Of a DNA stretch of 64,000 nucleotides, positions 1 through 64,000 are shown piece by piece. Source of the stretch: the human T2T-CHM13v2.0 reference genome, Homo sapiens; assembly GCF_009914755.1 (NCBI RefSeq), contig NC_060935.1. One strand, given 5' to 3'. The translations under genes were made by a program, and so were the position numbers. Position 1 is the first letter of the stretch, and each line of letters starts with the position of its first letter. Under the pieces are notes generated by a model that saw nothing but the letters and a program-made list of their open reading frames with translations, was not told the DNA's origin and searched no databases.

Positions 1-445
1 TGTAAAGGAATTGAAATCAGTATGGTGAGGAGATATCTGCATTCTCATATTCAGTGCAGCAGCATTTACAATGTCCAAGATATGGAATCGACCCAAGTGT
101 CCATCAATGGATGAATGGATAAAGAAAAATGTGGTACACATGTGCAATGGAATGTTATTCAGCCTTATCAAAGAGGGAAATTCTGTCATTGGTGACAACA
201 TGGATGAACCTGGATAACATCCTAAGTGAAATAAGCCAGGCACAAAAAGGCAAATACTGTATGATCTCACTTACATGTGATATCTAAAAAAGTCACTCAT
301 ACAAGTGGAAAATCGAATGGTCATTACCAGAAGCTGGAGAGTGGATGGGAGGGAGAGATGGAGAGATGTCATTCAGTTAGGAAGAATAAGGATTTGAAAT
401 CTATTGCACAGCATAGTGACTATAGTTAAATAATAATGTATATTT
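1..445 (+). mobile_element. Old L1M (L1MA-like) ORF2 end and 3'UTR, left part
   Basis: Degenerate L1 3' sequence (acaacatggatgaacctgg...gcacagcatagtgactatag); resumes at about 1417-1600. Confidence 0.75.
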
Positions 446-1416
446 TGGGCTGTTCTTGGAGATCATGGCAGACAGGAGTCAGGGCTAGATTGCAGCTCCA
501 ACTCACACAGACAGAGCAGTGTGCCGAGGCTTGCATTGTGAATTTTAGTTCCAAATCAACTGCAAGAACAAACCAGCAATCTCAAGAGGACCCACAGGCC
601 CTCTGAAGGAAGTGGACTGCTCCTGCAGGACACAGGAGACACCCCAAATACTGTGAGTGCTCCAACTGCAGAAGTGGGAGAGGGAAATCTTCCTCTCTTG
701 AACACACACCCCTGGAGAAACTGAAGGTCTGTTTGCAGGAGAAGTTTCTGACCTTACCTGGAGCTGAGTCAGTTTAGAGAGCCAAGCAAAATATAGGGGT
801 AGAGGAAGCAGTAGGAAATGCTTTGGGACCTCGCTGGGTCCCCAAGCAGGCCATTCCTGCCTGGCACCACAGGTATCCATCAGGATGGAAGACAGAGAAG
901 CTGGGGAAAACACCACAGGGAGAAGGAAGTCTCCAGCTGAATTTTGTAACAATTTGAACCAGGCAAGAAGCCTCCTGGCCAGAATTCGGGAAAGGGTGCG
1001 AATCTGATGTGCAGACTCCACAGGAGGGGGAAGAACCAAGCTCTTTTCTTTCACAGCTGGGAGGTGGGTAGCCTGGGGCAAGTTCTGAAGCCCAACTTGC
1101 CCACCACCTGGAAAAAGGCTCAAGGCTGTTAATGGGGGCATGATAGGAGTGAGATCAGCTCTTCGGTTTGTGTGGGAGTTGGGTGAAACCTGTGACTGCC
1201 ATCTTTTCCCTACTTCCCTGACAACCTGCATGACTCAGCAGAGGCAGCCATAATCCTCCTAGATACACAACTCCATTGACGTGGGAACCTTACTCCCATC
1301 CCCTACAGCAGCTGTAGCAAGACCTGCCCAAGGAGAGTCTGAGCTCAGACTTGGGTGATGGGTGCACCACAATTTCACAAATCATTATATGAAATTTCAC
1401 AATAATTTATGAAAAA
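446..1416 (+). mobile_element. Internally deleted L1PB-like element (5'UTR fused to 3' tail)
   Basis: L1PB-type 5'UTR (ctagattgcagctcc...gagagtctgagctcagac) joined to ttgggtgatgggtgcacc; flanked by AATGTATATTT at 435-445 and 1417-1427. Confidence 0.65.
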
Positions 1417-1929
1417 AATGTATATTTCAAAATTGTCAAGAGTAAATTTCAAGTGCTCTTGCCACAAAAATAAGTATGTGAGGTGATGCATGTGTTAATT
1501 AACTTGATCTAATTATTTCATAATGTATACCTGTATTAAAATATTACATCGTACCCTATAAATATATAAATATTATTTGTTAATTAGACATTTTTTAAAA
1601 GCTATGAAACTATTTTAAAAAGTAGGACTAGTTTGTTTAACAGAATATCAAAATTTGATAACATAGACAATAACCAATGTTTATAAATTGAATTTAGATT
1701 TTCAAAGTGAAAACAGATCACACATTTATTTGAAGGCACATAGGATATAGCTACCAAAATGTAAATATTTGGCCCTTTTCCTAAGCTTCTTCTAATTCTA
1801 TAAATAAATTTTAAGAAAAATTTTAAAAAATGCAAAAGAGAGTTAAAGTTTCTGGTAATGGCAGGCTGGGGTTTATAGATGAGCATGTGAGCTGAAAAAC
1901 ATGGATAATGTTAGAATAAACATTTTTTT

Positions 1930-2085
1930 CCTAACACAAAGAAATAATACACATTTAAGACGATGGATGTCTTAATTACCCCGATTTGATCATTACACAT
2001 TGTATGATTGTATCAAAATATCACCTGTATCCAATAAAGATGTACAGCTATTATGTATTCATAATAATTAAAAATAAAAGAATTT
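1930..2085 (+). mobile_element. L1MA-like 3' end fragment
   Basis: gatttgatcattacacattgtatg...A-rich tail. Confidence 0.65.
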
Positions 2086-2094
2086 TAAAAGATT

Positions 2095-2925
2095 ATAGAA
2101 GCTGAAAAATTCCCATTGCCTAGTGAAGCATAGCTGTCATAACGTTGTAGCACAATGCATTACTCACATGTTTGTGGTGATGCCGTTGCAAATAAACCTG
2201 TGCCGCCAGTTATATAAAAGTATAGAAATACAGTTATATACTGTATATAATACTTGAAAATGATAACAAATGACTATGTTACTGGCTTGTGTATTTACTT
2301 TTTATAATTGTTTTAGAGTGTATTCCTTCTATTTATTAAAAATAAGGTGAACTAAAACAGCCTCAGACAGCTTCTTCCGCAGGTATTCCAGAAGAAGACA
2401 TTGTTATCACAGGAGATGACAACTCCTTGTGTGTTATTGCCCACGAAGACCTTCCAGTGGGACAATATGTGGAGAGGGAAGACGGTGAGATTGAGGATCC
2501 TGACCCTGCATAGGCCTAGACTAGTGCGTATATTTGTTTCTTACTGTTTAAGAAAAAAGTTTAAAGAGTAAAAAATGAAAAGTTTTAAATATAGAAAAAA
2601 GCTTATAGAATAAGGATAGAAAGAGTTTTTGTACAGCTGTACAGTGTATGTGTTTTAAGCTAAGCTAGCTGTTATTACAAAATGGTCAAAAAGTAAAAAA
2701 AAATAATTTTATAAAGTAATAAAGTTAAGCTAAGGTTAATTATTGAAGAAAAAATTTTAAAATGAATTTACAGTAGCCTAAGTGTAAGTGTTGAGTCTCC
2801 AGTAGCTTACAGTAATGTCCTAGGCATTCACGTTCACTCATCACTCACTCACTGACTCACCCAGAGCAACATCCAGTCTTGCAAGATTCATTCATAGTAA
2901 GTGCCTTATACAGGGGTACCATTTT
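2095..2925 (+). mobile_element. Tigger3/GOLEM-type DNA transposon, left part (resumes about 8285-8545)
   Basis: Tigger3-like sequence, split by an L1 at a 16-bp TSD. Confidence 0.7.
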
Positions 2926-8192
<5,267 letters not shown>

Positions 8193-8284
8193 ACAGGGGT
8201 ACCATTTTAAAATCTTTTATCCTTTTTCTTCTTTCTTTTTTTTTGGAGAGGTGGAGTCTCACTACATTGCCCAGCCTGGTCTCA

Positions 8285-8545
8285 AATATACCATATTTTT
8301 ACTGCACCTTTTCTATATTTAAATACATAAATATTTACCATTGTGTTACAATTGCCTACAGTATTCAGTACAGTCACATGCTGTACAGGTTTGTAGCCTA
8401 GAAGCAATAGGTTATACCATATAGCCCAGGTGTGTAGTAGGCTATACCATCTAGGTTTATGTAAGTACATGCTATCATGTTAACCCATGATGAAATTGCC
8501 TAATGATTCGTTTCTCAGAATATATCCTTAAGTAATGCATGTGTG
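8285..8545 (+). mobile_element. Tigger3-type right part
   Basis: gctgtacaggtttgtagcctagaagcaataggttatacc... Confidence 0.7.
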
Positions 8546-9345
8546 TAAGAGGAAAATTTTAACACACCTTTCACAGTAAATGATACAGTGATACGTTCAC
8601 AATTCTTTGGGATTTTGGCAATTTGGATGACACAGTTAACAAAATTGACCTAGTGACATCTATAGATGACCATATCCTGAGTGTAGAATATATAATCTTT
8701 TAAATCTTACATAGATTTACAAAAAGTTGACAAGTTTTGTTTCAAAGGATTGAAATAATATACTGTATGTTTTCTGATAGGTGGGAATTAGAGTTCAACA
8801 ATAAATGATAAATGATAAAATAATGCAACTATTTTAAAATTCAACATGTAGAGAAATTGGGTAAGACCTCTCTTAATAAGCAGTGGATCAAAAAATCACT
8901 ATAATAATTAGAAAGCATTTTGAATAAAAACAATAACACTTTCGGTTATCCTTTGTAGGTTACAACTAGAGAAATTGATGGTGTAAAATTATACATTACA
9001 AAAGAAGAAGAGCTGAAAGGTATAGTACTAAACAACCATTAACAGACATTTGAAGAAATGAATTCCAAGAATGAGAGGTAAATAATTAAACTAAGAACAA
9101 ACTACAATAGAAAGCCTCAATTAGACATAGATGTAAAAGCTGTATATAAAATATTAGAAAAATCAACTCCAGAAATACATTAAAAAACATATGATCAATT
9201 GGGTTTGTGTCTATGGTGAAATTTAGATTTAGTATTAAAAATGTATTAAAGTTTGTTACCACATTAACAAATAATGTACTTAGTAGAGCACAGTAAAAAA
9301 TTTGATAAAATTCAATATTCAGTGGTGATAAAAATGAGTAAACTA

Positions 9346-10938
<1,593 letters not shown>

Positions 10939-11214
10939 AAAAATGAGTAAACTATTAACATAAAGAAATTCCCTTATTTTGATAAAGGTTCCATCAAATA
11001 TACCTGGTAGTTAGAAAACATTAAAAAATTACAATAGCATATAAATAATAACTATTTTGAATAAATCTAACAGAACCTTTGTAAGAATGTAAAGGGATAA
11101 TTATAATGCTTTACTCACGGACACTAAAGACGTAAATAAATGGAGGGATAATATGTTCATGATTTGGCAGTCTTGTGGGATATAGATTGATTCCAATCAC
11201 AATAAAAATTGCAA

Positions 11215-12284
11215 CCATTTTTAAAAACATTTTATCTTTATACAGCAGTTTTAGGTTCACAGCAAAATTGAGAGGAAGGTATTTCATATTTCCCCTGCCT
11301 CCACATATAATTGCCTTCCTCATTATCAACACCCCCAAACAGAGTGGTAAATATGTTACAATTGATGAACTTACATTGACATATTATTATCACTCAGAAT
11401 CCACAGCTTACACTAGGGTTCACTCTTGGTGTTATACATTCTATGAGTTTAGATCAATGTATAATGACGTATATTCACCATTATAGTATAATACAGAATA
11501 GTCTCACTGTCCTAAAAGTCCTCTGTGCTCTGCCTAATTATCCCTCCTTCCACCCAACTCCTGGAAACCACTGATATTTTTATTATTCCTGTAATTTGGC
11601 CTTTTCCAGAATATCATATGGTTGGAATCATACAATATGCAGCCTTTTCAGATTGGTTTCTTTCACTAAGTAATGTGCAAATATTTTAGGTTCCTCCATG
11701 TCTCTTCATGGTATGATGATAGCTCATTTCATCTTGGCATTGAATAATATTCTATGGTCTGGATGTACCACAGTTTATCCATTCACCTATTGAAGGACAT
11801 CTTGGTTGCTTCCAAGTTTTGGCAATTATGATTCAGGCTGCTATAAACATTTGTGTGCAAGTTTTTGTGTGGACATGAGTTTTCAACTTCTTTGGTTAAG
11901 TACCAGGGAGCACATTGCTGGAGCAGGCACTAAGAGTATATTTGATTTTGTAAGAAACTACCAAGCTGTCTTCCAAAGCGGCTGTACCATTTCCTATTCC
12001 CACCAGCACTGAGTGAGAACTTCTGTTGCTCTACATCCTCACCAGCAACTAACTGGTGTTGCAAGTGTTCTGGATTTTAGCCATTCTAATAGGTGTGTAG
12101 TGGTATCTCATTCTTTGAATTTGCATTTCCCTGATGACATGTGACATGCAGCATCCTCTCATATGTTTATTTGTCATCTGCATATCTTATTAGGTGAGGT
12201 GTCCAGGTATTTGGCCCATTTTTAATTGCATTGTTTGATTCTTTATTGTTAACTTTGAGTACTTTGTATATTTTGGATAACAGT
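11215..12284 (-). mobile_element. L1MB-like 3' region
   Basis: Reverse-complement old L1 3'UTR/ORF2 end; interrupted by a solo LTR. Confidence 0.7.
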
Positions 12285-12704
12285 TGTGGAGATAAAGCAA
12301 CTACATCTTGAATGCTAATTTGCCATGTTGACTTTTGATTAACCCTGGTTCTAAGAAGGCCTCTTAAGATTTCCAGTTTATCTATTGCTCCCTAGGTAAG
12401 AGTGTGTAAATCCTGCCTTTAGGTCAAAACAACCTTCATGTCATCGTACTTCAGTTGTCCTACACATCTCTTCTGAATCATGTATTTCCCTTCCCTATGG
12501 TATACACCTCTGGATCTAGGGGAAAAAGGCATGGGATCCACCATCTGGTCTCGTTTCCACTGAGGCACAACATGGCTACATGGTTTCTAAGTCCCTATTA
12601 AATGTTTCTTTTTAAGAAACTGGATTTGTCAACCACTTTCTTCTGCCCCTTCAGCTTCCTTGGACTTTGGGGTCAGTTTGCATAGATCTGCCCACTCCAG
12701 AACA
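12285..12704 (+). mobile_element. Solo ERV LTR (LTR47/MER72-like)
   Basis: TG...CA ends, internal ATTAAA, near-TSD ACAGT/AAAGT, inserted in an L1. Confidence 0.6.
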
Positions 12705-13332
12705 AAAGTCTTTTATCAGTTATGTCTTTTGCAAGTATTTTCTAACAGTGTATGTCTTGCCTTCTCATTCTCTTGAACGATAGGTTTTTTTTTTCTAAAA
12801 CTTGGCAAGCTGGTCTTAAAATTTACATAATTGGTCAAAAAAATGGGAACACTTAAAAAAAAGAAGGAGGACTTACTGTAACAATATCAAGATAAATCTA
12901 TGGTAAACAAGATATATTTGTATTGATACAGGAATAAATAAATAGATAAATGAATAAAATAGAGGCTCTGGAAATAGGCATACACACCTTGACTTATGAA
13001 AGACAGACTGCAGAACTGTGGATAAAGATGGACTTTTAAATAAATAAATTATTTCAATCCCCAGATGGCTATCCATATGGTCAAATATGCTTTTCTATTC
13101 ACAAAAATCAATTCCAAGTAGATTTAAAACCTCAATATGATGAGCGAAATTATAAAGTTTTTAGAAGAGAATACTGGAAAAAATTGTCATGGATTTCAGA
13201 TCAATAAAGACATTAAAAGAGACATAAAGTGCACAAACTCCAAAGGAAAAAATTAGACCATAGTAATATTTAATTATTCTGTTTATTATCATTAAATAAA
13301 TATGCCATGAGGAAATTAACAAGGTTACCTAC

Positions 13333-13876
13333 TGTATTATTTGGGCTCTCTAGAGAAATAGAATCAATATGAGATGTATATGTCTGTATAATATACCATA
13401 TATATGTGAGATATATACACACACACGTATACACACACATATACAATAAGGAATTGGCTCCTGTGATTCCCAGTGTCTCAGAAGTCCCAAGATCTGCAGT
13501 CAGCAAGGTGGAGATTGAGAAGAGCTAAGGGTATCGTTCCAGTGCAAGTCCAAAGGCCTAAGAACCAGCAGAGGTGACGGTGTAAGTCCTAGTCTAAATT
13601 CAAGTCAGGAAAAGGAGAAGACCAATGTTCCAGCTGAAGACAGTCTGACAGAGAGAGTGAATGCTGCCTCTCTCAACCTTTTTATTCCATTCAGGCCTTC
13701 AACAGATTAAATGAGGCTCACCCACATTGGTGAAGGCAGTTTGCCTTACTCAGTCTACCCGTTTGAATGTTCATCTCACTGAAAAACGCCTTCACAGTCA
13801 CCCCCAGAATAACGTTAAACCAAAGATCTGTGCACCTTGTGGCCCAATCAAATTGACATATAAAATTAACCATCAC
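13333..13876 (-). mobile_element. MLT2-type (ERVL) solo LTR
   Basis: Ends ttgacatataaaattaaccatcaca (reverse complement of the MLT2 start); internal (TA)/(CA) tract. Confidence 0.75.
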
Positions 13877-14354
13877 AGTACAGAGTGGTAGAAGATATTC
13901 ACAATACACATAAACCAGGAGATTCATATTCAGAATATATAAAAGTCTTTTGCAAATTAACCTTAAAAATACAGACAACGAAATAGAAAATTTGGAAAAT
14001 GATTTCACAATAGAGGGTGTCCAAATGGTCAGTAAATGTTTGAGAAGGGGCTCAACCTCATTAGTAGTTCAGGAAATTTAAAATTGAACCACAATGAGAG
14101 AATGATGGTGAGATGAAATCACAAATGTGTCACCTGTGTCAGTCTCCTGATGCTTTTTAAATCCTAGGGCTCTTGTTCCTTACAGTTTAATTAATAAGTA
14201 TCACAGGTAGGTGTGTAGGACTTCACTGAGACACATCCATATACCTAGAGATGTATAATAGATTGAGTAACTTTATTTACATCATGATTTCTAATTTTAA
14301 AATAATTTTTAAGAAGTTGGTAGTCAAGTGGCCCAGACTAAAGCTATGCTAAGA

Positions 14355-14545
14355 AAAATGCCTCTCAAATTTAATATGCAGGTGAACTACTTGGAAATCT
14401 CATTGAAATGCAGTTTGTGATTGATACTGTAAGTCTAGAGTGAAACCTGTTATTTTGCGTCTAACAAGCTCCCAGGTTGCCTATGGCACAGGTGAAGTGT
14501 TGCAGCTACTGCCAGCTGATGGGCCATGTTTTGAGAAGATGCTAA
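14355..14545. mobile_element. MER5-like hAT MITE just upstream of the OOSP4B promoter
   Basis: aaatgcag...tctaacaagctcccaggt...ttttgagaa similarity. Confidence 0.5.
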
Positions 14546-14575
14546 GGGGTTTCCCTGGGCTGCCCCAGCAGAGGG

Positions 14576-14613
14576 TAATTGCAGACAGCTGAATGTGGCC
14601 AAAGGTTTATAAG
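14576..14613 (+). promoter_or_regulatory. OOSP4B core promoter: TAATTG + CAGCTG E-box + TTTATAAG
   Basis: TAATTG 14576-14581, CAGCTG 14586-14591, TTTATAAG 14606-14613; more E-boxes at 14489 and 14513. Confidence 0.6.
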
Positions 14614-14679
14614 CACTCAAGGAACCCCCAGCTCCTTGCCATTTCTTGTTTTCTATGTTGTGTCTTGGAGTCTGGAGCA

Positions 14680-14701
14680 ATGAAGACCTCTGTGCTCTTA
14701 G
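14680..14701 (+). CDS. OOSP4B: OOSP4B coding exon 1, short donor (MKTSVLL+G); an alternative donor extends it to 14755
   Basis: gcaATGa at 14680; TTAG|gtaggt phase-1 donor; second phase-1 donor CCAG|gtatgc at 14755; TATA-like box about 70 nt upstream. Confidence 0.8.
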
Positions 14702-15559
14702 GTAGGTCCTTCCTCTTTTCTTTATTGTTTTGGAATTCTTCTGGATTCAACCCAGGTATGCATAAGAAATATCTTCAGAGGTGGTGATTTAAACTGATAA
14801 GATTACTTTCTAAAACACTGCTGTGTAAAAAGCTGAGATTTTTTTTTTTCCCCCTGATTATAAACCAACAGGTAGGGCTGCCTGTTTCTATTACTCAGTT
14901 AAGAAAAAATTACTCTTTCTGGTCACATAAACTGTGCTCAGTCTTCTTTCTCTATAAGCCAATTTGAAAGTTCTCCAGTTTTAGTTTATCTTATGCCATT
15001 ATCCCTCTTCTAATGTGAGACCCATGTTTCTAACATAACTGGGGCTCCTATAATTTGAAAGAACCAGGGAAAGGAAGGACTACCTTAGAGATCTCTGGGT
15101 TTCTGGGGAGGATTACAGGCTCTCTTGGCCTATCCATGGTGCTGGAGAGATAGAATGAAAATTATATAGAGAGTAAGCAGCTGAATTTGGATGAGTTCTA
15201 ATTGCTTCCTCTATATACTGAAGTTTGGGAAACAGTTGAGCCCCAGCATTGTACTTGTTAGCTGCATGAACTTGGGCAAGTTACTTTTGAAGTCTCTCTA
15301 ATTTTGGCTGCCAGGAAAAAATTACTAGGAATGTATAGTGTCTTAAAATAAGATGATGAGAGGCCCCGTGAAATGAAAACACTCAAATCTTAGTGCTGGA
15401 ATTACCGTGAGGTAATGAGAGAATAGTTGTTTGGTTCAGTGCGCCAGAGTGATGTCGGCTGCGTCTAATGTCAGTGTGAGAGGTTTGCCAAATAAAGCAG
15501 CCTATGGACTTTCTCCTGTTTCTGTAACCATGCACTGGTTCTCTTCCACCTTTACATTA

Positions 15560-15765
15560 GAATACTGGTTCTCAGCGGGTGGTTTTGCCCTCCAGGGGAC
15601 ATTTGGCAATGTTTAGAGGGATTTTTGGCTGTCACAACAGCGTTTGTCACTCGTATCTAGTGGATAGTGGTCAAGAATGCCACTACACATTCTGCAATGT
15701 ATAGCCAACAACCACAAAATCTCTTTGGTTATAATCTCAGTGAGGCTGAGTTGAGAAACCCAGCC
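15560..15765 (+). mobile_element. MER20 DNA transposon
   Basis: ctggttctca...caggggacatttggcaatgt...gttgagaaacccag. Confidence 0.75.
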
Positions 15766-16222
15766 TTGTGTTTTATTTTAGCTTAGAAGCACTTTAAGGC
15801 ACATATTTGTGAGACCCCTTTTCTAAGCAAAACCAGTGCCAGACCTGAAACCAGCTGAAACCACTGCTGCGTTTCACATAATCTTGATTTCTAACAACCG
15901 AAGCTAATGACCGCCTCTTTGTACTTCTCAGAGTGAATAAGATTTGTGGGGGGCTACCCAGTATCAAATCTCAAACCTGCGATTACCTTTCTCATAATCA
16001 GACTTGGCTTCTCTGTTACACCTGAGTTTGTTTGATCTTTCTTTGAGATTTCAATGCCTTAATGTCTTTTTTGTATGTGGGTCTTTCTCTATTACCATTC
16101 CCTGAGACCAAAATTAGGGTATGTAGTTAAGGATGAAATTGAGAACTAAGTGTACTTTAGTCACATTAGACGAATCTAGGGAAACTTAGGGAGTAAAATG
16201 AGTTAAAAACCTAGTGCCTGTA

Positions 16223-18238
<2,016 letters not shown>

Positions 18239-18459
18239 CTATTTTTTATGGCATTTTTGTAACTGTGGTCTAGCCATAATGCTTGGCACACACAACGTCT
18301 TCCATCCTTGCACTGGAAAGTATTAGTTATATAAAAATTGAATGAATGGCTATGTGAAAGAAATCTGGCCTCTCATCTATCCTTCTCTTCACATGTTTTT
18401 ACCTGCTTTTATTATATTCAGTGGTCATCTTGCAGCTCTGAATGTTGGTACCTCTTAGA

Positions 18460-18615
18460 CCAGTTCTCAAACTTTGTATATGTAAGTCATCTTGTTATTA
18501 AAATGCAAACCGAGTCAATAGGTTAGAGATGAGATCTGGAACTCAGTATTTCTAATGAGTTCTAAGGTGATGTTGATGTTACTGATTTGTGGACCAGACT
18601 TTGATTAGTAAGGCT
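18460..18615. mobile_element. MER5A-like MITE
   Basis: cagttctcaaactt...aaaatgca...ggaccagactttga. Confidence 0.6.
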
Positions 18616-18987
18616 ATAAACAAATTACTCACCAACTAGCATTATTAATAGAGAATAGAGAATTCTCTGTGAATAGAGAATAATTAACTGAAACCTGAGT
18701 CAGGCACTTACTGTTATTCTAATTCTCACTTTTTCACTCCTACCTCTCCTAAGACACAGATGTTCAGTGGACAAAGAAGACACTGTTTAGATTGCAGCAA
18801 TGACTGAGTTGACTACTGATGGCCTAGATCACTGTCTGATTGGTATTAGGGCCAGCCACGTTATGTACCGGACTTAAGATTCTTCAAGTAATTTAATGGT
18901 TTGAGCATTTAATTTCTTATCTGGAAAATGAAGACATTATCTGTCCTATCTCAGGTTTTCTTTGTTAGACTCAATAACAAGAACATA

Positions 18988-19293
<306 letters not shown>

Positions 19294-20711
19294 AGAATGT
19301 GGTGAAATTTGACCTAGGAATTGGTACATAAACAGCAGAACTTCTTATTTAATGTGACAATAAATGTGGGAATCCCCATGGGAACAGGCTTGTGGTCTAA
19401 CATATTAACCCCTCAATGACAGCCTGGCCCTGCAAGCTTTGCTTTTTAAGATAAATATATCTATCCTTGGGATACAAACAGAAAATACATAGGCTACAGC
19501 TCCTTTCTTAGTCTGAATAAAAGGAGGGACTTGATAGTAATTACAATTCCCGTTTCGACATGGACCAAGAAGGACATTGTACCATAGTCCTGCTGCTATG
19601 AGGTAAGTGGATTGCAGATTTTTTTTCATCCTCACCCTAAACTTCACTTCTGCAGCTGTCATCACTGTATTTACTATCAGTATCTATCAACTTTCTTATA
19701 TGAATAACTTATGCTATTAATCTCTCTAGGAAAATGGTTTCTCAAAATTCTAAATGCTGAGTTCCATGTTGTACTTGCGTCTCTGTTCTTCTAGCTGTCC
19801 CAAAAAGCATGTATCAAGTTGGTAACCTCAGGTTTCTAGGCCAAATAAGGCTCATTCTAAGCCAAACATTTTACGGAAGACAGAGTTCTGTAGATCCTTG
19901 GATACTGCCAACTGTCCTGGGATTAAAACCTGGGTCAATGTCTTCTGTGGTTGGACTAGTCACTTATTTAATTAAAATTCATACTGAAGACCAAATACAT
20001 GCCATATGGGGATAAAGAGATGAAGATGTGGTTTTTTTTTTTTCCCCTAGGGGTGGGGAGAGATAATAGTAAAATGTGAAATGTCACTGTGTGCCTGATA
20101 TTGTAAAAATGTTCCTAGGATATAGCCACAGCTTCTTCAGGTTAATATGAGAAGATTGGACTCTGAAACCTAATCTTTTATATAGTATTAAATTCTGATC
20201 AGGTTTAGTTTAATTGATACTGAGGATGGATGGATGGAGATCTATCTCTATGGAAGGAATTGGTGGTGGTAGTGTCTTATATAAAGACCATTAAATTGTT
20301 TTTACCTTAATAAACATTAATTGAGCATTTAAGTTCTAGGCAGTGTTCCAAGATCTTTTATATGCCTTATTTCATTTAATCATCACAGAACCCTAAAAGG
20401 TAGATAATAATGACTACGTTCACTCTAAATATGAATAAATGGTTGCAAAGAAATTAAATAACCAACTAACCTCTCTGTGGATTTTTGCAGCTGTGTAAAG
20501 TACAGAGTAGCACAGCAGCCACCGCCCTCAAGGGGCTTTTGAGCACATGAAGTGTGGCCAATTTGAATTGTGCTACAAATACAAAACACACATCAGTTCC
20601 AGAAAATTAGTATAAGAAATCTAATCTCAATTTTTGTTTTGTTACATGTTAATGATCATATTTGGGATATATTAGCTTAGATGAAATATATTTTAAACTA
20701 TACCTGCTTTT

Positions 20712-21037
<326 letters not shown>

Positions 21038-21076
21038 TGAACATGGCTAATAGGAGACTGAACGCTACCCATGTAG

Positions 21077-21427
<351 letters not shown>

Positions 21428-21517
21428 TAATTAAAATTTTCAAGCATCTTCCTATCTCTTGCAGTGATCAATTGTTAGATAGGACCAGGTGCTTATCTAC
21501 TTAATTGGGACATTTCA

Positions 21518-21886
<369 letters not shown>

Positions 21887-22177
21887 TTAATAGCTGGGAA
21901 CATTGTTTATGAATATATGCAATTGTACTACTTTGGAAAAAGCACATATACTTTAAAACAGACCCAGAGACAATTTTCTCCTATCCCCCATCTGGTATTA
22001 GAGATGGGGGCAAAGAAGTTGAAGGACCAGGAGAAAAAGGAGAATAAAGTATTTCTCATGAGGTCTACTATTTTATATCTGTTAAATTAATGTAAAATGC
22101 CATTTCCGGATTTTCCTAAAGCAGATTCTATTAAGATCATTAAGCCACCAAAAGAATTTAATGCCTTCTAGTATTAA

Positions 22178-22300
<123 letters not shown>

Positions 22301-22399
22301 TAGCTACTTCTCTTACACATTCTTAAATTTATTATTTGGTTGATAGATGTTTCTGTTAAGAATGCAGCTATAAAAATGCCCTGGAGGGATGTGTATGGC

Positions 22400-23800
22400 A
22401 TAAATTTCTAAAGTTTCTCTAACTCTAAGGAAAATGTTCAAATGTACAGAATTGAAGGAATTTATATATAGTACCTAGATTCTACCATTTTGCTAAACTT
22501 TGTTACACAATCATTTCCCCATCTATCAATTTTGATGCACTTCCAATTGAAGACATGAGTACACTTTTCCCTAAGTGCTTCAGCATGCGTATCATGAATT
22601 AAGGATCAATAATTTACTTGAAGAAGAACTCACATGCAATTAATATATAAATGTTACACAAGTTAATGCATTTGTCAACTGAGCTTTATGTTTAACATAA
22701 AACCCTATTGACATGAGTAAGACTGATTGCTGCAGAAAGTGGATCTTCCCAGTTGGTTCCTGCAGCCACACCTCACTGTTCTTGTCTCTTCTATAACTTT
22801 GTAGAAATAGAATCGCAGCATGTATGCTTTTGTGTCTAGCTTATTTCTTTCAGCAGAATGTTTGAAACTCGTTTATGTTGTATATTCCAGTAGCTTGTTT
22901 CTTTATATTGCCGAGTGGTATATTTCATTAGATACGTATTATTTGATGAAGACTTGTGCTGTTTTCAGTCTCTGGCTATTATGAATAAATATGCTATCAC
23001 CATATGTTTGCATATCTTTGGGTGTATGTTTTTGTTTCCTTTAAATACCTAAGAATGGGACTGCTTGATCATAGAGTATGTTTAGTTTTGTAAGAAATGA
23101 TGAATATTTTCCCAAAATAAGGTGTCCTTTTTGGCACTAATACGAGGAATGTATGGGAGTCCAGTGGTTTCACCCTCTGATGTCAGTTTTTTATTCTAAC
23201 CATCTGAATAGGTGCATAGTCATATTTAATTTGCATTTTCTGATAACTAATTATTAGTGCTCATTGGCCATTTTTATGTCTCTTGTGAGCCATGTCTTTT
23301 GTTCATTTTTACTCTGCATCATCTGTCTTGAGTTGTAAGTGGTCTTCATATCTTAAAGACCAGGACTTTGTCAGATGTATTTCGCCCCAGTCCCCACATT
23401 GCTTATTAATTTTCTTAATGTGTTTTTTGATGAGCAGACGTCTTTAATTTTGGAGTTTAATTTATAGACTCTTCCTTCTAGTTATTGCTTTCTGTTCTGT
23501 CGTAAAATTCCTTGCTATTGCCAAGTGTTATTTTCTTCTAGAAGTTTTATGGTTTTGAATATATTTGGGTTTATAATCCATCTGAACTTAATTTTTGCAT
23601 GTAGTGTAAGAAAGGTCAAGATTCTTCCCTCTCCATAGGGACATCCTGTTGATACAGTACCATTAACTGAAATGAAATTTCTTTCATCCTTGAATTGCTC
23701 TGACTCTTTCGTTATATCAATGACCTTATAAGCTTGGATTTCTCTGGGCTCTTATTTATGTCTTAATGATCTATTTGATCTTTATCTTGACTACCTAAGT
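22400..23800 (-). mobile_element. Ancient L1M fragments
   Basis: Degenerate reverse-complement L1 3' region. Confidence 0.55.
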
Positions 23801-24438
23801 TCATTTGCAACTTAGCAATGCCATTTTCAGCTGTTCAGGATGATTTCAAACAAATTCTCACTATATCCTTATACTTCTTGAAGGGTGGAAAAGGTCAGAC
23901 AAAATTAAGGCACCCTGCAAGGAATGACTTGAAATCAGCTTTTAAAAGGAACCTCTGTTCTTCAAACTTCGCCAGTCATCTCTAAACCTTTGCTGTCTAA
24001 CATAGTAACCAGTAGCCACTGGTAATATTACATGTAAATTACTAAAATTAAAACAACAAAAAATTGAGTTGCACGAGCTATTTTTTCAAGTGCTCAGTAG
24101 CAGCATGTGGTTAGTGGTAACATTTGCACAATGTAGACTTAGATTTTTCTGTAATAAAGATTTACTAATCGACAGTGTTGCTACATCAGGATAAACACAA
24201 TTGTTAACCAGACAGTAGCTAAATATCATAAACATTCATGTTGATCTTAAAGTGGTTCTAACCTTTATTTTTAATTTTCTAAATTTTAACTCTTATTTTA
24301 GATCCAGGGAGTACATATATAGGTTTGTTACATAAGTACATTGCATGATTCTGAGGTTTGAGATACTATTGACCCTGCTATCCAGGTACTGGGCATAGTC
24401 CCCAGTAGGTAATTTTCTCATTTTCCCCACTCCCGCCC

Positions 24439-24618
24439 CCACATTCCTTTTCCTCACTGTCACGGAAGGAAAGATTTAACAGTGGGAATGAACACTACAG
24501 CTCCTAAAGTAGGATGGTGAAGGGTTGAAATGATAGCCAAAGGTGGTGGAATCTAACTGCTTTTTAGCCTTGGAATGGGGTGTCTCCCTCTCTTGCCTGG
24601 CTAAGATTTTGGTGGTAG
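24439..24618 (+). repeat. Diverged direct repeat, copy 1
   Basis: Aligns to 26508-26684. Confidence 0.85.
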
Positions 24619-24973
24619 TCTTTGGTTTTTTAAAGAACATGCTTCCCTGACCATGAGGAATTTTTACAAATTGGTATGAGTCCCCCATACTTCCTGGAAC
24701 GGGGTAGAAAATGTACCTCTGTTGTATCCTCTTTTAATCTGAGAAAATATGTTTGTTCTTCCAGCCCCCAATGTCTTCTCAACCTCTGTCTATAATATTA
24801 GCTGCTATATTGTTATAGGCACCTCCTATCCTCTTCCACTTTATTGACCCAGGGGTTAGCACCTGACTTGGACAATGCCAATTAGTTTTTCAAACAGCCT
24901 TTGTAAACTTGTCAGCCTCTAAGCAGGTAAAGGCTATGATATTAAAAAAAAAAAAAAAAAAAAAAAAAGATGA

Positions 24974-25259
<286 letters not shown>

Positions 25260-25439
25260 TCATGGAAAGAAGTGGTACTTATGGCAATGGAGTCAAGGCA
25301 ATGAGCATATAAATGTGGTGATAAGTTACATGTCATTTAAATTCCTACTTCTGATTCCTGAGATCTAGTTGCCTTTTTGCAGTTGATATTGTCATATTCA
25401 CCTTTTAATTATCAGATAGTCTAAACTTGCAGAAAGTAG

Positions 25440-25796
<357 letters not shown>

Positions 25797-26507
25797 TGAC
25801 ATCATCTTGAAGTTCATTTTCTGGTTATTAGACTTGTGAAGCCTAGTGGAATACAACTTAATACTAGATTTTCATACTTAGTTTTCTTCCTTCCCTTCTT
25901 TCCAGTTCCAGCTACGCTGGGGTTTGAGTTTTGGAGTATATTCTTAAATGTGATCTTTCTGTGGTTTTAAAATCTATTCTCTTCCCCTACTTTTCCTGTG
26001 TTTGCTGGGATAGAGTAATGGTATTAAGACATGAAAAGAGAAAATATCTCTTTGCTGAAATTGTTGTAGGGGTCTTTTGGCCAACACTGAGCATAGATGC
26101 CTTCTCCACGGTGGGTCCAAATGCCGGTCTTCCTCACTTAATGACTTTTTGAGTGGGTCTATCATGAACATCAGATTTGATCCTTGGATTTCTCACTTGG
26201 TGCTGGCCGTCTTAAGGGGAATCTTAGCAGATGGGATTGAACTATATTGCCGTCTATATAGGCATCCACTGAGCTCTCAAAAAAAATGGTTTCAATAGCA
26301 GATTATAGAAGTAAAGGCTATTATGCCTTATCTATTCGCAGTCCATTTTTCTCCCAGATCAAATAGGCCAGGACATATTAGCCCTTCTAAATTCAACAAG
26401 AGATATAGAAAATTTGAATGAGATTTTAGCCTCCCTTTACACATGTACTCTGAATCTGAATCATTCTCCTGGAACTGCCTACATGCTGGCTTTGAGAGAC
26501 GAGCAAA

Positions 26508-26684
26508 CCACATTCCTTTTTCTTACATGCAGGGAAGGAAAGAGCAGCAGTGGGAATAAACACTACAACTCCTAAGATAGGATGGGGAAGGGTTGAGATG
26601 GTAGTTAAAGGTGGTGAAATCCTTTTTAACCTTGGAATGGGGTGTGTCTATGTCTCTATTTCCTGCCTAAGATTTTGGTGGTAG
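26508..26684 (+). repeat. Diverged direct repeat, copy 2
   Basis: Aligns to 24439-24618. Confidence 0.85.
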
Positions 26685-26835
26685 CATCTTTTTGCATACA
26701 TATGGGTCTCTGTTTTCAATTTCTAATCTTGGGATGTGTGTGTGTGGCCTGGCTTGGTTGAGTCATAGTCCATTCAGCATAGATAGAATGTTTGTCACAT
26801 CTAACAATCATTTTGCTCTTCAAAACTTTTATTGA

Positions 26836-27243
<408 letters not shown>

Positions 27244-27402
27244 TAGTTAACCACAATTTGTTAAATATAACTTCAAGGAAGGCAATGATGTAAATTCCTA
27301 TTTGAATGCTGCATGCTGAAATTGCTCTGGTTTTAATATGAACCCTGTAGAATTAGGTACCGTAGTCTGTACTTGGATATAGTTATCATTTTCTTGTTGC
27401 AG

Positions 27403-27453
27403 ATGAACATGAATAGGTTCCATACTGGTCAGTTTCCTTACCTATTCTCTCAG
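27403..27453 (+). CDS. OOSP4B: Candidate in-frame cassette exon (MNMNRFHTGQFPYLFSQ)
   Basis: ttttcttgttgcag| ... CAG|gtacta; 51 nt, phase 0-0, no stop; no transcript evidence available here. Confidence 0.45.
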
Positions 27454-28088
27454 GTACTAAACTGTTCATTTTCAATATAGCCTGTGACAAAATGAAATTG
27501 TTGTCATAGAAGGCCCATACCAGATCTCTAATTTCATACTAATATTTGTAGAAAAACATGTCTATATACATATATGTGTATAAAATAAGTAGGCAGATAG
27601 GTAAACTAGGCTTAAATTCAGAGGAAGTCACTACATCTAATTCGCACTTTTCCTAAGATTAATACCTGTAGAAAACACTCTTTTTAATCAGGATTTTTCT
27701 ACTGAGCTTATTTTAAAAGGATGTCAGAAAACTTGTGCATATTGACAATAGCCTTGAAGTTGACATTTCATAAAGAAATAAGCTTTGTTCTAGAGATCTG
27801 AAAACCACTTAAAATCAAAGTTGAAATGTATGATGTAATTACTTGATAGTCTCAGAAAGGCAGTCATCTAGCCAACACATAGATGCTAATCACTTCTAAT
27901 AGCATAATATCTAATGGTTATATTTGATATAGCTGGTTAGTTCCATAGATTACATTTTAGGGTAGAAATGTGATTTTTTTTTCCACATTACTTCTAATTG
28001 AGCACCCATGAGTTCTCTGAACGTGTTTTCTTTTTAGGTAAGGTTATATTTAAGCAGCTCTTAACTGCTTTTCCCCCCTATCCTACAG

Positions 28089-28121
28089 GAGCAACTATCC
28101 AAGAAGTCACTGTATCAATAA
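28089..28121 (+). CDS. OOSP4B: OOSP4B terminal coding exon (EQLSKKSLYQ*)
   Basis: cttttccccccta-tcctacag| acceptor; TAA stop; AATAAA at 28362. Confidence 0.8.
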   Translation, partial: EQLSKKSLYQ

Positions 28122-28361
28122 TGCCTGTGTTATAACACCCTCTCCTCCCTAAAGCAAGGGAACAAGTGATACATCTTGTCTGAAAACCAGTTTCATCAAT
28201 ACTGTTGATGTGTCTGTACAAAGATGAGTAGCAACATCTGTTACCAGTTTCACTACATTTTGGAGTTTTGAATAACATATCTATACCATGATATTTATAC
28301 TTTTTAATGAGTTAATTTTAAGTGAAATTGCCATTCTAACTCTGAAATCAAGCTCATACAT

Positions 28362-28367
28362 AATAAA
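28362..28367 (+). terminator. OOSP4B polyadenylation signal AATAAA
   Basis: AATAAA about 240 nt after the stop, followed by a GT/T-rich tract (gtgtgttctttt). Confidence 0.7.
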
Positions 28368-30149
28368 GCTTGCCCATACCCAGTGTGTTCTTTTCTGAAT
28401 TAACATTCAGCATTTTTATGATTTAGTTGCTCACTTTAGTTTTACCCATTATTCTTCGTAACCGTGTCTTAGTGAAATATATTGAAGTCTCCCTCTTTTA
28501 TAATGCACTCAAAAGGAGGATTTTCCCATGAGCCCTTCATCTGTGGCTTTCTATACTGCTTTTTTCTTTTCTGTTTCCTGATAATGTCTCATGAGGAAAC
28601 ATTGTAAACTTATTTTGACATTGTGCATTTCTTTTCTATTACCTTGATAAAGCAAGAATCTAGAAGAAAATATTTCAGTTGCTTTTTGGCCTAATTCTGA
28701 AAGTGTTGTAACCATACAGGGCCACAACTACACTGTCACACCACCCTTCCCACCATCAGTGCTTTGGTGGAGATTTTCTTAGTGAACAAGATGACTTGCT
28801 CTTCCTTTTGAGGCTCCTGAATTGATCGGCAAAATGTCGAGTAGGGAGATCCAGCTATGAATCCCAAATAAGAATTCCCATTGCATGGAGGGTGGCAAAA
28901 ATAATAGTGCCAAGCACCAGGAGTGGGAGCTCACATATCTAGACCCACTGAATCTATCTTGGAGTTGCCAAGGATGACTTGGCACACACAAGGCACTGGT
29001 TGGAACCAGTGTCTTTTTTTGTGTGTCCGGAGAGAAGGAAAGGTGAAGCAAGGAGAAAAGATGAAGCAAAATCAGCATTTGTTGTGTGTATTAGTCTCCC
29101 ATGTAGGTCCCTCCTGATAGCCAATGCAAAGTGGGGGATGCATGCACCCCTCTGGAGCTGTAGGCAAAGACCCTGATACCTTACCACAGGGGGTAGGTAT
29201 ACCTATACCGATACCAGCCAAGTGCCATGTGACACCCACACCTTAAGCAATACAGCGAATGTGCCTTGTGTACCCAGAACAGGGAAATGATTTATTCTAA
29301 TAAAGAACCTGGAACCAAGTGACAACTTCGCTCCCAGCTTCCATATAGCACAGTGTCCCAGGCCCAGTGAAAATCCCTTAGAGGGACGGCAGGCTCCACA
29401 ATAGCTGCTTATTCCAACACAAAAGTGCTCAAAACTCAGATCATGCTGATCACAGCTTGCATCCCAGGTGGAAAGATATCTAATTCTTCTCTTAATTTAA
29501 ATTGCTTAGTATATCTCTGGAAGTGAAGTCTTGTGCCTTTGAGTATACTGTAAAAGAGTACAGGTGCCAAACTCATTCCAGGGAGCCTGAACCAGAAAGT
29601 ACCACATACATGAGCAGGGATGCATGCACACAAATGATCTTTACTCAAAGCAGGGTCAGTCTTCTTCCATAGGGAAAATGTAGTTGGGGCAGAACATTCT
29701 TATGGCTAGACTTCTTGCTCCTGGGAGGGAGAAAAACTCATGGACACAAGAAAATGTGAAAAAGGTCTCTCTCCACCTCTTTAGACACAATTTATTTTTG
29801 CTAAATCTGAAAGTACCTCTCTTTCCCCTCTAGAAATGGGGATTTTTGTTCCAAGAGAATACAAAGACATCTAAATTTGAGTCATCTAGAACTGCTAAAT
29901 AACTTAGCTGAGCTGCTGGGCTTGGTTGACTAACAGGTACCTAACTATGTCAATTTCCTGATCTTCAATCCTTCCCAAGACAGCTGAAGCTGGAAAAGAG
30001 CTGGGATTGGTTGAAGGGACTGAATACTTTTGTTTTTGAAATGAAAATGACAGTAAAATTTTGTCATCTGAATATATGTGATTCTTTTACTATTTTTATT
30101 TCTTTCCACCTTGAGTAAAATTAAAGATGCAGCATGACTTGGCCTGACC

Positions 30150-30445
30150 TTTCTTTTTTATTTGATTTTTGAGATGGAGTCTCGCTCTGTCACCCAGGCT
30201 GGGATTCAATGGGCACGATCTTGGCTCACTGCAACCTCTGCCTCCTGGGTTCAAATGATTCTCCCACCTCAGCCTCCTGAGTAGCTGGGATTACAGGCAC
30301 CCATCATGCCTGGCTAATTTTTGTATGTTTGTAGAGATGGGGTTTCACTATGTTGGCCAGGCTGGTCTTGAACTCCTGACCTCAGGTGATCCACCCACCT
30401 CGGCCTCCCAAAGTACTGGGATTACAGGGGTGAGGACACTTGGCC
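30150..30445 (-). mobile_element. AluS
   Basis: Reverse-complement dimer. Confidence 0.9.
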
Positions 30446-30529
30446 TAATCTTTCATTTCGATAAACCCTAGTAGATTTTTGACTACTCCTGGAAATATAA
30501 ATCCCAATTAAAAGATATTTTTGGGCTCT

Positions 30530-31185
30530 TATAAAAAAGTTAAAAAAATTACAGATGCTTGCCAGGTTGCAGAGAAAAGGGAACAATTACCTACTGCTGG
30601 TGGGAATGTAAATTAGCTCAGCATTGTGGAAAGCAGGGTGGCAATTCCTCCAAAAACTTAGGGCTATCATTCGACCCAGAAATCCCATTATTGGTTATAT
30701 ACCCAAAGGAATATAAATCATTCTACCATAAAGACACATGTTTGTCCCAGCACTATTCACAATAGCAAAGCCATGGAATCAATCTAAATGCTCATCAATA
30801 GTAGACTGGGTACAGATAATATGGTGCATATACACCATGGAACTCTACACAGCCATAAAAATGAGGCATGTCCTTTGCAACAACATGGATGGAGCTGGAG
30901 GCCATAATCGTAAGTGAAATAATGCAGGAACAGAAAACCTAATACCGCATATTCTCACCTATAAGTAGGAGCCAGACCTTGAGTACACGTGGAGACAAAT
31001 CAGGGAACAACACACACCAGGGCCTACTTGAGGGATGGAGGGTAGGAGGAGGGAGAGGATAGAACACTACCCATCAGTTACTATGCTTATTACCTGGGTG
31101 ACTAATCTGTACACCAAGCCCCGTGACACGCAGTTTACCTATATAACAAACCTGCACATGTACCCCTGAACCTAAAATTTAAAAA
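30530..31185 (+). mobile_element. Older L1PA 3' end
   Basis: ORF2 end + aaacctgcacatgtacccctgaacctaaaa. Confidence 0.8.
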
Positions 31186-32848
31186 TAGCCATCTGTGGCC
31201 CTCATTGCAATAGGATACATGCATTTATTTAACAATCACTACAGTAATGAGGCAGGTACTCATTAACTCAACCTAAAAAGTCTCAATGGTGAATTCAATT
31301 GACCAAAATCTCTACATGTCAGAATGAGGTTTTGATCCAGATGCTTTTGGTTTTAGATCTTAATTTTTGACATTTAATGTCTGATACTTTGAAAAATCTT
31401 AAGTTTTTAAAATTAACTTTTAATGTAAGTATTCACTAATTCCAATAATAATGATTTCAGGGATATACAGTGTATCAAAGGGAGATCAGATGGATAACAA
31501 TCTGTTTTATTTTTGACAAGGATTTGTGCAGCTGTGAAATTGAAGAAACAATGTCTCTGGGTTAAAGAATCTTGTTAATTTCCTGGAGACATAGCAGTAA
31601 CAGGCTGACCAGAAAGTTGGCGAAAATTGTTTTTGACTTGAAAGGTTAGAGCCAAGGGTCAAGAGAAGTGGTACAATTGAGGATATATTTTGCGGGATAT
31701 TAAAACATACAAATGGTTTGGACACAGAGTGTGAGAAACACACTGGAATCAAGCATGTCTCCTGTGATTGGGGGCTATAAGTGGGTGACTTGTGGTGCTA
31801 TTTAGATGGGAAAGATTTCTTTGGGAGTCAACACTTAATGTTTGTGCAGGCTTAAAAATTTAACATCTTTTAAATTTAGCAGTTTTTGTGGTTTTCTTTC
31901 TATCTTGCGTTCTTCATCAGTATTCAGACAGGATTTTTGCTAATCACTCCAAAAAAGGCTGGACTCAAACTTAATGTGGTTAGGGGAGTTAGCAGGTTTT
32001 GTCCTCCTTAGTAGTTGTGACAAAATGTAGAATAAAGGCAAACTGAAAGTCAGTCCTGTGGGTGCCCTGGTCAGAGAATGGGACAAAGTGGGGCACAGGG
32101 AGGTGTCAGATAGGTATGATCAGAGATGGCCTCTACAACTGCTGGCACCCGAATAATCCTAACAAAGGAATTTAAGTAATGCAGTCTTCCCATCCCTTTA
32201 CTTCTAGCATATATAGTGTAACCTAGATAGCTACAGAGAAAACTGCTGTAATATTTATTGTTTAATTTTGATAAAGCTAATCAATTATTTACACATATGA
32301 GTTCATTATGCTAAGATATGCTTTGGGTAATACAAATAATTACACATGGGGTCTCTGCCAAGCATACTCTGAACAAAGTGTGTATAACAACTTTAAAATT
32401 TCCTTATGCACTTGCTTTATTCTGCATGTGTATCATAGAAAGGTTGTTTTACATTGGGATAAGGTCACAGTGGTGGTATAGTTTGAGTTGCCCCAAATCT
32501 TACACAAACAGACAGTGCAACCAATATATTGAAACAAAGCACACAGACTGTTATCTTTAGAACTTAGTGATCAGGTATCCCTAAAAATTGTAGAACACAA
32601 TGAATGGGGCCAACCAACTGCCAATATGAGGCCCTCTACAGGGTTTCATGAAAACTCGGGAACAATTACTAATGGGATTCTTTTATTCTCGTTTTTTTTT
32701 TTTTGAATTGGATCAATGAATCCAAATTAGCACATATGACTGCTTTAAGTTTTTTTTTGAGTAGTAATATCCATCATGCTTGTTGAATTTTTAATCAGTT
32801 TAATAATTTGTTAGTTGATTCTCTTTTTTTAATAAGTTGATTATATCA

Positions 32849-33170
<322 letters not shown>

Positions 33171-34019
33171 TCAAATATATAAACTTTTTGTCTCTTGTCG
33201 GAGTGCAATAAGTTTTTTTTTTCTGCAATAGCAAAGTTAGAGGCCTTGTTTTGTGCTTAGTTTTAATAGAAATAATTATTCTCAGTATGATGTATCTCTG
33301 GGTATATTATTGATATATTAATTCTTCTGGCCAAATTTTTAAAAAATCTTGCTTCTGCAATAGCATCCTTTCTCAGTGATCACTGTTTGTCTTTAGTAGA
33401 TCCTCTGTGGTTGATATTTCTCTTCTTTTCTAGCTTATTGGGGTTCCTAGGGATTGGACATTGAACTGCTCACCCCATCTCTACATATCCACTCCCTTGG
33501 AGAGTTCATTCAATCTCATTGTTTTAACTAACATCCCTGTGCTGATGGCTTCAAGTTACATCTCTATCCTGGACTTCACCCCTGAAATGCAGACTCAGTT
33601 ATTCATTTTCCTCTACAACATATTCACGTGGCTGTTCAAAACACTGTTTAACCAAAGTATGTATAACATGAATGCTCCTATTTGGAGGTTTGTGGAATGG
33701 AGGTTTCCCACTCCAAACCTCCACCTTTAGCCTTCCCTATCAGAATGTCACAAAGATATTCTGTCCTACGTATTTCTCTTAAAAAATTACAGTCTTGCTT
33801 TTCACATTTAGATATGTAATGTAATAGTTTTAATTTTATTTTTAATAAGATCATATAACATAAAATTTACCATCTTAACCATTTTAAGTGTACAATTCTG
33901 TAGTGTTTAGTACATTTACATTGTCATGTAACAGAACTCTTCATCTTGTAAAACTGTAACTCTGTAGCCGTTAAACAACTTTGCAGCCACAATGCAATAA
34001 TGCTGGCTGCTTAGACTTT

Positions 34020-34660
34020 AAAAACTTTTTAATTTTTGCAGGTATATAGTAGGTGTATATATTTATGGGGTCCCTGAGATATTTTGATACAGGCATGCAG
34101 TGCATAATAGTTGCACCATGGAGAATGGGATATCCATCTCCTCAAGCATGTACCCTTTGCATCATGAAGAATCTGATTACACTCTTCATTATTTTAAAAT
34201 GTACAATTACGTTATTACTGACTGTAGTCACCCTTTTGTGCTATCAAATAGTCTTATTCTATTTTTTTTGTACCCGTTAACCATCCCTATCTCCCCCGTA
34301 CTACTTTTCCCAGCCTCTGGTAACCATCCTTCTACTCTCTATGTCCATGAGTTCAATTGTTTTGATTTTTAGATCCCACAAATAAGTGAGACCATGTGAT
34401 GTTTGTCTTTCTATGCCTGGCTTATTTTACTTAGCATAATGGCCTCTAGCTCCATCCCCGTTGTTGCAAAAGACGGGATCTCATACTTTTTATGGCTGAA
34501 TAGCACTTCATAGTTTATATGTACCACATTTTCTTTATCCATTCATCTGTTGATGGACACTTAGGTTGTTTCCAAATCTTAGCTATTGTTAACAGTTCTG
34601 CAACAAACAGGAGTGTAGATATCTCTTCAATATACTGATTTCCTTTCTTTGGGGTATATA
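34020..34660 (-). mobile_element. L1MA-type 3' end
   Basis: Reverse complement of the same family as 50805-51285. Confidence 0.75.
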
Positions 34661-36000
34661 TGCTGCTCAGAATTTTTGATGTCAGGACTCCTTTAGACTG
34701 TTAAAAATATTGAATTACAAAGAGCTTTTATTTATATGGGCTTTATCCATCCACATTACCACATTAGAAATTAAAACTGAGTTAAAAATATTTATTAAAT
34801 AATTAAAATAGCTAATAAACCCAACAGGTGTTAACATAAAATAGTGAACATTTAGTGAAAAATTACTGTTTTCCAAAAAAAGAGTGACATCATTTTATAT
34901 TCGCATTTTTGCAAGTCTCTTGTCTGGCTAACTAGAAGAAAATTGGATTATCATATCTGCTTCTGCGTTCGGTCTTTGTAATATGTCACTTTGGTTAATG
35001 TACATAAAGAAAACCCTGCCTCACACAGATACGTGGTTGGAAAAAAGGAGAGTATTTTAAAAGCCTTTTCAGATAATTGTGGCTTTTTTTTTTTTTTTGA
35101 TACTGCACCAAAACTTACTAAGGGGCAGTATCTTCGAGGTTTGTTGCAACATGGGATCTGAAAATATATCAATAAACTCTTCATACTTATTCCCATTAAA
35201 ATCCACTGGTCCCTCTTGTACTTTGCCCATGAATGTTTCTGTAACATCATGTGCAGATAATTGGGAAAATTTTAGTTCAGAGTTATGCAGATGTTTTAAG
35301 TGATGATATTTTATTATGCAATACAAGAAATCATAGTTAAGATATCACCAGTGAGCTTCCAAGCTCATAGTAGAGAATACAACTTTTTCAAAATGCTAAT
35401 TTTTCCTTTAAGCTTGAATTTTATCACTGAGTTTAATTGTTGTTAGTTGTTTTCTTTGAAGTGACAAGTTTACATCATTCAATTTCAAAAAATGTCGAAT
35501 ACCCACGGGCGAATAATCATTGTTTGTCTGATAGTCATTCTTTAAGTAAAGATGGTGTTCTATGTAACAAGTGGCTAGTTCAGCTCACAGCTCCAATAAC
35601 TGCACAGATTTTCCTTGAGACACTCTTCATACTTTGATACGCAGCAAAAGTGTATTATGCATACTTTCTATTTTATCACTCTGAATAGTAAAAAGGCATG
35701 CATTCAACGGTTGGCATTTAATAAAACAGATACTTTTTACTGCTTCAAGACTTAAGTGAAACTGGCTTTTTCCCTTTACTGTGAGTGCACAGGGGTGAAG
35801 AATACAATGGTGACTAACAAACTAACACATTCTTATGCTACTACCTTGATTGGTGCTCAAGAGGCAGGAGCATTTCCCACCACTGTTTTTGCACACCTGT
35901 GCAAATGTCGACATTATGAAAAAGAAAATGTGTTATTGTGAAAATAGATCTGATCCCATGGACCCCTCCATCATCTAAGTTCCAATTATTGAGAAGCACT
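34660..36000 (-). mobile_element. Charlie1-type hAT DNA transposon with frameshifted transposase C-terminus
   Basis: Minus-strand peptides ...LSKFWCSIK / PQLSEKAFKILSFFPTTYLCEAGFS = hAT dimerisation-domain motif. Confidence 0.8.
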
Positions 36001-37622
36001 CTAGTAGAAGAATGGCCTTATTTGTTGGATATATACTTCAAAATATTTACAGTCAAGGGAACATCTTACCAGCAACCTGCTCTCAAAAGGTCCAGGAAAA
36101 AGAAAGTTTTTTTGTACTATAGTTGCAACATTTCCCTAAGTTATAAATTGTTTTAAAATATTTGTTTTATCTCTGCTTTATCTCCATTTTACATTAAAGT
36201 TATATTTAAATTCCATTACTGTTTCACAGTAAAATTCTGTATTAAAATTGGAATTTTTGGAAAATGAACTTTGTTCATTCTGCGGCTTTGAGTAATCCTT
36301 GAAACATTGCATAAAGTCCTGTTACTAACTGTGCTTCAAGATACAGGAAATAGTCATATATTAGATATTTTTTGTACGCTATTGACTTGAGCAAGACAGT
36401 TTACATTTGCTATGTCTTATTCACAATAAGTTTAGAGAGAATATATCTCCTTTTTACAGCGTATGAACAGCAGCCTTAGCTTGTTTAACTTTCTCAAACT
36501 GAAATACAAGAAACTGGCCAATGATTCCTTTTGGAACAATATTAGATGTTTACATAGGCAAGATTTAAAAGCTGCATATGAAGTTAATAAATTTTAGATC
36601 CTGAAAATGTTCTTAACATCAGAAAAATGTTTAAAGAAATGAAAGATGAAAAAATAACATGTAGACTTGCCCTTCTCTTTCTCTAATACTCTTTCCCCAT
36701 TGGTGGTTGGGCGACTGGATTCTCCAGGCTTTCCTGATGCAGAGCACTGTGTGGGTCACAGCTTTGGGGATCTCACTGTCCACAAGAGAATGTAATGTCA
36801 GAAATAGAAGTCCTTCTTAAATGCATAGGGAAGCTCTGTGCATGTAGTCATTTGACAGCAGACTGTAACATTGAAAATATAATTCAGATATGACTAAAAG
36901 CAATAATAGGCATTTAATTCAGCCTCTTTGAATTTTATTTACTGTTAGCCTTTGATTTTCAATTACCCTTAAAACCACGCAGTCACATTCAGGCCGTGAC
37001 TAACATTTTAAAAAAATACAATAAAAATCTTTGGCTGGAACTTTTATTCTACTTCAGTATTGAAAAAATCATAAATATAAATTATTATACATATACAGTT
37101 ATGTGTATATATATGCATATAAAATATTCTCTTGTCTCAGGTTTGAAATGACTAAAGTTACCAACACCTTAATTTAGAAAGAATCAACAGAGAGGGAATT
37201 GTCAACTTTCCTAATACCAATAGACTTGACTTTCCTTTGGGTGCCTGTCCCCTCCTAGAGATTTATGTTCCTGGTCAAGTCAGTTTATCATGTCTGCTTT
37301 GCTTCTTCCAGCCAAACCCATAGAAATGAAGAAATAATAGTCTTTTGATTTCAAGTATGAAAGATCTAGGCTGTTCTCATATTAGATGGAAACTTAAAAC
37401 ACCTGAACGTTAGCTAGTAAGAACAGTTTCCTGTAATTTAGTATTTACTGGAAGCATTGTGTGCCATGCCATCCTCCTGATGTTTGTAACAGGACTTGTA
37501 AAGACTGTTATCAAATAACACTTTTTTCTTGATATGTCTCTTTGAGCTTCAGTGTTTGGATAATCAAGAGAGTCTCAGCCTTTAGGTAGCTGACACTGTG
37601 ATAAGAGCATCCTGTGAACTAC

Positions 37623-37673
37623 CCAAATAAGGAGGAAAACGAACGCAGCTGAGCATGGGATGCCATATAAAAA
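37623..37673 (+). promoter_or_regulatory. OOSP2 core promoter: CArG-like box, CAGCTG E-box, TATAAAAA
   Basis: CCAAATAAGG 37623-37632; CAGCTG 37646-37651; TATAAAAA 37666-37673. Confidence 0.7.
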
Positions 37674-37746
37674 TCACTTAAACCAGTCGCCACTCCTTGT
37701 TTCCTGAGTTGTCCTGTGCTGGAGGTCTGCTCAGACGAAGGTCTCC

Positions 37747-37810
37747 ATGGCGTTAGAAGTCTTGATGCTCCTCGCTGTCTTGATTTGGACCGGTGCTGAG
37801 AACCTCCATG
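37747..37810 (+). CDS. OOSP2: OOSP2 exon 1 CDS, signal peptide (MALEVLMLLAVLIWTGAENLH)
   Basis: ccATGG start; CATG|gtaaat phase-1 donor; TATA box at 37666. Confidence 0.93.
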
Positions 37811-38839
37811 GTAAATAACAAGTTTTAGAGAATGCTTCCTCGAAGGAGTTAATCATAATGATCGCTTTCCATGCAGGTGTTTTACTCCCTGAAGAAATCT
37901 GATCTTATTCTAACTGGCTAGAAGAAGAAGCGCTTTCAGGCCAAGTAGACTTGTGTCAATATACGGAGGATACATTTTCTCTTTCTGCCTAAATGTCCCA
38001 GTTCTCAGGCTTTTATTTCTCTCTCTCTCTGTTTTGGTCTTCTCTCTAACTTGAGACTCATTTTCAGAGGTTCTTCAGGAATAGTCCTTGGCTCTCTTTC
38101 AGTCTAACATTTCAAACCCCTGCCAATTACTGGTGCTTGATTGTATCACATTGTAAGATATTCAGTTGCATCTTAGCTGATCTTCCTGCTTCCAGACTCA
38201 TATTTTTGCTTAATGCTGATATTATTGCTGTTTTGTTCCCTTAAAAAGACTGCTCTGAACTTCACCCATGTTAAACTCATCAACGGTTCTGCAAAGTTAA
38301 TAGGAGAAAGCTAAGTCAGCGCGTTGCTGTCTACAAGTTGATTCCAATGTATCTTTTCTGTTTTGCCTGGAATCCAAATGCTTGCCAGCTCCAAGGCCTG
38401 ACTAAATGTAATCTGTAAAGTAGCATTTCAATATTACTTTTTATGTTCTTTATGGTTTCTTTTTGTAGACTTTTTTTGGTAATTTGAAAGGGGGTTTTTC
38501 TTTGAAACTGATACGTCAATTTCTTACCCATTTGGCCTGTAATACCTTTGGAAGCAAAGATCACATATAGCTCCTGATATTTTTCCATTTTACCTAAGAT
38601 GAATTTTAAGAATGCCTAGATCAGTGAAGCTCACCAGGTAACAGTTAACAGTTAATTATTGAAATGAACAGCACATGGAGAGAAAGAGCCACTGTGAATT
38701 CTGGCTATTTAGGGTGGGTAGGGTGTTTAGGCCCTAACTGTCTTTCAGGAAGCCTGAGCAAAGGAAGATTCTGCTGCAGTGAAAGTATCTATGTGTGTTT
38801 CTCAGGCTTTTCTCAGCTATTTGATAGAACGTCAGACTA

Positions 38840-39530
<691 letters not shown>

Positions 39531-40083
39531 TTAATCTTAGCTGCTGGAATTTATTTTCCTTTAGGAAGGACCTTCCTGATCATCTTTCCTAGGTGATGTG
39601 AGAACAGTATTTCAAACACGTAGAGAGACGTGATTTAAAGGTTATGATCACTAATGCAGGACATTTGCCTCTACACCTTTTCTGAAATGTGCATTGTCTT
39701 ACCTTGTTGATGATTTCTCTCTAAAGGCGGAACTTCCAAGCTCCAGTGGTGGTGGAGTCCTCTGTGGCCACTTGCTCATTAATAATTTAAATATGTACCT
39801 TTTAATGCTGAAAAGACTCAGTTCCTCCAAATGAATCTATTGCAAATAATGATTATTATTGACTTACTGACGATTTAAATATAGAGGATAAAGATGGGTT
39901 TTACAACAAAACGTGCATGGAGCTAACATCCCAAATAAAGGGCTTTCTCTCTCTTTTTCCTTTTATGGCTGAGATTGTTTCTGGTTCTGGCTGCTCTAGA
40001 CAAGAATTCTACTGTTCTAGAACCACCCTTTCTCCTCTTTCTCTTTCCAAAAGTATACTGGGATGATATCGCTTTTATTCTAA

Positions 40084-40490
<407 letters not shown>

Positions 40491-40755
40491 CATTTATGCT
40501 TTTTCTTATTCTTGCATGTTGATCCTCCCACCTCCTCCATGAAATTGCTGAAATCTAGTTACATGGGGGCATAATTAGTTAGGTATTTTGGAAAATAATT
40601 TTAATAATGTTTGTAAGAAAACCTTTAAGCCATGGTTACCCTTGCCAGAGAAATAAATGCCTTTTATTTATCACAGAGGGCAGAGTTGACTATTCTTTGA
40701 ACACTTTCTTAAGATAGACACCCTTCTGATGCTTTTCATATGGTTCTTTCCACAG

Positions 40756-40934
40756 TGAAAATAAGTTGCTCTCTGGACTGGTTGATGGTCTCAGTTATCC
40801 CAGTTGCAGAAAGCAGAAATCTGTATATATTTGCGGATGAATTACATCTGGGAATGGGCTGCCCTGCAAATCGGATACATACATATGTATATGAGTTTAT
40901 ATATCTTGTTCGTGATTGTGGCATCAGGACAAGG
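40756..40934 (+). CDS. OOSP2: OOSP2 exon 2 (VKISCSLDW...DCGIRTR)
   Basis: ttctttccacag| acceptor, AGG|gtaaga donor; 179 nt. Confidence 0.95.
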
Positions 40935-41957
40935 GTAAGAACAGTGATTGTTTGTAAAAAATACTGCATGTTTTGTCAGACTTTTATGCCTAGTATTAAA
41001 ATTGTCTTTTAAAAAAATAATGTTTGCTTCTCATTGTAGTAATTTATGGGCAGGGGACAACGGAATTTATCATTATTTTTCACTGAATATTGGGTCATTC
41101 TGTGTGCACAGGACCTTAGATCACAGATTTATAAATTGGCTAGGGAACTGATTCTAAGTTGCCCTTAGGCTACTATTATATTTTACTAAATATTAGCAGA
41201 CTGCTTTAAATTTTGTGTGATTCTTCTAATGTGGAAGGTCACCAATCTTGGGAAGCTCCATCATGTTCAATGTTAGGTCATTTGAAATCTATCCATGTTC
41301 CATGAGGATTTGTGTAAATATATAGTGGATTTTCATTGAAATGAAATCTCTTGTCATTCAGCTAGGCACAAATCCTAAATTGCGTTGTTATCCTGGGATA
41401 TTATCTTCTCACAGATTCCCAAATTTAAGCAATTTATATTCACACTACACAAATATTTTGGGCCAGTGACCAATGATAATAACAATCATTTTTGAATAAA
41501 GTATTTTATTTTAGAAATTGGGAACTTGGAGCTTCAGAAGGTGCTTTACCAGCTTTTCCAGGGATGCACTGCTTGTTGGTGGTAGTTTAGATACCAAACC
41601 AGGATGAATACTCTCCGAAGCTTGTGCTTTAAACCACTCTCCGTTATTTGACTTACAAATCACCTTTCTCAAAGGAACTGTTGGAAACCTTTTCATTAAT
41701 GAATCATAAAGATGGCTGTAAGCGGCAGTTTAAATTTGCTGCAATGAATTAAGATTGTTTTGCCCCCAGGCATTTTAAATTCACTCTTAGGGATAACACT
41801 CCTCTTCTGTCCCAGTGAGTTGTCATATCTTTATTTATATTTAAGAATGACAGTAGCCATTTTTGAGATCATGAATGTTTTTTACATCCTATTCAAGTGT
41901 GTGTATTCCTCATCTGTTACTCCAAATATCTTCCACTGAAACTTCATGCTCTCCTAG

Positions 41958-42061
41958 GTAGTTTCTGAGGAAACTCTCCTTTTTCAAACCGAGCTGTACT
42001 TTACCCCAAGGAATATAGATCATGACCCTCAGGAAATCCATTTGGAGTGTTCCACCTCTAG
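41958..42061 (+). CDS. OOSP2: OOSP2 exon 3 (VVSEETLLFQ...IHLECSTS+AG)
   Basis: ctctcctag| acceptor, AG|gtaagt donor; 104 nt, phase 0 to 2. Confidence 0.95.
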
Positions 42062-43050
42062 GTAAGTCCAGCAGATTTGATTCCTTTGGAATGTTTTAGC
42101 TTTACCTTTGCTTATGAGAAGCTTCTGCAGAAGCATAGACTTTAGAGAATATAACATGATTCACCCATAAGTATAATTGTAAACAAACCCCAAATTAGTA
42201 TTTACACAAATATTTTAATGAGTACTTTAAAATGTTTTAATATTTTGAATGTAATGTTTATTTTAGAATAAAAACATATAGATTTATAATGGTCCTAACA
42301 ATCTAGTGTAACTATGTTATTTTATAATAACTCAACTACAAAGCAGAGTCATTAAATACTCTGTCACCTTTAGTAAGTGATAGGATTAAGCACTGATATT
42401 ATCTTTCAATGTTTTGTCTTTTATAATATTCTGATACATTTTATTGCTCAATTTCATCTTATAAGAGTAAGTGGCTAAAAACATAAGAAAATCAGTCCTT
42501 CATTTAATACTAACTCATGGAGAATACATGAAGGGAGGGCTTATCAGCCTAATTATTAAATGTACTTTGCTTGCAATTTTGTGGAACTGAGATATTGAAT
42601 CCCAAGAGCCTCGTGTGAACTTTGAGACTAAGTGGAAAGGTATCCTGATACACTTTTTTTTTTTTTGCCATGCCATTGAAATATTTATGTTAAGTCTTAT
42701 AAATCTGAGTGAAGAACCTTGGAAACTATCTCAAAACCACAGGAAAATTTTTATCCTTGCTTAATATGTGAAAATAGTTGACATCAAAATAAGAATTTAG
42801 AGCTCAGCCAATGTGCAATGTCTTAATGTGATTATAGTACTTTTTCTCAAGGAGAGGCAGAATTTTTTTTTAATTTTGGTAAAATATACATAATCTTGTA
42901 CATTTGTACAAGTTGTAAATTTGTTAAAATGTATATAATCTTTTTTAATTTTGGGAAAATGTACAAATCTTTTAATTTTGGTAAAATGTACATAATCTAA
43001 GATACCATTTTAAGTGTACAGTTCAGTGGCATTAAGTCCATTCACATTGT

Positions 43051-43136
43051 TAATACTTTTACTCTTCCCTTTAACTTATTTTCATAAAGTATTTTCATAA
43101 TACTTTTACTCTTCCCTTTAACTTATTTTCATAAAG
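43051..43136 (+). repeat. 39-bp direct repeat, period 47
   Basis: TAATACTTTTACTCTTCCCTTTAACTTATTTTCATAAAG twice. Confidence 0.85.
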
Positions 43137-43197
43137 GCTGAGGGATTTAGTGATATTCAGGAACATAGCTGAACTCTAAATAGAAACCACCCCTTGA

Positions 43198-43555
43198 TTC
43201 TCTGTCTCTATCTCTGTCTCTGTCCTTGTCTGTCCCTGTCTTTCTGGTCTGTCCCTGTTTCTCTGGCCTGTCTCTCTGGTCTGTCCCTCTGTCTCTCACT
43301 CTGCCTTTGCCTCTGTCTCTGTCTGTCTGTCTGTCTCTCTGTCTTTGTCTGTCTCTCTCTGTCTGTCTCTCTCTCTCTGTCTCTGTCCCTGTCTCTCTGG
43401 TCTGTCCCTGTCTCTCTGGCCTGTCTCTCTGTCTCTCTGGTCTCTCTGTCTCTCGCTCTGCCTCTCTCTCGGTTTCTCTGTCTCTCTCTCTCTCTCTGTC
43501 TCTCTCTCTTTCTCCCTGTCTCTCTCCATCTCCATCTCTTTGTCTCTGTCTACCT
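43198..43555 (+). repeat. Complex (TC/TCTG)n low-complexity tract in OOSP2 intron 3
   Basis: Directly visible; almost no A on the + strand. Confidence 0.9.
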
Positions 43556-44230
43556 TTCACACACATACATATGTTTTCAATTCTATGAACTACCCAAAGC
43601 TTGGAGCAACACAGAGTTCTGATCTAATGCCTCAGAACTACTGCCTTTCCGTAGGCTGCCAGAGTAATCATGATAAATAGATATTCCTATTTTGATAGTA
43701 ACTACTATGTTGCTTGAAGCCTACTTTCCTTAAAAAAAAAATGAAGACTTGGCCAACAAAGTTGTCTGTTTAGGTTTTGGGTGCATGAATTTTAATGTTG
43801 TAGTCTCTCTCTCTCATATTCACTTACTCACATTGACATATAGAACTTTGCTGCCACTACAGTGGGACAGATTAAGCTTTTGGTGGCTTTTTCTTACTGT
43901 TCTTAGGATCCATTTGGCTGAGTCTGTTTTGCTGGGTACATTGGTACTCTTCTAATGCAAGCATCACAAATTATCTAAGACCATTCGTCTTTCTACTCAG
44001 TGTTTGATGCAGAAATCATGGGGAGACTATCTGGAATTAGTTCTTCTGTAAGCCTATCTGCTCAAATCCTGTACCAAGAGTCCACGAGGATCTAGAAGGC
44101 ATAGTATGCTGGCTCTATGCCATACTCCTGAATGACTATTCTGTATATGATCATGATATTAAACAGTGGTAAAACTGACTTGATCCCAAGTGCTCCAACA
44201 CTATCTGCTTTCTGTTTCCCTTTTCTTTAG

Positions 44231-44360
44231 GAAATCAGTGTGGCTTACACCAGTTTCTACTGAGAATGAAATAAAATTGGATCCTAGTCCTTTTATTGCT
44301 GACTTTCAGACAACAGCAGAAGAGTTAGGATTATTATCTTCTAGTCCAAACTTGCTCTGA
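44231..44360 (+). CDS. OOSP2: OOSP2 exon 4 CDS (RKSVWLTPVSTENE...SSSPNLL*)
   Basis: Long pyrimidine tract + ctttag|; TGA at 44358-44360. Confidence 0.95.
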
Positions 44361-44683
44361 GCTAAAGGAGAAATGGAAACTTGAAGCTGGTGTTATGTAT
44401 TTTGCAGGAAAACAGTTTCATTTTTTCATAGCAAAAATATAGTTGGTGTATATCTCTCCTTAAGTCTCTGGTTTCTAAAAACCCTACTTCAGTAAAGGTC
44501 CTGATTAGTTGATTAGTGAATGTGTATTTCTAAATATTTGTATTCAGTAGGGGTATGGCTGATTAATTTAACATTAACTATTAGGTAATTCATATTATAC
44601 ATTTAAGTTCTTTCTGTTCTGTGTAGAAGATTCAGAAATATGTCTTCAAAGACAATGACTTGATCTAATTGATAAGAACCTCC

Positions 44684-44719
44684 AATAAATATGTTCTAAT
44701 ATTTTTCAGGAAGAATAAA
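44684..44719 (+). terminator. OOSP2 candidate proximal poly(A) signals
   Basis: AATAAA at 44684 and 44714. Confidence 0.5.
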
Positions 44720-45742
44720 GAATAGAGAGAGACATATAAATGTGCAAGAGGCAAAACTTTGAGCATAGTGTAAAATTTAACATATTAACTCTCACGAAAG
44801 GCAAAATCCTTTTATGTGCAGATACTTTAATTCATGTAGATTTTCCTATTAATCAGTAAAGTTGAATCCTAACAATAATGCCATGTGACAACCTATTTAG
44901 ATTATTCCAGAATTAAATTCAATTTATTTTCTAGAGCTCAAGTAACCACTACCTTAACTGAAATTTGATGTTAGGTTTCCCTTGTTCCTCCGAATGGTTC
45001 TTCCACACTCAAAATAATTGAATGGTTGAGTTGGTTAAGCAAAGAGTTATCCTGCCACCTAAGAGCATTCATTAAATGATTATTTATTACCACCTACTTT
45101 ATACTATCTTCCTTTCTTTAAACATGGAGTCTAAATATGTAATATATCAAAAAATACTTCTGATTTGGTAGATTTCTTATATCAAGGGTGAGAATTGAAC
45201 TGTGCCATTGGCTATTCAATAGCTTATTGAATGTATGTTTTGGATGCCACATCCTCCTGGAAGCAAATTTTGCCAAGATACTGTTTATTATTATTTTTAA
45301 TTAAAGTGATACTATTCCATTTTCAATTAAATGCTGTCTGTAGCTGTTAACTTGTCAGATAAAGAATTTGACCCTGTCATAGTGAACATCTGTCTTTACC
45401 AGTTAACATGCAGCTAAGAGGTAATACTTCTATGGGACTTCCTAAGGGTCAGAATATGGTACAAGTACATTGCGATAAATTATTTAATCTTCTTAAAGAG
45501 TGAAATATATCATGATTATCCCAATTTTACAGATAAGCAAACAGAGGTTAAATCATTTGCCTGAGTCACATAACTTGTTGGTGTTGGTTCAAGATTTAAA
45601 ATAGGGCAATCTGCCTTTAGATCTGTCTCTATACTCTCTCTTTGTATATTAGCCACTATACTCTACTGCTTGGAATCATCTTAAGTTGCTGAACTTTAGT
45701 TCTCTAGAAAACAATTGCTATTCAAGCAGTTATACAACTCTC

Positions 45743-45748
45743 AATAAA
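45743..45748 (+). terminator. OOSP2 candidate distal poly(A) signal
   Basis: AATAAA followed by gtgtttctct. Confidence 0.55.
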
Positions 45749-45941
45749 ACTTAAAGTTGAGCAATAGTGTTTCTCTTGAATATAGAAGTAAAATTATTTT
45801 ATATAAACCGATTTCAGAGAATATTGGGCAGGTGAATGGTTGCTGAAAACAAAGTAAATTATTGAGTGTGAGATAATACGTATGTACAAGATAAAGAGTG
45901 ATGTGGCTGGATTTTAGAAGGGTGGCTCTAAAGCCTCTTCA

Positions 45942-49168
<3,227 letters not shown>

Positions 49169-49558
49169 AAAAAAAAGAATGTGTTCATGTAGAACTCAAT
49201 GGTTACCTTTCGTGAGGAGAATGCAAATCAAGGCAAAAGAAGATTAAAGAGCTGTAATATTTCACATGAAGCCCATCTTGCACTATAGAAAATGTACTTA
49301 TCAGGATGAAATCCCATTAAAATGGCTGTCAAAAATGAAATCTGTTTAACTCCAAACTAAGATACAATTTTACACCCTAAAATAAAGTACATAGGCCACC
49401 CTAGTAGAAGAGGTGATCTTTCTTAGAGAAATGCATTTGTTTTTTCCTATCTTATTTCCAACTATCTCGTTATAAAGGTCTTTTAGACATACCCAGTAGT
49501 TCTACAATCTGGCTTCACATTAGCGTTACCTTGGGACCTTTAAAAAATGTTTGTGTTG

Positions 49559-49879
<321 letters not shown>

Positions 49880-50804
49880 TCATGACAAATATCCTGATTT
49901 AATGTCTTATAAACTTCCCAGAAGATTCCACTAGGTAGTTGAAAGTAGAACTGTTGTATTAGCATTTTCTATCTAGGCTATTTCCATGTTTACCAATAAA
50001 TGACATGATAAATTCTTCCAGTTTTCTTAGGACCTCTAAAACAACAGTGCCTTCATTCAAATGCTAAGATTGGATTTCTAGTCCATTTTCCTCGTTTATT
50101 TGAAAACACAGCATGAGGTCAAAACAAGAATGAATCAAAGGTAGTTTCTGATTGTTGGTTTTATTTGATGGCTCATTATTTCAAGACCTCTTGGAACAAC
50201 AATCCTTGTCCGTCTTAATCTTTTATTAATCTTACAATTATAGTAACTAATGCCATTTCAACGTGATTTCAACTTGTGACTTTTGCAACATTATAAACTG
50301 GTAAATTATGAATTAAACACGTTTAATGCACCCCAAAGTCAAAAACCTTAGGTGGTTAAGTGTTTTAAGAGCTTATACATGTGTTAAGATATATAAAGGT
50401 ACTGCTTCATGAAGAATGTGATTTTAATATGTACACACATGGGCATGAGTGTGTATGGGGGGGTAAAACAGACAGTGCAAGCAATAATATTTAGTAAGTA
50501 GATAAGACCAGCAAGTCTTGAGAAATATATTGCTTTTTAGTCAAATGGGGCACTTGTAAATGAATAGCTAGACTATAGGTGAATTCACTCGAAGATTTCC
50601 TTTTCCTTTTGGAAATTTGCTACTTGAGTTTTGAACTTGATTATTCTTTAAGGTATTTCAGCACTGAAAGCTAGTCAGTCTCTCCTTGATCATGTCTCCT
50701 TGCCATTGGGAAATATTGCATGCAAGTGGAAAAAAGGTCTATGAATCTTCTATTTTTCCCTTTTTAATTTGTTTAAAAAATTTTTTAATTTATTTATTTT
50801 TATT

Positions 50805-51590
<786 letters not shown>

Positions 51591-52820
51591 ATTTTTATGT
51601 ATTTATTTTACTGTTCCCCCCTCAGCTTTAATGAGGTACAGTCAGATACATATGTTCTGCAGATCTAATGAACAGCATGATAACTGAAGTTAATACTGTA
51701 CTATGTACTTGAAGTTTAAGAGAGGAGATCTTAAATGTTCTCACCACCACCACCAAAAAAAAAAAAAGATGATTATGTGATCTGATGTGATCAGTAGATT
51801 ATCTGCTTTGTGTTAGTGACTTCACAATGCACACATGTGTCAAAACATGTTGTACATGGTAAGTATATTAAATTTTTATTTGTGAATCTTCCTTTGAAAG
51901 CAGTTTCTCACAATCATTCTCTAAGGAATTGAAGAAAGAGCTCAATCATTTTTATTATTTACTTTGAACTCATGTGAAGATCTTAGTTATTAAGACCTTT
52001 ACATGCATTCTGTCATTTATACTTTATACCCCAAAGTGGGCACTATGATCTTCAACTTACAAATGGGAGAACCGAAGTCTTAGAGTTTAAGTAACTTCCT
52101 TTCATGGCTTTTTCTACAGCTCCAAATTCAAAAAGAGCATGTTGAAAGCATCCACTCTTTCCTTTCATTTCTTCAGATTTCTTTCTCTTCTTCGCTGAAG
52201 GCATTTTCTTGTCATCTCTTTCTTCTTCAGTATTCCATTTGCAATGGTTCTGGATAAAACGGGGAGGGAAGGATCTTATCTTTACCACCTTCCTTTTGGC
52301 TATTTCCTTCTGACTTCTGTCTCTGTCTCTGTCTTCTCTTTCATCAGTCCCTTCCTTCGCTCCTAAATGTAGACCCTGGAGAGCCGCTGCCCTAGGGCTC
52401 AGGTGCCAGCTCTCTTAGCAGAAGCACCTGTGCAGAAATTTTCTGGCAACTGGGCCCCTGCTCATTTCATATTCACAATCTCTGCCCACACACTATGTTT
52501 TGGTCTTGGTAACTGGCCCTCTTTCTCTTTCCTGTGATCACGTCCCCACTGACGCTCCTGTTTGTAGGACTAGGACCTCGCTTTCCTTGCTGTGAACATT
52601 CTTCTCTGTCTCACAGACTCCCCTGGGGCATGGATCAGGGGCTGTGCCCTCATTCTTTCTCTCAGGCCTGGCCCTGTGACCTTCATAAGGATTGTGGTTT
52701 GAATCTTCACGTTACCTACTTCCTTACTCCTTGTCACTTGGCTCTGATCTTTCTATTGCCTATTTTAGGACATTTATTTAGGATAAGCATATAATTTGGC
52801 CACTTTTGAAACTGAAAGGA

Positions 52821-53163
52821 GGCCGGGCGCGATGGCTCATGCCTGTAATCCCAGCACTTTGGGAGGCTGAGGCAGGTGAATCACCGGAGGTCAGGAGTTC
52901 GAGACCAGCATGACCAATACGGTGAAACCCTGTCTCTACTAAAAATACAAAAATTAGCTGGGAGTGGTGGTGCATGCCTGTAGTTGCAGCTATTCAGGAG
53001 GCTGGAACAGGAGAATTGCTTGAACCCGGGAGGCGGAGGTTGCAGTAAGCCAAGATTGCACCATTGCATTCCAGCCTGGATGACAGAGTGAGACGCCATC
53101 TCAATAAACAAACGAAACAAACAAACAAATACAAAAAACCTAAAAAAACCAAAAAACAAAAAA
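52821..53163 (+). mobile_element. AluS
   Basis: TSD gaaactgaaagga. Confidence 0.92.
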
Positions 53164-53879
53164 GAAACTGAAAGGAGGGGTTTTAACAATCATATTAGGA
53201 TAACAGGCACACTTCGGGCTTCACCATTGTACAAAACAGAGATTTTGCACAGGGCTTTTCCAGTTAAATTTTAGGAAAGCTGGGTAACATTTCTATACCA
53301 TAGTTTTCTCTACCATAACATCGGGTTAATAGTAGTACCTGGGTCCTGGGTTATTGTGAGGATGAGATGAATTAACATATGTAAAGCATTCAGAACAATG
53401 ACCTGTATGTAGTAACCATTTAATACATTTAAACAATAATTAGCATTATTATTATATCTGTGATATTGGGCAAAGTAATTAACCTCTCTAAGCATGTAAG
53501 AATTGAATGTCATCACGCATATAAGGTACATAGCACCGTTGCTGGCACATCATGTAAAATAAGTGCCTGAGTGACCACCTCCCTCCTCCAGATGCTTCTC
53601 TTACAGTGTGACTTTGTCTCTTCTTGCTATGCACCTAACACTGTTCTACCTCCAACCCACAACCTCTTCCCACTTGTCTACCCATATTGTTGCTTGTGTT
53701 TCCTGTTCCAGCAATGTGTTAAGCAACATCTGAAAGCCAGAAGACAGTTATCCCTCACACCAGTTTCCTAATCATCACTAAGCCCTGGGGAAACACAATG
53801 GATCAGCGAGGCCCCAAATGCAGATGTGATTAGCACACTGGTCAGTCAGCCCGCAAAACACTTTCACCAAGTCCTCTAA

Positions 53880-53931
53880 AGTGTTGCATAAGGCAAAGAT
53901 AACGTTAAGTCTGTGGAGGCTTCCGTTATCG
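53880..53931 (+). promoter_or_regulatory. MS4A3 proximal promoter with myeloid TF motifs
   Basis: TTGCATAA (C/EBP-like) 53884-53891, AGATAA (GATA) 53897-53902, CTTCC (ETS core) and CCGTTA (MYB, reverse strand) 53920-53928. Confidence 0.55.
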
Positions 53932-54027
53932 GGAAAAGATGCTGTAGTGATCTTTTCTGAGTGTCTCCTACTTGCGACAAGGTGGACTTGGGAGGAAAGC
54001 CGTCTGCCAAAGCCTGAAGCCTCCAAG
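53930..54027 (+). other. MS4A3: MS4A3 non-coding exon 1 (5' end approximate)
   Basis: ...gcctccAAG|gtatag donor; joins the exon-2 acceptor at 58434 to give the MS4A3 5'UTR as recalled. Confidence 0.7.
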
Positions 54028-54679
54028 GTATAGATTCCCTCTCCATAGACATTCCCCTTTCTTTTATATCTTTCGTTAAAATGCCTCCCAGTGGACTACT
54101 GGGGATGTCTGCAAAGGTCTCTGTTTGGTTGCTATGTAGAGGTTTGGAACATTTAACTGTGAACATGGCTTCTCTTTAGGATGTGATGATTCCTTTGGAG
54201 CCATGATAAAAAGTGTTAGACATAATAATACAGCAATTTCTTTGGGAAAATGTGGGTATGGATACACACACATGCACACGCACCTCTTAGGTACATTAAA
54301 TCCCACTGGCTGCACCTGAGTTTGTCTGCCAGCTCTGATGATGAGGGGTGGTCTCGATATGCCTGAAGTATGGGGTCTGCAAAGTGCATTTTAGCATAGC
54401 TCAGGGGACAGTGGAGTGTAATGATAGCTTGAGGTTCTGATTTTTAGCTTCTCAAATTGCTGGCTGTGTGGGCTTGGGAAAGCTACTTAACTTCTTTGTT
54501 CCTCAGCTTCTTCATCTGTTAGATGGAAAGGATCATAGCAGTAGTACCCATTCATCTGATGTTGTGAGAACTAAATTAGTAAACATGGATAAAGCCCTTA
54601 GAACAAATGCCTGCCACATACTAAGAGCTGGAGAGATGAACTTAACTGGCAGTTTCCTAGAAAATCTACATTTCTCTGA

Positions 54680-54990
<311 letters not shown>

Positions 54991-55512
54991 CATTTCTCTG
55001 ATTTTTTTAAAAATAAATAACTGATTTAACCAAATTTTAGAAAACATAGTTTGTTTCACCTGGAGGCTGAAAATTCTCCCTGATTATTTTGATTATTTGA
55101 AACAAATCAAGTTAAATAATATGGTTAGATATTTGCTCTCTTCAGAAATGCTCTTGGAGTTTCTTGAGATGAGAGGCTCCAGTGCTTGCAGAGGTATTTT
55201 CCATCATCATTTATCAGGATGGCTACCTTGGGCTGGACCAAAAGTCTGGTTACTGATTGAACATGTGTGTTAACTGAGTGCTTGCCATCTGATGATTCTG
55301 AGCTAGGCACTGGAGTTGCAGTGATGAGTAGACAACGAGGTAACAGACAAGTATCCAGGCAATTAAAGCTCAGGCTGATTAAGTGGTATGAGAAGGAAAG
55401 TTGAGGAAATTTTGAGAGCAACCCAAAGGGGTGCATGCTTCTTCCAGAGTTGGCCAGGACTAAAAACAGCATCCTGGAAGTATGACATGTGGGCTGAAAA
55501 TCAGTCTGGAAG

Positions 55513-55832
<320 letters not shown>

Positions 55833-56674
55833 CAGTCTGGAAGGAGAGCAGAAATTATCCAGGTGAAGCTTGAGGGGACTTGTCTTTCAGGAATGGGGGA
55901 TAGCACAGAGGATTGAAGACATTTGAGGGTTTAGAACTTCTGAAGGAAGACAAATCAAGAAAATAAGGCTGGATGGAGTTTTGAGATAGGGATGGGTGAG
56001 GGGTGAGGCAGGAGACGTAGGCGAGAGATTATCTGGTCATAAAGCAGCAACATTCTCCGTATTGCATGCATCTTAGTTCATTAGATATTTAATCCAAAAT
56101 ACACACAAATTTCCCAGTGGATAAATTTGAAGTCTTGGCTTTTTGGCTATTCTTATTTATACTTTTTGCAGATAATTACGTTAGGAACTTATTCACATAG
56201 AGTTTGCTTTAAGCTTTATTGATCTTCCCTCGCTCTTGGGTTCTGTACAGTGTTGAACACGGGGGGTTAAGGGTTCCTTGTCATTTCACATTTATCCATA
56301 CTTAAATACATACAGAATGTAATTTAATCTTGGCATGAAAATCAATATTGGTAGGAAACTTTGATGAAGAGTATTGGTAGCAAAATTTTATGACATTTAT
56401 AATAAATGTTTTATCAGTATTGGTAGAGAATTTTATGAATTTTTATAGCAATTCCCAGTGTAATAATAAAACATGGCTTGACTCTCACTTTTAGTCAATG
56501 CTTAGTAAATTTGTCATCACACTTAAATGAGTCATACACACCCCCAGAGTAGAGTATCAGAAAGGTAAACATCCTGAAAGTGGCGTGTATTTAGCTTGAC
56601 AAAAAATTAAGTTATTAGAAAAATGGATCTAGTATATAATTTGTAACAAAGAGTAGAAATTAAGATACTATACT

Positions 56675-57165
56675 TTCTTTTTCAATAAAAAGCTTTTATT
56701 TTAGGTTTACGGGTACATGTACAGGTTCGTTATATAGGTAAATTCGTGCCACAGGGGTGTGTTGTGCAGATTGTCACCCAGGTACTAAGCCTAGTACTCA
56801 ATAGTTATTTTTCCCGATCTCCTCCCTCCTCTCTCTGATAATCTCCAGTTGTTTTGTTCCCCTCTATGTGTCCATTTGTTCTTAGCATTTAGCTCCCACT
56901 TATAAGTGAGAATATGTGGTATTTGGTTTTCTGTTCCTGTATTAGCTTTCTAAGGATAATGGCTTCTACTTCATCCATGTTCCTGCAAAAGACATGATCT
57001 CATTCCTTTTTATGGCTGCATAGTATTCCACAGTGTGTATGTACCACATTTTCTTCATCCAGTCTACAAATGATGGACATTTAGGTTGATTCTATGTCTT
57101 TGCTATTGTGAATAGTGCTGCAATGAACATTCACGTGCATGTGTTTTATGGTAGAATGATTTATA
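56675..57165 (-). mobile_element. Older L1PA 3' end
   Basis: Reverse-complement L1 3'UTR and ORF2 end. Confidence 0.8.
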
Positions 57166-57583
57166 TTAAGATCTTATTCTTAACCCAATCGATAGTTATG
57201 GCAGAATACAGCATCATTTTATGTGTTTGTTTATGGTTCATCTCATGCCATCTCCCTCATCAGTTATAAAAGCATATAAGCATTTTACAACTATTTTGTG
57301 TAGGAGGGTACTATGAATTAGGAAGTTATCTTGCCCAACATTCAGAAGTCCAATGTAAGCATTCTGTGTGTACTTTAGTGATACATATTTTTCAGCTGTA
57401 ATGATTGAGGTGGTTGTTTTGTGACCCTTATATATATACAAACTTGAAGTCCTTTTTGTTAGAAGGCAGAGTATAAGTTAAAAGCTGATACCACCTGTTC
57501 ACAGGTTGAGAATTCCGTACATTATCAAAGTCAACTCTCGCAATGTTAATATAAAATTAAAATTATTCCCATTTTTACAGAAG

Positions 57584-57761
57584 TGAAAACTGAGGTTCCC
57601 ACTACAAGGTCATGCAACTAGTAAGTGATGAAATCTGGATTTGAATTGGAATCTTCCATAGTGCTTAAACTCTGAAAACTGAGGTTCCCATTACTAGGTC
57701 ATGCAACTAGTAAATGATGAAATCTGGATTTGAATTTGGATCTTCCATAGTGCTTAAACTC
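57584..57761 (+). repeat. 89-bp tandem duplication within a MIR
   Basis: tgaaaactgaggttccca...gtgcttaaactc twice, with a few substitutions. Confidence 0.9.
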
Positions 57762-58448
57762 TACCATGCTATGTTGGTACTCAGAAAGACGTCTTCTATA
57801 TAGTACTATATAATGTGGTGATTTGAAAAATATTGGACCTTAGAGTAGAATGTTTTTAGTAAAATCTGAAATGATTTATAAGCCATATGAGTTTGGGTAA
57901 GTTTCTCGGTCTCTCTATACCTCAATTTTTTTCATCTGTGAAACGGGAATAATAATAATATTATAACAGGATTAAGTATATTAATACATTCACAGCATCC
58001 AGACAGTGCTTGGCATATAGTAATAAGTACTAAATAAATGACACCTACTATTATTACTGGAATGTGACTAAAGCCATTATTCTTATAAAGAGACCACTGC
58101 TCAGAGAAACCATATGTCTGGTTGCCCTTGACTGACTTGAAGAAAGGCAGGGACTATATATCAGTGCATGCAAAATGAGAAAGAAATTGCTCTTTACCAT
58201 TCCAAAGTTAAGTGAAGCACCAAGGCCTACTACAATGACCCGATGATGTCTACTACTCCAAGGCAAGACAGAATTGAATATTGTACAAACTCTGTTACTC
58301 TGCCCTGGTGTCCCATTTGTGGAGAGTCATTGTAATGTATGGACAGAATTGAACCCTTCTGTAACACTCAAAATTTTAGTAGCTAGTGGAAAAAGGGAAA
58401 GCATGAAGGCTTTGGATTTCTTTTCTATCACAGCCATAAACAACCCCA

Positions 58449-58604
58449 ATGGCCTCCCACGAAGTTGATAATGCAGAGCTGGGGTCAGCCTCTGCCCATG
58501 GTACCCCAGGCAGTGAGGCGGGACCAGAAGAGCTGAATACTTCTGTCTACCAGCCCATAGATGGATCACCAGATTATCAGAAAGCAAAATTACAAGTTCT
58601 TGGG
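58449..58604 (+). CDS. MS4A3: MS4A3 (HTm4) exon 2 CDS (MASHEVDNAELG...KAKLQVLG)
   Basis: Acceptor tcacag| at 58433; ATG at 58449; GGG|gtaagt; 52 codons; recognised N-terminus. Confidence 0.95.
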
Positions 58605-58654
58605 GTAAGTCAGCCTTAGTTTAAACACTGATTTAAGAGGGAAGAAAATAAATA

Positions 58655-59079
58655 CAGTTGACCTGTGAATAACGTGCGTTTGAACTGTGAGGATTCCCTT
58701 ACATGTGGATTTCTTCCACCTCTGTTTGCCATCCCGAGACAGCAAGAACAACCCCTGCTCTCCCTCTTCTTCCTCAGTCTATTCAACGTGAAGAGGATGA
58801 GGATGAAGACCTTTATGATAATCTACTTCCACTTAATGAATAGTAAATACATTTTCTCTTTCTTATGATTTCCTTAACGTTTTTAGTTTCTCTAGCTTAT
58901 TGTATATAATATGTCACATACAAAATATGTGATAATCGACTGTTTATATTAATAGTAAGACTTCTGGTCAACAGTAGGCTATTAGTAGTTAAGTTTTTGG
59001 GAAGTCATAAGTTTTACGTGGATTTACCACCATGAAAGGGTGGGCATTCCAAACCCCAATGTTGTTCAAGAGCCAACTG
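58655..59079. mobile_element. Tigger2a-like MITE
   Basis: TIRs CAGTTG...CAACTG flanked by TA; 425 bp. Confidence 0.8.
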
Positions 59080-59755
59080 TATCATGTAGAAAACCTTGCT
59101 TATGCTGAGAAGGAGGAAATTCTGAGTTATTTATCACTGACTTAATAATGATTGGAGAAAAGACAGGGACTTCTTATAGATCTGGGGAGCAGAAATGCAA
59201 AGGCATTTTCTCATGGTAGAAAACATCAAACCTTGGAGAACAGATTCCAAGACCCTTCATTTTTTGTTTTGTGCCTTTTGACCAGCCATTTGAGGAGGCT
59301 GAGCTCTATGAAGCTTATATTCTATATTTTAAATTTAAAAATTGGGTTGAGAGAAGGGTTAAAAATTGGGTTGAGAGAAAGGCTGAGTAGGATATGGCTT
59401 ATCCTCTGTCTGCCTTCATCATATTATGATGCAAAAGCATGCTGGGAAGAGACTTTGACTCCATCTACCTTACCAATCATGTCTGTTTTACTGTCCTGCC
59501 ACTTTCTGAGAGGAGTTCGTGAGAATGAACAGAAATGTGGGGGAGAGGTGAAGACAAAATGCTGCCACTGGAATTGGTGTGGATAGCGTGGAATAAAAAA
59601 CTCTTTCAGATAAGCTCTCGTTCTGTTAATTTAGGCTTGACACTTTAACCATTTCAAGCACCGACATCTCCTTTCTGAGGAAAATTAAAATGGCCTGTTT
59701 TCAGTGTCCACTTTAGTATATGACTGTTACGCCTTTTTCCCCTTTCTTCTTTCAG

Positions 59756-59893
59756 GCCATCCAGATCCTGAATGCAGCAATGATTCTGGCTTTGGGTGTC
59801 TTTCTGGGTTCCTTGCAATACCCATACCACTTCCAAAAGCACTTCTTTTTCTTCACCTTCTACACAGGCTACCCGATTTGGGGTGCTGTGTTT
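59756..59893 (+). CDS. MS4A3: MS4A3 exon 3 (AIQILNAAMILALG...GYPIWGAVF), TM1-TM2
   Basis: Pyrimidine tract + ttcag|, |gtgagt donor; MS4A signature GYPxWG. Confidence 0.96.
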
Positions 59894-60052
59894 GTGAGTA
59901 TTCGTACTCCCCTGGCTATATGTTATTTCTTAGATACCACTGCTGGAGATGTGTTTGATGACAAAAATATTGTTTGTAGGTTATTGGAAGGTTGCATGCT
60001 GTGGTTTTGATTTGCAATTCTTGATATAAACAATTAGAGACGATAAACTCTT

Positions 60053-60385
60053 TTTTATTTTTTAATTTAATTAATTACTTAATTAATTTATTTTTTGAGA
60101 CAAAGTCTCGATCTGCCATCCAGGCTGGAGTGCAGTGGCATGATCTCTGCCCACTGAAACCCTCTGCCTCCCCAGTTCAAGTGATTCTCTTGCCTCAGTC
60201 TCCTGAGTGGCTGGGATTACAGGCATGCACCACCATGCCCACCTAATTTTTGTTTTTGTATTTTTAGTAGAGACAGGGATTCACCATGTTTTCCAGGATG
60301 GTCTCGAACTCCTGACCACAAGTGGTCCTCCCAGCTTGGCCTCCCAAAATGCTGGAATTGCCAGGCATGAGCCCTGATGCCAGGC
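60053..60385 (-). mobile_element. Alu
   Basis: Reverse-complement dimer. Confidence 0.88.
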
Positions 60386-60715
60386 CAAAAATCTCTTTCT
60401 GATTAAGAGAAACCACATTTGCCAAGTACAAATGAAGTCCTAAAAATTATCTTATATATAACTATATGTTACATTTATAGATACTTAAAAAATTGAATGA
60501 AAAATGGGTATTGATGAATTGCCTTGTGGTACAGCAGAGAGTCCTGGCTTGAGAGTTAAGAAATTTGTCTGCTGATTACTGTCTGAAAGTCAGAAGAATC
60601 ATTTCCATTATCTGGGTCAACATTCAATCAGAAGAAATAGGGGTGATTTTAAAATGTATTCATTCAGTTTTGATTATTTATTACTTCCCTGATGGTTCAT
60701 TTTTAAAAAGTGAAT

Positions 60716-61325
60716 GATATGTTTGTTGGCCATTTGTATATCTTCTTTTGAGAATTGTCTATTCATGTCCTTAGCCCATTTTTTGATGGGATTGTTTGTT
60801 TATTTCTTGGTGATTTGTTTGGGTTCATTGCAGATTCTGGATATTAGTCCTTTGTTAGATGTATAGATTGTGAAGATTTTCTCCCACTCTATGGGTTGTC
60901 TGTTTACTCTGCTGACTGTTCCTTTTGCCGTGCAAAAGCTCCTTAGTTTAATTAGGTCCCAGCTATTTATCTTTGATTTTATTGCATTTGTTTTTGGCTT
61001 CTTCGTCATTAAATCCTTGCATAAGCCATTATCCTAAGTGAAGTAACTCAGGAGTGGAAAATCAAACATCATATGTTCTCACTTATAAGCGGGAGCTAAG
61101 CTATGAGGATGCAAAGGCATAAGAATGACACAATGGACTTTGGGGACTCAGGGGGAAAGGTGGGAAGGAGGTGAGGGATAAAAGGCTACAAATTGTGTGC
61201 AGTGTATACTGTTTGGGTGATGGGTGCACCAAAATCTCACAAATTACCACTAAAGAACTTATCCATGTAACCAAACACCACCTGTTCCCCAATAACGTAT
61301 GGAAATAAAAAAAATTTAAAAAATA
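60716..61325 (+). mobile_element. 5'-inverted (twin-primed) L1PB
   Basis: Minus ORF2 piece 60716-61030 abuts a plus 3' end 61030-61325; near-TSD aaaa(g)tgaat. Confidence 0.75.
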
Positions 61326-61355
61326 AAATGAATAAAACTAATTGCATGGAAAGAC

Positions 61356-61390
<35 letters not shown>

Positions 61391-61549
61391 AGTGAGCAGC
61401 ATCAAGTACAATTCTGTGTCCTAGGATGTGAATTTAAAAGGGAGGTTTGTATGACTATTGCTGGATATCTGCTAATTGAGGGAGGACCAAGAAGAAAATG
61501 GTTGAGACTTAATATTCCTTTATCTGTTTTCCTTCCTATTTTCAAACAG

Positions 61550-61606
61550 TTCTGTAGTTCAGGAACCTTGTCTGTTGTAGCAGGGATAAAACCCACAAGA
61601 ACATGG
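61550..61606 (+). CDS. MS4A3: MS4A3 exon 4 (FCSSGTLSVVAGIKPTRTW); gene continues beyond the window
   Basis: caaacag| acceptor, TGG|gtaagt; 57 nt; MS4A SGxLS motif. Confidence 0.94.
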
Positions 61607-62319
61607 GTAAGTAGCACTTCCTCTTTTTCTATGATCAGAGGAGTAGAAATATATTATTCATAAACAGTAGGACAGTAAGTGTCCATGAATACAACTGAGA
61701 CACTGAGTATCATTTAATGCACAAAATATTAGTTTTCTTAACGTGTTCAGATGGTAGGTCAGCAGATCACATACATTGTGAGGATGCATTCCTGGGATGC
61801 TTGCTCTTAATATTGGTGAACTTGAAGCTTAGAAAAAGTCTTCTTGATTTTTATGTGTTGTCAAGTTTGACCAATTCTAATTATTTGGAAGTAAGAACTC
61901 CCACCACTAACTAGTTTGACAACTGAAAGTCCAAACTTCTATTCTAAACAACTGCTAAGTCTCTATGATGTGTTCTTAGTGAGTCACGTAGCCACTGATA
62001 CTCCACTTTCCTACTCCATTCATTCACTTTCCCTCCTCCATGGATAGCTATTTTACCATTTTATTGTATCCTCAAACACCAATCCCACTTCTGTCATCCT
62101 TACTCTCTGCTGATGATTTTTCTGTCTCTTCTGAGAAAACTGAAGCCATTAGAAGGGAATTTTCAGACCTCCACTACTAATGGACTAGATCTGTACCAAT
62201 GTATTTTTTTCTTCTAGCCTCTTACCATAGGAAAATTTTGTGATTTTCTTTAAAGCTGATCTCCCTACTTGAGTATAAGATTCCATTCTTTTTTTCCCCA
62301 CACAAGTGCATCACTTTAA

Positions 62320-64000
<1,681 letters not shown>

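What the first reader, a model, noticed from the sequence alone, without database searches (positions are those of the whole stretch)
14680..14755. Two in-frame exon-1 donors in OOSP4B could toggle a signal peptide
Seen: donor A (TTAG|gtaggt, 14701) and donor B (CCAG|gtatgc, 14755) are 54 nt apart. Both are phase 1 and in frame with exon 2. Donor A gives [13 protein letters not shown] (160 aa, no convincing hydrophobic core; as I recall, the annotated form). Donor B gives MKTSVLLGRSFLFSLLFWNSSGFNP-AITAMC (178 aa). This form has an h-region and small residues, and matches paralog OOSP2 exon 1 (MALEVLMLLAVLIWTGAENLH; 64 nt vs 76 nt; Trp at a similar position). Inference: B is the ancestral secreted isoform, and A makes a non-secreted or poorly secreted variant, so secretion would be controlled by splicing.
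Basis: partly seen in the sequence, partly recalled or inferred. Interest (0 to 1): 0.75.

Follow-up and report, generated by a model that had tools for sequence, protein, structure and literature searches.

The report
OOSP4B signal-peptide exon has two donors
The annotated human OOSP4B transcript splices from a donor inside the old signal-peptide exon, while seven retrocopied pseudogenes and the neighbouring paralogues show that the longer exon ending at the second donor was the original form.

Summary
ATG 14680, donor A (14701|GT) and donor B (14755|GT) are 54 nt apart. Both are phase 1 and open into exon 2, giving 160 or 178 aa.

Donor B is the ancestral end of exon 1:
- The exon-1 donors of paralogues OOSP4A and OOSP2 align with B, not A.
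- The human genome holds 7 processed pseudogenes of this mRNA. All 5 that keep exon 1 read through site A, and 4 run to 14754/14755 and then join a downstream exon.
- The 18 extra codons form a conserved hydrophobic core plus cleavage region in mole, tree-shrew and macaque gene models.

Donor A looks secondary. Its T (14703) is C in 3 of 5 retrocopies, A in one and T in one, which implies an ancestral GGC-GGG (a CpG). A is now the better match to U1.

But that core abuts the first ZP-N cysteine, leaving no room for a cleavage region.

Whether both donors are used today, and whether secretion is thereby regulated, could not be tested. There were no RNA-seq data, no SignalP and no other primate DNA.

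The parts
14608..14613 (+). TATAAG box of the OOSP4B promoter
   Evidence: Read. It aligns with the TATAA of OOSP4A and OOSP2. It lies 30 nt upstream of the 5' ends of the retrocopies.
14638..14638 (+). Inferred transcription start. The RefSeq exon 1 starts at 14469.
   Evidence: Four of 5 exon-1-bearing retrocopies begin at 14637/14638 and one at 14641, directly after their target-site duplications.
14680..14701 (+). Short coding part of exon 1 (7 codons plus 1 nt), ending at donor A
   Evidence: this is the annotated form.
14702..14707 (+). Donor A intron side (GTAGGT). T14703 is the third base of the Gly8 codon and A14704 the first base of codon 9.
   Evidence: U1 duplex energy is -10.2 kcal/mol and consensus match 7/9. 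Position 14703 is C in 3, A in 1 and T in 1 of 5 retrocopies. OOSP4A and OOSP2 have no GT at the aligned place.
14702..14755 (+). 54-nt extension of 18 codons. It encodes the hydrophobic core and cleavage region of the ancestral signal peptide.
   Evidence: It is open and in frame. It is present in all 5 exon-1-bearing retrocopies. It is homologous to the rest of exon 1 of OOSP4A and OOSP2. It is conserved in the B-form models of Macaca nemestrina, Tupaia, Talpa and one unnamed record.
14756..14761 (+). Donor B intron side (GTATGC)
   Evidence: U1 duplex energy is -7.2 kcal/mol and consensus match 7/9. It aligns with the exon-1 donors of OOSP4A and OOSP2. The retrocopy junction 14754/14755 to exon 2 is seen in the chr8a, chr2 and chr6 copies. 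In the chr12 copy the same exon end joins a cassette.
21168..21349 (+). Exon 2. It starts 5 codons before Cys1 of the ZP-N domain.
   Evidence: The Pfam ZP-N match starts exactly at that Cys.
18747..18842 (+). Intron-1 stretch that appears as a cassette exon in the chr12 retrocopy only
   Evidence: The donor is TTG|GTATTA. The present human sequence has no AG acceptor and carries an in-frame TAG.
14593..14595 (+). Upstream ATG, in frame and open to 14680. It is present only in transcripts that start at the annotated 14469.
   Evidence: It is used as the start in the Pan paniscus model P0002. The 29 added residues carry a 12-residue hydrophobic core.
37747..37810 (+). OOSP2 exon-1 coding part, used as comparator. 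The whole signal peptide lies in exon 1, in phase 1.
   Evidence: SignalP 1-17 is given for OOSP2 in Table 1 of PMC1479692.

Best explanation
The 54 nt between the two donors are the 3' part of the original signal-peptide exon of OOSP4B.

Shown:
- Donor B (14755) is the family-typical end of exon 1.
- The ancestral primate germline mRNA ran from a TATA-directed start at about 14638 through site A to 14755, and then joined exon 2.
- The encoded N-terminus had a hydrophobic core, a conserved W-N-S-S-G cleavage region, and about 30 residues before the first ZP-N cysteine. This matches other OOSP/PLAC1 proteins.

Inferred:
- Donor A (14701) is a secondary 5' splice site inside that coding sequence.
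- Its GT arose from an ancestral GGC-GGG (a CpG) by a synonymous C>T at 14703. A G>A change at 14704 (Gly9Arg) followed.
- A is now a better U1 match than B and is the only donor in the RefSeq model.

Consequence of splicing at A: 18 residues are removed, namely most of the core and all of the cleavage region. A new short hydrophobic stretch is fused directly onto Cys1 of the ZP-N domain.

My reading of form A is that it is still inserted into the ER but is cleaved poorly or in the wrong place, or stays anchored. I do not think it is simply cytosolic.

Whether human oocytes still use B, and in what ratio, is open.
For: Paralogues: in a three-way DNA alignment the TATAA boxes align, the ATGs of 4A and 4B align, and the exon-1 donors of OOSP4A and OOSP2 fall in the columns of donor B. 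At site A, OOSP4A reads TTGGGAAAG and OOSP2 reads TTAGAAGTC, so neither has a GT. OOSP4A exon 1 codes 67 nt in phase 1 and starts M-K-I-S-C-V-L-G-K-L-L-M-L-F.

Retrocopies: own-genome searches with exon 1, exon 2 and exon 5 found 7 intronless copies, on chr6, chr12, chr8 (two), chr2, chr4 and chr21.
- Five of the 7 keep exon 1, and 5 of those 5 continue past 14701.
- Four run to 14754/14755. Three of these then join exon 2 and one joins a cassette and then exon 2. The fifth runs to 14739 and then has an internal gap.
- None of the 7 shows an A junction. The 2 truncated copies have no exon-1 remnant.
- A-rich tails follow the poly(A) site in 6 of the 7 copies (not chr8b). Target-site duplications are clear in 4 of the 5 copies that keep exon 1, which marks these as processed pseudogenes.
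- At 14703 the 5 copies read C, C, C, A and T.

Timing: a protein tree places the retrocopies inside the anthropoid clade (support 100/99), after the strepsirrhines split. K2P distance to the parent is 0.117-0.218.

Orthologue models: the extension is open and similar in Macaca nemestrina, Tupaia, Talpa and one unnamed record. That is 4 of the 15 aligned models.

Gene models follow the pipeline rather than the DNA: within Macaca both forms are predicted, and the two models are 100% identical over the shared part.

Donor strength: A is -10.2 and B is -7.2 kcal/mol. The 11 annotated donors in the window range from -5.3 to -11.9.

Domain limits: the Pfam ZP-N match starts at Cys31 in a B-form model and Cys13 in an A-form model. 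Family members have signal peptides of 17-23 residues and ZP-N starting at residues 25-30 (Table 1 of PMC1479692, passages read).

Against: Ten of the 16 named or unnamed orthologue models use the A-type junction: bonobo, crab-eating macaque, Aotus, siamang '-like', three strepsirrhines, colugo, squirrel and pika. If those introns are real GT introns, A is old rather than derived.

I could not see any non-human DNA, so the base at the 14703 equivalent in other species is unknown.

One retrocopy (chr8a) has T at that place, beside a 1-nt deletion.

The four retrocopies that keep the start of exon 2 share a GTT codon where human and lemur models have Thr. Their source may therefore have been a lost duplicate or a side lineage rather than the direct ancestor of today's gene.

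The youngest retrocopy is about 11% diverged. The retrocopies therefore say nothing about splicing in the last tens of millions of years.

The signal-peptide reasoning rests on my own simple hydropathy and -3/-1 rules, not on SignalP.

A lemur (Daubentonia) A-type model is named 'precursor'. This hints that some pipeline scores the A form as having a signal peptide.
Confidence: 0.7

Rival explanations
1. One reading: both donors are used in present-day human oocytes or embryos in a regulated ratio. B gives a secreted ZP-N protein and A gives a non-secreted or poorly secreted one, so splicing controls secretion.
For: Both sites are good donors in the right phase. The extension is still open in human. 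The B-type N-terminus has the full three-part layout and A does not. A precedent exists in IL-15 long and short signal-peptide isoforms (passage of PMC10883678).
Against: There is no transcript evidence for B in human: RefSeq lists 1 of 1 transcript with A (gene table in the finding), and no human B-form protein representative was found (weak evidence). The A form has a hydrophobic core stronger than that of B, so 'non-secreted' is not implied. The retrocopy data fit replacement over time as well as they fit regulation.
Confidence: 0.15
2. Donor A is ancient and is the normal donor across Euarchontoglires. B is an old minor alternative, and the retrocopies come from a lost duplicate gene that happened to carry GC at site A.
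For: Ten of 16 orthologue models are A-type, including pika, squirrel, colugo and lemurs. The retrocopies share a GTT codon not seen in any parent-lineage model.
Against: Paralogues OOSP4A and OOSP2 have no donor at the A position, and their donors align with B. Models in one genus (Macaca) give both forms from identical shared sequence, so the models reflect the pipeline. None of 5 retrocopies is A-type. One retrocopy carries a cassette that is 92% identical to the present intron 1, so the source had this gene's intron.
Confidence: 0.15
3. B is still the main oocyte isoform in humans, and the RefSeq model (start 14469, donor A) reflects sparse or non-oocyte evidence.
For: The annotated 5' end lies 169 nt upstream of the TATA-directed start that 5 of 5 retrocopies indicate. 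With that annotated start, an upstream in-frame ATG (14593) and other upstream ATGs enter the 5' UTR. So at least one end of the model looks atypical. The family-typical protein layout needs B.
Against: A is the stronger U1 match. Curated NM_ records normally require intron support (my own knowledge, not checked here). Retrocopies only report on ancient splicing.
Confidence: 0.15

Closest known systems
OOSP2 and OOSP4A exon 1 (neighbouring paralogues in the chr11 OOSP cluster)
   Same: All have a TATA box, a short 5' UTR and a first coding exon of 64-67 nt in phase 1 that holds the whole signal peptide. In all, exon 2 starts 4-5 codons before Cys1 of ZP-N. The B form of OOSP4B (76 nt, phase 1) fits this plan, and its donor aligns with theirs.
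   Different: Only OOSP4B has a second, upstream GT in phase inside the signal-peptide coding sequence, and only there does the annotation use it.
IL-15 long and short signal-peptide isoforms
   Same: Alternative splicing changes the signal peptide while leaving the mature domain untouched. Trafficking and secretion differ between the isoforms. I read a passage of PMC10883678. Tagaya et al. 1997 was seen only in its reference list.
   Different: For IL-15 both isoforms and their different fates were shown experimentally. My recollection is that IL-15 involves an alternative exon rather than two tandem donors 54 nt apart. For OOSP4B only one isoform is annotated and no secretion data exist.
Processed pseudogenes as fossils of past transcripts
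   Same: Intronless, polyadenylated copies flanked by target-site duplications preserve the exon junctions and 5' end of a germline mRNA. The concept is from Shemesh et al. 2006, which I saw only as a title in the reference list of PMC5470649.
   Different: Here the fossils disagree with the current reference annotation at both the donor and the transcription start.
PLAC1-like ZP-N-only secreted proteins (PLAC1, Oosp1-3)
   Same: They share four invariant Cys, a ZP-N-like beta domain and oocyte expression.
   Different: The annotated human OOSP4B has 12 residues before Cys1, whereas listed family members have 24-29. It also has a frameshifted C-terminus.

Membership tests
PLAC1/OOSP family (ZP-N-only secreted proteins) | Four conserved cysteines of ZP-N (disulfide connectivity 1-4, 2-3) | tested here: met
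   Four Cys are invariant in 15 of 15 aligned orthologue models: C31, C62, C81 and C115 in P0004 numbering. The human protein has four Cys at the matching places. The connectivity itself was not tested; the family rule comes from PMC1479692.
PLAC1/OOSP family (ZP-N-only secreted proteins) | Match to the ZP-N profile or fold | tested here: inconclusive
   Pfam PF23344 gives E = 0.0032 and 18.2 bits, below the 24.7-bit cut-off, in 2 of 4 queries. A PDB sequence-profile search gave 0 hits. The AlphaFold2 model is poor, with mean pLDDT 52. Even so, its top Foldseek hits are ZP3, ZP2, ZPD and uromodulin ZP-N, with best E = 7.6e-4.
PLAC1/OOSP family (ZP-N-only secreted proteins) | N-terminal signal peptide of about 17-23 residues, with ZP-N starting near residue 25-30 | tested here: inconclusive
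   The B form has an 8-residue core at 11-18, an S-S-G site at residue 22 and Cys1 at 31. The A form has a core at 5-13 that runs into Cys1 at 13, with no -3/-1 site between core and Cys1. These are my own heuristics. SignalP was not available. Family values come from Table 1 of PMC1479692.
PLAC1/OOSP family (ZP-N-only secreted proteins) | Shared exon plan within the chr11 cluster | tested here: met
   Exon phases are 1, 0, 2 for both OOSP4B and OOSP2. OOSP4A exon 1 is phase 1. Promoter, ATG and donor B align.
Splicing-controlled secretion (IL-15-type signal-peptide isoforms) | Both splice forms present in transcripts of the same species | not testable with these tools
   No RNA-seq or cDNA data were available. 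RefSeq lists only A. Retrocopies show only B, and only for ancestors.
Splicing-controlled secretion (IL-15-type signal-peptide isoforms) | The two N-termini differ in ER targeting or secretion | not testable with these tools
   Only hydropathy and -3/-1 heuristics were possible. Both forms have a hydrophobic core.
L1-type processed pseudogenes (the seven dispersed copies) | Exons contiguous without introns, an A-rich tail at the mRNA's poly(A) site, target-site duplications, and dispersed locations | tested here: met
   Exons are contiguous in all 7 copies. A-rich tails follow AATAAAGCTTGCC... in 6 of the 7 copies (not chr8b). Target-site duplications of 11-14 nt are seen in 4 of the 5 full-length copies. 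The copies lie at seven loci on six chromosomes.

The most novel reading that the evidence does not exclude
A single synonymous CpG transition (GGC>GGT at Gly8) created a stronger splice donor inside the signal-peptide exon of an oocyte ZP-N protein in the human lineage. Human oocytes now make two OOSP4B proteins from one promoter. The B form is a normally cleaved, secreted protein. The A form has a hydrophobic N-terminus fused to the first disulfide cysteine, so it stays membrane-anchored or ER-retained. The A:B ratio changes between oocyte growth and early embryo, which would make localisation splice-controlled.
Probability: 0.12. Interest if true: 0.65.

Novelty: new member of a known kind. 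Interest (0 to 1): 0.4.

Why it matters
OOSP4B is an oocyte-expressed ZP-N protein of unknown role. Whether it leaves the cell decides what it can do.

If the annotated isoform really is the main one, the human protein has lost the family's normal signal-peptide layout. It has also acquired a frameshifted C-terminus. Both points bear on whether the gene is still functional in humans.

If B is still used, the reference annotation lacks the secreted isoform and places the transcription start about 170 nt too far upstream.

The case also shows how retrocopies can be used to audit the splice junctions and start sites of genes expressed only in oocytes, where transcript data are scarce.

Tried and rejected
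- **Dispersed repeat.** My first reading of the dispersed matches to 14638-14755 was a transposable-element-derived first exon. I rejected this when the same loci proved to carry exons 2-5 contiguously.
- **OOSP4A as retrocopy source.** Rejected: OOSP4A is only about 26% identical in exon 2 at the protein level, and DNA similarity is limited to 26 nt at the ATG.
- **A-type retrocopies.** Searches with exon 2 and exon 5 and low-stringency BLAST of the two truncated copies found none.
- **Human B-form protein in the big protein set.** The 64-aa contiguous frame found only the window's own ORF and the bonobo model. This is weak evidence.
- **PDB sequence-profile search.** No hit.
- **Structure prediction.** Low confidence, so I used it only for the fold class.
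- **Literature.** 'OOSP4B' occurs in 1 paper, on oocyte expression only. The search for 'OOSP4A', 'OOSP3' or 'oocyte secreted protein family' found 19 papers; in the 17 listed titles and abstracts none concerned isoforms of this gene. 'OOSP' with 'PhyloCSF' gave 1 irrelevant paper. I found nothing in print on the two donors or on the retrocopies.
- **Donor scoring.** No MaxEnt or other trained model was available, so I used consensus matches and U1 duplex energy instead.

Full report
**Observation.**
- The ATG is at 14680.
- Donor A is TAG|GTAGGT, with exon end 14701.
- Donor B is CAG|GTATGC, with exon end 14755, 54 nt further on.
- Both leave phase 1 and both read openly into exon 2 at 21168, giving 160 and 178 residues.

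The read-through from the ATG stays open for 35 codons. It contains 7 GT dinucleotides. Only two are in phase 1, and they are A and B. These are also the two best by consensus match (7/9 each) and by duplex energy with the 5' end of U1 (-10.2 and -7.2 kcal/mol). The 11 annotated donors of the window span -5.3 to -11.9.

The + strand of the window has 50 sites with at least 7/9 match. About 0.02 would therefore be expected in the 27 phase-1 positions after A. The pair is not a chance pattern.

**Paralogues.**
I fetched OOSP4A from the window's own genome (L022). Its first coding exon is 67 nt, phase 1, and begins M-K-I-S-C-V-L-G-K-L-L-M-L-F. This is recognisably the same peptide as the B form of OOSP4B (M-K-T-S-V-L-L-G-R-S-F-L-F-S).

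A three-way DNA alignment of the exon-1 regions of OOSP4B, OOSP4A and OOSP2 shows:
- The TATAA boxes align.
- The ATGs of 4A and 4B align.
- The Trp codon of 4B and OOSP2 aligns.
- The exon-1 donors of both paralogues fall in the columns of donor B.
- At the place of donor A the paralogues have no GT.

In OOSP2 and OOSP4A the whole signal peptide lies in exon 1, and exon 2 starts 4-5 codons before the first domain cysteine. OOSP4B has that plan only if B is used.

**Retrocopies.**
A search of the window's own genome with 14560-14860 unexpectedly hit five other chromosomes over 14638-14755 only. BLAST of those loci against the whole window showed that they also carry exons 2, 3, 4 and 5 directly abutted. 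They are processed pseudogenes of this mRNA.

Searches with exon 2 and exon 5 added two 5'-truncated copies, making 7 in all. A-rich tails follow the mRNA's poly(A) site in 6 of the 7 copies (not chr8b). Target-site duplications of 11-14 nt flank 4 of the 5 full-length copies.

All 5 copies that keep exon 1 read through donor A:
- chr8a and chr2 show a clean junction from 14755/14754 to the first bases of exon 2.
- chr6 shows the same junction followed by a small duplication.
- chr12 joins 14755 to a 97-nt piece of intron 1 (window 18747-18842) and then to exon 2.
- chr4 runs to 14739 and then has an internal gap to exon 4.

No copy has an A-type junction, and the two truncated copies have no exon-1 remnant. 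So the germline mRNA that was retrocopied used donor B.

**Age of donor A.**
At the donor A site the parent reads TTAG|GTAGGT. The copies read GGCAAG, GGCGGG, GGCAGG and GGAGGG, and GGTGGG next to a 1-nt deletion.

The simplest source sequence is GGC-GGG, which is Gly-Gly as in the macaque, tree-shrew and mole B-form models. It contains a CpG that decayed differently in each copy. On that reading the T at 14703 that makes donor A a GT site is derived and synonymous. The A at 14704 (Gly9Arg) is also derived.

A protein tree of orthologue models and frame-projected retrocopies places the copies inside the anthropoid clade (support 100/99), after the strepsirrhines. K2P distances to the parent are 0.117-0.218. 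The copies therefore report on splicing tens of millions of years ago, not on splicing today.

**Orthologue models.**
The protein database returned 16 models with usable N-termini.
- Four are B-type: Macaca nemestrina, Tupaia, Talpa and one unnamed record. All share an 18-residue block with a hydrophobic core and a conserved W-N-[SA]-S-[GE] stretch.
- Ten are A-type: bonobo, Macaca fascicularis, Aotus, a siamang '-like' model, three strepsirrhines, colugo, squirrel and pika.
- Two have other first exons.

The siamang model groups with the chr8a retrocopy (support 96/93) and has lost a domain cysteine. It is probably a model built on a pseudogene.

The A-type majority is the main evidence against a young donor A. 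However, the two Macaca models are 100% identical over their shared part and still differ in form. The choice therefore reflects the prediction pipeline, probably guided by the human protein, and not the DNA. I could not see any non-human DNA.

**Effect on the protein.**
The Pfam ZP-N profile matches weakly, below its cut-off. The match starts exactly at the first cysteine: residue 31 in a B-form model and residue 13 in an A-form model. Four cysteines are invariant in 15 of 15 models.

A low-confidence AlphaFold2 model (pLDDT 52) is all-beta from residue 27 to 118. Its best Foldseek hits are ZP-N domains of ZP3, ZP2, ZPD and uromodulin.

Table 1 of Jovine et al. 2006 (PMC1479692, passages read) lists signal peptides of 17-23 residues and ZP-N starts at residues 25-30 for PLAC1, Oosp1, Oosp3 and OOSP2.

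By my own simple measures:
- The human B form has a core F-L-F-S-L-L-F-W (8-residue hydropathy mean 2.27), 12 residues between core and Cys1, and a small-residue site after Gly22. That site is conserved in 4 of the 5 B-type sequences; the mole model lacks it.
- The A form has a core V-L-L-A-I-T-A-M (mean 2.64) that runs straight into Cys1, with no room for a cleavage region.

The real defect of A is that any cleavage would have to occur at or inside the first disulfide cysteine. I infer ER insertion with poor or aberrant cleavage. This is inference only, because SignalP and experiments were not available.

**What remains open.**
Nothing here measures present-day donor use. Three readings remain possible:
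- A is the stronger U1 match and the only annotated donor, which favours A being the main form now.
- The RefSeq model also starts 169 nt upstream of the start that five retrocopies and the TATA box indicate, so its evidence may be thin.
- The regulated-toggle idea remains possible but has no support beyond the presence of two good donors.

**Unexplained.**
The four retrocopies that keep the start of exon 2 share a GTT codon (Val). Human, Aotus, macaque and lemur models have Thr at that position. This suggests the source was a side lineage or a lost duplicate of OOSP4B. That source still had the same start site, the same exons and this gene's intron 1, since the cassette in the chr12 copy is 92% identical to 18747-18839.

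**Literature.**
- 'OOSP4B' occurs in one paper of the library, which reports oocyte expression by Smart-seq2 and nothing on isoforms.
- The search for OOSP4A, OOSP3 or the family name found 19 papers; in the 17 listed titles and abstracts none concerned isoforms of this gene.
- For the precedent of signal-peptide isoforms I read one passage on IL-15 (PMC10883678).
- For retrocopies as transcript fossils I saw only the title of Shemesh et al. 2006 in a reference list.

**Verdict.**
'B is ancestral' is well supported. 'A is derived' is probable but rests on retrocopies alone. 'Splicing toggles secretion' is untested. The finding is a useful annotation and evolution note on one oocyte gene, not a new kind of mechanism.

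Noticed in passing
window 14469-14680; TATA 14608-14613; start at about 14638: The RefSeq exon 1 starts at 14469. Four of 5 full-length retrocopies begin at 14637/14638 and one at 14641. This is 30 nt downstream of a TATAAG that aligns with the TATA boxes of OOSP4A and OOSP2. The true oocyte 5' UTR is probably about 42 nt.
   Followed up: yes
G000 chr6:76921114, chr12:95861562, chr8:25552318(-), chr2:5161608, chr4:125116249(-), chr8:47543364, chr21:18388302(-) (L002-L006, L012/L019, L020/L021): There are seven processed pseudogenes of an oocyte-specific gene, with K2P distance 0.12-0.22 to the parent. This is an unusually rich retrocopy record for a small gene and fits high germline expression.
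   Followed up: yes
window 14593-14679: An upstream ATG at 14593 is in frame and open to the annotated start. It would add 29 residues with a 12-residue hydrophobic core and an S-G-A site, which resembles a signal peptide. It spans the TATA box, so it exists only in transcripts from the annotated upstream start. The bonobo model P0002 uses it.
   Followed up: partly
window 28098-28109 (exon 5): The human gene has a 1-nt insertion relative to 5 of 5 retrocopies that cover the site. The shift replaces the ancestral C-terminus (S-T-S-H-C-I-N-N-A-C-V-I-T-S-S-P-P, as in the Aotus, tree-shrew and mole models) with S-K-K-S-L-Y-Q-stop. Bonobo and macaque models share the shifted end.
   Followed up: partly
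window 18747-18842: A 96-nt stretch of intron 1 appears as a cassette between exon 1 (B end) and exon 2 in the chr12 retrocopy, where it is 97 nt. In the present human sequence it has a GT donor but no AG acceptor, and it carries an in-frame TAG.
   Followed up: partly
window 14655-14657: There is an out-of-frame upstream ATG inside the short 5' UTR. All 5 retrocopies lack an ATG there (four read GTG, the chr2 copy TCTG), so the ATG is derived in the parent lineage. Its short ORF overlaps the main start.
   Followed up: no
P0012 (siamang 'OOSP4B-like'), P0003, P0008, P0015 and similar unnamed records: Some database 'proteins' are translations of the retrocopies. P0012 groups with the chr8a copy and P0003 with the chr12 copy. 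Others are chimeras of retrocopy and parent intron (P0008). They should not be read as evidence of expressed isoforms.
   Followed up: partly
window 21176-21181 compared with L002-L005: Four of the four retrocopies that keep the start of exon 2 share GTT-TCA where the parent has ACT-GCA. Lemur models share Thr with the parent. The source of the retrocopies may therefore have been a lost duplicate or side lineage of OOSP4B.
   Followed up: partly
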